From the IMG/VR virus record IMGVR_UViG_3300045988_179398, positions 60,111-124,110 of that record: 64,000 nucleotides of DNA. One strand, given 5' to 3'. The position numbers and the translations under genes were made by a program. Origin of the DNA: a virus. This document shows, in pieces, positions 1 to 64,000 of the stretch; positions within the stretch are counted from its first letter, which is position 1, and each line of letters begins with the position of its first letter. The notes under the pieces were generated by a model that saw only the letters and a list, made by a program, of their open reading frames with translations, was not told where the DNA came from and did not search any database.

Positions 1-1
1 C

Positions 2-1357
2 ATTATTTCTGCCGTTCAGGACGGGACCATTAAAGAGAGTGATGAAATTGTTCAAAAGGCAAAAGAAGAAATCGAAGCTTGGAACGTAGAATACAAGAAA
101 GACTTGGAGGGGACCAATAAACTTATTTCTTATCAAACGTCCCTTTTAGACAAACAAATCACTAACCTTAACGACCAAAAATCGGCGTTAAAAGATGTTA
201 ACAATGAGCGCGAAAAAGAGCTTAATCTCATAAAGGCGAGACAAGCACTTGAAGACGCACGGAAAGAAAAGAAGAGGGTTTATCGTGCGGGTGTCGGGTT
301 TGTTATGGAAAGTAACGAAGAAGCAATAAATTCCGCTCAGAAAGCGCTCGACGATCTTGACGTTGAAAAGAGGCAGGAGGAAATCCAACTTCGAATAGAC
401 GCCCTACAGCAAGAAAAAGATATTCTAGAAAATTTGCCCAAAGAAGAAGAAATGGCGCAGCTTTCGAAGATATATGCTCAATGGGCTGGCGATGGCGAAG
501 GCAGCATGAACTCTGTTTCCAAGGCAACCGCCGATTTGGTTGCAAAATACAAAGATTCAATCGGGGCGCTGGATGCTTATAAAAAGTTCGTCGATGAACT
601 TAGGATTGAAAAGCCCAAAGATAATACCCCGCCGTCTTCCAACAACAACACTTTAGGTGCTCGACGTATCAATGTGGGTAGTATTGAGGGTGTAGATGAC
701 GATAAGTATAAGAAAAATTATAGGGGTTACGACGGGATGTCGATCACATTCGACGGAACAACGTATGAAGTGTTAACGTCGAATAAGAAAGATGATATTA
801 GAGAGCAAGAATTTATCAAAGCCAAGTATAAAGAATTATATAAAAATCCCAAAACAGGAGAAGTTGACGATCCTAAAACAGGAGATGTCGTCTCCTATGG
901 TGGGAACTATTATGTTTACCACGAAAGTAATACAACTTGGGAAAAAATTCTTAATGAAAGAGATGGCGAAGAGTTAATTAAAGCTTTCCGTGACAAGGGA
1001 TATTCTTCTGGAACAACTTCCTTCCAAGGTGGCAGAGCTCTTGTCAATGAGCTCGGAACCGAGGCGGTCATTACTCCAGGCGGCACGCTTACCGCGCTTC
1101 CTTCGAAGACGGGTATCGTCCCTGCGGACATAACCCGAAATGTTTGGGCACTCGGCGAAGTTGCTCCGACGCTGGTTGCGCAGCTTAGTTCGCTTAATCA
1201 AAAAGCGCTCACTGGCAACGCTGGAAACACGACTTATGAAGAAGGTCAATACATCGATAATCTTACCATGAACGTTTATCCGACAAAGGATTACGATATG
1301 GATAAGTTGCTTTCCGAGGCGCGTGCCAAGGCGAAGCTCACAAGGCACAACAATTAA
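2..1357 (+). CDS. tail tape-measure protein, C-terminal part (5' end upstream of window)
   Basis: Frame is open from nt 2 with no stop before the listed ORF. N part is Q/E/K-rich and coiled-coil-like. C-terminal GTEAVITPGGTLTALP-type segment, followed by Dit- and Tal-sized genes. Confidence 0.6.
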   Translation: MISAVQDGTIKESDEIVQKAKEEIEAWNVEYKKDLEGTNKLISYQTSLLDKQITNLNDQKSALKDVNNEREKELNLIKARQALEDARKEKKRVYRAGVGFVMESNEEAINSAQKALDDLDVEKRQEEIQLRIDALQQEKDILENLPKEEEMAQLSKIYAQWAGDGEGSMNSVSKATADLVAKYKDSIGALDAYKKFVDELRIEKPKDNTPPSSNNNTLGARRINVGSIEGVDDDKYKKNYRGYDGMSITFDGTTYEVLTSNKKDDIREQEFIKAKYKELYKNPKTGEVDDPKTGDVVSYGGNYYVYHESNTTWEKILNERDGEELIKAFRDKGYSSGTTSFQGGRALVNELGTEAVITPGGTLTALPSKTGIVPADITRNVWALGEVAPTLVAQLSSLNQKALTGNAGNTTYEEGQYIDNLTMNVYPTKDYDMDKLLSEARAKAKLTRHNN

Positions 1358-1425
1358 ATAAAGGTGGGGATAAGGCGGGGTAAAACCCGCCGATATCCGC
1401 ACTAAATAGAAATAAGGAGAGAATT

Positions 1426-2226
1426 ATGTTATATTTAAATTATGCAAAGCCCATACAGGGCGGAAACATCTTGAACTTCTTCGCAGACTCTGAAAAAGAC
1501 CTCGAAGCGGTGAGCGGCGGCAAAAAGTTCATAGCGAATAACGGAACGGATTATGGCGTGCCCGCCGATAGTTCTACGGTGATAATCACGCTGCCCGATA
1601 AGACTAAAAAGACATATATGTTGAGTGGCGGCGAGTGGATTGAAAACCCTGGAATAGAGAGTTTTATTAATACAGAGTTAAATCCGACAAAGATGAGTTT
1701 GCCATTGATTGATGCAATTGGAACTTTAGCAAAAAAACCTGCTGATTATTGTCTCGCGCCACAATATGATGAAAAAACTGGGTTTGTATTTGGAAATGAG
1801 TTTATAGAACTACAAACTAATACTCATTTTAATGGAGATGAAACTGGCGCATCAAAACCTATGCCTGGGGAGTTATATATAGTGTTTCTTCCCGACATAA
1901 ATGACTTTGGGAGTATAATGACCTCGACAGACCGTGATATTCAATGTGAAACTCCCACCACATATATCTGCAAGGTTGTGGAAACAACAAATCAAGATTA
2001 TTTTTTAATAAATTATGATTGTACTTTGGAAACCCCTGAAGATTATTCTAATTTTTACCAGTATTTGATGAGTGAATTTAACGGTGTTTATGACGAGAGA
2101 TACTCTTCGGTAAAATTTGCCTGTCCATATAATTCATCTGGAGAAATAAGTTTTGCTCTCGGCGGTTTCATAACAAGAGAAAAACGTCTTAAGTCGATGA
2201 CTTTTTCGATGATAAGAATTAAATAA
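1426..2226 (+). CDS. tail structural protein (distal-tail-protein position)
   Basis: AAGGAG RBS. Lies immediately downstream of the tape measure. Function from synteny and size only. Confidence 0.45.
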   Translation: MLYLNYAKPIQGGNILNFFADSEKDLEAVSGGKKFIANNGTDYGVPADSSTVIITLPDKTKKTYMLSGGEWIENPGIESFINTELNPTKMSLPLIDAIGTLAKKPADYCLAPQYDEKTGFVFGNEFIELQTNTHFNGDETGASKPMPGELYIVFLPDINDFGSIMTSTDRDIQCETPTTYICKVVETTNQDYFLINYDCTLETPEDYSNFYQYLMSEFNGVYDERYSSVKFACPYNSSGEISFALGGFITREKRLKSMTFSMIRIK

Positions 2227-2343
2227 AATAATGGTTTTATCGCGTTTCCATTAAAAAACGCGTTACCATTAGTTTGGGTGTGGCGGTTGAGAAAACCTCC
2301 CGCCCGCCACGACTCAATAAAAAAATAAAGAGGAGGAAAAATC

Positions 2344-5300
2344 ATGGCGGTTTATAAACCAAGTAATTGCGTCCCGTTTTTATCTTGTTGGGATTTGACG
2401 CAGCCCCAATACATTAGCGGAGAATTGAACACTTCGAATGAAACCGTGACGGGGTATAAAGTTAGAGTTTTAGATAGTGAAAATAACACAATTTTTGAAG
2501 GGAGCGAGTTTAACCCAATAAACTTTTCAGACAAAGTAATAAACAGCGGTCTCAACGGCTCAATTTTAACTCTTCCCTTAATTGTTTCGGTTGATAACTT
2601 GGAGACTGCGGATGCGCAGTATAATTTTATATATTATCAGAAAGGGCAAAATAAGTGGTATGGTTTTGCCAAAAACTCTTTTTACGAAATCTCCAATTTT
2701 TCGAACAATTATCCCGACCAGCCATACAAATGGCAGATAACGCTCGCACAGGGTCAGCAAAACATAGATGGTGTTCTTGAACAGCAACCCTCCGACGAAT
2801 ACTTCGATATGGTAATCGACGAAGCAAAAATTCTCGGCTCGACTGGAAACCGTATTCAGAGTTGGTTGTCGGAAAATATATACAAAGATTATTACATTCA
2901 ATTATACGACGCAAGTAACAACGAACTCGGCGTGAGAACGCGCATCTCGAGTTACGATCATTCTTATGGTTTCATATACCCGCAAGAAAATACGATTTCG
3001 CAAGAATTGGTCGATAGTGCGAGTTACTTTAAAATCTTCAAAGACACGAATGACCCGCAATACGTTTCAACGGCGAGGTTGATTAATTACAGGTTAAAGA
3101 CCGATATAGACAAGGTTGTGCTTGATGGTAAATTCCCGATAAATACTGAAAGTTTCGATGGTAGATTTAAACCTTCGGGAGATCCTTCTGTAGTTTCAAA
3201 CCCTTATTTTACGCAGGTTTATGACGGGGATGTAACGAGTAATGTTACTTACGGAGCTTATACAAGGACAGAGAATACCACACCCCTCGCGGAAGGTACG
3301 ACGTTTTTACTTATGTATCAAGGCGATACAAATACCGAACCAAACCCTACTTATAATAAATATAATGGTGTGTTTGCTTTCCAGTCGGCAGAGTTTAAAG
3401 ATGGGAAAACCACGATTAAATGGTTACGCCCCGCTAACTTCAACAAATACTCCGATTTTCTTAATCGGTTGATTTGCGTTCAAAGCGAAAACACAAATTA
3501 CAGCACGAGCGCGACGGCAGAAAATCTCGGTACGATTAACCAAACCGAATTGATGTTCTACGACGAAACCGCGATAGGGTTATACCCCGTTTACGAAGAC
3601 GGAACCAAGACTCTGAAAGTCGCGGAGGTAACGCTCGCCAATTCCGCGATAGGGAAGCCGCAAAATTTTGAGGGCGGCATCATTTCGTCGGTAAAGGTCA
3701 AAGCTCAACTAACGGGGGTAACCTTAACTGCGATTTGTCTTGGCGGTAATAAGTATGTTGTTAAAGCGCCAGATACATATACAGGAACGGCAACCGTAAA
3801 TATCACCTATATGGAAGATAAAGGTGAAGTTTTCAAAAATACGGCGGGAAAGGCGTATATACGCCCGTTTATTGGAATTCATGCGGGCGATAAACTTTTT
3901 TATGGGAAGGACTTTGCTTCAAGCGTTACAATCGATTATATCGATGACGTCGGTAATTCGAAGAACAAATTTAGCCCGACGTGGTATATCGAATACAACT
4001 CCGCCGAGAAGAAGTTGGACCTCGACGATAAATATTCGATTCGTTCGTTCTTCAAAACAAGCGACGAAAACCCGTTTTACGCAAAAGCTTCGCCCGTTTT
4101 AACCATCGATTGCGATCAATGGGAGAAAGATAGCGAAGATAAATATTACAAAAACGAGTACGGTTATTGCGTATGCAAAAGAAGATATGTAACATTTAAA
4201 GGCACAATTACCAATCGCAACTGGGTTAATTATCAATGGGTATTAACAGACCTTACGACCAACAACACCCAGATTTCCGAGAAAATTTATCGCGGTAGTA
4301 CGGAATGCACTTTTTACGGATTACAAAACGACCATTATTACGAAATATCTTGGATAGTTGAAGACGAGTTTGGCGGCATTTTTACCTGCGAGCAAGTCTT
4401 TTTCTTAGACGTATCCATCAACGACAGCCCGTTCCCGTTCGAAGCGAAATATGAGTGCGAAACGCAATCGGTGCTCATCAACTTCGCCAGAGATGGCGTA
4501 ATTATCCCCGATCCTGCATTATATAGTTACGATACGTTTATGGTGAGGGTGGAAGAAGGTTCTAATATTTATCAGCCTTACATTGTGAAAGGGGAGAAAA
4601 ATCTCAAGTATACTTATAGGGTTTTGGCTGAAAATAACTTTGACCCCGATAAGGCCGATTACACGATAGAATACGTTGACACCGATACGGACAATGGTTA
4701 TCTTCAATTAGGCGACATACAACCCGAAACTCCGTCCCCCGACCTTACTTATCTTATGAGTTATACGATGACGCAGATAGGAGACTCTGAATCGGCAACG
4801 GGTGAAATCCCCGCGCCAACATCGGATGATTTTGCGCTCAATTCACAGCACGTTCTTAACGCGAATTTTGTCGGCGATGTGATAACTTACGAAATTGACA
4901 TCGAAGATTTTAACGATTTGCCTGCGCACATAGGGTTAGCGGTAGAATTATTGCCTCCGTCTAAAACTAATGCGGAAGGAGAGGTTGAGGCAGAAGAAAA
5001 CCGCAACAAGATAAAGTTGAATTGTTATAAAAAAATCAACAACGGGGCGCCTTTGAATAAATATGAAATCTTTTTCAACATTTTCAAAAAAGATGGCGGC
5101 GGCAAATGGGTAAAAGATGAGAGCGGAAAATGGCAAGAAGAAAATCCCGTTGTCTCAGCATGGATACCCGACAAGGGTTATACGGCAAAAGACAACCGCG
5201 ATTATATTCCCACAACACACCCATACGTTTGGGACGGTACGAAACAAGCTCCCGACAATAATTACTTAAACATCACGGGCGAGGGCGCGCTAAACAGCAG

Positions 5301-5685
5301 TTCTTCCGTAATTGTTAATCCGCTCGGCATCACCGATTCGACTGCGAAAAAAGACCGCAGGAGAGTTTGGTATGATAGAAAGACGGAACTCGTTCAACAA
5401 ACCGCAGAAGGCGATCAAATCAACGCTTTCAAAGCGGGCGAAGACGGTTATTGGAAATGGCCGAGTGAAAACGAGGGAGATTTTACCTGGGAAGACGAAG
5501 AAGGTACGGAACCCAGCACCATATACTCGCAGACAGAGCTCGTTGGACACACTGGTCGCCAAAACGTCGTTAATTACAAAATGACGTTCAACATCGTTGT
5601 TAAAAATTACAAAACGTTAAGCGCGAATAAAGATATCGTTTGGCAAGAAAGCATTATCGCTAACGCGTTTATCGAAAAAATATAA
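2344..5685 (+). CDS. large tail-tip / host-recognition structural protein (1113 aa)
   Basis: GAGGAGG RBS. Occupies the Tal position after the Dit-like gene. No catalytic motif recognised. Confidence 0.5.
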   Translation: MAVYKPSNCVPFLSCWDLTQPQYISGELNTSNETVTGYKVRVLDSENNTIFEGSEFNPINFSDKVINSGLNGSILTLPLIVSVDNLETADAQYNFIYYQKGQNKWYGFAKNSFYEISNFSNNYPDQPYKWQITLAQGQQNIDGVLEQQPSDEYFDMVIDEAKILGSTGNRIQSWLSENIYKDYYIQLYDASNNELGVRTRISSYDHSYGFIYPQENTISQELVDSASYFKIFKDTNDPQYVSTARLINYRLKTDIDKVVLDGKFPINTESFDGRFKPSGDPSVVSNPYFTQVYDGDVTSNVTYGAYTRTENTTPLAEGTTFLLMYQGDTNTEPNPTYNKYNGVFAFQSAEFKDGKTTIKWLRPANFNKYSDFLNRLICVQSENTNYSTSATAENLGTINQTELMFYDETAIGLYPVYEDGTKTLKVAEVTLANSAIGKPQNFEGGIISSVKVKAQLTGVTLTAICLGGNKYVVKAPDTYTGTATVNITYMEDKGEVFKNTAGKAYIRPFIGIHAGDKLFYGKDFASSVTIDYIDDVGNSKNKFSPTWYIEYNSAEKKLDLDDKYSIRSFFKTSDENPFYAKASPVLTIDCDQWEKDSEDKYYKNEYGYCVCKRRYVTFKGTITNRNWVNYQWVLTDLTTNNTQISEKIYRGSTECTFYGLQNDHYYEISWIVEDEFGGIFTCEQVFFLDVSINDSPFPFEAKYECETQSVLINFARDGVIIPDPALYSYDTFMVRVEEGSNIYQPYIVKGEKNLKYTYRVLAENNFDPDKADYTIEYVDTDTDNGYLQLGDIQPETPSPDLTYLMSYTMTQIGDSESATGEIPAPTSDDFALNSQHVLNANFVGDVITYEIDIEDFNDLPAHIGLAVELLPPSKTNAEGEVEAEENRNKIKLNCYKKINNGAPLNKYEIFFNIFKKDGGGKWVKDESGKWQEENPVVSAWIPDKGYTAKDNRDYIPTTHPYVWDGTKQAPDNNYLNITGEGALNSSSSVIVNPLGITDSTAKKDRRRVWYDRKTELVQQTAEGDQINAFKAGEDGYWKWPSENEGDFTWEDEEGTEPSTIYSQTELVGHTGRQNVVNYKMTFNIVVKNYKTLSANKDIVWQESIIANAFIEKI

Positions 5686-5700
5686 AGGAGGTCGGAAGCA

Positions 5701-6774
5701 ATGGCTAATTCGATGAGAGTATATTTGTCGAAGTACGACAAAGATAAACAAGTAAAAACCATAGGGCAAAAAGTTTATTTCATTAACGTCTTAAACGGCA
5801 CGGCTGCCGATCTTGACGCGTCGCAACAAGAGGTAGTGGCTCCGCCGCAAAAGAAGTCTTACCCGTCTAACCCTGCGCAAGCACCCGAAATAGTGTGTTT
5901 GATAAATTACCAAAAATATTACGACGAGCAAACGGGCAGGCGGTATCTCGAAGAACAAGGTTTCAGCCCGATTACCAAGAGTAATGACGATTCTTATTCG
6001 GCGATATTTAAACAAGAGATACGCGACACGGGAAGAGTTGACGAAAAGGGCGTCCCTGTATACGAAGAGCTTACGCCGTTAATTCCCGTTGACACGCAAA
6101 TAACAAATTTCAAATTCCGAGATTTCAACGTCTCGAATAACAGGACTTATAGGTATATTTTGTACCCGTATGAACAGGCGCCGAAACAGTCCATTTATAA
6201 TCTGCAAAAATCGGTTAAAGAACCGATCGGCGTGAATTGGCAAGGGTGGAGTATAACAGAGCTCCACCCCGTCGACGGCTCCAACAAGAAATTTACTGCA
6301 AGCCCCGACGACGTTTGGGTGTTCAATCTTAACGTTGACACGGGCGAACAGACGCAGAATATTTCGAGACAGGAGCAACAGACGCTCGGACAATTCAACC
6401 GTTATTCGCAAGGAAGACTCAATTACGTTAGCGGGTCTGTCAACTGCTTACTTGGAAGCGACGTTTTGCCCGCGAGTTACGTTATCAAAAATGGCAAAAC
6501 GGTTAACGAGGGCGGTTATCAAGAAATCAGAAAAACCAACAAAGCCCCGACGTCGAACGAACGCGTCGATATGTTGTTGGCGTGGAGAAGGCTTGTTATG
6601 TCCTCTAACCCGAAACTGCTCAAAGACCGCGCGGGGCAATCATTCCTTGTCACGATAAACAGCTCGACGAATAAACCGATGGACGCAGTGTATAGACAGC
6701 CGAATACGATTAGCTTTACTTGGACGCAAATCGGCACAACTGACGGGCTTCAAATTGTCGGTGTATACGAATAA
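5701..6774 (+). CDS. tail/baseplate structural protein
   Basis: AAGGAGG RBS. 15-nt gap to the upstream gene in the tail module. Confidence 0.45.
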   Translation: MANSMRVYLSKYDKDKQVKTIGQKVYFINVLNGTAADLDASQQEVVAPPQKKSYPSNPAQAPEIVCLINYQKYYDEQTGRRYLEEQGFSPITKSNDDSYSAIFKQEIRDTGRVDEKGVPVYEELTPLIPVDTQITNFKFRDFNVSNNRTYRYILYPYEQAPKQSIYNLQKSVKEPIGVNWQGWSITELHPVDGSNKKFTASPDDVWVFNLNVDTGEQTQNISRQEQQTLGQFNRYSQGRLNYVSGSVNCLLGSDVLPASYVIKNGKTVNEGGYQEIRKTNKAPTSNERVDMLLAWRRLVMSSNPKLLKDRAGQSFLVTINSSTNKPMDAVYRQPNTISFTWTQIGTTDGLQIVGVYE

Positions 6775-6785
6775 GGGGTGATAAT

Positions 6786-8021
6786 ATGTATAGAGTAAAA
6801 AATACGGCGAGCGGAGACATCTTGTCATATTATTCCGCTTCCTCTTCGGAAGTGTCAATCCCTCAAATCAAACAAGAGATAGACACTTCCCCAGTTATAA
6901 AGCCGCGTTATAGAATACACATTCTCAATCCAGACGAAACGGTGCGGGAAGATATTCCCGAAGAAGACATTGTTGTAGGTGGTTCGTATAGCGAGAATTA
7001 CCAAAATGGGCAGCGTAGAAGTTTGTCTTTTTCGTTGTATAATTTTCACAGAAAATACACACCTTCAATCAATGGGTTGTGGGCGGGCGTTAAATTGAGC
7101 TTGGAACTCGGCATCGAAATCAACGGCGTGGTTGTATGGTTCCCGAAAGGGGTTTACGTTATAAATAATATTTCAGCCACCCGCCAACAAGGACAGAACG
7201 CAGTGTCCGTGGAAGCCAGCGACAAATTCTCAATTCTTGAAGGAGCGGACGGAACGCTTGAAACTTCTTATTCAGTCCCAGTCGGGATGGAGATTTCCGA
7301 GATTATACGCGATTTATTGCGCACTCCAAAGGGGAACGGCGATCCAATAGACCCTCTCGGCATTATATACCACAGTTCGTTCAAAGGCAAGACCACACAA
7401 GCCACGATAACGAAAGAAGTTGGAGACAACATTGGTTCGATAATACTTGATCTTGCGACACAGCTTAACGCCGAAGTGTTTTATGACATCGAAGGTAGAC
7501 TAAACGTTGTTCCGATAAATTCGGTTACAGACGACCAAGACAAAGCGATTATTTATCATTTTTACGAAGAGATCGGCGGAGTGGCTGGGCTCGATTTGTC
7601 ATTCGATTTGAACAGTATAGTTAATCGGGTTATAGTTATCGGTTCGACGAATAATGGCGAGACATATCGTGCAGTCGTAGTAAACGATAACCCTGCTTCG
7701 CCGTTGTGTTATCAGAGAATTGGGTATCGCACGGCAAGCCCGATTAGTGACAGCAATATAACGTCGGATATTTTGGCGCGAGAAAGAGCCGAATACGAGT
7801 TACGGCAAAAGCTAATCTTAAAGTCGTCTTCTTCGATTACGGTTCGATATAACCCGCTGCTTCTCGTAAACAACCTTATAACGATTACCGATGATTTTTA
7901 CGGGCTTAATCAGGTGCGGTTTTTAGTTCAGGGAATTTCGTGTTCGTTGGATTATAGCGGTACAATGAGTTTAACGATTTCGAACATACAGAACTTCACG
8001 TTCTTAACAACGGGCAGGTGA
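6786..8021 (+). CDS. tail/baseplate structural protein
   Basis: GGGGTG RBS and tight packing. 411 aa. Confidence 0.45.
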   Translation: MYRVKNTASGDILSYYSASSSEVSIPQIKQEIDTSPVIKPRYRIHILNPDETVREDIPEEDIVVGGSYSENYQNGQRRSLSFSLYNFHRKYTPSINGLWAGVKLSLELGIEINGVVVWFPKGVYVINNISATRQQGQNAVSVEASDKFSILEGADGTLETSYSVPVGMEISEIIRDLLRTPKGNGDPIDPLGIIYHSSFKGKTTQATITKEVGDNIGSIILDLATQLNAEVFYDIEGRLNVVPINSVTDDQDKAIIYHFYEEIGGVAGLDLSFDLNSIVNRVIVIGSTNNGETYRAVVVNDNPASPLCYQRIGYRTASPISDSNITSDILARERAEYELRQKLILKSSSSITVRYNPLLLVNNLITITDDFYGLNQVRFLVQGISCSLDYSGTMSLTISNIQNFTFLTTGR

Positions 8022-8308
8022 TTATTATGACAACAAATGCAGAGCAATTAGTGGATTTGATCCGAGAGATTGTAAAAGAAGAAGTAAAGAAACAAGACAA
8101 TACGGTTCCGTGCATAGTTGATTCGATCAATGACGATGGAACGGTAAATTTGTGCATTTTACCCGATTTGGATACAATAGTTAGTCGAATACTTAATCCC
8201 AATCATGTCGATTGTCGAGAGGGCGATACGGTTTTATTATATAAAGTTAAAAATCAAATAAATAACTCTTTTATAATTATAAATTATTCTAGGAGAAGTA
8301 ATAACTAA
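8018..8308 (+). CDS. small tail-module protein
   Basis: GTG start overlaps the upstream stop (alternative ATG at 8027). Last + strand gene before terminator 8379-8421. Confidence 0.4.
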   Translation: MIIMTTNAEQLVDLIREIVKEEVKKQDNTVPCIVDSINDDGTVNLCILPDLDTIVSRILNPNHVDCREGDTVLLYKVKNQINNSFIIINYSRRSNN

Positions 8309-8378
8309 GTGTTAAGAGTAAAGAATTGTTAGAATTATATAGAAAAGTAAAGAAAGAATGATTTATAATTTTCCCAAA

Positions 8379-8421
8379 AAGGAATATTGGATTTCAATAG
8401 ATTTCCAGTATTCCTTTTTTT
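8379..8421 (+). terminator. rho-independent terminator ending the tail module
   Basis: 13-bp stem AAGGAATATTGGA / TCCAGTATTCCTT (1 mismatch) followed by a T-run. Confidence 0.6.
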
Positions 8422-8457
8422 ATCCGAAAATTTTTTACAGAAACATCGCCTAAACGC

Positions 8458-8486
8458 TTGACAAATCGTTTTCGGTGTGTTATAAT
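8458..8486 (+). promoter_or_regulatory. sigma-70-type promoter P1
   Basis: AAACGCTTGACA, 17-nt spacer, TGTTATAAT. Confidence 0.75.
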
Positions 8487-8518
8487 GACGCAGAAGAATG
8501 AATTTGGGAGGTAATATT

Positions 8519-8836
8519 ATGGCAAAACAAAGACTTAATACGATGGCTGTAAAAGTAGAAGAGATTTTGAGAGACAGGGTTAAAGCGCGTGACGACGATA
8601 ATGTTTTATACGCGTATTTTCTCAATTCGCTCGGTATTTCGGTTCACAAAGCCTCGTTTTGGGAAATCACGCGCCGTGTTGTGAACGGCGATTTGCCGTC
8701 GATGGAAAGCGTGGGGCGCGTTCGCCGCAAAGTGCAAGAACTCAACCCCGAACTCGTCGGCACGGCAGAGAAAAGAAAAATAAGATATAAGGCGATAGAC
8801 GATTATAAGGAATTCGCTCGCCAAAAGGAGATTTGA
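8519..8836 (+). CDS. hypothetical protein (first early gene)
   Basis: GGGAGG RBS before ATG 8519. The listed ORF start at 8498 lacks an RBS. Confidence 0.6.
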   Translation: MAKQRLNTMAVKVEEILRDRVKARDDDNVLYAYFLNSLGISVHKASFWEITRRVVNGDLPSMESVGRVRRKVQELNPELVGTAEKRKIRYKAIDDYKEFARQKEI

Positions 8837-8837
8837 T

Positions 8838-9203
8838 ATGGAAGAAAAAGAGGTTTTCAAAGTTCCCCCGAAGGAAGTTCAGCAGGCGGTTATCGACCGC
8901 GTTTTAATGCGGATAGAGGCGCGCCGTTCGAGTTTTACTCGCGAAGACGTAATCGGTTTTGCGAAAGAGGCGAAAATCCCGACCGTATATGCGGAGGCGG
9001 TTAGCCCCGCCGTTATCGAGGATTTGAGCGGGAGGATCTTCTCTCGGTTACTTGTTAACGGGATGATAATCCCCGTGAAAGGAACGAACTATTACAGAAA
9101 AATCACCGAGGAAGAGATGGAGGCGGCAAAGAAAGCGTATTTGGCGGCGCAAGAAGAGGCAGAGCAGGAGGCACAAAATGGCGAAAAAACCGTACTTAAC
9201 TAA
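8838..9203 (+). CDS. hypothetical protein
   Basis: AAGGAG RBS. 1-nt gap to the upstream stop. Confidence 0.6.
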   Translation: MEEKEVFKVPPKEVQQAVIDRVLMRIEARRSSFTREDVIGFAKEAKIPTVYAEAVSPAVIEDLSGRIFSRLLVNGMIIPVKGTNYYRKITEEEMEAAKKAYLAAQEEAEQEAQNGEKTVLN

Positions 9204-9534
9204 AGAGCAGTTCGTAGAATACATCGGGCGGATAAAGGCGACGTGCGACAAAGACGATATGTTATCAGAAGCGGTAGAGAAAGCGTGTAACGACGATTGC
9301 CGAGTAATCGGCTTATACGGCGCTGAATGCTCGACGATGGTCGATTTGCTCTCGCTCGCAATGGGTTCGGAAGTTGGGACTTGCGACGGGAATGAGATTG
9401 AGTATTTCATATACGACCTGAACTTCGGGAAAGATTACAATGAAGGATGTTTCACCGAAATGGACGGAACGCCGATAGATATTTCAACGGCAGAAAAGTT
9501 ATACGATTATATTGCGTCGGAGGTAGAGGAATGA
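9178..9534 (+). CDS. hypothetical protein
   Basis: AGGAGG RBS. Overlaps the upstream gene end. Confidence 0.55.
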   Translation: MAKKPYLTKEQFVEYIGRIKATCDKDDMLSEAVEKACNDDCRVIGLYGAECSTMVDLLSLAMGSEVGTCDGNEIEYFIYDLNFGKDYNEGCFTEMDGTPIDISTAEKLYDYIASEVEE

Positions 9535-9896
9535 TTACGATGTATGACGCGCCTAAAAAAGTCAAGCTCGCCGAGTTGTTCCCCGATTCTAATCGCAAGT
9601 ATTATATCAAAACGTTTGAATATGGAACTTACGACAATTTCGTAGTGGCTCTCATATATGCAACGTGCCTCGTTATAGACGATTATTCGCTCAATTCAAA
9701 ATTGGTAAAAGACGGAAAATATTCCGCGTGTTTGGCAACGACTTTTATTCCTATCGACGAAGCCGAAAAAATGGGCGGGAATTTTATAAACAGTAACCGC
9801 AAGTTTGTCGGTTATGGAAACGACCTGAAAATAAGTAAACTCGAAGATTTGACCGATTTCGAGGTTACGGTAAATGGAGAATGGACGAGAGGCTGA
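9531..9896 (+). CDS. hypothetical protein
   Basis: ATGA overlap with the upstream stop and a GGAGG RBS. The listed ORF start at 9447 lies inside the upstream gene. Confidence 0.55.
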   Translation: MITMYDAPKKVKLAELFPDSNRKYYIKTFEYGTYDNFVVALIYATCLVIDDYSLNSKLVKDGKYSACLATTFIPIDEAEKMGGNFINSNRKFVGYGNDLKISKLEDLTDFEVTVNGEWTRG

Positions 9897-10947
9897 AATG
9901 CTCAAAGACATAAAGGAAAAACTCATAACCAACGCGGACGCGCTCATCGAATTACTCGAAGAATTCGGATTTGAAAAAATTACCCCGCGAGTAAGCGAAA
10001 TTCGGTGCGCTCGTGACGCTGATGGCGGTGGGAATAGCATTCAAATTCGTCTTAATAATAACGACGGCGCGTATGTTACCGATTACGCACGCGGGACGAA
10101 AGGCGAAGATATAATTGCTTATATAATGCGCGAGAAAGGCGTTGATTTCCGCACAGTTGTTGGGAAAATTCAGAAGATTCTCGGTTTGTCGGACGATTGG
10201 GCGAAGCAGAAACAATTGCCGTTATTTGGCGGGTTTTACAATCAAATCGGGCGAAAGAACGCGGAAATCGAGGTAAAGACCTACCCTGAAAGTGTACTCG
10301 ACCAATACGATATGACGCCGAATGAACGCTGGATTAAAGACGGAATTACGATCGAGGCACAGCGGTTTTATGGCGTCGGGTATGACGTCGAAAGCCAAAG
10401 GATAATTTTCCCGATTAGAAGCGCGGAAACAGGCGAGATACAGGGAGTAAAGGGACGTGCCAACTTCGACGATTACGATGAATACACGCCGAAATATATT
10501 TACGTTTTACCGACCCCGATGTCGACGACGCTTTTTAATTACTCGGAAAGTTACGGCGATTTATACGGGAACGAAGTTTGGGTTGTAGAGAGCGAAAAGA
10601 CATGTATGATTGGTTACGGGTTTGGCGTAAAAAACATTGTCGCGCTCGGTTCGCACTCGTTGTCTGAAAAACAGGCGCAACTGATTTTACAGCTTAACCC
10701 AAAACGCGTGATTATGGCACTCGACGAAGGGCTGGATTTTGAAGCGACCGAAACGAATCTGAAATTATTGAAGTCGTTTTCGGCGTTACGCGATCTTGAA
10801 TTATGGTACTGGGACACGACGCTCGACCCGACGATCAAAGGGGCGAAGTGCGGTCCGTGTGACAACGGCGCGGAGTATTTCGAAAAGGTAAAAACCGAAC
10901 AGTTGAAAAGGTGGAATTATGGCAAAGAGAAAGACGAAAAAGTTTAA
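9874..10947 (+). CDS. DNA primase (DnaG-like, Toprim domain)
   Basis: VWVVESEKTCM and MALDEGLD Toprim acidic motifs. N-terminal region is primase-like. Alternative start at 9898. Confidence 0.7.
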   Translation: MENGREAEMLKDIKEKLITNADALIELLEEFGFEKITPRVSEIRCARDADGGGNSIQIRLNNNDGAYVTDYARGTKGEDIIAYIMREKGVDFRTVVGKIQKILGLSDDWAKQKQLPLFGGFYNQIGRKNAEIEVKTYPESVLDQYDMTPNERWIKDGITIEAQRFYGVGYDVESQRIIFPIRSAETGEIQGVKGRANFDDYDEYTPKYIYVLPTPMSTTLFNYSESYGDLYGNEVWVVESEKTCMIGYGFGVKNIVALGSHSLSEKQAQLILQLNPKRVIMALDEGLDFEATETNLKLLKSFSALRDLELWYWDTTLDPTIKGAKCGPCDNGAEYFEKVKTEQLKRWNYGKEKDEKV

Positions 10948-11227
10948 AGGGTTTCACAATTTATCGGTGGGGCTTTTTGGTTATCGCGGTTGGCATTGGT
11001 ATAAAAATATCGGCGATTTCTGGATTTTGATTAAACGTGTGTTTTTTACCTTAAATCATGGTTACGCGCCGCAGGCATTATGGGAAACCGATAGTTGGTT
11101 TATCGGGGTTATGCGAGAAATTCTAACGGATTATCGTAATAATCGAAATTTTGTCGGTATCAAGTTTGGCATGGTGGCGGCGAATATGATGGGCAAGAAG
11201 TATGTTCGAAACATTATACCCAATTAA
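10919..11227 (+). CDS. hypothetical protein
   Basis: AAGGTGG RBS. Overlaps the primase end. Confidence 0.5.
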   Translation: MAKRKTKKFKGFHNLSVGLFGYRGWHWYKNIGDFWILIKRVFFTLNHGYAPQALWETDSWFIGVMREILTDYRNNRNFVGIKFGMVAANMMGKKYVRNIIPN

Positions 11228-11244
11228 GAAACAAGGGTAAAATT

Positions 11245-11943
11245 TTGGATTCAGCTCCTGCACCACATATTAATGTAGAAGATAGAGTTTGTGATGTTTG
11301 CGGTTCAACACATCATGTGATTTATCATAACGGAAGATACTATTGTTTAAGGCACTATTCGCAAATTAAAAACCTCGGTGGTTTACGCCCGATAACAGTT
11401 TTCGATAGAAATGAATATGATACAGACGGCGATATAACTTATATTTATATTAGAAATGGTAAGAATGAACGCGTCGCCACTTGTAAAATAGATACAGAAG
11501 ATCTTGATGGGATAATTAAGCATAAGTGGAGTTTAGGAACATGGGGCTATGCTTCGACTATGCTTGACGGCAACAGTATAATGATGCAACGTTATGTACT
11601 TGGTGTGTATGACAAAAAAGATATTGTAGATCATATAAATAGGGACCCGCTTGATAATAGAAAGAGTAATTTGAGGATAGTAAATAAATCTTTAAACTCA
11701 ATAAATGCAGGGTTGCGAGCGAATAATGTAAGCGGTGTGACTGGTGTTAGTTGGAGTAATTCATTATCCCATTGGCGTGCTTATATAAATTATGACGGAA
11801 AAAGAATAGAACTAGGATACTTTAATTCATTCGAAGATGCGGTTACCGCTCGTTTAATGGCCGAAAATAAATATTATGCTGGGTTGCAACCCCAAATAGA
11901 ATTATTTGAGAAATACGGAGTTAAAATAGAAAATGGGCAATAA
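11245..11943 (+). CDS. HNH homing endonuclease with AP2 DNA-binding domain
   Basis: N-terminal CDVCG..H zinc motif. DHINRDPLDNRKSNLR HNH core. GVSW..WRAYINYDGKRIELGYF AP2 motif. TTG start. Confidence 0.8.
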   Translation: MDSAPAPHINVEDRVCDVCGSTHHVIYHNGRYYCLRHYSQIKNLGGLRPITVFDRNEYDTDGDITYIYIRNGKNERVATCKIDTEDLDGIIKHKWSLGTWGYASTMLDGNSIMMQRYVLGVYDKKDIVDHINRDPLDNRKSNLRIVNKSLNSINAGLRANNVSGVTGVSWSNSLSHWRAYINYDGKRIELGYFNSFEDAVTARLMAENKYYAGLQPQIELFEKYGVKIENGQ

Positions 11944-14900
11944 AAATTATGTTTGTTATCACCTCCATACCGAAGATAGTCTTCTCGATAGTTGTACAAA
12001 CCATAAACTCTATTCTGACAAAGCAAAAGAGTTGGGGCAAACCGCCATTGGTTTCTCAGAGCACGGAAATTGTTATAACTGGATTGAAAAGAAGGAATAT
12101 TGTGAATCTCTCGGGCTAAAATATATTCACGGCATAGAAATATACCTCACAGAAAATCTCGAACCAAAGGTGCGTGACAACTATCACACCATACTTATTG
12201 CGAAAGACTATGAGGGGGTAAAAACAATCAACTCTCTTTTTAGTTTATCAACCGATGATGCTCATTTTTATTATAAGCCGCGTTTATCGTTTGACGAATT
12301 CAAAAATATATCGTCAGAACATGTGATTAGGATAAGCGCTTGCCTTGCATCGCCACTCAACAAATTGCGTGATGAGAGTCTTATTCAGTATTACGATTAT
12401 TTAGAGGTTCAACCTCACATAAATAGCGAAGTACAGAAAGAGTATAATTTGTGGCTGTGTGATATGGCGCAAAAATATCACAAACCGCTTATCGCTGGAA
12501 CTGATACTCATAGTATCAATCAATATAAAGCCGAGTGCCGTTCGGTTTTGCAGACCGCTAAAAAAATCGAATTTACAAACGAAGATGAATTTGATTTAAC
12601 ATATAAAAGTTATGAAGAGCTTTGCAATATGTTCAAAACTCAGGGTGTATTATCCGAACAAACATATCTTGAAGCGATTGAAAACACCAACGTGATGGCG
12701 GCGTCCATAGAAGAATTTAAACTTGATAAGACATTCAAATACGCAAAATGTTATGAAGACGACGAACTTGAACTTAAACGTAGGTGCAATGAACGATATA
12801 AAGATAAAATTGCTCGTGGGGTTATCAAGCCCAATAAACAATATATCGAAAATGTGAGAGAAGAATTCCGTGTTTTCAAAAAAATTGGTATGCTCGGGTT
12901 TATGTTGTTTATGTCAGACCTTGTAAGTTGGTGTTGGCAAAATGGCATTCCGATTGGCTTTTGTCGTGGGAGTTGTGGGGGATCCACGATTGCATATCTT
13001 ATAGATATTATTGACGTAGATCCCGTAGTCTGGCATACGGTATTCTCACGTTTTGCCAATGAAAACCGTACAGAATTGGGCGATATCGATATCGATATAA
13101 GCCCCACGCAGCGAGAACTTGTTTATAAGCATATAATTGATACTTACGGCGTCGATTATACTGGTTATATACTTGCTATCGGTACAATCTCTGATAAAGG
13201 AACTATCGATGAAATTGGAAGGGCGTTGCAAACTCGTTGGGAACGTTCTGATAAGGGATATTTGAAACTTGTATCTTATTATGAAAATAAAGGACAAAAA
13301 CCCGTAATTGATAATGAGTTTATTCCTTATTACGACGAAAAAAGAAAGGCTGAATTATTACGTAAATATATCGACGATAAGTCGCCGTTCTGCTTAAATC
13401 GTATTGCCCAAATTAAAGACGAATATGACCAAAATCCCGAGGGCACAAAGAAAAAATATCCCGACTTATTTTATTATTTTGACGGATTATTAAATACGGC
13501 AATATCACAATCCATGCATCCCGCTGGAATTATTGTAAGCCCTATAACGTTACAAGATAATTACGGAATGTTCTGGTCTGATGGTAAAAGAATTCTTCAA
13601 ATTAATATGGAAGAATGTCATGAGGTATCACTTAATAAGTACGACTTATTAGGTTTGAAGAACGTTGAAATCATTAAAGATACTTGTATGTTTGCTGGCA
13701 TACCGTATCCAAAATCTTATCAAATCAACTGGGAAGACCAAGCGGTATGGAAAGATATGCTTACTTCTCCCGCAGGAATATTTCAGTTCGAAGGAAAATA
13801 CGCCTTCGATATGTTAAAACAGTTTGTTCCGTCTAAAATAAACCACTTGAGTTTGGTAAACGCCGCCCTTCGCCCGTCGGGCGCTTCGTATCGAGATCGT
13901 CTTATGGCACACGAAATCAATAAAAACCCATCGCCAATTATCGACGATTTGCTTAAAGATAACAATGGTTTTCTTGTTTTCCAAGAAGATACAATTGCTT
14001 TTCTTCAAAAGATTTGTGGATTAAGCGGTGGCGACGCAGATAATGTTCGCCGAGCGATCGGTCGTAAACAAAAAGATAGACTTGATGCAGCTCTTCCTCA
14101 AATACTCGAAGGCTATTGCTCGAAGTCTGATAAACCTCGCGCAGAAGCAGAAAAAGAGGCAAAAGCATTTTTGCAAATTATTGAGGACTCTGCGAATTAT
14201 CAATTTGGATTTAATCATTCCACAGGTTACAGTATGATTGGTTATACTTGTGCATTCTTGCGTTATTATTACCCAACTGAATTTATTGCGGCGTACTTGA
14301 ATAATGCGAACAATGATGACGATATTCAAATGGGGACACAATTGGCAGAATTTAAACATATCCCGATTTTGCCACCTAAATTCAGACATTCAAAAGATGT
14401 TTATGTACCCGATGCAAAAGAGAAAAAGATATACAAAGGGTTGAGTTCGATTAAGTTTTTATCGTCTGATATTGCTTCTCAACTTTACGAAATGCGAGAT
14501 ATGGAATTTGATTCGTTTGTTGATTTTCTTAAGGTTAGTCCTTTGAATTCTAAACAATTGTATATTCTTACGGTTTTAGATTTCTTTTCGGAGTTTGGTG
14601 ATGTTGGCAAACTTCTTACGATCATCGATATTTACAATACTTATTCAGGCAAAAAACTTCTCAAAAAAGAGACCTGCACCATTCCTCGCGAGACGGTTCT
14701 CCAATTCGCAACCGAGACCGAAAAGCAGTATCGCGTAACCGATTCCGCTGCGCTCGTTTCTTACCTCTGCGAGAACGCCAAACCAAAGGAATTCACACTT
14801 TCCGAGCGGTTGGCTTCCGAATTGGAATATTTGGGATATATCAGTTTTAAAGATTCTTCGAAGCGTTTTTGGGGTTATGTCATTGATGTCCCATCTACGA

Positions 14901-15136
14901 AATTTAGCCCTCGTGTAAGTGTTTATGATATATCGACTGGGCAACAAAAAATCATAAAGTGTTATAAAAACGCATTTGCAGAACAGCCATTGAGTAAAGG
15001 AATGGTTATAATATATGCAACTGAATCAAAACAAAAAAGTAGAATGAATCCAGAAACGAAGAAATTCGAAAAAATAAACGGAGAATATGAAGATTGGTTT
15101 CGTTTTTGGACTATAAAAGAGAATCCTTATGCCTAA
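11933..15136 (+). CDS. dnaE: DNA polymerase III alpha subunit (DnaE-type, PHP domain)
   Basis: N-terminal PHP motif HLHTEDSLLDS. GDIDIDI catalytic motif. 1067 aa. Confidence 0.9.
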   Translation: MGNKNYVCYHLHTEDSLLDSCTNHKLYSDKAKELGQTAIGFSEHGNCYNWIEKKEYCESLGLKYIHGIEIYLTENLEPKVRDNYHTILIAKDYEGVKTINSLFSLSTDDAHFYYKPRLSFDEFKNISSEHVIRISACLASPLNKLRDESLIQYYDYLEVQPHINSEVQKEYNLWLCDMAQKYHKPLIAGTDTHSINQYKAECRSVLQTAKKIEFTNEDEFDLTYKSYEELCNMFKTQGVLSEQTYLEAIENTNVMAASIEEFKLDKTFKYAKCYEDDELELKRRCNERYKDKIARGVIKPNKQYIENVREEFRVFKKIGMLGFMLFMSDLVSWCWQNGIPIGFCRGSCGGSTIAYLIDIIDVDPVVWHTVFSRFANENRTELGDIDIDISPTQRELVYKHIIDTYGVDYTGYILAIGTISDKGTIDEIGRALQTRWERSDKGYLKLVSYYENKGQKPVIDNEFIPYYDEKRKAELLRKYIDDKSPFCLNRIAQIKDEYDQNPEGTKKKYPDLFYYFDGLLNTAISQSMHPAGIIVSPITLQDNYGMFWSDGKRILQINMEECHEVSLNKYDLLGLKNVEIIKDTCMFAGIPYPKSYQINWEDQAVWKDMLTSPAGIFQFEGKYAFDMLKQFVPSKINHLSLVNAALRPSGASYRDRLMAHEINKNPSPIIDDLLKDNNGFLVFQEDTIAFLQKICGLSGGDADNVRRAIGRKQKDRLDAALPQILEGYCSKSDKPRAEAEKEAKAFLQIIEDSANYQFGFNHSTGYSMIGYTCAFLRYYYPTEFIAAYLNNANNDDDIQMGTQLAEFKHIPILPPKFRHSKDVYVPDAKEKKIYKGLSSIKFLSSDIASQLYEMRDMEFDSFVDFLKVSPLNSKQLYILTVLDFFSEFGDVGKLLTIIDIYNTYSGKKLLKKETCTIPRETVLQFATETEKQYRVTDSAALVSYLCENAKPKEFTLSERLASELEYLGYISFKDSSKRFWGYVIDVPSTKFSPRVSVYDISTGQQKIIKCYKNAFAEQPLSKGMVIIYATESKQKSRMNPETKKFEKINGEYEDWFRFWTIKENPYA

Positions 15137-16751
15137 AGCAAAAACAGAACAAGAATATAAAAATGAAATAGTGAAATTTAATGTAGAGCTTTTAGAGCCG
15201 TATAAAAATAACCATACGGCTCTAAGACATAGATGCTTGTCTTGTGGAAATGAATGGATGATTACACCGCACAACATTTTAAGTGGGCACGGTTGCCCAA
15301 AATGTTCGCATAAAAAATCGAAAGAAGAAATGGAAATGCTCAAAAATAATTTCATAAATTCTCTTTCTGAACAGAAGAGACAGACTATAGAATTAATGGA
15401 AGAATTTAAAGGCGTTGAACATCCAATTCTTTTTAGATGTAAAATATGTGGGAACACATGGAAACGGCGCCCGCTTGAAATTAAAAGCAGAAAATATCCA
15501 TGTATACATTGCGAATTAAATAGACGCAAACAATTAAGACAGAAAACAAAACAAGATAACAAAAAGATAAATGAAAAAAGATTAGAGGAAAAATTAAAGG
15601 AAAGGGCAATTGCTGCCGAACAAAAATTTATTAAAAGGATATCGACTTTAAATCCCAATGTAGAGTATATAAGTGATTTTCAATTGGGAGCCAAGAAAGC
15701 TAAATTTAAATGTAAAACGTGCGGATATATTTGGTGTGCTTTGAAGGGTAATATTTTAAAAGGAAGCGGATGCCCAAAATGTAAGAAAAGATACAAATTG
15801 ACTACTGAGGAATATGCCGAAAAAATTAAAAATTCGAACATAACACCCATAGAAGATTTTATTGGTCGTCATACGAAAATTAAATATCGTTGTGGTGTTT
15901 GTGGGTATGAATGGAGTGCTTATCCTGGTAATATTTTAAAAGGGAGTTGCTGTCCAGTGTGCAGGAAAGCTAATGCAAAGAACTCAAAACTAAAATCGCA
16001 CGAAAAATATGTTCAAGATGCGAGTCAAAAAAATAGTACAGTCGATGTGATCGGAACGTATGTTAACACCAAAACAAAAATTTTACATCGATGCAAGATA
16101 TGCGGTAAGGAATTTTATATAGCACCAAGCAGCGTTTTGCGTGGGTGTGGTTGTAAAGAGTGTGGATATAAGCGGGTTATTCAGAAAAAAATAGATTTGA
16201 ATTTACCTGGATGCCCGAAACCGAAAGAAAAGTATATTGAACAATTAGCGATTAAAAACCCAAGCGTGAAGCTGGTTGGAGATTATACAAAACAAAGTGC
16301 CTATGCAACCTTTCGATGTATTAAATGTGGACATATATGGAGCGCGTTGGCAGGGAATGTTTTAGGGGGTTGTGGATGCCCAAAATGTAATGTCTCTAAA
16401 GGAGAAGAAAAGATCAAAGCATATTTATCTTTGAAAAATATTAGTTTTGAAGTACAAAAAACATTCAACGGTTGCCAAAAGAAACGATTAATGAAGTTTG
16501 ATTTTTATCTTCCAGATTATAATTTGTGTATAGAGTACGACGGGGAGCAACATTTTAAACCATTAAAGCATTTTGGTGGTGAAAAAGACTTGACAGAAAG
16601 GCAAGAAAATGATAAAATAAAAACAAACTATTGTTTAGAAAATAAAATTTCATTATTGCGCATTCGATATGATGAGGATATTGAACAGGCTCTAGATTTA
16701 TTTTTTCTAAATTCTAATATTAAAGAACTTCCGCCGAAGGAGACAAAATAA
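15129..16751 (+). CDS. six-fold zinc-ribbon repeat protein with C-terminal Vsr/DUF559-like endonuclease fold
   Basis: Six repeats of C-x2-CG-x-W...IL-G-x-GCP-x-C. C-terminus FDFYLPDYNLCIEYDGEQHF...LLRIRYDE. Confidence 0.65.
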   Translation: MPKAKTEQEYKNEIVKFNVELLEPYKNNHTALRHRCLSCGNEWMITPHNILSGHGCPKCSHKKSKEEMEMLKNNFINSLSEQKRQTIELMEEFKGVEHPILFRCKICGNTWKRRPLEIKSRKYPCIHCELNRRKQLRQKTKQDNKKINEKRLEEKLKERAIAAEQKFIKRISTLNPNVEYISDFQLGAKKAKFKCKTCGYIWCALKGNILKGSGCPKCKKRYKLTTEEYAEKIKNSNITPIEDFIGRHTKIKYRCGVCGYEWSAYPGNILKGSCCPVCRKANAKNSKLKSHEKYVQDASQKNSTVDVIGTYVNTKTKILHRCKICGKEFYIAPSSVLRGCGCKECGYKRVIQKKIDLNLPGCPKPKEKYIEQLAIKNPSVKLVGDYTKQSAYATFRCIKCGHIWSALAGNVLGGCGCPKCNVSKGEEKIKAYLSLKNISFEVQKTFNGCQKKRLMKFDFYLPDYNLCIEYDGEQHFKPLKHFGGEKDLTERQENDKIKTNYCLENKISLLRIRYDEDIEQALDLFFLNSNIKELPPKETK

Positions 16752-17761
16752 TGGCAGTTAAAAAACCAACAAGATTTTCATATAGCAGATTAAACCAAAT
16801 GGAGAATTGTCCGTTTGCTTATTACTTAAAATACGAGCAAAAACACTTCCCTAAAGACAGTGCTTTAACGATGGAATACGGCAATTTGTGCCATTATATT
16901 CTCGAAACAATTGGTAATTGTATAAAAGACGGCAAAGAAATTCCATACGAAAAACTTACCGAAGACTTTTGGAACATCGAATTACACACCCAAGAAAACG
17001 GGAAGAAAAAAGAAGATATCCTCGGGGCTAATCTTCTCGCCGAGAAATATCCAGAAGCGTGGGTAAAGCCCAGCCGCGCAGGGAAAACTTACGCAGAAAA
17101 GGCGAAATACTTCGCGGCGATTGGAATGTATCGTTTGGAATGGTATATGCAAGACCACCCCGAACTTGAAATCGTTGGTTGCGAAGTTCCATTCGAGTTT
17201 AAATATAACGATAATTACGCCTTTTTCGGATATATTGACCGTTTGCTTAAAGTTAAAGGGCAAAATAAATTCGTAATTCACGACATAAAAACCAAAGACA
17301 AAGAATTCCGAAAAGAAGATTTGGCGACACCGTTACAGTTCGTGATTTACGTTTTATCGCAGCAAAAGGTTTATGGCGAGGACGCGGAGTTTGAATGTTG
17401 CTACGATTTGCCTTTCGCAGGGGAAGATGGCGTTTGGCAATCGGCATTGACAAAGGGCGGAATGAAGCGCGGGCTTGCAAAAATCGACAAACTTTTTGCG
17501 AAAATCGAAAACAAAGAGTGGAAGCCGTCGCCGAGCATTTTGTGTGCTTGGTGCCCGTTTAGCGCAAACAACCCCGATCAGCCCGAAGATTGTAAGGATT
17601 TGTGTTGTTATTATAACCTTTCCACGCAAGACGAGTTCGATACTTATCACGTTAAGATGGAATGGAAGGGAATGGACAAGCATTTCATCCAGATGAAGAA
17701 ATTCACGGCGTTGCAAGCGATTGATGAAGCGGTTGACGATGATGATCTCGAGATTTTATGA
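16751..17761 (+). CDS. PD-(D/E)XK exonuclease, Cas4/RecB-like with C-terminal Cys cluster
   Basis: GYIDRL...VIHDIKT nuclease motif. CAWCPF...C..LCC cysteines. Confidence 0.7.
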   Translation: MAVKKPTRFSYSRLNQMENCPFAYYLKYEQKHFPKDSALTMEYGNLCHYILETIGNCIKDGKEIPYEKLTEDFWNIELHTQENGKKKEDILGANLLAEKYPEAWVKPSRAGKTYAEKAKYFAAIGMYRLEWYMQDHPELEIVGCEVPFEFKYNDNYAFFGYIDRLLKVKGQNKFVIHDIKTKDKEFRKEDLATPLQFVIYVLSQQKVYGEDAEFECCYDLPFAGEDGVWQSALTKGGMKRGLAKIDKLFAKIENKEWKPSPSILCAWCPFSANNPDQPEDCKDLCCYYNLSTQDEFDTYHVKMEWKGMDKHFIQMKKFTALQAIDEAVDDDDLEIL

Positions 17762-18006
17762 CAAAAATTGATTATAAGAAAGTGAAGTGCCCGAAATCGT
17801 ATTTTCGCGTAAAAGAAAACAAAGGTCTCGATATGTCTCTTGTTTTCATAACAAAACCCGACCCGATAAACGCGCCGCAGATTTTCGTAAAACTTACCGA
17901 ATCAAAAGCGAAAGAGTTGGCAGAACTTTTCGAAAGGACGAACGAGAAGAATGACGGGCTGAGAATTACGATAGAAATTTTTAAAATGAGCGACGAAAAC
18001 GCTTGA
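17758..18006 (+). CDS. hypothetical protein
   Basis: Start overlaps the upstream stop (translational coupling). Confidence 0.5.
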   Translation: MTKIDYKKVKCPKSYFRVKENKGLDMSLVFITKPDPINAPQIFVKLTESKAKELAELFERTNEKNDGLRITIEIFKMSDENA

Positions 18007-18031
18007 CATTCGCCTTCGATTATGTTATAAT
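18003..18031 (+). promoter_or_regulatory. sigma-70-type promoter P2
   Basis: AAAACGCTTGACA, 17 nt, TGTTATAAT. Confidence 0.75.
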
Positions 18032-18054
18032 AAACGCGTAATCGGAGGTTTGTT

Positions 18055-18309
18055 ATGGAAAGAATAGAACCGACACATAAAGAAATAATGGCAGAATTGG
18101 ATTGTTGTTATTACAGTCGCTGGCATAAAGGCATTTGCGAGTGTAAAAGCCCGAACCAATTCAAGAGTTGTTACGAGGCGGCGAAAAAGCGACTGACAAG
18201 AACAGTTTTAACCGAAGAAGAGATAAAGAAAGGGCAGGAAGCAAACGCTAAGGCAATGTTGGATATAGAAAGAGCGTTAGCAATATTGAGCGGGGATATA
18301 GAAAAATGA
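18055..18309 (+). CDS. hypothetical protein
   Basis: GGAGG RBS. Confidence 0.6.
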   Translation: MERIEPTHKEIMAELDCCYYSRWHKGICECKSPNQFKSCYEAAKKRLTRTVLTEEEIKKGQEANAKAMLDIERALAILSGDIEK

Positions 18310-18725
18310 AACAACCGAGTAAATTCAAAAAATGGTTTTTAGGTCTTTTTGGCGGCGTGCCGAAGAGCGATTACGATATTATCGCTGAGCAATACGATTT
18401 CGTCGCTGAGCAAAGAGATAATTTTATCGGCATTTTGAAAATCAACGATTCACAGATTAAAAGTCTGGAACGAGAAAACGAACTCCTCAAAAAACAAATC
18501 GCCCACGACCCGATGGCGCCCGTTAGAATCGTGACGAAAAACGTTAAACTCAAAGAAATCAAAAAGGTCGAGTCAATCGGCTCGATGCCGTTAGAACAAA
18601 CCGAGCTTTGTTTGCGCGACGCGGTTTTGATGGAAGCCGCGCCGTTTGTAAAAATCGAGTATCAACCGTATCAGATGACGATGACCGCGACGTTGCTGCT
18701 TGCGGAGGTAGAAGAATGTGGGTGA
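18306..18725 (+). CDS. hypothetical protein
   Basis: ATGA overlap with the upstream gene. Confidence 0.55.
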   Translation: MKQPSKFKKWFLGLFGGVPKSDYDIIAEQYDFVAEQRDNFIGILKINDSQIKSLERENELLKKQIAHDPMAPVRIVTKNVKLKEIKKVESIGSMPLEQTELCLRDAVLMEAAPFVKIEYQPYQMTMTATLLLAEVEECG

Positions 18726-18895
18726 CAGATATATTGCATATATTGGAAACATACACCGAATCGTTGAAGAGTTATTTACGTGAGGCGGGATACGAAGAGT
18801 GGTTGCAGGAAGGAACTTGTCGATTAGAGAATATCGAAGAGGCAATTGACATGATAGCCGAAGATTATTTTAAGGATGAGCTGAATCGTGATTAA
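18716..18895 (+). CDS. hypothetical protein (59 aa)
   Basis: GGAGG RBS before ATG 18716. The listed ORF start at 18608 lies inside the upstream gene. Confidence 0.5.
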   Translation: MWVTDILHILETYTESLKSYLREAGYEEWLQEGTCRLENIEEAIDMIAEDYFKDELNRD

Positions 18896-19550
18896 ATTTC
18901 AAAAACCGTTATCGGAAATCGATTATATAATTAGCTTCGACCTCGCGCTTTACAAAACAGGCGTCTCGATTTACGACATTTCTCAAAAGTCAATCGTCCG
19001 AACCGACAAAATCGAAGTCTCGCACACCGATGAAACGCCCGTCGCGACGCTTTATACAAAACTCAAAGAATACCTGACCTCGGCAGTCGAGAAATACGGC
19101 AATTTGCTGATGATCGTCAAAGAGGCGATGCCCGCGCAAGCAGGTCGATTCACGACCATCGCGACGCTCCAAACGCTCGCAAAGGCGCACGCGGCGCTCG
19201 ACATCGCGGTTGCGAAGGTGGACGGAGTAGATTTTTACGACGACGTGGGCGTTCACGCGGTCTCGGTCAAAGCGCTTTTCAAAACCGACGAAACGCCGAA
19301 GCCGACGAAGACCGACATCAAAAAAGCAGTTTGCGCCCATTATGGGCTGAAAGCGGGCGATTTGACGGACGATGAAAGCGATTCGGTCGCGGTGATTTAC
19401 ACGCTCATAAAGAAGAAGTGGAACGCGGATTTGAAGGACGAGATAAAGCGCGTTAAAAAAGAGATGAAAGGCTTAAAACAAGAACGAGCAATCGCCGCTC
19501 ACGAGAAGAGAATCGAGGAATTACAGGCGATGATTTTGGAGGTAGAATAA
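18888..19550 (+). CDS. RuvC-like Holliday junction resolvase
   Basis: ISFDLALYKTGVS (first catalytic Asp) and DESDSVAVIY C-terminal acidic motif. GTG start. Confidence 0.55.
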   Translation: MIKFQKPLSEIDYIISFDLALYKTGVSIYDISQKSIVRTDKIEVSHTDETPVATLYTKLKEYLTSAVEKYGNLLMIVKEAMPAQAGRFTTIATLQTLAKAHAALDIAVAKVDGVDFYDDVGVHAVSVKALFKTDETPKPTKTDIKKAVCAHYGLKAGDLTDDESDSVAVIYTLIKKKWNADLKDEIKRVKKEMKGLKQERAIAAHEKRIEELQAMILEVE

Positions 19551-20113
19551 TGGGAATGAATACGGGAGTTCTAACGAGCAACCGAACAATCGAAGGTGAC
19601 GAGCAATACACTCCTTTCTATGCATGCGAACCGATTGTGAAATACGTTCCAAAGAATTGGACGATTTGGTGCCCGTGTGACGAAGAATGGTCGGCTTATG
19701 TGCAGTTATTTAGAGAGCGCGGCTATAAAGTGATTTTGAGTTCTTTATCTGGTGGAAAAGATTTCTTGAAATATGAACCTGACGAACATTATGACGTTAT
19801 AATTACCAATTTACCGTTTTCATTAAAAACCAAAATGCTTAAAAGACTCGATGAGCTTGGAAAGCCATTCGCGGTTTTGTTGCCGTTAAACAGCTTACAG
19901 GGGCAAGATAGGTTTGAGGTTTTCAGTCACGGGATTCAGTTACTCGCGTTCGATAAAAGAATCGGGTTCCACTCGCCGAAAAGTATGAATAAGACAGTTG
20001 AAGGCTCACCGTTCGCAAGTGCGTATTTTTGTAGAGAAGTTTTACCGAGAGATTTGATTTTGGAAGAGTTGGTAAAATACGAAAGACCGCTAATAAAGGA
20101 GAAGACATTATGA
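19550..20113 (+). CDS. short EcoRI-methylase-family homolog with degenerate motif IV (NLPF)
   Basis: DEQYTPFY...IWCPCDEEWS and DVIITNLPFS parallel DEFYTRF...YCNCDDPEES and DVVVTNPPFS of the 62815-63747 gene. Confidence 0.45.
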   Translation: MGMNTGVLTSNRTIEGDEQYTPFYACEPIVKYVPKNWTIWCPCDEEWSAYVQLFRERGYKVILSSLSGGKDFLKYEPDEHYDVIITNLPFSLKTKMLKRLDELGKPFAVLLPLNSLQGQDRFEVFSHGIQLLAFDKRIGFHSPKSMNKTVEGSPFASAYFCREVLPRDLILEELVKYERPLIKEKTL

Positions 20114-20559
20114 AGTGTATAGACGAATATTACGCATCATACCATTTATCTGTTGAAGAACTTAACAATATTAACGTCCATCTCGCTAGTGGGCTCGTTA
20201 AAATCGATGGTTTAAAAAAGGGGAGCGGTCAAGCGAGGTTTTGGTGCAAAGATGGTTTTATAATTGTTATGTGCCATCATCAAGATTGTTGCGAAGGCGT
20301 ATGGATTGAAGATGTTGACAGCGAAGAAAACAATAGCGATATATACACAGATTGCAAATGGTGTAAATTAGAAGAAGTAATCTCTGACAATAATCCCCCA
20401 TTAGACAAATGGGACGAAAGTTATACTTGGACTTTTTATAAGATAACCACAAATAAAGGGTATGATACCATTCGTTGGTATGGCACATCAAATGGTTATT
20501 ATAGCGAGTCTGTTGATTTTGAACTCTGGCAGTATGAAGATTACGATCTCGTAGAATAA
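20110..20559 (+). CDS. hypothetical protein
   Basis: AAGGAG RBS. ATGA overlap. Confidence 0.55.
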   Translation: MKCIDEYYASYHLSVEELNNINVHLASGLVKIDGLKKGSGQARFWCKDGFIIVMCHHQDCCEGVWIEDVDSEENNSDIYTDCKWCKLEEVISDNNPPLDKWDESYTWTFYKITTNKGYDTIRWYGTSNGYYSESVDFELWQYEDYDLVE

Positions 20560-20606
20560 AAGACCAGTTTTATTACACGATTTTTTTAAAAACTTCGTTC
20601 AAACGC

Positions 20607-20635
20607 TTGACAATGTGGGGGTGTTGTGGTATAAT
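20607..20635 (+). promoter_or_regulatory. sigma-70-type promoter P3
   Basis: AAACGCTTGACA, 17 nt, TGGTATAAT. Confidence 0.75.
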
Positions 20636-20658
20636 AAAGCCACAATCGGAGGTGGATT

Positions 20659-20859
20659 ATGAAAAGACTTAACGCGAAAGGTATGGAAAAACTCAACGAA
20701 ATCTCGACCAAATATCGTTTTAAATCGACGTTCGAGATAGAGCAAGAAGAAGTTTACGATTTTTGCAACGACATTTTAAAAGCAGCTTATCTCGGGCTCG
20801 ATCTCGACCCCGAAGATTTAAACTGGATTACCGAAGTTAGAGACGCGATGTGCGAGTAA
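20659..20859 (+). CDS. hypothetical protein
   Basis: GGAGG RBS. Confidence 0.6.
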   Translation: MKRLNAKGMEKLNEISTKYRFKSTFEIEQEEVYDFCNDILKAAYLGLDLDPEDLNWITEVRDAMCE

Positions 20860-20869
20860 GGAGCAGATT

Positions 20870-21268
20870 ATGAGAACAAAAAATAAAGACATTTTAATGA
20901 TTTGTAAGTTGTGGTTTATAACAAAAGACAGTTGTTACGACCGAGAATCTGCATTGTGTGATTATCTTAAATCGCGTATAATGTGTCCTGAAATTACCGA
21001 CGAAAGTATATTACATCACTTAACAGCGGCGGTTGGAGAATTTGTGGATAAACCTACATTGCTTATGACGATGAAGGATTTTGCGACAGACGAATTCCAT
21101 CAGATAGACAACCCCGTGAGGTTTTTGATAAGAACTTATATATCGATGTTGTGCGATGTCAGCATTGAAAACATCGATATAAGTGATTACGACAAAATTC
21201 GCGAATATATAACCAAAAACAAAACAGACAGAACGGTTCCCCAATGGTGGAACGCAACAATATTGTAA
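20870..21268 (+). CDS. hypothetical protein
   Basis: AAGGAG RBS. Confidence 0.55.
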   Translation: MRTKNKDILMICKLWFITKDSCYDRESALCDYLKSRIMCPEITDESILHHLTAAVGEFVDKPTLLMTMKDFATDEFHQIDNPVRFLIRTYISMLCDVSIENIDISDYDKIREYITKNKTDRTVPQWWNATIL

Positions 21269-21269
21269 T

Positions 21270-21710
21270 ATGAGACTGTGGCATACTGATTTAATTCCGT
21301 ATCTTCCAAAATCGCAGTTACTTGCGCAATGGCGCGAACTCAACTCGATATACGCAAAACGAGACAAACACATTCTAATCAATTATATATACGATTACAA
21401 CCGTCATTATCTCAAAGCGTATTCAGATAAGGTAATTGCTGAAATGCAGCGGCGTGAAATAAAGATTCACGATTTGTCGAAATACGACGCTTATTTTTCT
21501 GGAATGCAGAACGGGTTTGCGGGGAAAGAAATCGTCGGGTTAGAATCGGGTTTGCGGTTCAAAGAACACGACGACGAATATTTACTGATTTGTTATTATA
21601 ATCTCAAAGAGAAATATATGCGCGGGCAGAAAGATTTTGATGACCCGACATGGCTGAAATTATACTATTTTTGTAAAAATATTTTAGAAAAGGAGAAAAC
21701 CAATGGCTGA
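21270..21710 (+). CDS. pyrimidine-dimer-glycosylase-like / TIGR02328-type protein
   Basis: N-terminus MRLWHTDLIPYLPKSQLLAQWRE matches the signature start of that family, recalled from memory. Confidence 0.45.
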   Translation: MRLWHTDLIPYLPKSQLLAQWRELNSIYAKRDKHILINYIYDYNRHYLKAYSDKVIAEMQRREIKIHDLSKYDAYFSGMQNGFAGKEIVGLESGLRFKEHDDEYLLICYYNLKEKYMRGQKDFDDPTWLKLYYFCKNILEKEKTNG

Positions 21711-22191
21711 ATTTCCAAAGGTGTTATGCAAGGATTTTGACCACAATCGACAAGTGATTTCGGATTACGACATTTTGCGTTATCGCGAAGGCGACATCAA
21801 AAAACTCAAAAAGAAGTGCGCGACGCGAGCCGAGTTCGCCGAAGAACTTCGCAAAGAATTTATGTGGTGGTTTTGGTCGAAAGCTGAACATGAACTCATC
21901 ATAAGCAGAACCGAAGACGGGAAAATTTTACTCACGCCGTGGTGCGGCTGCCGCGATGACGAAAAGGCGACAATCGACGTAACGAACGATTACTCGCAGC
22001 TCGATTGGGGAAAGTTTGCCGATTACCATATCAACCATCAGATTTTTAAAACCGAGGCAAAAATCGACGTTTACGACCAAATTATGTTTGGCGACAGATT
22101 TGAAAAGTTGGTTGACACGTTATGGACAACGCGATTCAGATACGAGCGCGATAATCCCAAATTTCACGACCAAGACAAGGAGACAAAGTAA
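21703..22191 (+). CDS. hypothetical protein
   Basis: AAGGAG RBS. Overlaps the upstream end. Confidence 0.55.
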   Translation: MAEFPKVLCKDFDHNRQVISDYDILRYREGDIKKLKKKCATRAEFAEELRKEFMWWFWSKAEHELIISRTEDGKILLTPWCGCRDDEKATIDVTNDYSQLDWGKFADYHINHQIFKTEAKIDVYDQIMFGDRFEKLVDTLWTTRFRYERDNPKFHDQDKETK

Positions 22192-22703
22192 TGAGTTGGA
22201 ACAGGCAATCGGTTAGAGAATTCAACCGCAAACACAAAACAAATTATACAAAAGCGGAACTCGAAGCGCTCGACTTCGCGATAAAATTCCGCGCAGGAAA
22301 CGCGAACGTTCAATCGATGAGTGATCTTGCGCTTAATCCGTTTATCAACATTGAACTCGAAGAGCCAATCCCCGAAGGAACGGAAGTAAAGCTTAATTAC
22401 GAGATTATAAAAAGCCGCCCGACTTATCCGAGGTTGTCGCAGAAATATAAAGATTTCATCGAGGCGAACAAAGATATGATTTTACACACGACGGACGAGA
22501 ACGCGAAAAAGGGTTACGTTTGTCTCGCGGAAGACCCAGATAAGTTGTGGTTGTGGACGCCGCTTTTCGACCTTTTGTATCGGAACGAAGCGGGTGAGTT
22601 TGTGGAATACGGTGACTCGATTTTGGCGCCGAAAGACGAAGAGAAAGAGGGAGAGGAAGAAAATGTATCAGACAAAGCTGACGAAAGAACAGCTGGCGTA
22701 TAA
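22191..22703 (+). CDS. hypothetical protein
   Basis: AAGGAG RBS. ATGA-type junction. Confidence 0.55.
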   Translation: MSWNRQSVREFNRKHKTNYTKAELEALDFAIKFRAGNANVQSMSDLALNPFINIELEEPIPEGTEVKLNYEIIKSRPTYPRLSQKYKDFIEANKDMILHTTDENAKKGYVCLAEDPDKLWLWTPLFDLLYRNEAGEFVEYGDSILAPKDEEKEGEEENVSDKADERTAGV

Positions 22704-22821
22704 TATTGCGTATCATCTCGAAAAAGAAACTGACAAACCGATACACGAAGTTATTCTCGAAACATTGACAGCATACGAAGAAAATTTAAAAAAGGTATCA
22801 AAAACGCTTGACAAAGAATGA
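22663..22821 (+). CDS. hypothetical protein (52 aa)
   Basis: GAGGGAGAGG RBS before ATG 22663. Its last codons are formed by the P4 -35 box. Confidence 0.45.
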   Translation: MYQTKLTKEQLAYNIAYHLEKETDKPIHEVILETLTAYEENLKKVSKTLDKE

Positions 22822-22836
22822 AGAGCGTGTTATAAT
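22808..22836 (+). promoter_or_regulatory. sigma-70-type promoter P4
   Basis: AAAACGCTTGACA, 17 nt, TGTTATAAT. Confidence 0.75.
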
Positions 22837-22868
22837 GAAGAAAAAGTGATTAAAAGGAGCAAAAATTA

Positions 22869-24095
22869 ATGGCAGTTTTTTTTGACGCGGTGGGAACAAT
22901 TCATCCCATCAAGGAAACAGAAAAGTTTAAAGCGGTTGAATATCGCAGATTCGATTCAGGTTGGGCGAAAAAAGTTCTTCGTTTCAACTTCCGCACCGAC
23001 ACAGGTTCGATAACGAATATGGAGATTTCGGCGTTTTATAGGGCAAACGAAGACGGAACGCCCGCAGACGACAACAGAATGTTCGATAAAAAGGAAGGTT
23101 GGATCGAATATCCCGAAAGAAAAGAGCATTCGGGGAAAGGCAAATTTATGACGAGTTTTCTCGATAAATCGCCATATAAGGTTGCAAATATTCTTAAAGC
23201 GTATGACGAGGGGAATCTCTCGACTTATGACGCGGACAAATACGACCTTCATTCCGACGAAGATTACGAAGAATTGAGTAAAAAATATAACAGTTGCGTA
23301 AAGCGTTTCCTTTTCGAGATCGATTTTATCAATTACTTCGAAAGAATTTTGGCGAATTACGACAAGTTCCTCAAAGGCAAACTCATGAAGGTAAGCGGCG
23401 AATGGACGTTTGAATATTCGACGCAGAAAGACGCAATTTACAAGAAATTTGTGCCCAGCCGCATTGAATATTGCCACGATGAAGACTCCATTCAGGTCAT
23501 CGCGCTTAAAGTCCCGTTTATTTTCAAGGGCAAAAACCCGATTGCGGTCGGCAAAGGCAATAAAAAGGTGCTTAAAGGTTACACGAATTACTATGTGAAA
23601 GAATTTAAGAACGAAGAATTCAAAGGTAAATACCTTGCCCCGATTGAAATCGTTATTCCCGAAAATCTCGAAAAGTCGATTTCTAACAGGTTCGATAAAG
23701 AAGACCCGACCGTAACATCGGATTACAAGTTATGGAATTTGAATTGTGCTTATATCAACGGCGCAGAAAAGAAAGATATCGAAGAAGACGATTTGTCTCC
23801 CGACGAGAAGTTCGATATCGAGTGTGGTTTCAGAACGCTCGAAGAAATCAGAGCTGAACACGCGAAAGCCGATAAAGGCGAGGACGGAAAGGGCAAATAC
23901 GACTCGACCAAAGTTTACGGCGATAGAATTACCGAAATCAGACTTATAAAGTGCGGCGAAAAAGGTAATCCCGAAAACGCCGAATATGACGACAGGCAAA
24001 CCGAAAGTCCGTCGCACGACATGCCCGAAGAAGTAAAACAGGCGGTCGGCGCGGCAAGCGATGATGACGATATTTTTGAGATTAATTGGAGGTAA
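22869..24095 (+). CDS. hypothetical protein, possibly ssDNA-binding (acidic C-terminal tail)
   Basis: C-terminus AASDDDDIFEINWR resembles an SSB acidic tip. Lies directly upstream of the ERF annealase. Function is inferred only. Confidence 0.3.
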   Translation: MAVFFDAVGTIHPIKETEKFKAVEYRRFDSGWAKKVLRFNFRTDTGSITNMEISAFYRANEDGTPADDNRMFDKKEGWIEYPERKEHSGKGKFMTSFLDKSPYKVANILKAYDEGNLSTYDADKYDLHSDEDYEELSKKYNSCVKRFLFEIDFINYFERILANYDKFLKGKLMKVSGEWTFEYSTQKDAIYKKFVPSRIEYCHDEDSIQVIALKVPFIFKGKNPIAVGKGNKKVLKGYTNYYVKEFKNEEFKGKYLAPIEIVIPENLEKSISNRFDKEDPTVTSDYKLWNLNCAYINGAEKKDIEEDDLSPDEKFDIECGFRTLEEIRAEHAKADKGEDGKGKYDSTKVYGDRITEIRLIKCGEKGNPENAEYDDRQTESPSHDMPEEVKQAVGAASDDDDIFEINWR

Positions 24096-24098
24096 GAT

Positions 24099-24797
24099 AT
24101 GAATATTTTTGAGAAAATTCAAGCGGTGAGAGTTGAACTCCGCCACACAAAACTTAAAATGAGCGGCAAAAACAAGTTCGCGAATTACGAATATATGGAA
24201 CTCGACGACTTTCTTCCCACACTCAACGAACTTATGTATAAGTATAAAATAACGGCGATCGCTTCGTTTACGAGAGAGAAAGCAACTCTCACGGCAATCG
24301 ACTGCGAAAAGCCCGAAGATAGATATACGATTGAATCACCGTTCGGAACAGCCGACCTTAAAGGCTGTCACGAAGTTCAGTGTATCGGCGCGGTCGAAAC
24401 TTATCAGCGTCGTTACCTTTATCAGGCGATGTTCGACATCGCAGAAAGCGACGGTTTGAACAAGTCGCAGGGCGACCCGAGCAAACCCACTCCGAAGAAG
24501 ACGGCTGAATTCCCGAGCCATACGGAAGAAGAGCCGCTTCCTGGTGAAGAAAAGCCCTCTGCAAAACCTGTGAAACCCGTTGACGAAAAAGACCCGAATG
24601 GCGCGGAAAGATGCGCAAAAATAAAGGAAGTTTTCAACGCGAAGAGAAAGGCGAAAGAACTGACGACCGATACGCAGAAGGCGATTAAAAAGTTGTTAGT
24701 TGAAAATAGTGAAGACGGCGCGGGAATGTTGAACGAGAATTACTCGGTGAAGGTTTACGACCAACTCGAAGAATTACTCGGAATGGGTGAGGTATAG
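24099..24797 (+). CDS. ERF-family single-strand annealing protein
   Basis: KNKFANYEYMELDDFLPTLNELM and ETYQRRYLYQAMFDIAESD are ERF-like. GGAGG RBS. Confidence 0.7.
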   Translation: MNIFEKIQAVRVELRHTKLKMSGKNKFANYEYMELDDFLPTLNELMYKYKITAIASFTREKATLTAIDCEKPEDRYTIESPFGTADLKGCHEVQCIGAVETYQRRYLYQAMFDIAESDGLNKSQGDPSKPTPKKTAEFPSHTEEEPLPGEEKPSAKPVKPVDEKDPNGAERCAKIKEVFNAKRKAKELTTDTQKAIKKLLVENSEDGAGMLNENYSVKVYDQLEELLGMGEV

Positions 24798-24806
24798 GTT
24801 TGCAAC

Positions 24807-26113
24807 TTCATTAGTTAAAACTGATAGGTTAAGAGCTTCAGTGAAGAGAGAATATATAATCAGAAGGAGGTGATAAGTAAATGTTAAAAGCGTATAAATA
24901 CAGATTGTATCCAAACAAACAACAAGAAGAACAAATTCATAAAACTTTTGGCTGTTGCAGATTTGTGTATAATCAAATACTTGCTTATAGAAAAGAGAAA
25001 TATAAGCAAGATAAACAACATATGAATAAAATTTCTTGTAATAATTACTGTAATCAAGTTCTTAAAAAAGAATATGAATGGCTGAAAGAGGTAGACAAAT
25101 TTGCATTAACAAATTCAATTTATAATATGGATTCAGCATATCAAAAATTCTTCAAAGAACACGCGGGTTACCCTAAATTTAAGAGTAAGAAAAATCCTAA
25201 AAGAAGTTATACTACTAATCTTACGGGTAGAAATATAGAAGTTTCTTTTAACAATAATAAAATCAAACTTCCGAAACTTAAATGGGTAAAAGCAAAAGTC
25301 CACAGAGAGTTTCAAGGACAAATTAAGTCTGCAACTATATCGCAAATACCTTCTGGAAAATATTTTGTATCTGTATTGGTAGAAACAAGACATATTCCAA
25401 TGGATTCAACTGGAAATATGATTGGATTAGATCTAGGTATTAAAGATTTGCTTATTACTTCTGATGGTAAAAAGTATGGTAATATTCGTGCTACTAAGAA
25501 ATATGAGAAGAAGTTAGTAAAAGAACAAAGAAAATTATCTCATAAAGTAAAAGGTAGCAACAACTGGAATAGGCAAAGAATTAAAGTGGCGCGTATCCAT
25601 GAGAAAATTCATAACACAAGAATTGATAACTTACATAAAATTTCGCATAAACTTATTCAGGAAAACCAACTAATAGTTAGTGAAGATTTATCTGTAAATA
25701 ATATGATGAAGAATCATAATCTTGCAAAAGCAATTTCAGATTGTGGGTGGTATGAATTAACAACACAGTTGGGTTATAAGAGTGATTGGAACAATCGACG
25801 GTATATTAAGATTGGAAGATTTACCAAGAGTAGTCAATCCTGTAATGTGTGCGGTTATATCAATACAGATACAAAAGACTTATCTGTTAGAGAATGGATA
25901 TGTCCTCAATGTAATACAAAGCACAATAGAGATATAAACGCTGCGATTAATATACTCAACGAAGGGTTACGATTGCTTAATGAGGTAGCCTAAAGATATT
26001 TAATAGGGTTGGAACAATCCAAATTTACGCTTGTGGAGTTAGTAGGTTACGAGGACGTTGAAACAAGAAACTCATCGAGTTTTAGTTCATGGGTAGTTCA
26101 CTAAGTTAAACTG
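24807..26113 (+). mobile_element. non-autonomous IS200/IS605-type TnpB unit (copy 1)
   Basis: tnpB plus 3' non-coding tail. Bracketed by 17-nt imperfect direct repeats TTCATTAGTTAAAACTG (24807-24823) and TTCACTAAGTTAAACTG (26097-26113), 13/17 identical ungapped. No tnpA recognised. Confidence 0.55.
24881..25993 (+). CDS. tnpB: TnpB RNA-guided endonuclease (IS605 OrfB family)
   Basis: MLKAYKYRLYPNKQQ N-terminus. RuvC motifs GLDLGIKD, VSEDL, RDINAAINI. Zinc finger CNVCGY..CPQCN. Confidence 0.9.
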   Translation: MLKAYKYRLYPNKQQEEQIHKTFGCCRFVYNQILAYRKEKYKQDKQHMNKISCNNYCNQVLKKEYEWLKEVDKFALTNSIYNMDSAYQKFFKEHAGYPKFKSKKNPKRSYTTNLTGRNIEVSFNNNKIKLPKLKWVKAKVHREFQGQIKSATISQIPSGKYFVSVLVETRHIPMDSTGNMIGLDLGIKDLLITSDGKKYGNIRATKKYEKKLVKEQRKLSHKVKGSNNWNRQRIKVARIHEKIHNTRIDNLHKISHKLIQENQLIVSEDLSVNNMMKNHNLAKAISDCGWYELTTQLGYKSDWNNRRYIKIGRFTKSSQSCNVCGYINTDTKDLSVREWICPQCNTKHNRDINAAINILNEGLRLLNEVA

Positions 26114-26117
26114 CCAT
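25994..26117 (+). ncRNA. candidate omegaRNA 3' scaffold plus guide of TnpB-1 (5' part probably overlaps the tnpB 3' end)
   Basis: Non-coding tail with hairpins (GGTTGGAACAATCC). Shares GTGGAGTT and a ..TTAGT..GTTCA(C/G) end with the tail of TnpB-2. Extent inferred from the published TnpB architecture. Confidence 0.45.
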
Positions 26118-26178
26118 TTTTGTTTAGATATGGAAAAGCGTGGAAGGTGAAATTTCTGCGCTTTTCTCGCTTAAACGC

Positions 26179-26207
26179 TTGACAAATGGGTTTTGGTGTG
26201 GTATAAT
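26179..26207 (+). promoter_or_regulatory. sigma-70-type promoter P5
   Basis: AAACGCTTGACA, 17 nt, TGGTATAAT. Confidence 0.75.
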
Positions 26208-26232
26208 AAGTTCATAAAGTGGAGGTAAAGAT

Positions 26233-26436
26233 ATGACAAGCAAAGAAAAGTTTATAAAGTCTCTCAAAGCAGATATTCAAACACAAAAAGAGAAAAAGGA
26301 ACTCGCGGAAAAACTCGCTGAAAGAATTAAGAACGAATTTTACATTCAATTCGACGAGATAATTCCGTCGATTATGGCGGATCAAATTGACAAAATTGTG
26401 AAAGAAGTTCTCGATGAAGAGTTTTTTGGCAATTAA
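26233..26436 (+). CDS. hypothetical protein
   Basis: GGAGG RBS. Confidence 0.6.
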   Translation: MTSKEKFIKSLKADIQTQKEKKELAEKLAERIKNEFYIQFDEIIPSIMADQIDKIVKEVLDEEFFGN

Positions 26437-26468
26437 AGGTCGTGAATTCGATGCCTTTGGAGGAATAA

Positions 26469-27005
26469 ATGCAAGTAAAATGTCAAATTTGCGGCAAATC
26501 AATCGACCGTTCAACTGCATATAAAGTCGTGGTCAGCGGCACGAACAAATATTTTTGCTCGGAAGAAGAATTCAACGCTGATAAAGCCCGCAAAGACCAC
26601 GCGAAAGAAGTTCTCGAAACGATTGCGGAGTGTTATCAATATTGCTCTGGTTATGGGGAACCGCCTTATAACGTGGTTAAAAAAGAACTTAAAGAAAACC
26701 TCAAAACGGTCGATATCGAGACGATTTATCAATTCGTAAAAGAAAACCGCGAAAAACTCAAAAAGACGATTGAAAAGAAAATCGAACGAGATGGACCGTT
26801 TTCGCAGGTTTATTTCTTGTTTAGGTATGTGAGTGGGATAATAAAACGGGAAATACTTGAACACGGTTGGAAGGCGGCACAAGTCGCGCCGACCATTCAA
26901 AAAACTGGGATTGATTTGAATTTTTATAATGTCAAACCGAACACAAATCAACTTAAAAAGAGACGCTCGTTAGATGAATTGGAGGATCAACTACTCAGCC
27001 CTTAA
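26469..27005 (+). CDS. zinc-finger protein (possible replication accessory / helicase-loader position)
   Basis: N-terminal CQICG...YFCSEEEF motif. GGAGG RBS. Sits just upstream of the IscB insertion and the DnaB-like helicase. Confidence 0.5.
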   Translation: MQVKCQICGKSIDRSTAYKVVVSGTNKYFCSEEEFNADKARKDHAKEVLETIAECYQYCSGYGEPPYNVVKKELKENLKTVDIETIYQFVKENREKLKKTIEKKIERDGPFSQVYFLFRYVSGIIKREILEHGWKAAQVAPTIQKTGIDLNFYNVKPNTNQLKKRRSLDELEDQLLSP

Positions 27006-27217
27006 AAAGGTGTGGGCTTGCCCACTAGTTGATCAGACTAAGTGTTAAGCTACGTTATCAAAGAATATATAGGCACCGTAGGATGTATTCTCCAGTCTTA
27101 CGCTCTGCGGTATGTGATTAAACAGTTCTGATGAGTAGGAACAGTGTTGCATACGAAAACCTTTGAATAACATTGTCGTGGAGTAACCACTCTAACATAT
27201 AGGAGGCTATAAAAGCA
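27006..27217 (+). ncRNA. candidate IscB omegaRNA (HEARO-type), encoded 5' of iscB
   Basis: 212-nt ORF-free stretch directly upstream of iscB. Nested inverted repeats GATCAACTA (26985-26993) / TAGTTGATC (27026-27034) and AGCCC/GGGCT. Placement follows the known IscB architecture. Confidence 0.5.
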
Positions 27218-28498
27218 ATGGTATATGTATTAAATAAACAAGATGAACCAATAATGCCTTGCAAGGAAGCGAAAGCAAGAAAATTGCTTAAACAGAGTAA
27301 GGCAAAAATAGCAAAACACGAACCGTTTACAATTCAGTTATTGTTCGATTGTGAAAATCAGATACAAGAAGTAAATTTGGGAATTGATGCGGGAAGTAAA
27401 CATATTGGTGTTTCGGCAACGACAGAAAAGCAGGTCTTATACGAGGCAGATGTTGAGCTGAGAAATGATATTGTTAATAAGTTATCTTCTCGTCGCGAGG
27501 CTCGTAGAACTCGTAGAAACAGATTAAGATACCGCCCCGTAAGGTTTAATAATCGAATTAAATCAAAATATAAAGAGTGGTTAGCTCCGAGTATTAAACA
27601 AAAGATAAACACGCATATTCAAGTTATAAAACACTTATACGAAATTTTGCCGATAACAAATCTCATTGTAGAAACCGCTCAATTTGATATTCAAAAGATG
27701 AATAATTCCGAGATATCAGGTGAAGGATATCAACAAGGTGAACAATTGGGATTTTGGAATGTAAGAGAGTATGTGCTTTACCGCGACAATCACGAATGTC
27801 AATATTGCCACGGTAAATCAAAAGACAATATATTAAATGTTCATCATATTGAAAGTCGGAAAACAGGCGGAAATGCACCAAATAATTTAATTACTTTGTG
27901 TGAAACTTGTCATAAAGCTTATCATAAAGGCGAGATTAAATTAAATCTAAAGCGCGGTAAAAGCTATCGGGACGCGGCATTTATGGGTATTATGCGTAAA
28001 ACATTACTTAATCGATTACGCGTGTTATATCCAAATGTTTGCGAAACGTATGGCTATATAACCAAGAACGTTCGTATCGAAAATAACTTGCCAAAAGAAC
28101 ATTATATAGACGCTCGGTGTATAAGTGGTAATCCAAAAGCAAATCCATTAGATTATTACATTTATCAGAAATGTGTCAGAAGACAGAACAGACAAATTCA
28201 TAAAAATAAAATTTTAAGCGGCAGCCGAAAGAGAAATAATCAAGCACCAAGATATGTTTTCGGGTTTAAACTCTTTGATCTTGTAAAATATAATAAACAA
28301 AATTACTATGTTTTTAGCAGAAGAACAAGTGGCGCCTTTGATATAAGAAATCTTAATGGAGAAAAAATAAACAATGGTTCAATAAGTTATAAGAAACTTA
28401 AAAAGATTAAACACAATTCAACAAAACTAATAGAAAGGAGGCGGCAATTCCTCTGCATCTCTAAAAGGGATGTGGTTTCTTTGCCGAAAATTTTATGA
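27218..28498 (+). CDS. iscB: IscB RNA-guided endonuclease (RuvC-HNH, Cas9-ancestor type)
   Basis: PLMP-like PIMP at the N-terminus. RuvC-I LGIDAGSKHIG. Arg-rich bridge helix RREARRTRRNRLRYR. RuvC-II IVETAQFD. HNH CQYCHG..VHHIESR..N..CETCH. RuvC-III EHYIDA. Confidence 0.85.
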   Translation: MVYVLNKQDEPIMPCKEAKARKLLKQSKAKIAKHEPFTIQLLFDCENQIQEVNLGIDAGSKHIGVSATTEKQVLYEADVELRNDIVNKLSSRREARRTRRNRLRYRPVRFNNRIKSKYKEWLAPSIKQKINTHIQVIKHLYEILPITNLIVETAQFDIQKMNNSEISGEGYQQGEQLGFWNVREYVLYRDNHECQYCHGKSKDNILNVHHIESRKTGGNAPNNLITLCETCHKAYHKGEIKLNLKRGKSYRDAAFMGIMRKTLLNRLRVLYPNVCETYGYITKNVRIENNLPKEHYIDARCISGNPKANPLDYYIYQKCVRRQNRQIHKNKILSGSRKRNNQAPRYVFGFKLFDLVKYNKQNYYVFSRRTSGAFDIRNLNGEKINNGSISYKKLKKIKHNSTKLIERRRQFLCISKRDVVSLPKIL

Positions 28499-30075
28499 AG
28501 CAGATGGCTAACAAAGAGGCTTTTATTGCGGGAATATGTGACAAAATAGACGAAAGACTTCTTGAAGATCGCGTTACAATCGAAGGAAATGCCGTCTCAA
28601 TCTTTTTACAGGATTTGACGAATTACAACGATATCAACTATAAACCCGAAGATTTTCTAACGAAAGATGGTCGATTCCTTTTCTGCGTAGGGAAGTCGCT
28701 TCGTGATTTGGGGTATAATTACCTCGATGAAGTAACGATTATGTCAAAGTGTTCGCAGGAAATCAAAGACAGAATTTCCGCGCTTGGTGGGTATAAGACG
28801 ATTCAACATCTTCTCGATGTCGTGAATGCCGAAAACGCTGACGCAATTCTCGATGATCTGACGAAGAGTAATATTCTGGTTAAACTTTACAAAAGCGGGT
28901 TCAATCTTTTCGACGAAGTAACGCTCGATAACGGGAAACGTATTTCCCCATTTAAGTTGTTTAAGAATTTCACTTCGACGGAAGTTCTTGATTGGTACGA
29001 CGCGAAAATCAGCGGATTAAGCAAGGTCAATAATAACCAAATCATCTACGACGAATACGTCGATTTCGGCGAAAAATTCATCTCGGATTTGCAAAACAAC
29101 GTCGATAGCGGTGTTTCGTTTGCGGACGCTGGCGAAGACATCAACGGCGAAAAAATCAGCGTCGCGCCCTTTTTGAGCAGTAATATACTCGGTCTCGCGC
29201 CTGGAACATTAAGCCTTTTCGGCGGGTTCAGCGGCGTTGGTAAGACGACTTATATGGTCGGCGTGATTATGGCGCTTATTTCGCAGGGTAAAAAGGTTCT
29301 TGTGCTCGAAAACGAGATTATGAAGAACAAACTTTATCTTATGATTTTCAGTTGGTTTATCTCCCGTTATATGGGTTATCAGAAACTGCCGAAGAAAAAA
29401 CTCGAATCGGGTGTTTATACCGACGAAGAAAAGAAGGTAATCGCCGAGGCCGAAAAACAATGGAAAGAGAAGTTCGCAGACAAATTGCGTGTTGTCGGTT
29501 TATCGTCGGCAAACTCGAAGTTGAGTTCGCAAATCATCAAAAACGCAGTACTTCGTTCGGGGTTTGATGTGTTCATTGTGGATACATTCAAGCTCGACGA
29601 TAGTGCAGACATAAACGGCGCGTTGTGGCAGGTTATGAAGAACAACATCAGCGAACTCGAAGGACTAACGAAGAAATACGGCGTTATCGGAATCGCGACC
29701 GTTCAGCTGACGAATAACGACTTAAAACGGTTATGGCTTGATTCAAGCTGTCTTGGAACATCGAAAGGCATTAAGGAAGTGTGTTCTAACCTGATTTTGC
29801 TCAGAAAGCTTGGAGGAGATTTGGAGTTAATTAACGGCTCGGATATTTACTGTCGACCGTTCCGTTCAAAGAAAAACGAGCAGGGCGACTGGGTAGAAGA
29901 ACCGTATGATGCCGACCCAAGCAAGGTTTGGAGAGTGCTTTTCATAGATAAATCTCGTTCTGGTCCCGACAGCGGCGATACGGGCGTAGCGTATTTGTTG
30001 AGATACGACGGCGATCACTGCTCATTTTATGAAACGGCGAAGTGTCGCCCTGTTAGAAAGATTATAAATGGTTGA
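28495..30075 (+). CDS. replicative DNA helicase (DnaB-like, RecA-fold)
   Basis: Walker A GGFSGVGKTT. Walker B-like VFIVDTF. 526 aa. ATG overlaps the iscB stop (alternative ATG at 28504). Confidence 0.7.
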   Translation: MKQMANKEAFIAGICDKIDERLLEDRVTIEGNAVSIFLQDLTNYNDINYKPEDFLTKDGRFLFCVGKSLRDLGYNYLDEVTIMSKCSQEIKDRISALGGYKTIQHLLDVVNAENADAILDDLTKSNILVKLYKSGFNLFDEVTLDNGKRISPFKLFKNFTSTEVLDWYDAKISGLSKVNNNQIIYDEYVDFGEKFISDLQNNVDSGVSFADAGEDINGEKISVAPFLSSNILGLAPGTLSLFGGFSGVGKTTYMVGVIMALISQGKKVLVLENEIMKNKLYLMIFSWFISRYMGYQKLPKKKLESGVYTDEEKKVIAEAEKQWKEKFADKLRVVGLSSANSKLSSQIIKNAVLRSGFDVFIVDTFKLDDSADINGALWQVMKNNISELEGLTKKYGVIGIATVQLTNNDLKRLWLDSSCLGTSKGIKEVCSNLILLRKLGGDLELINGSDIYCRPFRSKKNEQGDWVEEPYDADPSKVWRVLFIDKSRSGPDSGDTGVAYLLRYDGDHCSFYETAKCRPVRKIING

Positions 30076-30085
30076 GGAAGCGGAT

Positions 30086-30916
30086 ATGGAAACAAAAATT
30101 ATGTACGGGCAGGAAGTTGCCCAAAATATGCTGAAAGATTTGACGTGGAACCCTCGGCACACCTTATATATTCTCTCGAATCAAGCCGACCCCGCAAGCG
30201 CGGTGTATGTTCGAAATAAGAAAAAGAAGTGTGAAGAGGTCGGGGTTAGATGCGTCGTTTATGATATTTCAAGTTCTTGTATAGAGCAGATTAACGATAT
30301 TTTGTATAACGAAATCAGTCTCAGTTCGGAAAAATATTACGTCATCATTCAAAAGCCATTGCCCGTTCAACTTCGTGAATATGAAAAAGAGATTGACGCT
30401 TTTTTCAAAAAATTCCCCGATGCAGACATTGACGCATTTGGAGGCGATTTGTCAACTGAATTTAAGACGCCAGCAACCCCGCTCGGAGTTATGAAAATGT
30501 TGGATTATTACGTCGGCACGAAAACACTCGATGGATTAAATACGGTTGTGCTCGGTCGTTCTGAAATCGTTGGAAAACCGATGGCGGGATTGTTACTCAA
30601 CGCAAACTGCACCGTGACTGTTTGCCATTCGCACACAAAAAATCTCAAAGATTACACGCGTAACGCCGACTTGATTGTTAGCGCGATTGGGAAACCGAAA
30701 TTCATTACGAGCGATTATATAGGCGATAATCGTCCTATAATCGTGGATGTCGGGATTAACCGTGATGAAAACGGAAAATTGTGCGGCGACGTCGACTTTG
30801 AAGACGTAAAAGAAAAATGCTCATTTATCAGCCCAGTACCAAAAGGCGTTGGCGTTTTGACTGTCGCGAGTTTGGTATATAAAATGGGTAAAAAAATTTT
30901 TAAAAAAATAACGTAA
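30086..30916 (+). CDS. folD: bifunctional methylene-THF dehydrogenase / methenyl-THF cyclohydrolase
   Basis: PATPLGVMKML, VVLGRSEIVGKPMAGLL, VTVCHSHT, VDVGINR, SPVPKGVGVLTV are collinear FolD signatures. GAGGA RBS before ATG 30086. Confidence 0.9.
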   Translation: METKIMYGQEVAQNMLKDLTWNPRHTLYILSNQADPASAVYVRNKKKKCEEVGVRCVVYDISSSCIEQINDILYNEISLSSEKYYVIIQKPLPVQLREYEKEIDAFFKKFPDADIDAFGGDLSTEFKTPATPLGVMKMLDYYVGTKTLDGLNTVVLGRSEIVGKPMAGLLLNANCTVTVCHSHTKNLKDYTRNADLIVSAIGKPKFITSDYIGDNRPIIVDVGINRDENGKLCGDVDFEDVKEKCSFISPVPKGVGVLTVASLVYKMGKKIFKKIT

Positions 30917-30922
30917 AAACGC

Positions 30923-39142: not shown

Positions 39143-39478
39143 ATGACGGTAATAATAACACATCACGGAACTCAAAGGATGAAAGAGAGAACGAAGGTTT
39201 CTCCGACAAAAGCGATCGACCGAGCCGAGAAAGCCTTGTGGTGCGGGAAAGACCCGAGTGACTTCCCGAAGAACACTCGCAGATATTTGGAAAATGTTTT
39301 ACAGCGTTCGGCAGAGGGTGACGGAGCAGACACGCTTAAAGTTCTCGGAAATGATTGTTATCTTTTTTGCAAAGGAGTTCTTATTACGATAATTCCGATT
39401 CCCGAAAAGGTTCGCAAAGCAGATCAAAAAAATAAAATAAGAAAATCTCAAAGGAGAGAAATAGATGAAAACGATTAA
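39143..39478 (+). CDS. hypothetical protein
   Basis: AAGGAG RBS before ATG 39143. Confidence 0.55.
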   Translation: MTVIITHHGTQRMKERTKVSPTKAIDRAEKALWCGKDPSDFPKNTRRYLENVLQRSAEGDGADTLKVLGNDCYLFCKGVLITIIPIPEKVRKADQKNKIRKSQRREIDEND

Positions 39479-40082
39479 ACTAATTTTATTCTGGTTCGTC
39501 CATTGTACGTGGGGAATCATAATGACACTTATCGGTTCCGTCGGCGCCCTCGTTATGCTCGTTACGGGGCATAAGCCGAAGAAGCACGGTTACTCGATTT
39601 ACTTCGTTACGGGGCACGGATGGGGAGGTGTTTGCCTCGGGCCGTTCTTCTTCGTAAGCGATGATTGTGACGACATCGACAGCAAGACACATGAAGCGGG
39701 GCACAGCCTTTTTCAGGCAATGCCGATGGGACCGCTTTTCCCGTTTTTAGTGGGAATTCCATCAATGCTTCGTTATTACCTCTTCGACTTCGATACGCGA
39801 CTCAAAAGATTGAATTTTATGACAATCGTTGTTTCGGTTGCGGCACTTGTCGGATTGGTGCTCGTTGCCCTTGGCGTTGCGTTCCATATTATTACGCTTA
39901 TTGTAATCGGGACACTCATCGTCGTGTATTCAATTTGTATATTTATATGGTTGTATGCGAGCGAGATAGACAAAATGGATAACCCATCTTACGGCTATTA
40001 CGATATATGGTTCGAACGCGATGCGTCGAAGTATGGTTTGGCAAATTATTATAAAAATAAAAAAGAACTCAAATATGAGTAA
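39465..40082 (+). CDS. polytopic membrane protein with HEAGH zincin-like motif
   Basis: Several hydrophobic segments. HEAGH motif between them. Confidence 0.5.
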   Translation: MKTIKLILFWFVHCTWGIIMTLIGSVGALVMLVTGHKPKKHGYSIYFVTGHGWGGVCLGPFFFVSDDCDDIDSKTHEAGHSLFQAMPMGPLFPFLVGIPSMLRYYLFDFDTRLKRLNFMTIVVSVAALVGLVLVALGVAFHIITLIVIGTLIVVYSICIFIWLYASEIDKMDNPSYGYYDIWFERDASKYGLANYYKNKKELKYE

Positions 40083-40099
40083 AAGGAGATTAAAAAATT

Positions 40100-40489
40100 A
40101 TGAAACTTATTGAAGTGTTAAACGCGAGAAAAGTAATTGCAAGCAAAGCGCAGGCAAAAGGCGTGAACTTCGGAACTTCGTTCAAATTTATGAAGTTCAT
40201 TAAAGCGACTGACGAAGATGAAAAGTTTTACAACGAAAAGAAAGGTGAACTTATAAAAAGCCTTGCGATGAAGGATGATAATGGTAAACTCGTTATCGAA
40301 AACAATCAGTATAAATTCACCGATGAAAACTTCGCAGAAATCAATAAGCAACTCAATGAACTGGCGGCTACCGAGGTTGAAGTTTCCGATAAAATGAAAT
40401 TCACTGAGCAGGAACTCGACAAGATGGAATTCACCATCGAAGAAGTTGCGGCAATTTACGAACTCGTAAAAGTCGATGAAAATGAGTGA
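40100..40489 (+). CDS. hypothetical protein
   Basis: AAGGAG RBS. Confidence 0.55.
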   Translation: MKLIEVLNARKVIASKAQAKGVNFGTSFKFMKFIKATDEDEKFYNEKKGELIKSLAMKDDNGKLVIENNQYKFTDENFAEINKQLNELAATEVEVSDKMKFTEQELDKMEFTIEEVAAIYELVKVDENE

Positions 40490-40658
40490 GAACAATTTAC
40501 GCGATATCCGCAATATAACTAAGTTAAATAAGGATAGAACAACAATTCAAATACGAGTGGACTGGAATAAATTGCCTTGCAGTAAATGCGAGCGAAGATA
40601 CCATTTCACTTGCCTGAAAGATTGTTGGAATAAAAAAGGGGAGTATTGTGTATATTGA
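40476..40658 (+). CDS. hypothetical small Cys-containing protein
   Basis: Overlaps the upstream end. Weak RBS. Confidence 0.4.
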   Translation: MKMSENNLRDIRNITKLNKDRTTIQIRVDWNKLPCSKCERRYHFTCLKDCWNKKGEYCVY

Positions 40659-40854
40659 AAATAGTAGGCTTAATATTTATTCTCGCGACTGTGAGTATTG
40701 TTATTATTACAAATGCAATCAAGATTGTGAAAAATGTTCGAATTTCGAAAGATTTGACGAAGAAACGCAAAGGCAAATCTGCAGCTGCGAAGAAAAAGTG
40801 ATCGTAAAATTCGCTGGCTCTTCGTGCCCGTGCTTCAAAGAAAATTGGGATTAA
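40648..40854 (+). CDS. Cys-rich small protein
   Basis: GTG start with a GGGGAG RBS. 11 Cys in 68 aa. Confidence 0.45.
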   Translation: MYIENSRLNIYSRDCEYCYYYKCNQDCEKCSNFERFDEETQRQICSCEEKVIVKFAGSSCPCFKENWD

Positions 40855-40998
40855 CAAAAAACCACACAAAACCACATTTTTGCAATAAAATGCCGATAAT
40901 CGTTCTATTTTATCATTTATCGGCATAATAAGCAAAATAGACGCGATTTATAACATACGGCGTAAATAACGCGATTATCGATATTTTGGAGTAAAAAA

Positions 40999-41235
40999 AT
41001 GAAAAAAATTAAAATTTCTTATTCAATAGTAATGGAAGATGATGTTTGCGAACAATTCAAAAATGGGTTGGGGATAACGAGCAACGCAGAACTTTTGGGA
41101 TATATAAAAGGAGTAACGAAGCAGCAGGAAAACGAGTTTGCTAAAATAGATGACCTCGTAGTTTTGCTTCCCGATGAATCATATATTCCAAAAAAACTAA
41201 AAATATTTTTAGAAAAACCTGTTTCAAACGCTTGA
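40999..41235 (+). CDS. hypothetical protein
   Basis: TGGAG RBS. Confidence 0.5.
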   Translation: MKKIKISYSIVMEDDVCEQFKNGLGITSNAELLGYIKGVTKQQENEFAKIDDLVVLLPDESYIPKKLKIFLEKPVSNA

Positions 41236-41260
41236 CAGGTTTTTATTTTTGTGCTATAAT
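41232..41260 (+). promoter_or_regulatory. sigma-70-type promoter P9
   Basis: AAACGCTTGACA, 17 nt, TGCTATAAT. Confidence 0.75.
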
Positions 41261-41289
41261 CATACTATTAAATCAAGGAGAAGAAAACA

Positions 41290-41496
41290 ATGGAAATCGA
41301 AGTAACATACAAAGTTAAAGTAAGCAACCGAATTATCGGTTGTTTAATGCAGGACAGCGATCACCCCGACAGGAAAAGCGTGATGGAATACTTAAAGCAA
41401 TGTCAAGTTGATTTAATAGAAGACGCTTATGATCATGGTGACGAGCTAGAAATTGTAAGCGTTAAAGCAAAGAGCATAGAGGAGGAAGAAAGATGA
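41290..41496 (+). CDS. hypothetical protein
   Basis: AAGGAG RBS. Confidence 0.55.
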   Translation: MEIEVTYKVKVSNRIIGCLMQDSDHPDRKSVMEYLKQCQVDLIEDAYDHGDELEIVSVKAKSIEEEER

Positions 41497-41702
41497 AAGT
41501 TTTACGAAATATTTTTATAACTATTTTGGCAATTTTATTACTCCCGTTTTATCTTTTGTCGGTAATGGGAATGGTTGTTTTGGGAGCATTTATAGGCATT
41601 TACCTTGCGTTCGTCAAGCCGATAACAATCGTTAAGAGCGCGTGGGACGGAACGTTTAAGTGGAAAGATTTATTGGGAGATTTAGAAGATGGCAAATTTT
41701 GA
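41493..41702 (+). CDS. small membrane protein
   Basis: GAGGAGG RBS. ATGA overlap. Hydrophobic core. Confidence 0.55.
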   Translation: MKVLRNIFITILAILLLPFYLLSVMGMVVLGAFIGIYLAFVKPITIVKSAWDGTFKWKDLLGDLEDGKF

Positions 41703-42141
41703 TAAATACGATAGCGCGTTTGATTACGCAATAGATAAAGCGGCAGAAGAAAAAGAAAGACTTAAAGAAACCCAAAGGATTCAAATCGATTACGACGTCA
41801 CGAGAAATCTCGTTTGTGTAAACGGCGTAGAGTGCACCCCGAAGGCGTTTTTCGCTTTTACGGCGAATCTCGTTCAGTTGTACTGCGAAACGATTTACGC
41901 GGTCGAAACGCGTTCATTCGCGATTACTACAACGAGCAAAGAAGTGCCCGACGGAAGGAATCTCGTAAACCACCTTAAATTTTGCACTTATCTCGATGGC
42001 GGTGTAAGAGTGGTCGGGGAATTCACCAACGAAATCAGTGATACGATAGAATTCGATAGAACGTTCAAGGACGGTTCGATGATTGTCCATTATTTCGTTG
42101 AAAAGAGCGAGCGGATTGCAAGGAGCGCGGTTTTAGGATGA
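41689..42141 (+). CDS. hypothetical protein
   Basis: Overlaps the upstream end by 14 nt. Confidence 0.5.
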   Translation: MANFDKYDSAFDYAIDKAAEEKERLKETQRIQIDYDVTRNLVCVNGVECTPKAFFAFTANLVQLYCETIYAVETRSFAITTTSKEVPDGRNLVNHLKFCTYLDGGVRVVGEFTNEISDTIEFDRTFKDGSMIVHYFVEKSERIARSAVLG

Positions 42142-42461
42142 TAAAAGATACGATTTACTATATAGGTTTCAGATACAATAAACTTCACGTTGGGGAGCTG
42201 CCGATTGAAAAGGAAACGGATAAGTTATATTATCTCAATCGGATTTCCAACGTTTTAGGGGACGTAAGAATTCTTAAAAAATCGGAAGAAAATATGATTA
42301 ACGACAAAGTGAGTTGGACGACGAATGCGACAATTTTTGATAAACTCAAAAAGGCGTTTGTGCTCAATCGCAAACAATCCCTCAAAGGCGCGGTGGCTGC
42401 CGATAAAGAGATGCTTCGCAGGCTCATTAAAGATGCACGTGAACTGAAAATAAAAATATAG
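42138..42461 (+). CDS. hypothetical protein
   Basis: ATGA overlap. Confidence 0.5.
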   Translation: MIKDTIYYIGFRYNKLHVGELPIEKETDKLYYLNRISNVLGDVRILKKSEENMINDKVSWTTNATIFDKLKKAFVLNRKQSLKGAVAADKEMLRRLIKDARELKIKI

Positions 42462-42471
42462 GAGAAATAAA

Positions 42472-42762
42472 ATGAGATTTCTTAAAGAAAACACGATAGT
42501 TTTTGAAAAAGATAACTATGCCGACGAAGCCGCTCTTCAAACCGCAATTTCGGAAACGGTAAAACACCTGATAGAAAACAACTATGCCGCTCTCGTGCAT
42601 TGCGATGATCCGTTAGCGGGAATCTATTGCGTTTCTTATGCTTATGAATGGAATACGGCGAATGGATTCGGAGGCGAACGTTATATACTTGTAACGGCAG
42701 ATGAGGCGGAGGATTTGCTCGCTCAAAGAGAAGAAAAGGAAATGATTCAATCGGAGGATTAA
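42472..42762 (+). CDS. hypothetical protein (weak paralog of 47184-47435)
   Basis: AGGAG RBS. Shares ..RY(I/L)LVT..E..REEK with 47184-47435. Confidence 0.55.
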   Translation: MRFLKENTIVFEKDNYADEAALQTAISETVKHLIENNYAALVHCDDPLAGIYCVSYAYEWNTANGFGGERYILVTADEAEDLLAQREEKEMIQSED

Positions 42763-42763
42763 G

Positions 42764-43036
42764 ATGGCGGCATCGGATAAAAAAGAAATGCTTGTTATGG
42801 TTTTGCGCCCGACGATTTTCAGAGTTGAAGCAAATAGCTTCGAAGACGCAAAAAAGACGATAACCAACCAACTCATCGCTTCGGGGCAAATGAAACCCAA
42901 CGCCCCGATAGAATTCAGAGAAATGATCGATTATGAATTAAAGGAAGAAGAAAACAAACAGGAGGAACAAAATAATGATAACGGCAGCGGGAGCAGGGAT
43001 AATAGCGCAACAGCAGATAGTCAAAGACAGAGCTAA
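42764..43036 (+). CDS. hypothetical protein
   Basis: GGAGG RBS. Confidence 0.5.
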   Translation: MAASDKKEMLVMVLRPTIFRVEANSFEDAKKTITNQLIASGQMKPNAPIEFREMIDYELKEEENKQEEQNNDNGSGSRDNSATADSQRQS

Positions 43037-43265
43037 TCGCGTAATTGAAGCGATAGCGAACGACATCGAAAAACACGCAAAGTTGGGTTGCAGGGAGCTC
43101 ATCGTTCGAGCAGACACAATCGGCAAATACTTTACACTTAAAGAAAGGATTTTTGATGATATAAATCTTTTATGGGCGGGGGTTCGCCCATTGGTCGAGA
43201 AGAGATTCGAGGAAGTTGGATTTAAGCTTACCATCGGTTCTTATGGGTTTACGATTTCGTGGTAA
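42975..43265 (+). CDS. hypothetical protein
   Basis: AGGAGG RBS inside the upstream gene's low-complexity tail. Confidence 0.5.
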   Translation: MITAAGAGIIAQQQIVKDRANRVIEAIANDIEKHAKLGCRELIVRADTIGKYFTLKERIFDDINLLWAGVRPLVEKRFEEVGFKLTIGSYGFTISW

Positions 43266-43278
43266 AGGAGATAGCAAA

Positions 43279-43521
43279 ATGGACATAAACGTATTTTTAG
43301 GCGATATGACAAAAGTAAAAGATTTTGTGTCGGTCGCGCAGTCGGTTAAAGAAGAAGCGATTCTTCATAGCGGTAAATTCGCAGTAGACGCGAAATCAAT
43401 AATGGGTGTGTTCAGCTTAGATCTAAGTAAACCGCTTACACTTGAAATCGAGTTCGGCGATGAAACAACCGTGGTGCAAGCTCGCGAAGTAATGAATAAA
43501 TTTTTGGTTTTTGAGGCGTAA
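43279..43521 (+). CDS. HPr-domain protein, Crh-like (Ser46 motif present, His15 motif absent)
   Basis: GKFAVDAKSIMGVFSL aligns with HPr GKTVNLKSIMGVMSL. The N-terminus lacks GIHARPA. AAGGAG RBS before ATG 43279. Confidence 0.6.
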   Translation: MDINVFLGDMTKVKDFVSVAQSVKEEAILHSGKFAVDAKSIMGVFSLDLSKPLTLEIEFGDETTVVQAREVMNKFLVFEA

Positions 43522-43526
43522 AACGC

Positions 43527-43555
43527 TTAACAAATGTATGATAAAGTAGTATAAT
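43527..43555 (+). promoter_or_regulatory. sigma-70-type promoter P10 (variant -35 TTAACA)
   Basis: AAAACGCTTAACA, 17 nt, TAGTATAAT. Confidence 0.6.
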
Positions 43556-43632
43556 GATGTCAACTAAACATCGGAGGTTTTGTTAAAAAGGAGTTTATTA
43601 AATTCGAAAAATGGTGTAATAAGAAATACGTA

Positions 43633-43875
43633 TTGATCAAACCTGCAATTTCGAGATTTGCGCTTCACAGCAATGCAACACTTATAACGCTCGATTATGA
43701 AATACTCGGGATAAACAAGCGAGACGTAGATTTGACGTACAGGATGGCGCTCACAAGACTTAACGATTTATTCGGGAACGTGGAAGAACTTCGCAAAAAT
43801 GATTTGCGCGAAGAGATTACCGATGCCGAAGTCGATGAATTTTTTGCGGATTTCAGTAATAAGTGGGCAAAATGA
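43633..43875 (+). CDS. hypothetical protein
   Basis: TTG start with a poor RBS, so the start is uncertain. Confidence 0.4.
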   Translation: MIKPAISRFALHSNATLITLDYEILGINKRDVDLTYRMALTRLNDLFGNVEELRKNDLREEITDAEVDEFFADFSNKWAK

Positions 43876-44000
43876 ATGCGCCAGAAATAATTTGTCTCAC
43901 GGTAGCGACAACGGTTTCCGTAATTTATATCGTCGGGATGATACTTTTCCACAAATGGACAAAAAACGACAACAAAGACGACAAGGAGAATAAAAAATGA
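43872..44000 (+). CDS. small membrane peptide (42 aa, below ORF-track cutoff)
   Basis: ATGA overlaps with both neighbours. Peptide MNAPEIICLTVATTVSVIYIVGMILFHKW + basic/acidic tail. Confidence 0.5.
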   Translation: MNAPEIICLTVATTVSVIYIVGMILFHKWTKNDNKDDKENKK

Positions 44001-44182
44001 ACAAATGTGAATTTTGCACAGCTTCAAAAAACCAGAATGGACGATTCGTGTGCGCTGGATGGACGCTTTATGATTGTCAACGGGCGATTGAAACGATGGT
44101 TAAAGTCATGGAAATCCAAGCTACCAGCCGTAACACGAAGAATTACAACATCAACAAACGCACGGAGCATCGAAACAAATGA
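43997..44182 (+). CDS. small Cys-containing protein
   Basis: ATGA coupling at both ends. Confidence 0.5.
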   Translation: MNKCEFCTASKNQNGRFVCAGWTLYDCQRAIETMVKVMEIQATSRNTKNYNINKRTEHRNK

Positions 44183-44481
44183 ATACGGTTATTTTCTCAG
44201 ATTACGATAGCGGCTTCCGTTCCAGCGCGCTGCTTTTAAGAGACGACGTGGATTGGGGCTTGATCGACAACTATATGTACAAAGAGCAAATTCCCGATGC
44301 CGAGGACATAGCCGATTACGACGATGAGAAGTTGTTCACCTTTTTCGAGCAGATGTTTAATGCGGAAATCAGGCGGTTTGTTATTGAAATTGACGGGCAC
44401 GTTTATAAGGTGCGCTATAAATGCCCGAGAGGATTTTTCGGGTATGAAATGGTCGACGGAGAAGTTCAGGAAACCGATTGA
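44179..44481 (+). CDS. hypothetical protein
   Basis: ATGA coupling. Confidence 0.5.
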   Translation: MNTVIFSDYDSGFRSSALLLRDDVDWGLIDNYMYKEQIPDAEDIADYDDEKLFTFFEQMFNAEIRRFVIEIDGHVYKVRYKCPRGFFGYEMVDGEVQETD

Positions 44482-44487
44482 AAACGC

Positions 44488-44516
44488 TTGACAAATGCCA
44501 AATTTTAGTGTATAAT
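44488..44516 (+). promoter_or_regulatory. sigma-70-type promoter P11
   Basis: AAAACGCTTGACA, 17 nt, TGTATAAT. Confidence 0.75.
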
Positions 44517-44546
44517 AAAAACATTAAAAACATAAGGAGATAAAAA

Positions 44547-45089
44547 ATGGATTACACGATTAATTACGAGAAAGATATACAGACCAAACTCTACAGGAAT
44601 GAAAAACTGCTTCGGGCTAAAACCGCGCAAATAGCCGACCTGCAATATGAAGCCGAGTTGATTGCCGACGCGTCTATTGAGATTATTCGCGGAATTCAAG
44701 ATCACGTTCAAATGACTGATTTGCACAAAATATGGCTCGACTTTGACAACGATAAAGGCAAGTTTAAACTCGATGGGAAAGACAGCAAAACAAGACTCAA
44801 ATTCATTGAAAAGAATTACGTGTTTGACGGAGAAGTTCCGAAAGACGTGAAATTGAAAAGTATAACTTTATATGGGTATTGTTGGGAACTTTGGCTCAAT
44901 TACGTCAGGAATGGTAAAGAGTTCAAAATAGCACTTCCGTGTTATAAAAATGCGAATAAGGAAAATTACAAAAGTTTAAGTTACTCGATTGCAACAGTCG
45001 ACGGCTGCGTTTATACAACCGTGTTCAGCACGATGTTTCTTTCGGAGCTAAAAGACGGCGTTACGAAGTTCTTGAACGGGGAGATTTGA
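44547..45089 (+). CDS. hypothetical protein
   Basis: AAGGAG RBS. Confidence 0.55.
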   Translation: MDYTINYEKDIQTKLYRNEKLLRAKTAQIADLQYEAELIADASIEIIRGIQDHVQMTDLHKIWLDFDNDKGKFKLDGKDSKTRLKFIEKNYVFDGEVPKDVKLKSITLYGYCWELWLNYVRNGKEFKIALPCYKNANKENYKSLSYSIATVDGCVYTTVFSTMFLSELKDGVTKFLNGEI

Positions 45090-45100
45090 GGAGGTTAGAA

Positions 45101-45445
45101 ATGATTTACAGAGTAATTCGGGTAAATGACTCAACCGTTTCTGGGAATGTTTTTTGCAACAACCCATTAAAGGCGATTGAAGATTTCGCAAAAGCGGGAC
45201 CAGTGAATGACGAGGTATTCAGCATAATAGGCGACGACTTACAAGCCATAGTTTGGAGTCGGCAAGCGGAGTATCTGTTATATAAACAAATCGGAGAAGA
45301 GGGCTGGATAACTTTTTGGGATTATGAACAAATAAAGAATCCGAATAAAGTTAAAAGGGATCTCATAAAAGACGAGAAATATACCCATGTGATTTTGTAT
45401 GATTTACAAAAACAGAAGCTAATTTTTGAGGTTGGAAATGAATAA
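45101..45445 (+). CDS. hypothetical protein
   Basis: GAGGAGG RBS before ATG 45101. Confidence 0.55.
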   Translation: MIYRVIRVNDSTVSGNVFCNNPLKAIEDFAKAGPVNDEVFSIIGDDLQAIVWSRQAEYLLYKQIGEEGWITFWDYEQIKNPNKVKRDLIKDEKYTHVILYDLQKQKLIFEVGNE

Positions 45446-45680
45446 AAGAGAACTTGCGAAGCTGAAAAAGTGGACGGATACTCTGACCGACGAGCAGCTC
45501 AAAAAAGAGTATTATGAAGCGGTGTTCGATACGCTCGGCAGTCAAGCCGAAGAGATGTATGAGCGCGGTTACGATATAGCCGATATACTCGAAAGAGAGA
45601 AGTATGAGAGGTGGTTGTCGAGACAAAGTAGTATGCTCGAAATGATTTGTTCGGAAAGGGGAATTGAGTTATGGGAATAG
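45438..45680 (+). CDS. hypothetical protein
   Basis: Overlaps the upstream end by 8 nt. Confidence 0.5.
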   Translation: MNKRELAKLKKWTDTLTDEQLKKEYYEAVFDTLGSQAEEMYERGYDIADILEREKYERWLSRQSSMLEMICSERGIELWE

Positions 45681-45699
45681 TACGAGGAGAGGTAGAGTA

Positions 45700-45879
45700 A
45701 TGAAATATACACACGAAAGCGAAGAGTTAAACGCTCTTTTAGGCAAGAAAGTAAAGGTTACGCTTTTTGACGATACAACGATAATGGGTATATTAACCCG
45801 CGCGGAGTGGAAGCCAGGCCATTATCAAGTCGCAGATTATTCTTTTTGCAAAACCCACGTTAAGAAAATCGAACAATAA
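45700..45879 (+). CDS. hypothetical protein (59 aa)
   Basis: GAGGAGAGG RBS before ATG 45700. Confidence 0.5.
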   Translation: MKYTHESEELNALLGKKVKVTLFDDTTIMGILTRAEWKPGHYQVADYSFCKTHVKKIEQ

Positions 45880-45921
45880 ATGAATTGATTTGGATAGGAT
45901 TATAGACGAGGTTAAGGCAAA

Positions 45922-46122
45922 ATGAATAAAGAAGAACAAATTAAAGAGATAGCGGAAATCATCATAAGTTACGGCTTAAAAAGGCTTGGTGAGTTTTCGG
46001 AAACAGAAATTCAGGTATTTTCCGAGGGTGGCAAAATATTAGATAAAGCGGGTTGCGCGAATATTATTTTGGATTTTGCAGCAGTTCTCTATGAGGCGGG
46101 TTATCGGAAAGCGGAAAAGTGA
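45922..46122 (+). CDS. hypothetical protein
   Basis: Weak RBS (AAGG). Confidence 0.45.
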   Translation: MNKEEQIKEIAEIIISYGLKRLGEFSETEIQVFSEGGKILDKAGCANIILDFAAVLYEAGYRKAEK

Positions 46123-46280
46123 TGCCATTTTGATATCGGAGTGATGTGAGTATAAGATATATAATATAGCGGAAATATGATATGGGAGAAAAAAGAAGGA
46201 GAGAAGTGGTTAAAAGTGGGAGAAAAGGGATGATAGTGGGTTAACATTCTCTTTTTCTTTTAACCCAAAAAAGAGGAAAA

Positions 46281-47111
46281 ATGTACAGACAAGGACTTGG
46301 GAGCATAACCTCCCCACAATCAATTCACAACTCAATAATAACTCAGCTTCCTCAAAAATCAACGATAGAATCAGACAAAATTACGACTCAAACCCTAATC
46401 ATCTCACTCAACTCAATGATGGGATTTGCGTATTTGCAACGAGACAATCGGACGATAATGGCGAAAGCGACGAAAATAAGCGTTTACGAAGAAATAAACC
46501 AAATAACGGGCGAAGTAACCTATCGCCAGACGACGGAATTCAGCGAGCGATACGGCAAACCGCCAGTTTACGTCACAACGCTTGAAAGCGAGATAACCGC
46601 CGCCCAGTACACAGATCTCAAAGAGCACAGCTTATACGAACCATATCAACGCAGAGAGATATGGTTTATCGACAACGAAAGCGGACGTGAATACCGTTTA
46701 ACGACGCGAGAGAACACGCTCTCGATAGAGATGTACTCGAAAGCGATAAACGCTGATTACAGCCTACCCCAATGGCTATACGACATAGTGTACCAAGAAG
46801 ACGGGAAGTATATACGGGATTACACCGAGACGAAGGCAAAATGGCGCGAGAAGCAAGAAGCGGCAATCGCTGCACGCAAAGCCGAGATTCAAGCCCGCAA
46901 AGACGCCGAGGCGGCGGAGCGCAAGCGTAAAGCAGCGGAGAAAAAGAAAGCGCAGGCGGCGGCTAAGAAAGCCAAGTCTTTACCAAAACAGACAAAGAAA
47001 ATTACCAAAAGTGATAAAAAGGTATCTGTCATGAGCAAGCCTGTAACAGAGAAAAAGAAGCGAGAAGAAACGGTAGCCGATATGTGGAGCAATTGGGCGA
47101 AAGGAAAGTAA
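46281..47111 (+). CDS. hypothetical protein with Lys/Ala-rich C-terminal region
   Basis: AAGAGGA RBS. Alternative start at 46458. Confidence 0.5.
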   Translation: MYRQGLGSITSPQSIHNSIITQLPQKSTIESDKITTQTLIISLNSMMGFAYLQRDNRTIMAKATKISVYEEINQITGEVTYRQTTEFSERYGKPPVYVTTLESEITAAQYTDLKEHSLYEPYQRREIWFIDNESGREYRLTTRENTLSIEMYSKAINADYSLPQWLYDIVYQEDGKYIRDYTETKAKWREKQEAAIAARKAEIQARKDAEAAERKRKAAEKKKAQAAAKKAKSLPKQTKKITKSDKKVSVMSKPVTEKKKREETVADMWSNWAKGK

Positions 47112-47183
47112 TCGATTTATAAAAGCTCTTAAAATCGCAGATAATTACAGGCTTTTTTCAAACGTTTTATGAAAGGAGAAATT

Positions 47184-47435
47184 ATGGAAAACATCCATCC
47201 GAACGGAAGAATTTGCGTTGAAAGAGACACGCGAAATTGGGAAAGGAATTTATCGAATTTGGTAAAATCGTTACTCGATTTGGATTACGAAATTCAACTA
47301 AAACAAACCGATGACGAAGTGGTGATTTTGGACTTCACGTATGACTCGAGCAAGATAGAGAATCATGGGAATCGTTATCTACTTGTTACGGAAAAAGAAG
47401 AGAAAGAAATAACCGAACGCAGAGAGGAGAAGTAA
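47184..47435 (+). CDS. hypothetical protein (weak paralog of 42472-42762)
   Basis: AAGGAG RBS before ATG 47184. Confidence 0.55.
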   Translation: MENIHPNGRICVERDTRNWERNLSNLVKSLLDLDYEIQLKQTDDEVVILDFTYDSSKIENHGNRYLLVTEKEEKEITERREEK

Positions 47436-47655
47436 TCAAATTTCATTCTTGTTTAAAGCAGCGCAGCGAAGCGAGCAGAAGCAAAGCGATGAATAAAAAA
47501 TAAAAAGAGATTTTGTTCTCGGAAAGCGCGCAGCGCGAGCCGAGCCGCGTTTTGGGAGGCAGGGAACTCTTTTGGGGCGGCTGAGCCAAAAGGTTCCCTG
47601 TAACAGAGAATAAAAAAATAAATCGAAATAATTCCAAAAAAGTCGTATAAAATAC

Positions 47656-47684
47656 TTGACAAAAGAAAAATATTGTGGTATAAT
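47656..47684 (+). promoter_or_regulatory. sigma-70-type promoter P12
   Basis: TACTTGACA, 17 nt, TGGTATAAT. Followed by a 180-nt structured leader (10-bp stem 47813-47822 / 47834-47843). Confidence 0.7.
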
Positions 47685-47868
47685 AGAAGCAGATAGTGGA
47701 GGAGTGGGCAAAGGCGTATCCGCCGCCCATGAATTCCCTATATCTACCCCTTACTTAATTCTTTAAGGGTTGGGCTCAAAATCGCCCATTTTATCGAAGA
47801 TTTTAGAGCGAGTTAGCACTTTTTAATATTGCGAAAGTGCTAAAACAGTTATTTTAAGGAGTAAAATC

Positions 47869-49236
47869 ATGTTCGAATTAAGCGAATTTAGTTACCAAGA
47901 TTGTATTAATTTAGACGAAGAAAGTTACCAAGAAAATGTAGAAATTAACATTGTAGATGCGATATGTGGCAGTGGCAAAACATCGGCAGCAATTAACATG
48001 ATTAATAGTTCCGACGAGGAACAAAGATTTCTTTATATTACCCCTTATCTTGATGAAGTGAATCGTATAATTGAAAGTTGTCCCAATAAACATTTTAGAC
48101 AACCAGAAATTTATGGAACGAAAACAAATGGTATCAAATATCTTCTTGAAAAGGGTGTTAATATAGTATCGACACACGCATTGTTTAAAAATTTTGACAC
48201 AGAAATTATCAAACTCGTAAGGGCAATGAATTACATTCTCGTAATGGACGAAGTTGCCGAAGTTGTAGAAATGCTCGATATAAGCAAGAGCGATCTGCAG
48301 ATAGTGCTTGGTAAAACAGAATTACAAGATAACGGTCTTCTAAAGTGGACAGACAAAGAGTACACGGGTGAATTATGGAATTATCGTAGATTGTGCGAAT
48401 TAAATGCGGTATTTTATCATAATAACACGGCACTATTGTACCTCTTCCCAGTAGATTGTTTTAAGGCTTTTAGTAAAGTTTATGTTCTTACTTATATGTT
48501 TGACGCCCAAGTACAGAGATATTATTATGACTTTTACGGAGCAAAATTCAAATATATAGGCGTTGAGGGTGACAAAGTTAAAAATTATCATTTTGTTGAT
48601 AATCTAGTGGAATCTGATAACAGCAAATTCGTTAAACTAATAACAATTGAAGATAGTGAAACACTAAACGCTTCGGGCAAAGAGCCTTTTTCATTGTCGG
48701 TCTCTTGGTATGAAAAAAATATAAAAAGTTATGCCGAAGGAATTAAGAATAATCTTTATAATTTTTTCCGAAACAAATCTAAAACTCCTTCAAACAAAAA
48801 CCTTTGGACGGTGTTTAAAGATTACAAAAAGCAACTTCAAGGAAAAGGATATGCCAAATCTTTCTTATCTTGCAATGCCAGAGCAACCAACGCTTATTCT
48901 GATAGAACAGCAGTAGCGTATATGTGTAACATCTTTTTCAACCCCATTCTTAAAAATTTCTTCGAAAGCAAAGGCGTAAGAATAGAAGAAGATAAATGGG
49001 CTTTATCAGAATTCCTTCAATTTATGTTTAGAAGCGGTATAAGAAAGGGTGAACGTATTCGGATTTATATTCCCTCGTTAAGAATGCGCAATTTGTTAAA
49101 AAGATGGATGGTTGGAATGTATGATGACAAAATAGATCCAGAAAATCAAGAACAAATCCCAATCGAAGATAAACTCGAAAAAGCAAAAGCGCTGATAAAT
49201 AAATATAATTTGAATGATATATCTCAAGATGCTTGA
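47869..49236 (+). CDS. SF2 helicase-like P-loop ATPase
   Basis: Motif I CGSGKTSAA. Motif II LVMDEV. Motif VI-like QFMFRSGIRKG. Confidence 0.55.
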   Translation: MFELSEFSYQDCINLDEESYQENVEINIVDAICGSGKTSAAINMINSSDEEQRFLYITPYLDEVNRIIESCPNKHFRQPEIYGTKTNGIKYLLEKGVNIVSTHALFKNFDTEIIKLVRAMNYILVMDEVAEVVEMLDISKSDLQIVLGKTELQDNGLLKWTDKEYTGELWNYRRLCELNAVFYHNNTALLYLFPVDCFKAFSKVYVLTYMFDAQVQRYYYDFYGAKFKYIGVEGDKVKNYHFVDNLVESDNSKFVKLITIEDSETLNASGKEPFSLSVSWYEKNIKSYAEGIKNNLYNFFRNKSKTPSNKNLWTVFKDYKKQLQGKGYAKSFLSCNARATNAYSDRTAVAYMCNIFFNPILKNFFESKGVRIEEDKWALSEFLQFMFRSGIRKGERIRIYIPSLRMRNLLKRWMVGMYDDKIDPENQEQIPIEDKLEKAKALINKYNLNDISQDA

Positions 49237-49261
49237 CAACCACGTTCAAAAGTGATATAAT
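49233..49261 (+). promoter_or_regulatory. sigma-70-type promoter P13
   Basis: ATGCTTGACA, 17 nt, TGATATAAT. Overlaps the stop of the upstream gene. Confidence 0.7.
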
Positions 49262-49309
49262 AAAACCATAGAAACAAACCGTGTCGAAATCGACACTTTT
49301 GGGGGACCC

Positions 49310-49840
49310 ATGAAAACATACGAACGCGAACTCGAACTCGGCTTCGAAGTATCCGCCGCCCAGGCGATTAAAGCTATAACCCGCGAGAACATGATAATTC
49401 TCCAACAAAATATAATTCACCAGACGTGGCTCGAAGATGGCGAAGTCAGCGATTACAAATTCCGCACCAGAATACGCAGGACCGAAATCACATATCCCGA
49501 TGCAAATGGCTCGTGGACAAGCAAATGCGAGTTCACGACCAAATACTCGAAGAACGACGAGAAGGCGGCGACACAGGATAATATGGAGCTCAACGCCGAA
49601 ATCACGCCCGAAGAATACGAGAAGTTGAAGAAGATTTACGAGGCGGCGGGCAAAGAAGAAGTAATGAAAATTCGAACCTACTTCAGAACACCGCTTAACA
49701 CGCTTTCGATTTACACGCTCGACACCTACCCGAACGAAAAAGGCGACAGAGCACGCATCGAAATCGAATTCAAAAACAAACAAGAAATGGAGGATTGGAG
49801 GGCACCCGATTGGCTTCAAGATTTAGTTCTGAAGAGATGA
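49310..49840 (+). CDS. CYTH-domain (triphosphate tunnel metalloenzyme) protein
   Basis: N-terminal YERELELGF (ExExK-like). C-terminal ARIEIEFKNKQEMEDWRAPDWL, the typical CYTH end. Confidence 0.5.
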   Translation: MKTYERELELGFEVSAAQAIKAITRENMIILQQNIIHQTWLEDGEVSDYKFRTRIRRTEITYPDANGSWTSKCEFTTKYSKNDEKAATQDNMELNAEITPEEYEKLKKIYEAAGKEEVMKIRTYFRTPLNTLSIYTLDTYPNEKGDRARIEIEFKNKQEMEDWRAPDWLQDLVLKR

Positions 49841-49860
49841 CCGCCGCCTAAAGGAATCGT

Positions 49861-50121
49861 ATGGCAAAGAAGAAACCAGACCAGCTCTGTTGGAACTGCA
49901 AACGCGCCGTGAATTGCGAACCGCTTACCTGCCCGTGGGCAGCTTTCGGGAAGCCGATTGACGGTTGGAAGGCAGAGAAATCAGAGTTCAGAGATGGATT
50001 CGGTAGCAGCGTTAAAATCGTAAAAACATACTGCATAACCGAATGCCCGCTTTTCATCCAGGACAGAACGAGGGAAGAGAGTGTTTACACGCTTTGGCCC
50101 GACGGACGACTTTGGTATTAA
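49861..50121 (+). CDS. zinc-ribbon protein, paralog 1 of 3 (short form)
   Basis: LCWNCKRA..CPWA..GKPIDGWKA...ECPLFIQD. Confidence 0.6.
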   Translation: MAKKKPDQLCWNCKRAVNCEPLTCPWAAFGKPIDGWKAEKSEFRDGFGSSVKIVKTYCITECPLFIQDRTREESVYTLWPDGRLWY

Positions 50122-50148
50122 GTTGGCAGAAAATCAGCAAGGAATTAC

Positions 50149-50655
50149 ATGACAAAAAAAGTAGTAAAAACAATCAAACGAAAGTCGAGAAAAACGGTTG
50201 AAATAGATGAAATCGAAAAGAGAACAGGCGGCGGAATAGGCAGTCAACAGCTCTGCTGGAACTGCAAACGTGCCTGTAATACGGCAGATCATAAATGCCC
50301 GTGGGCAGACAGGGGAGAACCCATCGAGGGGTGGAAAGCGACCCCGACGAGATGGAAAGATCGCGGCCTCGAAATCAGGAGCTATGACATCGTTGAATGC
50401 CCGCTTTTCGTCAAAGATAAGCCCTTTACGGACTACGCCGAGGTGATAAAATACGTCGCCGAAAAGCTCGGATTTTGCGTAGAATACATACGGCGTAATT
50501 ACGAGAAAATGATGGCTCGTTACGAAGACCAGACGGGGGATAAACTCCCGCTTTGGGTATGGGAAAGACAGCCCTACAAAACGAAGAAAAACATCAGCGA
50601 ACAGGGCAAAAGCATCGCCGCTCGAAAGATAAAACAGGCGGCGGGAAGGAAGTAA
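50149..50655 (+). CDS. zinc-ribbon protein, paralog 2 of 3 (with C-terminal helical extension)
   Basis: LCWNCKRA..CPWA..GEPIEGWKA...ECPLFVKD, then YAEVIKYVAEKLGFCVEYIRRNY. Confidence 0.6.
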   Translation: MTKKVVKTIKRKSRKTVEIDEIEKRTGGGIGSQQLCWNCKRACNTADHKCPWADRGEPIEGWKATPTRWKDRGLEIRSYDIVECPLFVKDKPFTDYAEVIKYVAEKLGFCVEYIRRNYEKMMARYEDQTGDKLPLWVWERQPYKTKKNISEQGKSIAARKIKQAAGRK

Positions 50656-50656
50656 A

Positions 50657-51145
50657 ATGGGAGCGAAAATGGAAGAAAATATGGGACAAAAAACAAACCA
50701 AGAACAAGTTGCAATCAAACGTACCAAGAGCAACGGTCGTAAGGAATATGACCTCTACGCCGACACGCTTTGTTGGAACTGCAAACGCTGCACAAACCCC
50801 GATTCTCACCCGTGCCCTTGGGCGGAAAAAGGTGAGCCGATCGAAGGTTGGACCGCCGCCCCAGGGAGAGAATTTTTCCATTACCTCCAGACGGGCGAAA
50901 AGGTGAGTTTGGGCCGCTCCTACGTGGTTACGGCTTGCCCGCTCTTCGTCCAGGATAGACCGTTCTCGACCTACGCAGAAGGCATTCAATGGGTTGCCGA
51001 TGCACTCGAAATCTCTCCGAGCACGGTCTTGGGAAAGCCCGCTCTTTACTTCCAAAAGTACGAAGAGGTCTACGGTAAGAAGCTGCCCCATTGGCTCGTG
51101 AATTACGGTGCCGAAAGAATCGCATTCCCGAATAATCTGAAATAA
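50657..51145 (+). CDS. zinc-ribbon protein, paralog 3 of 3 (with HTH-like C-terminal extension)
   Basis: LCWNCKRC..CPWA..GEPIEGWTA...ACPLFVQD, then YAEGIQWVADALEISPSTV. Confidence 0.6.
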   Translation: MGAKMEENMGQKTNQEQVAIKRTKSNGRKEYDLYADTLCWNCKRCTNPDSHPCPWAEKGEPIEGWTAAPGREFFHYLQTGEKVSLGRSYVVTACPLFVQDRPFSTYAEGIQWVADALEISPSTVLGKPALYFQKYEEVYGKKLPHWLVNYGAERIAFPNNLK

Positions 51146-51179
51146 TCGAAATTATTTTTCAAAAAGCGGTTGTAAACGC

Positions 51180-51208
51180 TTGACAAAGCCATTACAAAGT
51201 GGTATAAT
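51180..51208 (+). promoter_or_regulatory. sigma-70-type promoter P14 (no CDS downstream)
   Basis: AAACGCTTGACA, 17 nt, TGGTATAAT. Confidence 0.75.
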
Positions 51209-51214
51209 GTACTT

Positions 51215-51514
51215 GCAAGCTGAAAGAGCGGTGTTGGATATCGTGTGCAAAGTTGTTGCCGCTCAAGCTTGTACCAACCCTCAAAGGGTTACAATTAAAT
51301 ATCCGCCGCCTCTAACGCAACATCCCATTGGCGGCGGAACAAAGCTCACACCAGGCGGCGGGAATAGAAAAGAAATTAAGTCCATTTGACTATCACCTCA
51401 CTATGTAAGCAAAAAGAATTAAGCAAAACAAATGAGAGATAATCGTCCATTTTTGCGAGAACCTCCTTACCGCCGCCGCGAAACCCTGACCGAAAGGTTG
51501 GGGTTCTTTCTTTA
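51215..51514 (+). ncRNA. candidate ncRNA of about 300 nt, bounded by a promoter and a terminator
   Basis: Bounded by P14 and the terminator at 51483-51514. No ORF with an RBS. Internal stems GAGCGG 51236 / CCGCTC 51260 and CCGCCGCC 51303 / GGCGGCGG 51330, plus a second GGCGGCGG at 51354 and a second CCGCCGCC at 51471. Confidence 0.5.
51483..51514 (+). terminator. rho-independent terminator
   Basis: 10-bp stem AACCCTGACC / GGTTGGGGTT (two G:U pairs), GAAA loop, then CTTTCTTT. Confidence 0.65.
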
Positions 51515-51879
51515 CCCAAATTTCGCGTTTAAGCTTTTTATTTCCCAGTAATCTTGGGGCTTCGTCGGGAATTCTGATCGGGGACGAGTAAACTATCGTC
51601 CCGACACCAAACGCCCAGCAAACCTGCACGGCAAATGGCAAGTGCGAGAGATATTGGCTTTAAGCAAGCGAATTAGGCGGCGGACAGTAATCAGCCAGAA
51701 GAGTTGTCTCCGCTTCCGCGATTGCTTATACCAGAGGGAAACCCCAGAGAGAGTATTCGACGCCCAAGTTTAGACTCCGCTCCTCGTTGGCTTAGAACAG
51801 AGAGCAAAGAGCAGAGAAAGCCGATAGCGAGCGAATGACGGGTTGGAGAGAGATTGGAGGGAAGACACCCCTATTATTG

Positions 51880-52130
51880 TACGAGTATATACTCCATATT
51901 TCATTCTTACTCTATACGAGTATGTACTCGTAGTAATCATAGTTCCGTACTTCTAATATACTCTTCTAGTATATATACTCTTATATCGGATATATTCTTT
52001 CAGAATATATCCTCTTAAACTATTCACTTCGTTCATAGTTTAGGTTTAATATTATTCTTTTATTATTTACTTAGCTTAATACAAGTGAAGAGTATATATT
52101 ACCAGTAAACTTAATATGAGTATATTAGAA
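51880..52130. repeat. AT-rich iteron/palindrome array (candidate replication origin)
   Basis: GAGTATAT at 51883, 52090 and 52118, with variants at 51918 and 51967. ATATACTC at 51887, 51956 and 51973. 12-bp palindrome GAGTATATACTC. TACGAGTA-TG-TACTCGTA at 51915-51932. 11-bp inverted repeat GGATATATTCT/AGAATATATCC at 51988-52012. Confidence 0.5.
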
Positions 52131-52155
52131 TTCTTATATAATAACTATCCTTATT

Positions 52156-52197
52156 ACGCGTGAGCGCACATCACGCATGCATGCGCATAATGCGCGT
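52156..52197. repeat. GC-rich nested palindrome next to the AT-rich array
   Basis: ACGCG...CGCGT arms enclosing the 12-nt perfect palindrome CGCATGCATGCG (52174-52185). Confidence 0.6.
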
Positions 52198-52289
52198 CCG
52201 AGGGGTAGAAGATAAGCGAAGCGAACAAAGCGCCCGCCGCCCAAGCAAAAAAATCCCCGAAATATTTTTTAAAAACCGCCGCCAAACGC

Positions 52290-52318
52290 TTGACAATCTC
52301 TCCGTGTTGTGGTATAAT
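52290..52318 (+). promoter_or_regulatory. sigma-70-type promoter P15
   Basis: CCGCCGCCAAACGCTTGACA, 17 nt, TGGTATAAT. The leader contains the hairpin CCGCCGCC 52369 / GGCGGCGG 52397. Confidence 0.75.
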
Positions 52319-52427
52319 GTTCTCGTAAGTTGAGAGCGGCGATCACCGCCCCGCTTATCACGGTTTATCCGCCGCCTTAAAACACAGCATCTCCTCGGCG
52401 GCGGGCAGACCATTCACAGGAGGGTTT

Positions 52428-52772
52428 ATGAAACTTGAATCTTGTCGCAATCTTACAAGCGACGAAACCGAAACTACGATCACAATGATGGGCAGCGGTG
52501 CCGATGGCTTCCGCGTCTACACAACCAGCAACTCGATGCTGACGAAAATAGGCAAACTCCTCGACGTGCCCGACACGGCTTGGAAGCTCGAAAAGGTCGA
52601 GCGTTACTCTGACGGGGTTCCATCGGGCTACTTCTTCACTTGCTCGGTTAAGAACTGCTTACAGCTTAAAGCCAAAAAGGTAAGCAGAGAGCTCACGGAA
52701 GAGGAAAAAGAGGCGCTCGCTCAGCGTTTCGCAGCAAGCAGAGCGGAGAAAACAACCCGAAATCAAATCTAA
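52428..52772 (+). CDS. hypothetical protein (last + strand gene)
   Basis: AGGAGGG RBS. Confidence 0.6.
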   Translation: MKLESCRNLTSDETETTITMMGSGADGFRVYTTSNSMLTKIGKLLDVPDTAWKLEKVERYSDGVPSGYFFTCSVKNCLQLKAKKVSRELTEEEKEALAQRFAASRAEKTTRNQI

Positions 52773-52921
52773 GGTGAAAATCTCCCAACGCGGCTGGGAA
52801 ATAAAAGACAATTCGAGGTCGGGTTGAATACTCACCCGTCTCGAAGTCTTTTTCGGAAATTTAGGCTAATCAATTGGCTCACTCGCAAAATTCTTTTGCA
52901 TATATATACTCCTAAGAGGGG

Positions 52922-52958
52922 CGGCGGTCCGTATAGTTCGGGCTGCCGTTCTTTTTTT
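52922..52958 (+). terminator. rho-independent terminator
   Basis: 9-bp stem CGGCGGTCC / GGGCTGCCG followed by TTCTTTTTTT. Confidence 0.65.
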
Positions 52959-53285
52959 ATAGACGCAGGGCAGTCGTCTGGGAAAAATAGGGCGTCCATG
53001 GTGGTCGAGAAAAATGGGCGCGTTCATGCGATTTGAGCGTGAGCGAAAAAACGTGGCGGCGCGTTAGGAAGAAAAAAGGGGGTGGCAGAGGAAAGAAAAT
53101 GTGCCCCCGTGGGGAAAATGGCCCGCATAGTAAGGGTTGCTGGGTCTTTATTTATAGTGGCGGATGGCAGTCCACTTTCGATTATTCAACGGTTACTTCG
53201 AGAAACCCGTTGCAGCTGCTGGAACATCCGCGTTTTTAAGGCGGTGCGGATGAAAGACCGCCGTGTTGTTACGGGTTAGCGACGG

Positions 53286-53366
53286 TTATCTCCCGCCGCC
53301 GTGCATGTAGTAGCAAAACATCACGAAAATAATCGAGGCTATAAACAGCCAACCAAAACCGACCAT
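53286..53366 (-). CDS. hydrophobic micropeptide (26 aa, below ORF-track cutoff)
   Basis: AGGAGG 7 nt upstream. MVGFGWLFIASIIFVMFCYYMHGGGR. Starts 1 nt after the stop of the preceding micropeptide. Confidence 0.45.
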   Translation of the reverse strand: MVGFGWLFIASIIFVMFCYYMHGGGR

Positions 53367-53367
53367 G

Positions 53368-53448
53368 TCAAAACCTCCTGTTATTGTCTTGAGTTACTTT
53401 TACTGCCACATAGATTACAACAAACCATATAAACCACGCAAGTACCAT
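53368..53448 (-). CDS. hydrophobic micropeptide (26 aa, below ORF-track cutoff)
   Basis: ATG shares its A with the TGA stop of the 53448-53825 gene. GGAGG upstream. MVLAWFIWFVVIYVAVKVTQDNNRRF. Confidence 0.45.
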   Translation of the reverse strand: MVLAWFIWFVVIYVAVKVTQDNNRRF

Positions 53449-53825
53449 CACATCACCTCCTTGTAATTATCAATTGCCCACTGGCAATCTTTTTTCGTGT
53501 TATATTTTCCGAAGCAAGTTAACGTGCTGAATTCCTGTTTGTAGCGGTTGTAAACAACCCACCAAACCTTTCCGTCTAACGCTGTTCTTTGCCTCGGCTC
53601 GAACCGACTTTCTTCCTTGTAGAACGTAATCCTTTTACCCGTTTCTGCGTTGCAGTTGTAGAAGTAATATTCGTTGCAGAATTTCTCGAAATCCATTCCT
53701 TTCGGAATTTCATACGGAGAAATCCACTTCGAGTACGGGTTGACTTTGCTTGCGGTTGCGTAAACCGCTTTACCTTCTGCGTGCATTTTGCGAGCCTGAG
53801 TTTTTGTTATTTTTTCGTAGTTCAT
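53448..53825 (-). CDS. hypothetical protein
   Basis: AGGAGG RBS. Confidence 0.6.
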   Translation of the reverse strand: MNYEKITKTQARKMHAEGKAVYATASKVNPYSKWISPYEIPKGMDFEKFCNEYYFYNCNAETGKRITFYKEESRFEPRQRTALDGKVWWVVYNRYKQEFSTLTCFGKYNTKKDCQWAIDNYKEVM

Positions 53826-53843
53826 ATTTATACCTCCTGAACT

Positions 53844-54044
53844 TTAAATTATTTCGTATTCGTAATTTCCAAAAAGTTTCTTTGCTTCTTCGAGACTGAT
53901 TTTGGTTATATTCGGCTCAAAGTTCGCGTCTTTTTCTTCCAAATAAGCGACCGCATTTTTCTTGCGTCTGAAAAGTAAGAATTTATCATCTCTTCCAAGA
54001 ACGTGTCGCCCGTTGTTATCGAACCAGTCGCAAATCCAAAACAT
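53844..54044 (-). CDS. hypothetical protein
   Basis: AAGGAGG RBS. Confidence 0.55.
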   Translation of the reverse strand: MFWICDWFDNNGRHVLGRDDKFLLFRRKKNAVAYLEEKDANFEPNITKISLEEAKKLFGNYEYEII

Positions 54045-54045
54045 A

Positions 54046-54255
54046 TTAGAGAACCTCCTTTAATTTTTTAGCCAAATTCGAGTAAAACTCTTCCGTTTCT
54101 TTTGCGTGTTCAATCGCTTCATCGTATTCCTCATCGTAACGACCGAGCTTTTCGTAAGCGATTTCGAGTTTGTAACGTTTACACCCAAACCTCATTGCCT
54201 GATAACACACGCAGGTGATTACCTTCTGTTTTTCGAGTTCTGTCAATTTTGCCAT
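54046..54255 (-). CDS. hypothetical protein
   Basis: GAGGAGG RBS. 1-nt gap to the next gene. Confidence 0.55.
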   Translation of the reverse strand: MAKLTELEKQKVITCVCYQAMRFGCKRYKLEIAYEKLGRYDEEYDEAIEHAKETEEFYSNLAKKLKEVL

Positions 54256-54256
54256 A

Positions 54257-54505
54257 TTATTTTACCTCCTCGACCAAGCGGTCAAAAATAAGATTTCCAT
54301 TTTTTGTGAAATGATAGGCGAGTGTTTTCTCTTCCCCTTCCCAAGTCCAGTAACACTGATAACCAAGCATTGCGTTGGTTGCCGTTTTCCCGATTAAAGT
54401 ATCGTCTTCAGTTTGGAAGGTGAGTTTGTAAGCGGGGTTGCCATAATAACTGTTGTTAAGTCTTTGAACTTTCAAGATTTTGCCTTTTGCGATAAATTCT
54501 TTCAT
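54257..54505 (-). CDS. hypothetical protein
   Basis: AAGGAG RBS. Confidence 0.55.
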   Translation of the reverse strand: MKEFIAKGKILKVQRLNNSYYGNPAYKLTFQTEDDTLIGKTATNAMLGYQCYWTWEGEEKTLAYHFTKNGNLIFDRLVEEVK

Positions 54506-54518
54506 ATTTTTTCTCCTT

Positions 54519-54791
54519 TTAAATATTTAGCGATTTTCTGACTTCAATTACGAGCAAGCCAGTGATTGAGTTATAAGCTACGAAGTTGTATTCCTTGTAC
54601 CAAGCACCAGGTTCGACTAAATAATGCGGATTCTCGAAGCCGAGAAATTCCATGATTGCGTCGGTCGGCATGACCTGTTCTTCGATTTCGCGCATTTCAT
54701 CTTCTGACAGGCGATAAACTTCGAGAGAAGCGAGAGATTCGCAGTCGGGTTCGTAGGGTGTATAAGTCCCAGATTTAGTTAAAAATTCCAT
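54519..54791 (-). CDS. hypothetical protein
   Basis: GGAGG RBS before ATG 54791. The listed start at 54806 is a TTG inside that RBS. Confidence 0.55.
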   Translation of the reverse strand: MEFLTKSGTYTPYEPDCESLASLEVYRLSEDEMREIEEQVMPTDAIMEFLGFENPHYLVEPGAWYKEYNFVAYNSITGLLVIEVRKSLNI

Positions 54792-54808
54792 ATATTTTAC
54801 CTCCAAAA

Positions 54809-55051
54809 TTAATAATTCGTCGCGATTGCATACGGAAATTCTTCCATAAAGTCATCGTCGTTATCTGCTTTCCAGCAGTGAAGTTCGTTTTCTTCAAGGT
54901 CTTTTTGATCCGATATATCGTCGAATTTGATCGAAAGATAATATTTTGCGTTCTCTTTCGCCTCTTCTAAGGTTTTGCCGAAGCAAATGCCGTGAATACC
55001 GTTTCTTTCATCGTAAAATAAATAAAGATTGTTTAAAATAATGTTTTCCAT
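54809..55051 (-). CDS. hypothetical acidic protein
   Basis: AAGGAG RBS preceded by the conserved hairpin at 55064-55085. Confidence 0.55.
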   Translation of the reverse strand: MENIILNNLYLFYDERNGIHGICFGKTLEEAKENAKYYLSIKFDDISDQKDLEENELHCWKADNDDDFMEEFPYAIATNY

Positions 55052-55063
55052 AATAACTCCTTT

Positions 55064-55085
55064 GCGCAGGATATACCGCCTGCGC
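55064..55085 (-). promoter_or_regulatory. conserved intergenic hairpin, copy 1
   Basis: + strand: GCGCAGG-ATATACCG-CCTGCGC. Flanked by CATAATAACTCCTTT and TCGGTTT. Confidence 0.5.
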
Positions 55086-55108
55086 TCGGTTTAATTTTTT
55101 TTTGTTCT

Positions 55109-55447
55109 TTATTTTATCTTTTTATCGATATACTCGATAATTGAATTTGCTTGTTTTTCATCGTAAAGCGTTGTCAAGTCTTTCCGACTTATAATCAATA
55201 GACACTTAGCCAAACCGTGACGAACGGCATTTCCCCACGGCGCACCGCTTAGCCAATCAAGCGGCATTGCTTTGTCGTTTAATATTAGATAATCGTCGTA
55301 ATAACTTATATCTTCAAAATGGTAGAACAGAGTTGAAGTTTTGTATTCGGGGTGAAAGAACGGTGTTTTGTCATCCTTAACCGCCTTTGCAACAATGAAC
55401 GAAACCTCATTCCATTTGTGCGTTTGTAAATAGTCTTTTACTTTCAT
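55109..55447 (-). CDS. hypothetical protein
   Basis: AAGGAG RBS preceded by the conserved hairpin at 55460-55481. Confidence 0.55.
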   Translation of the reverse strand: MKVKDYLQTHKWNEVSFIVAKAVKDDKTPFFHPEYKTSTLFYHFEDISYYDDYLILNDKAMPLDWLSGAPWGNAVRHGLAKCLLIISRKDLTTLYDEKQANSIIEYIDKKIK

Positions 55448-55459
55448 AATAACTCCTTT

Positions 55460-55481
55460 CCTGCGAATATACCGTCGCAGG
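55460..55481 (-). promoter_or_regulatory. conserved intergenic hairpin, copy 2
   Basis: + strand: CCTGCGA-ATATACCG-TCGCAGG. Same loop and flanks as copy 1, with a different but still complementary stem. Confidence 0.5.
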
Positions 55482-55489
55482 TCGGTTTT

Positions 55490-56170
55490 TTAATTCTTTT
55501 TGTTTTCGCGTTCGCGATAGCAACCTCTGCAAGCGCACCAATCGCATACTTTCGCGTCATCGGCGTGCAAACATTCGTCGCAAAGCATCATTTTTGAGCC
55601 GCAGTGAGGGCAATAAGCGACGTAACCGTCTTTCTCGACGTCCCACGTTATAATATTTTCCTCTCCACATTCAGGGCAAACTTCGACGACTTCATATTGC
55701 TGAATTTGGTTGCGGTGTTCTGCTTCTTCTCTGTCTTCGACTAAGCACTTGTCTTCGTTCCATTGAACGAGAAGAAGATAATTGTCTTTCGATACGTCGA
55801 AAATATCGGTCAAAATCTCGTTTATTTTCCATTCGGCATCGTCTTTACCCATAAAGCATTCGTCGAAATCGTAAATGCGCAAGTGCTGTCCGCCGTAATA
55901 GTCGAACGCGAACTGTCTGTTTCCGCTGTTAAACCCGATTTCTCCAAGTTCTTTTACGCCATACCAGCCACTTTCTCTGATATCCGAGAGAATTTCGGGA
56001 ATCGTTATATTGTCGTCTTCATCGTAAGAAGTCAGCGCAAAATCGGCGATGAATTTCGTTTTGCCAGGTTTCGCTATTCCGTCCGAGATTTTGCCAGCGA
56101 GATATTTTGCAAAAGATTTGATGGTTTCGATGGTGTAAGTGTCTCCGTTGTCTGTAAATTGTATTCTCAT
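55490..56170 (-). CDS. protein with C-terminal double zinc ribbon
   Basis: CPECG...CPHCG...CDEC...CDWCACRGC. Confidence 0.55.
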   Translation of the reverse strand: MRIQFTDNGDTYTIETIKSFAKYLAGKISDGIAKPGKTKFIADFALTSYDEDDNITIPEILSDIRESGWYGVKELGEIGFNSGNRQFAFDYYGGQHLRIYDFDECFMGKDDAEWKINEILTDIFDVSKDNYLLLVQWNEDKCLVEDREEAEHRNQIQQYEVVEVCPECGEENIITWDVEKDGYVAYCPHCGSKMMLCDECLHADDAKVCDWCACRGCYRERENKKN

Positions 56171-56234
56171 AATATTTCCTTTTTCGGCTCTTGGCGTAAG
56201 AGAGTGTCCCGACGTAGTTTTTAATTAGTTAATT

Positions 56235-56615
56235 TTAGTATTCCGAAATAACGATATAAATATCGCCAATTCTGTTCACCCATTCGTTATCGAGCGGGTT
56301 GTATTCTCCGCTCGGCAAATCCCAATTGAGTTCCTCATGAAGATATTTAATTGTCTGATCTTTGTTCCCGATAAAATCGCAATCGCAAACGAGCCAATCC
56401 ATCAGATCGAGAACGTTTTTGAAGCTTTCGAGCATTTCGATGTAGCCGTTGTATTGTTCCTCTTCGGTCGGGTCGGAGTCGTCGTGCCTTTCGATGGGAA
56501 GATAATCGAGATACTTTTCGTCGGAATCGTAGAGTTTTACTCTGTCTTGCTCTTCGCGGTTTTCGAGTTCTTCGATGTAAAAGTTGCCTAAATAACTGTT
56601 ATTGATTTTACGCAT
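56235..56615 (-). CDS. hypothetical acidic protein
   Basis: GGAGG RBS lies in the loop of a hairpin that pairs with the start codon (56610-56638). Confidence 0.55.
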   Translation of the reverse strand: MRKINNSYLGNFYIEELENREEQDRVKLYDSDEKYLDYLPIERHDDSDPTEEEQYNGYIEMLESFKNVLDLMDWLVCDCDFIGNKDQTIKYLHEELNWDLPSGEYNPLDNEWVNRIGDIYIVISEY

Positions 56616-56638
56616 ATTTTATTACCTCCTTTATGCGT
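56610..56638 (-). promoter_or_regulatory. start-codon-sequestering hairpin, copy 1
   Basis: mRNA: ACGCAU-AAAGGAGGUAAUAAAAU-AUGCGU. The 5' arm abuts the upstream stop codon. Confidence 0.45.
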
Positions 56639-56847
56639 TAAATTTCGTTTCTGATTACGTCGTCCATCCAGCCGTCGAGTAAATCGACTGACCTCTTTTC
56701 GACGAAGCCTTGTGTTGTGCCGAAAGCCAGAATGTTTACGAGTTTGTCGTAAGCCTTGTCTGCTTGCTTTGTGAGCGTGCCATCGGCTTTGAAGATCTTC
56801 TTCGCGCCGAGTGCCTGTAATAATTCTTCGAGATTTGTGATTTGCAT
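56638..56847 (-). CDS. hypothetical protein
   Basis: GGAGG RBS before ATG 56847. The listed start at 56868 overlaps the upstream gene. Confidence 0.55.
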   Translation of the reverse strand: MQITNLEELLQALGAKKIFKADGTLTKQADKAYDKLVNILAFGTTQGFVEKRSVDLLDGWMDDVIRNEI

Positions 56848-56848
56848 T

Positions 56849-57250
56849 TTATACCTCCAATTCGGCAAGTTCGATTTGCCAATATTCGTTAATTGTGTCG
56901 ATGATTGTTTCTGCTTTGAATCCGTCGAATAACCGATAAACGTTTACGGTGTTCCAATTATCGGGTTCAGCCTCTTCGTCGTAATCATCCATATACGCCC
57001 ATTCGAGAGCCTGATAAGCCCAAGCACGTATCGAGCCGTAACGCTCAAACGCGAAATCTGACCCTTCGTAATCTGCCGTGTTTACGTAGATTTTGTCGGT
57101 CGGCAATTTTTCAATAGCTTCGACCGATTTCGGGAAGATATCTTTGAATCTTTCGATATCTTCTGCGTGGGTCAAATCCATGTTGGTGTATTCGTCGAGT
57201 GACGAGATTTGTTGCTGTTCTTTGAGTTGTGCCAATGTGATTTTGTTCAT
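56849..57250 (-). CDS. hypothetical acidic protein
   Basis: AAGGAG RBS. Confidence 0.55.
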   Translation of the reverse strand: MNKITLAQLKEQQQISSLDEYTNMDLTHAEDIERFKDIFPKSVEAIEKLPTDKIYVNTADYEGSDFAFERYGSIRAWAYQALEWAYMDDYDEEAEPDNWNTVNVYRLFDGFKAETIIDTINEYWQIELAELEV

Positions 57251-57267
57251 ATTTTAATCTCCTTTAA

Positions 57268-57582
57268 TTAAAATTTTTCTTCTGGAACGTTCGGGCAATA
57301 ATTGAGATGGAATCTAATGTCGAAGCAAGAGAATTCATCTTGGTGCATTTTACCATCATCTCCGTAATACATCAAATCCTGCATGTATGTGTGCCCGCTG
57401 TCTACGCATTCCAAACTCTTTAAGAGTTCGAGAATTGCTCTTTTGTTTTGAACGAGGAATTCGTATTCCGCGTCTTCGAACTCGTTGAAGAAGACGGTGT
57501 AATTCCCGTCTTCTGTTTCAAGTCTGCCTTTAATTTCGATTTTGCTTACAAATTGCTGTAATTCGTCTTTTTTGCTAATCAT
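57268..57582 (-). CDS. hypothetical protein
   Basis: AAGGAGG RBS. Confidence 0.55.
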   Translation of the reverse strand: MISKKDELQQFVSKIEIKGRLETEDGNYTVFFNEFEDAEYEFLVQNKRAILELLKSLECVDSGHTYMQDLMYYGDDGKMHQDEFSCFDIRFHLNYCPNVPEEKF

Positions 57583-57592
57583 AATAGCCTCC

Positions 57593-57793
57593 TTAAATTT
57601 TTTCTTCTTTCCAGCCGAACCATTTGTACGCCTCGACCATTTTGCTGATTGCCGACTTTTCGACCTTTATTGGGTCTCCGTAAAAACTCACGAAGTCACG
57701 ATAAAATTTGCGGTTTGCAACATCGACGCGAAGTCGCGCCGTATTGCCGTTTTTGTCTGTTTTGCCGATAAATTCCATAATTTCTGCTGTCAT
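57593..57793 (-). CDS. hypothetical protein
   Basis: GGAGG RBS. Confidence 0.55.
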   Translation of the reverse strand: MTAEIMEFIGKTDKNGNTARLRVDVANRKFYRDFVSFYGDPIKVEKSAISKMVEAYKWFGWKEEKI

Positions 57794-57827
57794 AATAGAC
57801 CTCCAATTTTATTTAGAAGAAAATGGG

Positions 57828-58238
57828 TTATAAACCCATCTTCTTCCATTTTTCTTCAAGAGCCTTTTCATTCAGCTCTTTTAAGTGTGCAAGCAACCCT
57901 TCCGAGAGAACTACCTTTTCGTCGTGAGTGTTGATTTTGCGAAGTTCTTCGAGTTCTACTTCTGTCAAGTCATCTTTGTATAACGTTCTGACAATGTCGA
58001 TAAGTTCGCCGTAAATGTCAGCCGAGAACGAGTAACCATATCCGTGACGACCTTTTCCGTAATAAGTCGTGAAATTACCGAAGCTTTGAAGAACTTCCAT
58101 ATAAGTTATATTTCCACGCTTCTTGTGGTCGATGTCGGTTACGATAAAATACGGTTGAACGAACGGGCGTTCTTTGCTTTCGATCGTGATGAAGAAGTAA
58201 TCGGGTTTGCCTGCTTTGTAAATACTGTTGAATTCCAT
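57828..58238 (-). CDS. hypothetical protein
   Basis: AGGAG RBS. Preceded by the 166-nt gap at 58239-58404. Confidence 0.55.
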   Translation of the reverse strand: MEFNSIYKAGKPDYFFITIESKERPFVQPYFIVTDIDHKKRGNITYMEVLQSFGNFTTYYGKGRHGYGYSFSADIYGELIDIVRTLYKDDLTEVELEELRKINTHDEKVVLSEGLLAHLKELNEKALEEKWKKMGL

Positions 58239-58404
58239 ATAAGAATTTCTCCTAAAAATTTATTTGCGATTTGCGGATTGCTGTACGAGACCGCAGGCTC
58301 GCTTACCCACCAGACGCTTTACCACTTCGGCAGGGACGTCTAAGCCCATTCAACGCTTTGCGAGGAGTGCCTAATTTAGATTTGTATAATCGTGATTTAA
58401 CGAT

Positions 58405-58644
58405 TTATCTAATAACTTTGCCTGTTTCGCTATCCCATTCGAGACCGATGAGACTTGCGAGATATTCGGGTTCGAACCACATCAAATCGTTGATTTGCGT
58501 TTCTTCGTAACCGTCGCCGTTGTCCGCTGCTTCGAGCTCTTCGCCGATTCGGTCGAGCTCTTCGAGTGTGAATTCTTCTGCGTTCGCAATTGCGCCGCTC
58601 CAAAATTCAAAACTGCTTAAACTTTCGTCTCTGTAAATTTTCAT
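58405..58644 (-). CDS. hypothetical acidic protein
   Basis: AAGGAGG RBS. Confidence 0.55.
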   Translation of the reverse strand: MKIYRDESLSSFEFWSGAIANAEEFTLEELDRIGEELEAADNGDGYEETQINDLMWFEPEYLASLIGLEWDSETGKVIR

Positions 58645-58660
58645 GGTAATTTACCTCCTT

Positions 58661-58993
58661 TTACCATCTTTTAAAACTGATTTTCTTTTCGATAAACTGC
58701 ATCGGATAAGTTCTGCTTCCTTCGAACGGGAAAACCTTATCTGCGCATTTAATCGGCGTGAATTCGTCGGTTATATATGTTAAACATTTATAACCTTCAA
58801 CTTCGATTACGATCGCGTCTTTGCCTGCGAAATCAGGCCAACGCGATTCGATAATGCTCATAATCGCTTCTGCTTCGGGTTTTGTGAAACGGGATTCGAG
58901 AAGCTCCTGCGCATAGCCTCTGCGTTTGTCAAATTCGCTCCAATTTTCAGGAGTGGAAAGTGCAAAAGTGTATTCGTTGTTATTTAATGTCAT
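58661..58993 (-). CDS. hypothetical protein
   Basis: AAGGAGG RBS before ATG 58993. The listed start at 59044 overlaps the upstream gene. Confidence 0.55.
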   Translation of the reverse strand: MTLNNNEYTFALSTPENWSEFDKRRGYAQELLESRFTKPEAEAIMSIIESRWPDFAGKDAIVIEVEGYKCLTYITDEFTPIKCADKVFPFEGSRTYPMQFIEKKISFKRW

Positions 58994-59009
58994 GGCTGTT
59001 TTACCTCCT

Positions 59010-59474
59010 TTAGCCAATAAATTCCATTGTGATGGTTTCGTCATCTTCTTTGATCATTTTGTATTGATAAATTGCGTTATCTTCATCAAGAAATTTGATT
59101 TCAATATACGAATTTTCAACATAATCGTCAAAAACCTGCTTGTAGACTACCAAACATCCGCTGACTGGTAAAAGATAATAATCGTCATTTTCCAGCGCGA
59201 TATCATAATCTTCTTCTTCGTCTTCGCAATCTTCGAATTCATCGAAACTTGCTGGCGAGCAACCTTCGAATGTCTCGTCGTTGTGCTCAATCGCCCAATT
59301 TATTAGGTAATTAATATACCTTTCGTGCCTGCTGTCGCTGTCTGTTTCTGCGCAAATTGCCTCTTCAAGGTCGCAATGCGCCATTTCGAGTGCTTGTTTT
59401 TCAAGCGTGTCGAGTACTTGCCCGTTGTTTATTTCATCGTTTACTGAAATTTTTGCAAAAACTGTTCTTTTCAT
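59010..59474 (-). CDS. acidic protein, paralog of 60027-60458
   Basis: Shared KQVFDD(Y/F)V..SYI.I.F and C-terminal ..DDE.IT.EFIG. Confidence 0.6.
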   Translation of the reverse strand: MKRTVFAKISVNDEINNGQVLDTLEKQALEMAHCDLEEAICAETDSDSRHERYINYLINWAIEHNDETFEGCSPASFDEFEDCEDEEEDYDIALENDDYYLLPVSGCLVVYKQVFDDYVENSYIEIKFLDEDNAIYQYKMIKEDDETITMEFIG

Positions 59475-59503
59475 GATTTTACTCCTTCCTTCTGTTTTGT
59501 TTT

Positions 59504-59707
59504 TTAGTTGAGCGTAATTACTTCATCGGGTTCATCCGAGCCGACTTTGTAAATTATTGCTCTTGCTTCGCCCGTATCTTTGAGAATATCGAGAGCGATT
59601 TCGCTTTCGTTTCCGTCTTTATCGGTGAAGACAAGGCGGATTCCCTCCGCCATGCCGTCATCGTAGCTGGTTACTTTTACTGTTCCGTTTTCGAGTTTTG
59701 CTTTCAT
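59504..59707 (-). CDS. hypothetical protein
   Basis: AAGGAG RBS. Confidence 0.55.
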   Translation of the reverse strand: MKAKLENGTVKVTSYDDGMAEGIRLVFTDKDGNESEIALDILKDTGEARAIIYKVGSDEPDEVITLN

Positions 59708-59726
59708 TTTTTTATCTCCTTTTAAT

Positions 59727-59951
59727 TTATTTCACTTCGTAAAATTTCGGCATTCCGCCGAGTTCGTAATTGTTAATCGTCTCTTCGGTTTCATCGTTGA
59801 AATCTGTATCAACCATATCGTTGTAATTGAGTTCGATTTCGCCATTGTAATAAGCGTCTTCGGCTTTCTGTAATGCCTCGCTCGAATCTTCTGCGTGAAC
59901 TTCGACAATTTTGTTGAGCGTTTCTGTTACGCTGATGTAATAAGTTTTCAT
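59727..59951 (-). CDS. hypothetical acidic protein
   Basis: AAGGAG RBS. Confidence 0.55.
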   Translation of the reverse strand: MKTYYISVTETLNKIVEVHAEDSSEALQKAEDAYYNGEIELNYNDMVDTDFNDETEETINNYELGGMPKFYEVK

Positions 59952-60026
59952 ATTTACTCCTTTCCCTTTCGGGACGGTCGGGTTTGGTTTTTAAGCCGAC
60001 TTTGCGACCCCGACCGTTTTGTTTTT

Positions 60027-60458
60027 TTAACCAATAAATTCACAGGTAATGAATTCGTCGTCTTCGCTTTCCATTATGTATGTGTAAACGTTGTCATCTC
60101 CATTGTCGTTGACAAATTGGATTTTGATGTAAGAATGTTTAACAAAATCGTCAAACACTTGTTTGTCAATCCGAATTTCTCCGTGATAATCATCGCGTTC
60201 ATAATCGCCTTCATCGAGCACCAAATCGGCCACGCTTTCATAATCAATGTCTTCGTCTTCAGACACGTTTTCATCATCAGCGTCTTCGTCTTCGAACGGG
60301 TTAAAGCCCCAATCTTTTAAGTCTTCATCGGTTATCCCGATATCCGTTCCGAGTGCCAAGAGACGTTCGTAAGTTTGTTCTGCGGAGGTTTCTTCGCATA
60401 AATCGTTTACGAGTGCTTCGAGTAATTCTGCCTTTTTCTGTAATTCCAAATTTTTCAT
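60027..60458 (-). CDS. acidic protein, paralog of 59010-59474
   Basis: AAGGAA RBS before ATG 60458. The 5' leader is 74% identical to that of the 55490-56170 gene. Confidence 0.6.
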   Translation of the reverse strand: MKNLELQKKAELLEALVNDLCEETSAEQTYERLLALGTDIGITDEDLKDWGFNPFEDEDADDENVSEDEDIDYESVADLVLDEGDYERDDYHGEIRIDKQVFDDFVKHSYIKIQFVNDNGDDNVYTYIMESEDDEFITCEFIG

Positions 60459-60511
60459 AATAATTCCTTTTTCGGCTTTCTGAGCATAAAAGTGTCCCAA
60501 GGCTGTTTTGA

Positions 60512-61069
60512 TTAAAGAATTTCTTCGTCTACGAGAGCCGTTTCGATGTCATCGAAAGTTTCTGTCACTTCACAATCTTCGGGGATTTCCCCGTCACGAG
60601 TTCTGTCATCGGTATATTTGATTACAACGGCAGGTGCATCTCCGCCGTAAATTTCCGATTCGAAAAGCACGTAGGTTACGCCGTTATGCGTTAAGTGGTC
60701 AATTTCGTACCAAGTGCCGATTCTCCCCTCGATTTTGATATTTTCGAGTTTCATATGCGGCTGTCTTTCGCGGTCTAAAACCAACTCGTCTTTTAACGGA
60801 GTATAATCGACTAGATATTCATTCCAGACCGCTTCGGTTATGTCTTCGCAATCGTCGAATATCGTTTCGAGTAACCAACGCAACTGTTCGTTCGTGTCTT
60901 TAATCGCCGATTGCCCGTAATGCCGCCAACTGATGAATTTCGACGGATAAGGCGAGTGGAAGATTGCCCCTCCAAACGCCTTGCCGTTCTTTTGCACGGG
61001 AACGTAAATTTTCCCGTCATTGATGTTTCTGCGGATTTCCGCAATTTCTTGATTTGTGAATTTACGCAT
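60512..61069 (-). CDS. hypothetical protein
   Basis: AAGGAGG RBS before ATG 61069, within hairpin 61064-61090. The listed start at 61171 overlaps the upstream gene. Confidence 0.55.
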   Translation of the reverse strand: MRKFTNQEIAEIRRNINDGKIYVPVQKNGKAFGGAIFHSPYPSKFISWRHYGQSAIKDTNEQLRWLLETIFDDCEDITEAVWNEYLVDYTPLKDELVLDRERQPHMKLENIKIEGRIGTWYEIDHLTHNGVTYVLFESEIYGGDAPAVVIKYTDDRTRDGEIPEDCEVTETFDDIETALVDEEIL

Positions 61070-61090
61070 GTTTATTACCTCCTTATGCGT
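61064..61090 (-). promoter_or_regulatory. start-codon-sequestering hairpin, copy 2
   Basis: mRNA: ACGCAU-AAGGAGGUAAUAAAC-AUGCGU. The 5' arm overlaps the last codons and stop of the upstream gene. Confidence 0.45.
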
Positions 61091-61361
61091 TATGTTTCGT
61101 TGCGAATAAATCGAGCGTGTAATGACTTTCGGCGTATTCGCCTTCGGGATAGGATTGATAGCTATACCCATTTCTTTCGATTACGTCGTCTCTTTCCTCT
61201 TCTTTAAGGAACGCTTTGTCGTCTGCGACGAGTTGTTCGAATTTTTCGTGCGCCGTTTCTTCATCATCGAAAATAAAGGTTTGAATTTCTTCGTAGCCGT
61301 CATTACAGCTATTTTCGATGATGATGTAAAGTTCTGTTTTGTTTGTTCTTAAATCTTTCAT
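61083..61361 (-). CDS. hypothetical acidic protein
   Basis: AGGAGGG RBS. Confidence 0.55.
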   Translation of the reverse strand: MKDLRTNKTELYIIIENSCNDGYEEIQTFIFDDEETAHEKFEQLVADDKAFLKEEERDDVIERNGYSYQSYPEGEYAESHYTLDLFATKHNA

Positions 61362-61420
61362 GGCTTAAAGCCCTCCTAAAATATTTTTGCCCGTTTATGG
61401 TCGATAGATCAACCGATTTT

Positions 61421-62641
61421 TTATTGCTTAATCGAGAATTCTCTCGTGTTAGCCGCTTCTTGTTCATCCGATTTCTTGCAATTGCATTTTACGCATAAAA
61501 TCTGCAAATTTCCATATTCCGTTTTACCGCCTTTCGACCACGGAATTATGTGGTCTGCGTGAGCCGATTTTATATCGGGAATCTCGCATTCGCAATAAGC
61601 GCATTTGTGGTCTTGTTCTTCGAATTTCGAGCGTTTCATCGAGTCGTCGAACGCACGCGGCGAGAGGATTTTCTCTTCCCCCGAAAAGACGTATTCGAAA
61701 ACCGCGACTTTCTTTGTAATTTCGGGGTTCTCCATCAACGCGTCGACTTTCGCTCTGATTTCACGCGGCGAACACGGAATTTCGTGATAACGGTTATAGA
61801 GCAAACCCCATTCGACTTTCGGCAATTCCTTTTTGTATTTTGTTCCGAAAATGTAATTTGCCCAGCCGAGCACTTCTTCGTAATAAGCGAAAAGCGATTT
61901 CGCGTTTTCGTCCGAGCGATGTGCTTTAAGATAACCTCTTATTGCCCTATCGAGATTCCCATCGTTGAAACCCTCGAAATCTGCGTGCCAGAATAAAACT
62001 TGTTCGAGTAATTCCTGTCTGAGTGTCGAGTTGTTTACAAACACGTCGTAACCGTTTGCGAGTGCCGCTCCTGCCGCTCCGCTGACGAAATACCTTCTTG
62101 CATCGCTGACGAACGGACCACTGTAAACTGCCGAGCGTAATTCTTGCGCTTTGAGTGCTTTGCCTGCGATGTTTATCGTCGAGAACCAATCAAGTTTTTC
62201 GCTGACGTCGCCCGAACAAACGTAGATGAGTAATTCCTGATCGAGAATTTGTTCCTGCTCCGATTCGGGTAAATCGGAAAAGAATTTATCTTCTCCGTAG
62301 ATCGAAATCGAAACTCCATCTGTTAAGATGTTTAGAATCGAAATCGTTCTTTGTTGCCCGTCGATAAGTTCGTAACTTCCGTCGCCCGTATCGCACCAAT
62401 ACATAGTGCCGAGGGGAAACGCTCTGTGTAACGTCTCGAAGACCTTTTTCTGGTCTTGCTCCGAGTAGACGAACTCTCTCTGATAAGACGGGCGAGGATT
62501 TAATCTCCCACCGAAACAACGGATTTCGCCTGTTTCTTTATTCGTGAAACACGGTTCACCAAATTCGTTCGTGCAGCCTTCAAAAAGGCGTCTGATGGTT
62601 ACTGCGTAACCGAAATGTTCTTTTGCTGTTAAATTTTTCAT
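61421..62641 (-). CDS. DUF262 (ParB/GmrSD-N-like) - HNH nuclease fusion
   Basis: DGQQRTISIL motif in the N-terminal half. C-terminal CAYCE...HADHIIPWSKGG...N.QILCVKCNCKKSD HNH. Confidence 0.75.
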   Translation of the reverse strand: MKNLTAKEHFGYAVTIRRLFEGCTNEFGEPCFTNKETGEIRCFGGRLNPRPSYQREFVYSEQDQKKVFETLHRAFPLGTMYWCDTGDGSYELIDGQQRTISILNILTDGVSISIYGEDKFFSDLPESEQEQILDQELLIYVCSGDVSEKLDWFSTINIAGKALKAQELRSAVYSGPFVSDARRYFVSGAAGAALANGYDVFVNNSTLRQELLEQVLFWHADFEGFNDGNLDRAIRGYLKAHRSDENAKSLFAYYEEVLGWANYIFGTKYKKELPKVEWGLLYNRYHEIPCSPREIRAKVDALMENPEITKKVAVFEYVFSGEEKILSPRAFDDSMKRSKFEEQDHKCAYCECEIPDIKSAHADHIIPWSKGGKTEYGNLQILCVKCNCKKSDEQEAANTREFSIKQ

Positions 62642-62663
62642 AATTAAAACTCCTTTATTTTTT

Positions 62664-62700
62664 TATTAGAAAAGAGCGGTTTAATTCCCGCTCTTTCTTG
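62664..62700 (-). terminator. candidate terminator between the methyltransferase and the DUF262-HNH gene
   Basis: - strand: AAAGAGCGG-GAAUUAAA-CCGCUCUUU-UCU. Confidence 0.4.
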
Positions 62701-62814
62701 CTTTAATAAACATACGACGATAGATTTTAGTTCCCTTGATTATCGGGCGTGAAACCATGTCGTAATACCACGAATATTCTTGCATACTTACGTTTGCCGT
62801 TGATGTGCCATCCG

Positions 62815-63747
62815 TCAGCTCCTGGTGCAAGCAATTCTCTTGATGCAGATTCGAGCATAGGTTGCTCTCTCTCTCTCTCTAATGTAGCCCTCTTTATCCT
62901 TGATTAGACCGTGCGACTTCTTTGGTACGTTATCGGATGTTCTGTAATCGTTTGCGTTAAGAATTTCAAACTGTTCAGGGCAATATTTATCCAAAAACGT
63001 AATCGGAACTCCTAAAACGCCGTCGTAGTCTCTCGGAATTTGACAAACCTTATCGACGTTATACGCATCGTAATTATCGTATTTTTGGTAAATTCCCATT
63101 TCGAGACCTTTTTCGAACTTCCAGCCTAAAAGCATCGGTTCGTGACGTTTCGGGATATCGAGATTGGTATACCATAAGATGTTCCCGAATTTCTTTTCCG
63201 AGCCATCGGGTTGAATAAATATCTTCGGTTGTGAATAACCGAGCCATATTTTATTCTCTTTGATAAGTGGGAAAACTTCTTTATAAGTGATCGCGTTCAT
63301 ATTCCCGATAATCGCGAACTTTTTGTTATACTCCATCAAAAGTCCGATGAAATCTCTAAAAAGCGAAAACGGCGGATTTGTTACCACGACATCGCTTTCT
63401 TTGAGTAATTCGACGCATTCAGGCGAGCGGAAATCTCCACTCCCTTCGAGTTCGGTTTTTACAACTCTTTCGCCGTCGTATTCGAGTTTATAACTCGATT
63501 TGCCTTCTTGGTCGTAATGAGTCGAGATGAGCTTCTTGAGTTTTAAACCATTAAAACGTGCCTTGAAGAATTTCCAGAAGTTCGATTCTTCGGGGTCATC
63601 GCAGTTACAATAAACGACCTTATCTTTGAAGAACGGGCGATAACCGTGTTCTGCAAGGTTGATTTCGAAGTTTATATCGTCGAAACGAGTATAAAACTCG
63701 TCGTTCTTTGCGGTTTTTGCTGCATGTAAATTGTTATTTTTAGACAT
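62815..63747 (-). CDS. N6-adenine DNA methyltransferase (EcoRI-methylase family)
   Basis: NDEFYTRFDDI...VVYCNCDDPEESNFWKFF N-terminus. Motif IV VVVTNPPFS. C-terminal YARICIKR. Confidence 0.75.
   Translation of the reverse strand: MSKNNNLHAAKTAKNDEFYTRFDDINFEINLAEHGYRPFFKDKVVYCNCDDPEESNFWKFFKARFNGLKLKKLISTHYDQEGKSSYKLEYDGERVVKTELEGSGDFRSPECVELLKESDVVVTNPPFSLFRDFIGLLMEYNKKFAIIGNMNAITYKEVFPLIKENKIWLGYSQPKIFIQPDGSEKKFGNILWYTNLDIPKRHEPMLLGWKFEKGLEMGIYQKYDNYDAYNVDKVCQIPRDYDGVLGVPITFLDKYCPEQFEILNANDYRTSDNVPKKSHGLIKDKEGYIRERERATYARICIKRIACTRS
62865..62880. repeat. (CT)8 / (AG)8 dinucleotide repeat inside the methyltransferase 3' end
   Basis: 16 nt of perfect CT repeats on the + strand. Encodes RERER about 16 codons before the stop. 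Confidence 0.95.
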
Positions 63748-63773
63748 TTTATTTTACCTCCATAATTGTCTTT

Positions 63774-63802
63774 ATTGTATCATGTTTTGTTGTTTTTGTC
63801 AA
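63774..63802 (-). promoter_or_regulatory. sigma-70-type promoter P16 for the - strand arm
   Basis: - strand: AAACACTTGACA, 17 nt, TACAAT. Confidence 0.65.
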
Positions 63803-63831
63803 GTGTTTAGAGGGGATTTCTCCCCTCTTTT

Positions 63832-64000
63832 TTATACTTTGAAATTTGCGATAAACGCCGCGTCAGTGCGTTGTCTATCGACGACGTGTTCCAGCTGTTG
63901 TTTCAAGGACGACCATTCTCTCAATAACGCGTATTGGTCGGAAGGAAGCCTTTCTTCTAATATGAACGCGGGACCGAACATTCTTGCGAGCCCGACATAC
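63832..64000 (-). CDS. 3' end of a - strand gene whose start lies beyond the window
   Basis: Frame is open from the window edge to TAA at 63834-63832 (...DAAFIANFKV*). Followed by the hairpin GAGGGGA/TCCCCTC at about 63811-63828. Confidence 0.45.
   Translation of the reverse strand, partial: YVGLARMFGPAFILEERLPSDQYALLREWSSLKQQLEHVVDRQRTDAAFIANFKV

Follow-up and report, generated by a model that had tools for sequence, protein, structure and literature searches.

A clustered exact octamer in a large gut phage, conserved among relatives and switched in concert in a sister lineage

In the 64-kb window (the whole stretch of 64,000 nucleotides that was analysed), which comes from a large gut phage, an exact count finds 21 copies of the octamer CCGCCGCC/GGCGGCGG inside positions 46597-53300 (about 6.6-6.7 kb), an array confined to 5% of the phage genome, against 2 in the remaining 57 kb. 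Comparison with relatives supports purifying selection on the octamer and its change in concert between lineages, and we strongly infer that the octamers are read as exact DNA words by a stringent sequence-specific trans-acting factor encoded outside the cluster.

A dense cluster of exact words

The first-pass annotation had reported at least 20 clustered copies against 2 elsewhere, a claim that the exact count strengthens. Its positions agree with those in Table 1, except that it omitted the site at 46597 and gave 51471 for the site at 51470. The two copies beyond the array are at 5095 and 31476. As had been described, copies occur without strand bias (11 on the + and 10 on the - strand, interspersed) in both coding (9) and non-coding (12) DNA, and 8 of the 9 coding copies encode Ala-Ala. 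The further description of the cluster as centred on the AT-rich array was right only in part. Under Markov models of order 0-2, 0.4-1.0 copies are expected per window (GC content 40.8%) and 0.07-0.2 in the array region, and the regional excess has a binomial p = 1e-18. The octamer tops the region-enriched k-mers at each k from 6 to 9, and the enrichment is specific to the exact word (87-fold, compared with 1.7-fold for one mismatch and 1.3-fold for two).

We give next to no credence to the cluster being a by-product of composition, that is, of higher local GC, Ala/Gly codons and short (CCG)n repeats. GC ranges over 0.33-0.49 across the region, a mild rise that reaches 0.44-0.49 within 49-53 kb, and the coding copies do favour Ala-Ala. 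The first-pass annotation had itself named local GC and Ala/Gly codon usage as the explanation that would undo its claim, but GC is only slightly raised and 12 copies are non-coding. Composition is refuted by the Markov expectation, by the near absence of enrichment among one-mismatch variants, by the conservation of the sites, where the word is kept far better than its flanks, and by the different exact word of a sister lineage (see below). The proteins of the region show a 4-fold enrichment of Ala-Ala dipeptides (17/1647 codons vs 43/16948); together with the non-coding copies, this excess indicates that the DNA word shapes the proteins and not the reverse.

Four copies share the 11-mer TATCCGCCGCC (47717, 49350, 51300 and 52366), whose reverse complement occurs at 31476, and each of the four lies 33-92 nt past a -10 box, as first noticed, behind a perfect TTGACA-N17-TATAAT promoter. 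Such promoters are not special to the array region, since 14 of them are found on the + strand from 8458 to 52290. The promoter-proximal 11-mer is better described as a weak extended consensus, T-R-t-CCGCCGCC-Y, common to all sites.

Table 1. Features of the octamer array. Octamers marked + read CCGCCGCC and those marked - read GGCGGCGG.
Feature	Position	Strand	Remarks
Octamer array, 21 exact CCGCCGCC/GGCGGCGG words	46597..53300	11 +, 10 -	boundaries syntenic in relatives
Octamer in geneA (46281-47111), ACC GCC GCC = T-A-A	46597..46604	+	first site of the array in all relatives
Octamer in geneA, gaG GCG GCG Gag = E-A-A-E	46910..46917	-	presence varies among relatives
Octamer in geneA, Q-A-A-A	46955..46962	-	kept in 5/5 aligned relatives; GGTGGCGG in L222
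Octamer in 5' leader, 36 nt past -10 box of P47656	47720..47727	+
Octamer in geneB (49310-49840), S-A-A	49353..49360	+	kept in 6/6 relatives; CCGCCACC (A-T) in L222
Octamer in geneB, E-A-A-G	49642..49649	-	GGTGGCGG (E-V-A-G) in L222
Intergenic octamer, geneB stop codon to Zn86 start codon	49841..49848	+
Octamer in Zn168 gene, GGC GGC GGa = G-G-G	50227..50234	-
Octamer at 3' end of Zn168 gene, Q-A-A-G	50637..50644	-
Octamer in Zn162 gene, T-A-A-P	50853..50860	+
Octamer as 5' arm of hairpin, P51180 transcript	51303..51310	+	predicted fold
Octamer as 3' arm of the same hairpin, 19-nt loop	51330..51337	-	predicted fold
Octamer in candidate non-coding RNA from P51180	51354..51361	-
Octamer directly before terminator 51482-51515	51470..51477	+
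Non-coding octamer, left of AT-rich array	51676..51683	-
Non-coding octamer, right of AT-rich array	52234..52241	+	kept in 4/4 aligned relatives
Octamer ending 6 nt upstream of P52290 -35 box	52276..52283	+	in the window only, not in relatives
Octamer as 5' arm of g114 leader hairpin	52369..52376	+	predicted fold
Octamer as 3' arm of g114 leader hairpin, 20-nt loop	52397..52404	-	predicted fold
Octamer in 5' arm of terminator behind g114	52920..52927	-	kept in relatives
Last octamer, at convergence of + and - genes, in final codons of a small - strand ORF	53293..53300	+	CCGCCACC in L222
AT-rich array, GAGTATATACTC-type palindromes	51870..52140		AT-rich block at same syntenic position in all relatives
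Conserved non-coding block, A-tract/G-rich boxes, right boundary of the array	52960..53290		indels not multiples of 3
Perfect sigma-70-type promoter P47656	47656..47684	+
Perfect sigma-70-type promoter	49233..49261	+
Perfect sigma-70-type promoter P51180	51180..51208	+	with its leader, a cassette paralogous to P52290
Perfect sigma-70-type promoter P52290 of g114 (52428-52772)	52290..52318	+
Three zinc-ribbon paralog genes, inside the array	49861-50121, 50149-50655, 50657-51145	+

Conservation and concerted change among relatives

The same array recurs, in the same syntenic region, in over 20 related gut-metagenome contigs. Of 59 aligned sites, 47 retain the exact word, whereas 12-33% retention would be expected from neutral drift. 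The array spans 6.5-6.7 kb in four genomes of differing gene content; within it, sites are both gained and lost among relatives, and replaced gene cassettes bring octamer copies of their own. Between the AT-rich array and about 53.15 kb, C-type sites are followed by G-type sites in at least 10 genomes, and the extra lineage-specific sites in this interval obey the same polarity.

The sister lineage L222 carries CCGCCACC/GGTGGCGG instead, with 16 copies within the region and 1 outside (p = 3e-8), and the hybrid L221 has 9 copies of this word. The identical one-base substitution is seen at the orthologous sites of 46955, 49353, 49642 and 53293, and includes non-synonymous changes; DNA identity around the switched sites is about 88% (74% for the site at 53293). 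That the same switch recurs at orthologous sites, even at the cost of changing amino acids, argues that the word is read by a sequence-specific trans-acting factor. When arrays and proteins of the relatives are compared, none of the proteins encoded in the cluster follows the word type, which suggests that the reader is encoded elsewhere or in the host. The purifying selection and the concerted change support the first-pass annotation in its general notion of a recognition element.

Alternative readers of the octamer

The three zinc-ribbon paralogs inside the array had been suggested as readers, in which case the words would be operators regulating the region's early promoters. Four sites behind promoters, one abutting a -35 box and one within a promoter spacer in the relative L003 are consistent with this, but it is very unlikely. 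Arrays persist in L003 and L226, where the only zinc-ribbon gene is distant and outside the array, and L222 has a single, divergent zinc-ribbon gene; zinc-ribbon identity does not track word type, homologues in other phages (L209-L214) have no octamers alongside, and the family has no match to a known DNA-binding fold. The spacing of sites to promoters is also variable (33-92 nt downstream, or upstream), and most sites are far from any promoter. Another improbable alternative, though less so than the zinc-ribbon operators, acts at the RNA level: CCGCCGCC and GGCGGCGG in the same + strand transcripts could pair as 8-bp GC clamps, and the resulting structures in mRNA or non-coding RNA would serve stability, processing or the control of translation. 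Folding predicts two leader hairpins with loops of 19-20 nt, one of them kept in four relatives, and a candidate RNA of about 300 nt from P51180 has four words paired two by two (folding z-score -3.3). Complementarity survives the switch to CCGCCACC/GGUGGCGG, and in L222 orientations alternate nearly perfectly (16/18 switches, permutation p = 0.001). The alternation is, however, not significant in any of 20 other genomes tested, the counts of C-type and G-type words are unbalanced in several (L205, L207, L227), the leader hairpin is absent altogether from the relative L002, and pairing alone does not explain why all pairs of a genome use one common word. Moreover, the sites at 52234, 52276 and 53293 are upstream of promoters or in a - strand unit, and a search of Rfam gives no match, even at E = 1. 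The two orientations, the coding sites, the site upstream of a promoter and, in L003, the one within a promoter spacer also count against antitermination or processing signals in RNA, proposed earlier, as a general explanation. T4-type phages carry promoter-plus-stem-loop (PeSL) cassettes, which the paralogous cassettes of P51180 and P52290 resemble in having a promoter and a leader hairpin each, but such cassettes account for at most 4 of the 21 octamers.

An origin or packaging role for the array is possible. The words may form a duplex-DNA binding array for a phage protein encoded outside the cluster, an explanation that we regard as possible but doubtful. Around the AT-rich array and the A-tract block, which is conserved, this protein would organise an origin of replication, a start point for packaging or a centromere-like domain, and the word switch would be a specificity change of the initiator/iteron or ParB/parS type. 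Nine of the 21 sites fall within 1.1 kb around the AT-rich palindromes, an AT-rich block occupies this position in every relative and adjoins the highly conserved non-coding block, and strong promoters are directed both towards and away from it. A duplex site naturally permits both orientations, origin, partition and immunity systems typically change specificity in concert, and a distant phage locus (L212) has about 15 tandem copies of a 27-bp unit some 330 bp upstream of a zinc-ribbon gene. Known origins of this kind include clusters of DnaA boxes that adjoin an AT-rich unwinding element, and satellite phage P4 has octamer 'type I iterons' in its ori and crr. The array resembles these origins in having a short word in both orientations, genic and intergenic, that flanks an AT-rich element, and in a specificity that co-evolves with its reader. 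Their sites are usually degenerate and fall within 1-2 kb adjoining the initiator gene, whereas those of the array are exact, without the near-cognate variants of DnaA boxes, iterons and parS sets, and spread across 6.6 kb, with remote sites inside genes strongly conserved. No local protein follows the word type, some arrays have no zinc-ribbon genes, the replication genes are 20-40 kb distant, and the AT-rich array's own sequence is replaced between relatives. Words read by DNA-processing machines are a parallel in form: DNA uptake sequences (DUS/USS) and the FtsK/SpoIIIE-orienting KOPS/SRS are likewise exact 8-12-mers with selected density, tolerated in genes and with one-base lineage dialects, but they are spread genome-wide (and KOPS/SRS are polar), unlike an array limited to 5% of a phage genome.

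A Chi-like signal as the favoured explanation

In the single most likely mechanism, which we put forward tentatively, the octamers serve a helicase-nuclease as a Chi-like signal, in a region that is terminally redundant or close to a genome end. The word would be a stop or attenuation and recombination-start signal for an AddAB/RecBCD-type enzyme entering at a DNA end, either the enzyme of the host or the RecD2-like helicase and exonuclease of the phage itself. The region of about 6.6 kb would be terminally redundant, being either a direct terminal repeat or the first-headful redundancy beside a packaging site near 53.1-53.3 kb. The enzyme would enter it through the right edge at one genome end and through the left edge at the other, so that both orientations would be needed, in equal numbers and interspersed. 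The appeal of the Chi-like signal is that exact-only enrichment is typical of the words of scanning enzymes, unlike the degenerate arrays of transcription factors and initiators. The word is placed irrespective of coding, and the proteins bear the cost as Ala-Ala or Gly-Gly-Gly. We also count in its favour the retention at 47/59 sites, the gain and loss of sites, the cassettes with their own copies, the concerted switch in L222 and L221 with no local protein tracking the word, the conserved boundaries, and the C-then-G order in at least 10 genomes.

A precedent comes from the E. coli phage LLS and the P. aeruginosa phage MD8, in which 23 and 32 host Chi octamers, respectively, are concentrated towards one genome end, in strongly biased orientations of 20:3 and 32:0; Chi sites are few in lambdoid phages that have a recombination module of their own (Zheng et al. 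2025, PMC12315714). The array resembles the LLS and MD8 clusters in its exact G-rich octamer, with about 20-30 copies in one region, a placement that ignores genes and differences of a few bases between host groups. It differs in its 11:10 orientation; their word is a known host Chi, and their location is terminal, which here is only proposed. LLS and MD8 have no recombinase of their own, and the phage studied here encodes an Erf recombinase and an exonuclease, which speaks against the Chi-like signal. As Chi activity depends on orientation, the interspersed 11:10 ratio also speaks against it, and it can hold only with terminal redundancy of the whole region. The contig ends in the region give no firm sign of physical termini; that of L207 is a circular-assembly overlap, and 13 other contigs continue through the same point. 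The Chi words of B. subtilis (AGCGG), S. aureus (GAAGCGG) and L. lactis (GCGCGTG), read by AddAB/RexAB enzymes (PMC5959072), are likewise short, exact and G-rich, and the 3' GCGG is common to GGCGGCGG, GGTGGCGG and the Bacillus subtilis and Staphylococcus aureus words. These Chi words have 5-7 nt, not 8 with flanking preferences, and are spread over the whole host genome, unlike the octamer in its one region, whose reading by a nuclease is putative. In 1.2 Mb of gut Clostridia DNA, which may not be the host's, GGCGGCGG is the commonest GC-only octamer (observed/expected 1.08), with a strand coherence that does not exceed that of comparable words, GGAGGCGG among them. The peak of site density around the AT-rich array and the leader hairpins are left unexplained by a Chi-like signal.

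As a Chi-like signal, each site would act independently and additively, in keeping with the turnover among the sites and with the viability of the hybrid L221. A reader of other specificity, for example in a different host, would then lie behind the sister lineage's one-base switch to GGTGGCGG.

Number, exactness and conservation of the octamer

The octamer reads CCGCCGCC (C-type) or GGCGGCGG (G-type) on the + strand. Counted exactly, it occurs 23 times in the 64 kb window; all but two copies (5095 and 31476) fall within 46597-53300, 11 as C-type and 10 as G-type. The list in the first-pass annotation stands, except that it missed the copy at 46597 and placed one other a base off. The window has a GC content of 40.8%, and Markov models of order 0-2 predict 0.4-1.0 copies per window and 0.07-0.2 per region; the binomial p-value for the excess in the region is 1e-18. 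The octamer is the top region-enriched k-mer at each k from 6 to 9, and the enrichment is limited to the exact word: the density inside relative to outside is 87-fold at zero mismatches, 1.7-fold at one and 1.3-fold at two.

Twelve of the 21 copies are non-coding: they occupy leaders and spacers between genes, the stem of a terminator and a place 5' of a promoter. Eight are in + strand genes, where they encode Ala-Ala (seven) or Gly-Gly-Gly (one), and one is in the final codons of a small - strand ORF. The proteins of the region are four times as rich in Ala-Ala dipeptides as those elsewhere, so neither GC content nor codon usage is the cause of the cluster, and the DNA word is imposed on the proteins. 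Local composition and Ala/Gly codon usage, which the first-pass annotation named as an explanation that would undo its claim, are ruled out by 21 copies where 0.07-0.2 are expected. Neither a local Markov model nor codon usage accounts for the count, and the mismatch test, the conservation of the word and the related word of a sister lineage also speak against a compositional by-product, to which we give next to no probability.

Across IMG/VR, ENA, Logan and JGI, over 20 contigs have the same array in the same syntenic interval, with identities to geneA, the gene holding the first site, from 92% down to ~43%. Examples among these contigs carry 20 (L001), 14 (L002), 21 (L205), 24 (L227) or 17-20 copies (L249, L251, L256 and L259), and the ~14 kb flanks of the arrays carry few or none. 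Both the geneA site that opens the array and the one that closes it, where genes converge, have orthologues across genomes, and the array spans 6.5-6.7 kb in four genomes of differing gene content. At aligned sites the exact octamer is kept in 47 of 59 comparisons, where the local nucleotide identity of 72-92% predicts 12-33%, and the flanks of conserved sites are often scrambled. Sites have been gained and lost among relatives, and gene cassettes that replace one another carry their own copies. Pooling 158 distinct sites yields a weak extended consensus, T-R-t-CCGCCGCC-Y. The array is among the most strongly selected non-coding signals of these genomes.

Human and animal gut metagenomes commonly contain phages of this clade; for geneA alone there are 220 clusters of homologues, and several of these are on contigs of 120-145 kb. 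A megablast search of 50,697 phage records returned no match to the region, and we found nothing relevant in the literature about the octamer in phages. A scan of the viral collection for CCGCCGCC-N15-25-GGCGGCGG returned mostly high-GC phages. The fecal phage MT835537, which has a zinc-ribbon match, was rejected: its GC content is 56% and it has no array.

Phage setting and elements of the array

The window comes from a large uncultured phage and encodes tail proteins, a DnaE-type polymerase, a primase, a DnaB helicase, a RecD2-like helicase, an Erf recombinase, an exonuclease, RNA ligase/PNK, IscB/TnpB elements and two tRNAs. The polymerase shares 42-45% identity with the polymerases of a human-fecal phage and of large Clostridioides phages. 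Gut Clostridia MAGs (Acutalibacteraceae, Anaerostipes, Lachnospiraceae) contain the closest genomic relatives of the TnpB proteins (77-80% amino acid identity), a hint that the host range is in gut Clostridia. In Rfam searches at the gathering threshold, the only matches are a tRNA and a HEARO (omega-type) RNA at 26986-27190 (119.6 bits), both elsewhere in the window, and at E <= 1 nothing is found in 51100-53500. The HEARO RNA lies directly 5' of a 426-aa HNH-endonuclease (IscB-like) ORF at 27218-28498, and an IscB element thus seems to be present in the phage.

Fourteen perfect TTGACA-N17-TATAAT promoters, all on the + strand between 8458 and 52318, drive + strand genes from 8.4 to 52.3 kb; 13 of them have the TG extended -10 motif (0.01 expected by chance). 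The array is the final 6.7 kb of this + strand block, which ends in convergence with - strand genes. In relatives, a 225-aa Sigma70_r2-domain protein is encoded ~3.5 kb upstream of geneA (L221:6601-7278; L222:5717-6394).

Features of the window, with the elements of the array in their order along it
Feature	Position	Strand	Description
TnpB-like (IS200/605 OrfB) gene	24881-25993		
tRNA-Ser (GCT) and tRNA-Trp (CCA) genes	32463-32772		adjacent
TnpB-like (IS200/605 OrfB) gene	32970-34124		
geneA	46281-47111		276 aa, Lys/Ala-rich tail
YonV-like/DEAD-like helicase gene	47869-49236		455 aa; phrog_2467, PF27199; 33% GC; no octamers
geneB	49310-49840		
Three zinc-ribbon paralogs (49861-51145)			
Candidate non-coding RNA	51215-51515	+	~300 nt, from promoter P51180 to a strong terminator; folding z-score -3.3
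AT-rich array	51870-52140		GAGTATATACTC-type palindromes; 93.6% identity to L001
Promoter P52290 with g114	52428-52772 (g114)		
Conserved non-coding block	52930-53300		six A-tract plus G-rich boxes

The place of the YonV-like helicase gene is taken in relatives by other cassettes that carry octamers, and the gene looks like a recent insertion. Antisense to the candidate RNA, at ~51375-51449 on the - strand, is a 24-codon ORF, MDDYLSFVLLNSFCLHSEVIVKWT, behind an AAGGAGG ribosome-binding site; judged from sequence, the two might form a type I toxin-antitoxin pair. In every relative an AT-rich block has the same syntenic position, with a differing sequence. The conserved non-coding block holds an imperfect ~50-bp direct repeat (52933-52985 and 53123-53175, ~190 bp apart), and indels in the block do not come in multiples of three. 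The - strand block closes at 53290-53450 with two tiny hydrophobic ORFs, MVLAWFIWFVVIYVAVKVTQDNNRRF and MVGFGWLFIASIIFVMFCYYMHGGGR, both of which have a ribosome-binding site; the C-terminal Gly-Gly-Gly of the MVGFGWLFIASIIFVMFCYYMHGGGR ORF is encoded by the final octamer.

A one-base word switch and the search for a reader

In a sister sub-lineage the word differs by a single base. The 144.7 kb contig L222 has CCGCCACC/GGTGGCGG 16 times inside the interval and once outside (p = 3e-8), together with three copies of the old word, and the 138 kb scaffold L221 is a hybrid with nine new-word and four old-word copies. L223-L225 belong to the L222 sub-lineage by their common geneA homologue and few old-word sites. 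The identical single substitution is found at the sites orthologous to 46955, 49353, 49642 and 53293, where the surrounding DNA is ~88% identical to the window at the first three and 74% at the last. Two of the substitutions are non-synonymous (Ala-Ala to Ala-Thr and Glu-Ala to Glu-Val). The distant lineages L226 and L227 retain CCGCCGCC, which makes the switch derived; as read from these alignments, it is also concerted and adaptive. Since one base changed in concert at many dispersed sites, the word is recognised by a specific reader, and the viability of the hybrid L221 suggests that the sites act independently.

No protein encoded in the interval follows the word type among geneA, geneB, the zinc-ribbon proteins and g114. 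The geneA and geneB proteins of L222 are 83-87% identical to those of the window, and relatives with the CCGCCGCC/GGCGGCGG word, such as L226 and L227, go down to 43% (geneA) and 51% (geneB). The identities of zinc-ribbon and g114 proteins do not segregate by word type either. None of the four matches a known family, and sequence searches with geneA and geneB return no PDB match. Pfam and PHROGs scans of the 10 ORFs of the region give only the YonV-like/DEAD-like helicase match and two PHROGs of unknown function.

The first-pass annotation proposed the adjacent zinc-ribbon paralogs as possible binders of the octamer, and this proposal finds no support, because genes and sites do not occur together across relatives: L003 and L226 have the array with no zinc-ribbon gene inside the cluster, and the zinc-ribbon homologues of other phages (L209-L214) come without octamers. 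It is thus very unlikely that the octamers are zinc-ribbon operators. The zinc-ribbon family (CWNCKR...CPW...CPLF) has 1834 representatives in a profile search and no Pfam model; its AlphaFold model is confident (pLDDT 82.6), and the predicted fold matches uncharacterised viral proteins only and nothing in the PDB. In the distant phage locus L212 (4024-4933), a 27-bp unit is repeated ~15 times in tandem, ~330 bp ahead of the zinc-ribbon gene. Given that no interval protein follows the word type and that some arrays lack zinc-ribbon genes, the gene for the reader is probably in another part of the phage genome or in the host.

Candidate functions of the word

An array bound as duplex DNA by an origin, packaging or partition protein would account for the high site density around the AT-rich array and for the conserved non-coding block, and as with an iteron origin, repeated sites lie beside an AT-rich element (five within 570 bp on its left, four within 260 bp on its right). 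Iteron origins, however, have compact clusters of partly degenerate sites and a nearby initiator that covaries with them, and here exact words extend over 6.6 kb and no local protein covaries; we give this reading a rather low probability, only slightly below that of the Chi-like one discussed next. Pairing of C-type with G-type words at the RNA level draws on two predicted leader hairpins, on the candidate RNA from P51180 and on the new word keeping its complementarity. It also draws on L222:10140-15884, where orientations alternate almost perfectly (C g c g ..., 16 of 18 switches, permutation p = 0.001), but none of 20 other genomes tested has this alternation, and as a general rule we rejected it, and pairing with it, as significant in L222 only. 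C-type and G-type counts are moreover often unbalanced, some sites are outside + strand transcripts, and L002 has no hairpin, all of which makes RNA pairing unlikely. RNA-level antitermination or processing signals, suggested in the first pass, would, if nut/put-like, be strand-specific, fixed in place in the leader and conserved in structure. They do not fit as a general account, since copies have either orientation and also lie within genes or 5' of promoters, L002 has no hairpin and Rfam gives no match.

The exactness of the word, its indifference to coding, the selection on density with turnover, the additive sites and the dialects appear to bring it nearer to the words of DNA-processing machines than to operator or iteron sets. 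Our first-ranked reading, itself of rather low probability, is that the word may be a Chi-like signal in a region that is terminally redundant or adjoins a genome end. Entry would then be from one side of the region at one end of the genome and from the other side at the opposite end, and this would give equal and interspersed orientations. The nearest precedent is in phages LLS and MD8, where host Chi octamers cluster near one genome end (PMC12315714), and the Chi sequences of B. subtilis and S. aureus (PMC5959072) have 3' GCGG, as do both words here. The octamer is, like Chi, a short, exact, G-rich word within the range of 5-8 nt, but Chi is polar with respect to the entry end and here 11 C-type and 10 G-type copies are interspersed, with relatives similar. 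Only from the AT-rich array to ~53.15 kb is there polarity, C-type then G-type in conserved order, which fits the idea of a terminally redundant Chi-like region; the expected polarity could be rescued only if the whole region were terminally redundant. The objections to a Chi-like role are serious, and the phage's own Erf recombinase and exonuclease are among them. A Chi word would be over-represented and strand-skewed in the host chromosome. In a 1.2 Mb sample of DNA from gut Clostridia, the putative hosts, the word is the commonest GC-only octamer (79 copies, the next having 41), with an observed/expected ratio of 1.08 and a strand coherence like that of GGAGGCGG and similar words, and there is no clear Chi-like signature in this sample.

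Some contig ends fall within the region. Four independent assemblies break in the AT-rich array (L003, L219 and L221 end there, L261 starts there), and these breaks may be artefacts of coverage or of repeats. The ends of L207 and L224 coincide to the base, near 53146, which would favour a physical terminus there; against it, the end of L207 is a ~55-bp circular-assembly overlap and 13 contigs read through the position. A 6.6 kb repeat at both ends of the 145 kb contigs was rejected, the region being single in each contig.

Since the Chi-like polarity fails, we do not file the array as a member of the Chi family; its best place is among signals of the "genomic word" kind, where Chi clusters are its nearest known relative. 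A somewhat unlikely reading is that the array is not host Chi, nor operators or iterons in the classical sense, but forms the cis part of an undescribed phage word-marking system. An exact 8-nt word with one-base dialects by lineage would tag a ~6.6 kb early-gene domain by the putative origin/packaging region, and its reader would be a scanning enzyme or protein dedicated to it, with its gene in another part of the phage genome; the RecD2-like helicase with the exonuclease is one example. Its function might be end protection, genome circularisation or self-recognition. The probability left over goes to mechanisms that we have not thought of.

The finding is real, strongly selected and unexplained by current annotation, and, whatever the word does, its concerted change by one base amounts to a clean natural experiment through which comparisons of genomes could identify the reader. 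A Chi-like role would make these the first Chi sequences of gut Clostridia, and the GGCGGCGG and GGTGGCGG variants would then mark the host range at the level of sequence. If the reader is a phage protein, word and reader would form a new cis/trans pair that serves large Firmicutes phages in replication, packaging or the handling of genome ends.

What the first reader, a model, noticed from the sequence alone, without database searches (positions are those of the whole stretch)
51180..51514. A consensus early promoter drives an RNA of about 300 nt with no ORF and alternative CCGCCGCC/GGCGGCGG pairings
P14 is as good as any promoter in the window. Yet the next 300 nt contain no ORF with an RBS and end at a strong GAAA-tetraloop terminator (51483-51514). 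The RNA contains a 5' hairpin (GAGCGG/CCGCUC). It then has CCGCCGCC (51303), which can pair with either GGCGGCGG at 51330 or GGCGGCGG at 51354. The second CCGCCGCC (51471), just before the terminator, can pair with whichever G-tract is left free. That is a switch-like topology. The P15 leader carries an analogous CCGCCGCC-20 nt-GGCGGCGG hairpin (52369-52404) whose loop contains CUCCUC, complementary to the downstream GGAGGG RBS.
Basis: seen in the sequence. Interest (0 to 1): 0.65.

Follow-up and report, generated by a model that had tools for sequence, protein, structure and literature searches.

The report
Gene-less relic transcription unit in phage
A strong phage promoter and terminator do bracket about 300 nt with no gene, but related phages show this is the shell of a small protein gene that was lost, not an RNA switch.

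Summary
A perfect TTGACA-17-TGnTATAAT promoter (51180-51208), no plus-strand ORF with a ribosome-binding site, a strong terminator (51482-51514) and four CCGCCGCC/GGCGGCGG words are all present.

The switch interpretation does not hold.
- In all 11 related contigs with an intact gene in this slot, the equivalent promoter drives a 103-119 aa coiled-coil gene ("geneX"). Two further lineages show decay: a frameshifted 78-aa version and a 29-aa stub.
- The window has no geneX. Its 5' half (51215-51341) is a paralogue of the two-hairpin leader that normally precedes the next gene (52428). Its 3' half (51342-51514) is the geneX 3'UTR plus terminator.
- The two GC-clamp helices therefore come from two different parental transcripts.
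- Nearest-neighbour pairings have probability above 0.98. Alternatives cost at least 7 kcal/mol, and none overlaps the terminator.
- Close variants replace part of the RNA or delete its promoter.

The 8-mers pair interchangeably because CCGCCGCC is a locus-wide word. It occurs 21 times in 46.6-53.3 kb on both strands, in coding DNA and, in relatives, in promoter spacers. It is fully retained in 82% of aligned sites against 39% background. That word cluster is unexplained and is the more interesting feature.

The parts
51146..51179 (+). A/T-rich upstream tract followed by AAACGC, immediately 5' of the -35 hexamer
   Evidence: All 14 consensus promoters in the window share the same upstream pattern, an A/T tract and then (A)AACGC-TTGACA.
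51180..51208 (+). Sigma-A/sigma-70-type promoter P14 (TTGACA, 17 nt, TGgTATAAT). The transcription start is inferred at about 51215-51217.
   Evidence: It is 98.6% identical in L021-L027. It is deleted in variant L028.
51215..51272 (+). Leader hairpin 1, starting at the inferred 5' end (outer stem GCAAGCU/AGCUUGU, inner stem GAGCGG/CCGCUC). It is a paralogue of the first hairpin in the gene-52428 leader.
   Evidence: Minimum-free-energy fold. The first 60 nt match the L014 gene-52428 leader at 58 of 60 positions. The outer stem shows a C-G to U-A compensatory change in 5 of 12 leaders.
51276..51290 (+). Small hairpin ACCCUC-AAA-GGGUU, specific to the window lineage
   Evidence: It is absent from the other leaders.
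51302..51338 (+). Leader hairpin 2: a CCGCCGCC / GGCGGCGG clamp with a 19-nt loop. The anti-SD CUCCUC found in functional leaders has decayed here to CAUCCCAUU.
   Evidence: The pairing probability is 0.9995. L014 has a compensatory CCACCGCC/GGCGGUGG pair in its own copy.
51342..51481 (+). Remnant of the type-A 3'UTR of the lost geneX. It has a closing stem (GGCGGCGG 51354-61 with CCGCCGCC 51470-77), a 29-nt core at 51371-51399, and CCUCC-type boxes at 51392-99 and 51459-68.
   Evidence: It is homologous to the sequence after the geneX stop codon in L006, L016 and L020. The core is replaced by a sequence 14 nt shorter in L021-24. Identity to L021-type contigs is 94%, the same as third-codon positions of the neighbouring gene.
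51482..51514 (+). Rho-independent terminator (10-bp stem, GAAA loop, T-tract)
   Evidence: The stem has a C-G pair where L006 and L021-24 have U-A. It occupies the same position as the geneX terminator in relatives, and the tail TTACCC(A/G)AATTTC is shared with L003/L004.
52290..52427 (+). P15 promoter plus the genuine two-hairpin leader of gene 52428. It is the paralogue of the P14 5' half.
46597..53300 (.). Cluster of 21 copies of the word CCGCCGCC, on both strands. The four copies inside the P14 unit are members of this cluster.
   Evidence: 13-22 copies at the same locus in the relatives that cover the whole region. One search gives the extended logo T-N-N-CCGCCGCC-Y. One search shows synonymous positions invariant at one coding site. 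One search shows 82% full retention against 39% background.

Best explanation
The 51180-51514 unit is the shell of a small protein-coding transcription unit that has lost its coding sequence.

In related phages (about 131-146 kb, from gut-type metagenomes; the nearest isolates by DnaE are large Clostridioides phages), the same promoter slot lies after the last Zn-ribbon gene. There it drives a 103-119 aa coiled-coil gene (geneX, starting MKYYSE/MRYYSD), followed by a structured 3'UTR and a terminator.

In the window lineage the ribosome-binding site and coding sequence are gone. In their place sits a second copy of the two-hairpin 5' leader that normally precedes the next gene downstream (52428). 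That copy is fused about 12 nt before the first GGCGGCGG of the geneX 3'UTR.

Host RNA polymerase probably still makes a stable, highly structured RNA of about 300 nt early in infection (inferred, not shown). Its helices are inherited from two unrelated parental RNAs:
- a 5'-terminal stabiliser-type hairpin and a GC-clamped hairpin from the leader;
- a closing stem and the terminator from the 3'UTR.

These helices fold independently and do not form a switch.

The interchangeable 8-mers exist because CCGCCGCC is a word selected throughout this 6.7-kb locus. It most likely acts as a double-stranded-DNA protein-binding site (operator-like), since it occurs on both strands, in coding DNA in several reading frames, and inside promoter spacers in relatives. 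The RNA itself most likely has no dedicated function, or at most a minor one.
For: Shown by tool results:
- Synteny: zf genes, then promoter, geneX, 3'UTR, terminator, AT-rich block, P15 and gene 52428, in L002-L005, L008, L009 and L012-L016.
- The window has no geneX anywhere (tblastn best E = 0.41).
- Decay intermediates exist. In L006/L018 only the first 24 aa of geneX are conserved (78-aa ORF). In L020 geneX is reduced to 29 aa.
- The window 3' half is homologous to the sequence after the geneX stop codon in L006, L016 (intact geneX) and L020.
- The window 5' half is 84-86% identical to the gene-52428 leaders of L014 and L006, and 58 of the first 60 nt match L014.
- In the orphan copy the loop anti-SD has decayed while the stem is kept.
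- Nearest-neighbour helices have probability above 0.98. Alternatives cost at least 7 kcal/mol.
- Constraint looks relaxed in close variants. The 3' half is 94% identical, the same as third-codon positions of the adjacent gene. A core segment is replaced by a sequence 14 nt shorter in L021-24. L028 has a 415-bp deletion that removes the promoter and hairpin 1.
- The word is locus-wide and under nucleotide-level selection. It sits in promoter spacers in L003/L004, L020 and L021-24.
- No Rfam family matches.

Inferred: that the RNA is made and stable, the order of the rearrangement events, and the DNA-binding role of the word.
Against: - The promoter and terminator stay perfect, and the gene-less unit persists in contigs from at least six samples. 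In three of the four lineages carrying this 3'UTR type, geneX is damaged yet the promoter, 3'UTR and terminator are kept. That pattern would also fit selection on the RNA or on the DNA sites within it.
- The promoter plus 5' half shows 3 differences in 196 nt against about 6% at neighbouring third-codon positions. This is slightly more conserved than neutral, although mosaic recombination confounds the comparison.
- Two CCUCC-type boxes, which resemble the 16S rRNA 3' end, are kept in all 3'UTR variants.
- There are no expression data of any kind.
Confidence: 0.7

Rival explanations
1. The unit is kept for its DNA, not its RNA. It carries four copies of the CCGCCGCC word within 175 bp, the densest sub-cluster in the window. 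A matching sub-cluster lies at 52234-52404. Together they flank a highly conserved AT-rich block (51870-52160) full of GAGTATAT-type repeats. The words would be binding sites for a phage protein, with the adjacent Zn-ribbon/HTH paralogues as candidates. That protein would act as an operator array on the four local promoters, or organise an origin-like or partition-like region. This is compatible with the relic explanation rather than exclusive of it.
For: - The word occurs on both strands, in several reading frames and in non-coding DNA.
- It is fully retained at 96 of 117 aligned sites, against 47 and 49 of 117 for the flanking 8-mers and 39% background.
- There is an asymmetric flank preference, with T at -3 in 103 of 158 distinct instances.
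- The word lies inside the promoter spacer, 3-4 nt after the -35 hexamer, in three different promoter lineages.
- The cluster boundaries are conserved in relatives.
- The AT-rich block is 93.6% identical to L006 and rich in repeats.
- The zf2/zf3 C-terminal region is predicted with confidence as three helices, with an HTH-like sequence VADALEISPSTV.
Against: - No binding protein has been identified. Pfam, PHROGs, NCBIfam and PDB sequence searches gave nothing for the local proteins. The AlphaFold model is poor overall (pLDDT 57).
- L014 carries a compensatory double change in the leader hairpin (CCACCGCC/GGCGGTGG). This argues that at least that pair is selected for base pairing rather than for the exact word.
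- The GC-skew turning point here is explained by convergent gene orientation and would suit a terminus rather than an origin.
Confidence: 0.3
2. The transcript is a functional trans-acting RNA. One version is a 3'UTR-derived small RNA whose CCUCC-type boxes pair with Shine-Dalgarno sequences of target mRNAs. The other is a decoy that titrates whatever factor binds the gene-52428-type leader hairpins.
For: - It has its own consensus promoter and terminator.
- The unit persists while geneX decays in L006, L020 and the window lineage.
- A 29-nt core is identical in the window, L006, L016, L020 and L028.
- The boxes AUCACCUC and ACCUCCUUA / CACCUCC are kept in all variants.
- The fold is more stable than shuffles (z = -3.2).
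Against: - The core is replaced in the closest relatives, L021-24.
- The promoter is deleted in L028.
- Divergence of the 3' half equals that of synonymous sites.
- Most relatives lack this 3'UTR type altogether.
- No target has been identified and Rfam has no match.
Confidence: 0.13
3. One reading: a riboswitch-like or attenuator RNA in which CCGCCGCC at 51303 toggles between GGCGGCGG at 51330 and at 51354, and CCGCCGCC at 51470 takes the free partner.
For: All four 8-mers are perfectly complementary in any combination. The RNA is strongly structured.
Against: - Alternatives are 7.3-11.4 kcal/mol above the minimum-free-energy fold, with ensemble probability below 1e-4.
- The fully swapped state (51303 with 51354, and 51330 with 51470) would be a pseudoknot.
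- No alternative helix overlaps the terminator stem (51482-51505) or a ribosome-binding site, so there is no regulated output.
- No ORF lies downstream before the terminator.
- The two helices sit on separate transcripts in every relative that has an intact gene.
- No aptamer family matches.
Confidence: 0.03
4. The plus-strand RNA is an antisense regulator, like a type I antitoxin, of a small minus-strand peptide gene. The conserved core, read on the minus strand, is GAGGTGATAGTCAAATGGAC, that is an SD followed by ATG.
For: - Two minus-strand ORFs have strong SDs: start 51450 (24 aa, AAGGAGG) and start 51385 (34 aa, GAGGTGA).
- By hand translation of the L016 and L020 sequences, the second ORF encodes a hydrophobic peptide starting MDLIS(V/I)LC.VLIYL.AAWC.LIK. 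It is 23 aa in L020 and runs on to about 50 aa in L016.
- L006 keeps the reading frame across a 24-nt indel.
Against: - No minus-strand promoter was found in the window, L020 or L006. L016 has only a weak 9-of-12 match about 130 nt away.
- The window and L028 are frameshifted after codon 6 by a 5-nt insertion.
- L021-24 have lost the start codon.
- The first ORF is absent from L016 and L020.
Confidence: 0.05

Closest known systems
Pseudogene or relic transcription units in mosaic phage genomes (promoter and terminator surviving the loss of the coding sequence)
   Same: The slot is syntenic with an intact gene in relatives. The promoter, 3'UTR and terminator are homologous. Graded decay states are seen in sister lineages (frameshifted, 29-aa stub, coding sequence absent).
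   Different: The coding sequence was not simply deleted. It was replaced by a paralogous copy of a neighbouring gene's 5' leader, which produces a leader-3'UTR fusion RNA.
5'-terminal stem-loop mRNA stabilisers of Firmicutes and their phages (for example the B. subtilis aprE and ermC leaders and the phage SP82 stabiliser; from my own knowledge, not checked here)
   Same: Hairpin 1 begins at or within a few nucleotides of the inferred transcription start. It is conserved, with a compensatory change, across 12 leaders that precede a ribosome-binding site.
   Different: The transcription start and RNA half-life have not been measured. In the P14 copy there is no coding sequence to protect.
Riboswitches and transcription-attenuation leaders
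   Same: A structured RNA lies between a promoter and an intrinsic terminator, with repeated complementary segments.
   Different: There is no known aptamer, no antiterminator overlapping the terminator, no downstream regulated ORF, and no conserved alternative pairing.
3'UTR-derived and C-rich, SD-targeting small RNAs of Gram-positive bacteria (for example RoxS/RsaE; from my own knowledge)
   Same: The 3' half is a former 3'UTR that ends at an intrinsic terminator and carries two CCUCC-type boxes.
   Different: No targets are known. The core is not conserved in the closest variants. Most relatives have a different 3'UTR.
Operator arrays or dispersed centromere-like and iteron-like words bound by a phage or plasmid protein
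   Same: A short word is repeated about 20 times in a few kilobases, in both orientations. It is conserved at the nucleotide level, recurs in promoter spacers, and flanks an AT-rich repeat block.
   Different: The word is only 8-11 bp long, is dispersed through coding DNA over 6.7 kb, and has no identified binding protein. At two places the copies also form RNA hairpins, one of which shows a compensatory change.

Membership tests
Riboswitch / attenuator leader | Match to a described aptamer or leader family | tested here: not met
   An Rfam 15 search at gathering thresholds over the whole window found only HEARO and a tRNA. A permissive search of 51100-52500 gave only noise (best E = 0.68, all far below gathering scores).
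Riboswitch / attenuator leader | Mutually exclusive helices, one of which overlaps the terminator stem or a ribosome-binding site | tested here: not met
   CCGCCGCC at 51470-77 lies outside the terminator stem (51482-51505). Alternative pairings cost at least 7 kcal/mol and have probability below 1e-4.
Riboswitch / attenuator leader | A regulated ORF downstream in the same transcript | tested here: not met
   No ORF with an SD lies before the terminator. The next gene (52428) has its own consensus promoter 1.1 kb further on.
Riboswitch / attenuator leader | Conservation of the architecture in homologous regions | tested here: not met
   In relatives the two GC-clamp helices lie in separate transcripts, the gene-52428 leader and the geneX 3'UTR.
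Relic (gene-less) transcription unit | An intact orthologous gene at the syntenic position in relatives | tested here: met
   geneX of 103-119 aa, with a ribosome-binding site, follows the equivalent promoter in 11 contigs.
Relic (gene-less) transcription unit | Flanking non-coding parts homologous to those of the intact unit | tested here: met
   The promoter region is 76% identical to L006. The 3'UTR and terminator are homologous to L006, L016 and L020.
Relic (gene-less) transcription unit | Coding sequence absent, with signs of relaxed constraint | tested here: met
   No tblastn hit for geneX in the window. The 3' half diverges at the same rate as synonymous sites. A core segment is replaced in L021-24 and the promoter is deleted in L028.
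Trans-acting small RNA | Own promoter and terminator giving a discrete RNA | tested here: met
   Sequence signals only. Expression cannot be tested with these tools.
Trans-acting small RNA | Conservation above the neutral rate, with a conserved seed region | tested here: inconclusive
   The 29-nt core is identical in five lineages but replaced in L021-24. The CCUCC boxes are kept. The 3' half is no more conserved than third-codon positions.
Type I toxin-antitoxin | Small hydrophobic ORF with an SD, antisense to the RNA, conserved in frame | tested here: inconclusive
   A 23-aa hydrophobic ORF is present in L020, and the same ORF runs on to about 50 aa in L016. It is frameshifted in the window and L028, and its start is lost in L021-24.
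Type I toxin-antitoxin | Promoter for the toxin mRNA | tested here: not met
   No minus-strand promoter-like site was found near the ORF in the window or L020. L016 has only a weak, non-conserved match.
phi29-type packaging RNA | Match to the Rfam pRNA model | tested here: not met
   Neither Rfam search returned a hit.
5' stem-loop mRNA stabiliser (for the leader part) | Hairpin at the extreme 5' end, conserved by pairing | tested here: met
   The outer stem is paired in 100% of cells across 12 leaders, with a C-G to U-A change in 5 of them. The 5' end position is inferred from the -10 hexamer.
5' stem-loop mRNA stabiliser (for the leader part) | Increases mRNA half-life | not testable with these tools
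   This needs rifampicin-chase or reporter assays.

The most novel reading that the evidence does not exclude
The gene-less P14 unit is retained because of what it carries, not as junk. There are two versions of this reading.

(a) It is the densest array of a new operator-like or centromere-like word (TnnCCGCCGCC). That word would be bound by a phage-encoded Zn-ribbon/HTH protein family and would organise the early-gene end of these roughly 140-kb Clostridia-type phages. Together with a matching array, it flanks a conserved AT-rich repeat block.

(b) It is a decoy or small RNA made from a leader fused to a 3'UTR, which titrates the factor or the SD sequences that the original leader and 3'UTR interacted with.
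Probability: 0.15. Interest if true: 0.6.

Novelty: new member of a known kind. Interest (0 to 1): 0.25.

Why it matters
For the RNA itself, little. It removes a false lead, an apparent riboswitch-like phage RNA, and shows how mosaic recombination can produce a convincing-looking promoter-hairpins-terminator cassette from parts of two genes.

The by-product matters more. An 8-11 bp word under clear nucleotide-level selection is repeated about 20 times on both strands across one 6.7-kb early-gene segment. It recurs in promoter spacers and is conserved across a clade of uncultivated gut phages of about 131-146 kb. This points to an uncharacterised DNA-protein (or RNA-RNA) system that EMSA or DAP-seq could test directly.

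Tried and rejected
- blastn of 50600-53000 against 50,697 GenBank phage records: no match. The clade is known only from metagenomes.
- Rfam at gathering thresholds and at permissive E-values: nothing at the locus.
- Exact-pattern scans for the 3'UTR core in IMG/VR and in GTDB genomes: only the L006 contig and one MAG contig (L020).
- Pfam, PHROGs and NCBIfam for the eight locus proteins and for geneX: no informative family. The helicase-like protein matches phrog_2467 and gene 52428 matches phrog_1709, both of unknown function.
- PDB sequence search for the zf3 protein: nothing.
- AlphaFold2 on zf3 with a 5-sequence alignment: pLDDT 57. Only the C-terminal three helices are confident, so no fold search was run.
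- Literature search for the word in phage papers: nothing relevant.
- Plus-strand small ORFs (26 aa at 51328, 39 aa at 51432): no SD, and the start of the second is not conserved in L006. Rejected.
- Minus-strand ORFs: considered as a type I toxin. They have strong SDs, but the frame is not conserved and there is no promoter, so this is kept only as a low-probability rival.
- HK022 put-like antitermination by the two-hairpin leader: rejected. In relatives the leader precedes a monocistronic gene, and several lineages lack it.
- Primer or R-loop RNA for the AT-rich block: rejected, because a strong terminator lies about 350 nt before the block.
- Chi-like function for the word: rejected, because orientation is mixed on both sides of the locus.
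Full report

Yes. The sequence has TTGACA-17 nt-TATAAT with TG at -15/-14 at 51180-51208. It is one of 14 perfect extended -10 promoters on the plus strand, where 0.05 are expected. All 14 share an A/T tract and AAACGC just upstream of the -35 hexamer.

The hairpin at 51482-51505 (10 bp, GAAA loop, T-tract to 51514) is the best terminator-like site in 46-64 kb. Between promoter and terminator no plus-strand ORF of 8 aa or more has an SD match of 5 nt or more.

CCGCCGCC lies at 51303 and 51470, and GGCGGCGG at 51330 and 51354. The 300-nt RNA folds at -88.3 kcal/mol (z = -3.2). The fold has a 5' hairpin (51215-72), a clamp hairpin (51302-38), a long-range stem (51354-61 with 51470-77) and the terminator. 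The P15 leader hairpin (52369-52404) and its CUCCUC loop are as described.

**2. What the window is.**

It is a phage. It carries tail genes, a DnaE-type polymerase, a DnaB-like helicase, an RNA ligase, an exonuclease V/Dda-like helicase, and an IscB-like HNH protein preceded by a HEARO RNA. There is no nucleotide match to any GenBank phage. The closest isolates by DnaE (42%) are Clostridioides phages of 132-134 kb. Relatives are IMG/VR and MGnify/Logan contigs; the full-length ones are 131-146 kb.

**3. The homologous slot in relatives.**

Gene order around the finding is conserved. It runs: p49310, two or three paralogous Zn-ribbon proteins, a 1.3-1.8 kb "intergenic" region, the gene-52428 homologue, then minus-strand genes.

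Reading that region in the relatives shows what the promoter after the last Zn-ribbon gene does. In L002, L003, L004, L005, L008, L009 and L012-L016 it is followed by an SD and a 103-119 aa coiled-coil ORF (geneX). The N-terminus, M(K/R)YYS(E/D)..L..(F/Y)DTEE.LFKAE, is conserved. A C-terminal DS(V/I)FD..(S/N)DI motif is conserved in the six distinct full-length sequences other than L016. A 3'UTR and a terminator follow.

The window has no trace of geneX. Two lineages show intermediate decay:
- In L006/L018 only the first 24 residues are conserved, in a 78-aa ORF.
- In L020 (a MAG contig) geneX is reduced to 29 aa.

**4. Origin of the two halves of the window RNA.**

The 3' half (51342-51514) aligns with the sequence immediately after the geneX stop codon in L006 (87.5% by BLAST over 184 columns including gaps), L016 (intact geneX) and L020. 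The shared features are:
- the start ..(A/T)AG(C/T)(T/C)CACACCAGGCGGCGG;
- an identical 29-nt core, AGAAATTAAGTCCATTTGACTATCACCTC;
- a second arm, CCGCCGCC (CCCCGCCGUC in L016, which gives one G-U pair);
- a terminator.

All four sequences fold into the same plan, a closing stem followed by the terminator. The terminator stem has C-G in the window where L006 and L021-24 have U-A.

The 5' half (51215-51341) is not related to the geneX leaders. Instead it is 84-86% identical to the leader of the gene-52428 homologue in L014, L006, L005, L016 and L017. The first 60 nt match L014 at 58 of 60 positions.

Twelve such leaders align into two hairpins that are 98.7% paired. There are two compensatory events: C-G to U-A in the outer stem of hairpin 1 in five sequences, and G-C to A-U in the clamp of L014. 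Sliding the partner columns by 1-3 positions abolishes the pairing. In the genuine leaders the clamp loop keeps a CUCCUC-type anti-SD 15-30 nt before the SD. In the orphan P14 copy the loop has drifted to CAUCCCAUU while the stem is intact.

So the window RNA is a leader fused to a 3'UTR. The coding sequence has been excised almost exactly from ribosome-binding site to stop codon.

**5. Is there a switch?**

No evidence supports one.
- The ensemble probability is 0.9995 for 51303:51330 and 0.987 for 51354:51470.
- Forcing 51303:51354 or 51330:51470 costs 7.3-7.4 kcal/mol. Also leaving 51470 unpaired costs 11.4 kcal/mol.
- The fully swapped state would be a pseudoknot.
- None of the competing helices overlaps the terminator or a ribosome-binding site, so nothing would be switched.
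- In every relative with an intact gene the two clamps are on different transcripts.

**6. Is the RNA under constraint?**

The same gene-less unit occurs in Logan contigs from at least six samples (L021-L027, about 95% identical), so it is not an assembly artefact. Three observations point to relaxed constraint:
- In L021, L022 and L024 (aligned directly; L023, L025 and L027 show the same 14-nt gap in pairwise alignment), the "invariant" core is replaced by a different sequence 14 nt shorter.
- The 3' half is 94% identical, the same as third-codon positions of the adjacent gene.
- In L028 a 415-bp deletion with ACC(A) microhomology removes the promoter and hairpin 1.

The promoter plus 5' half is somewhat better conserved (3 differences in 196 nt), but local mosaicism makes this weak evidence.

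**7. Why the 8-mers pair with one another.**

CCGCCGCC occurs 23 times in the window against 1.09 expected. Twenty-one copies lie in 46597-53300: 11 as CCGCCGCC and 10 as GGCGGCGG on the plus strand. They occur in coding DNA in several frames and in non-coding DNA. Only two pairs form local hairpins.

The relatives that cover the whole region have 13-22 copies at the same locus, and the cluster ends about 900 nt after the start of gene 52428. Further evidence for selection on the word itself:
- At one coding site (TCC GCC GCC in p49310) all three synonymous positions are invariant in six lineages.
- Across 12 relatives the 8-mer is fully kept in 96 of 117 aligned cases. The neighbouring 8-mers are kept in 47 and 49 of 117, and the background is 39%. 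Per-base identity is 96.4% against 83.7%.
- The flanks show T at -3 in 103 of 158 distinct instances.
- In L003/L004 (P14) and in L020 and L021-24 (P15) the word sits in the promoter spacer, 3-4 nt after TTGACA.

My inference is a double-stranded-DNA protein-binding word (operator-like). The adjacent Zn-ribbon paralogues are candidate binders, because their C-terminal half is a confidently predicted three-helix, HTH-like module. This is not shown. The L014 compensatory change says that at least the leader pair is also selected for base pairing.

**8. Rivals.**

Five alternatives were considered:
- a functional small RNA or decoy;
- a DNA-site array flanking the AT-rich repeat block (51870-52160);
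- an antisense or type I toxin remnant, with minus-strand ORFs that have strong SDs but no promoter and no conserved frame;
- pRNA-like or put-like roles.

They are weighed in the dedicated sections of this report. None outweighs the relic explanation. The DNA-site reading is compatible with it.

**9. Verdict.**

The switch is not supported. The unit is a gene-less relic built from a duplicated leader and the 3'UTR and terminator of a lost gene. Interest in the RNA is low. The locus-wide CCGCCGCC word is the unexplained feature worth following up.

Noticed in passing
window 46597-53300 (and the same locus in L001-L024): A cluster of 21 copies of CCGCCGCC lies on both strands, against about 1 copy expected for the whole window. 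It is conserved at the nucleotide level across the clade, with extended logo T-N-N-CCGCCGCC-Y. In some relatives the word lies inside promoter spacers. Its function is unknown.
   Followed up: partly
window 51870-52160: An AT-rich block contains at least 8 GAGTATAT(A)-type repeats in both orientations. It is 93.6% identical to L006, more conserved than the flanking proteins. Dense CCGCCGCC sub-clusters flank it on both sides, which gives an origin-like or packaging-site-like architecture.
   Followed up: partly
window 51515-51870; 51582-51610: This non-coding stretch after the terminator is conserved in relatives (78-91% over 77-150 nt in L003, L014 and L020). A 26-29 nt hairpin segment (GGGACGAgtaaactaTCGTCCC) matches L003, L005 and L014 only as its reverse complement, while the flanks are collinear. 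This looks like a small inversion.
   Followed up: no
window 26986-27190 and 27218-28498: A HEARO RNA (Rfam RF02033, 119.6 bits) lies directly upstream of a 426-aa HNH protein. This is an IscB/omega-RNA-type element inside the phage replication module.
   Followed up: no
L006 4917-5385; L014 about 4240-4340; L011 about 380-500: These are TnpB C-terminal fragments and/or omega-RNA-like right-end remnants. They are inserted next to the geneX terminator (L006), directly after the P14-equivalent promoter (L014), or in place of the gene-52428 leader (L011). The locus is an insertion hotspot.
   Followed up: no
window 49861-50121, 50149-50655, 50657-51145: Three tandem paralogues carry a CWNCKR...C.W...CPLF four-cysteine motif. 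The two longer ones have an HTH-like C-terminal three-helix module. None matches any family in Pfam, PHROGs, NCBIfam or PDB.
   Followed up: partly
window 47656-47868: Another consensus promoter is followed by about 110 nt containing CCGCCGCC (47720) and a terminator-like hairpin (47771-47788 plus TTTTATCG). These come before the SD of the helicase-like gene at 47869. This may be an attenuator or a second short transcript.
   Followed up: no
window 52758-52760 (and L002-L005, L020): Four codons before the stop of gene 52428 the window has CGA where five relatives have in-frame TGA. In L002, L003 and L020 the following codons (NQI-stop) stay conserved. This is either a dispensable tail or read-through.
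   Followed up: no
window 53286-53366 and 53368-53451 (minus strand): Two very small hydrophobic ORFs (26 and 27 aa) have strong SDs. They lie at the end of the minus-strand module, at the convergent junction with the plus-strand genes.
   Followed up: no
L020 2690-2760 and L016 1431-1500 (minus strand): Antisense to the geneX 3'UTR core is a GGAGGTGAT SD, then 6 nt, then ATG. The ORF encodes a hydrophobic peptide beginning MDLIS(V/I)LC.VLIYL.AAWC.LIK, of 23 aa in L020 and about 50 aa in L016. No promoter was found.
   Followed up: partly
L003 (contig start) and L004 (contig end): Two full-length IMG/VR contigs (145 and 146.5 kb) break at positions equivalent to window coordinates of about 48.1 kb and about 53.15 kb. 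Both positions are inside the word cluster. This could mean that a terminal repeat or the physical genome ends lie here.
   Followed up: no
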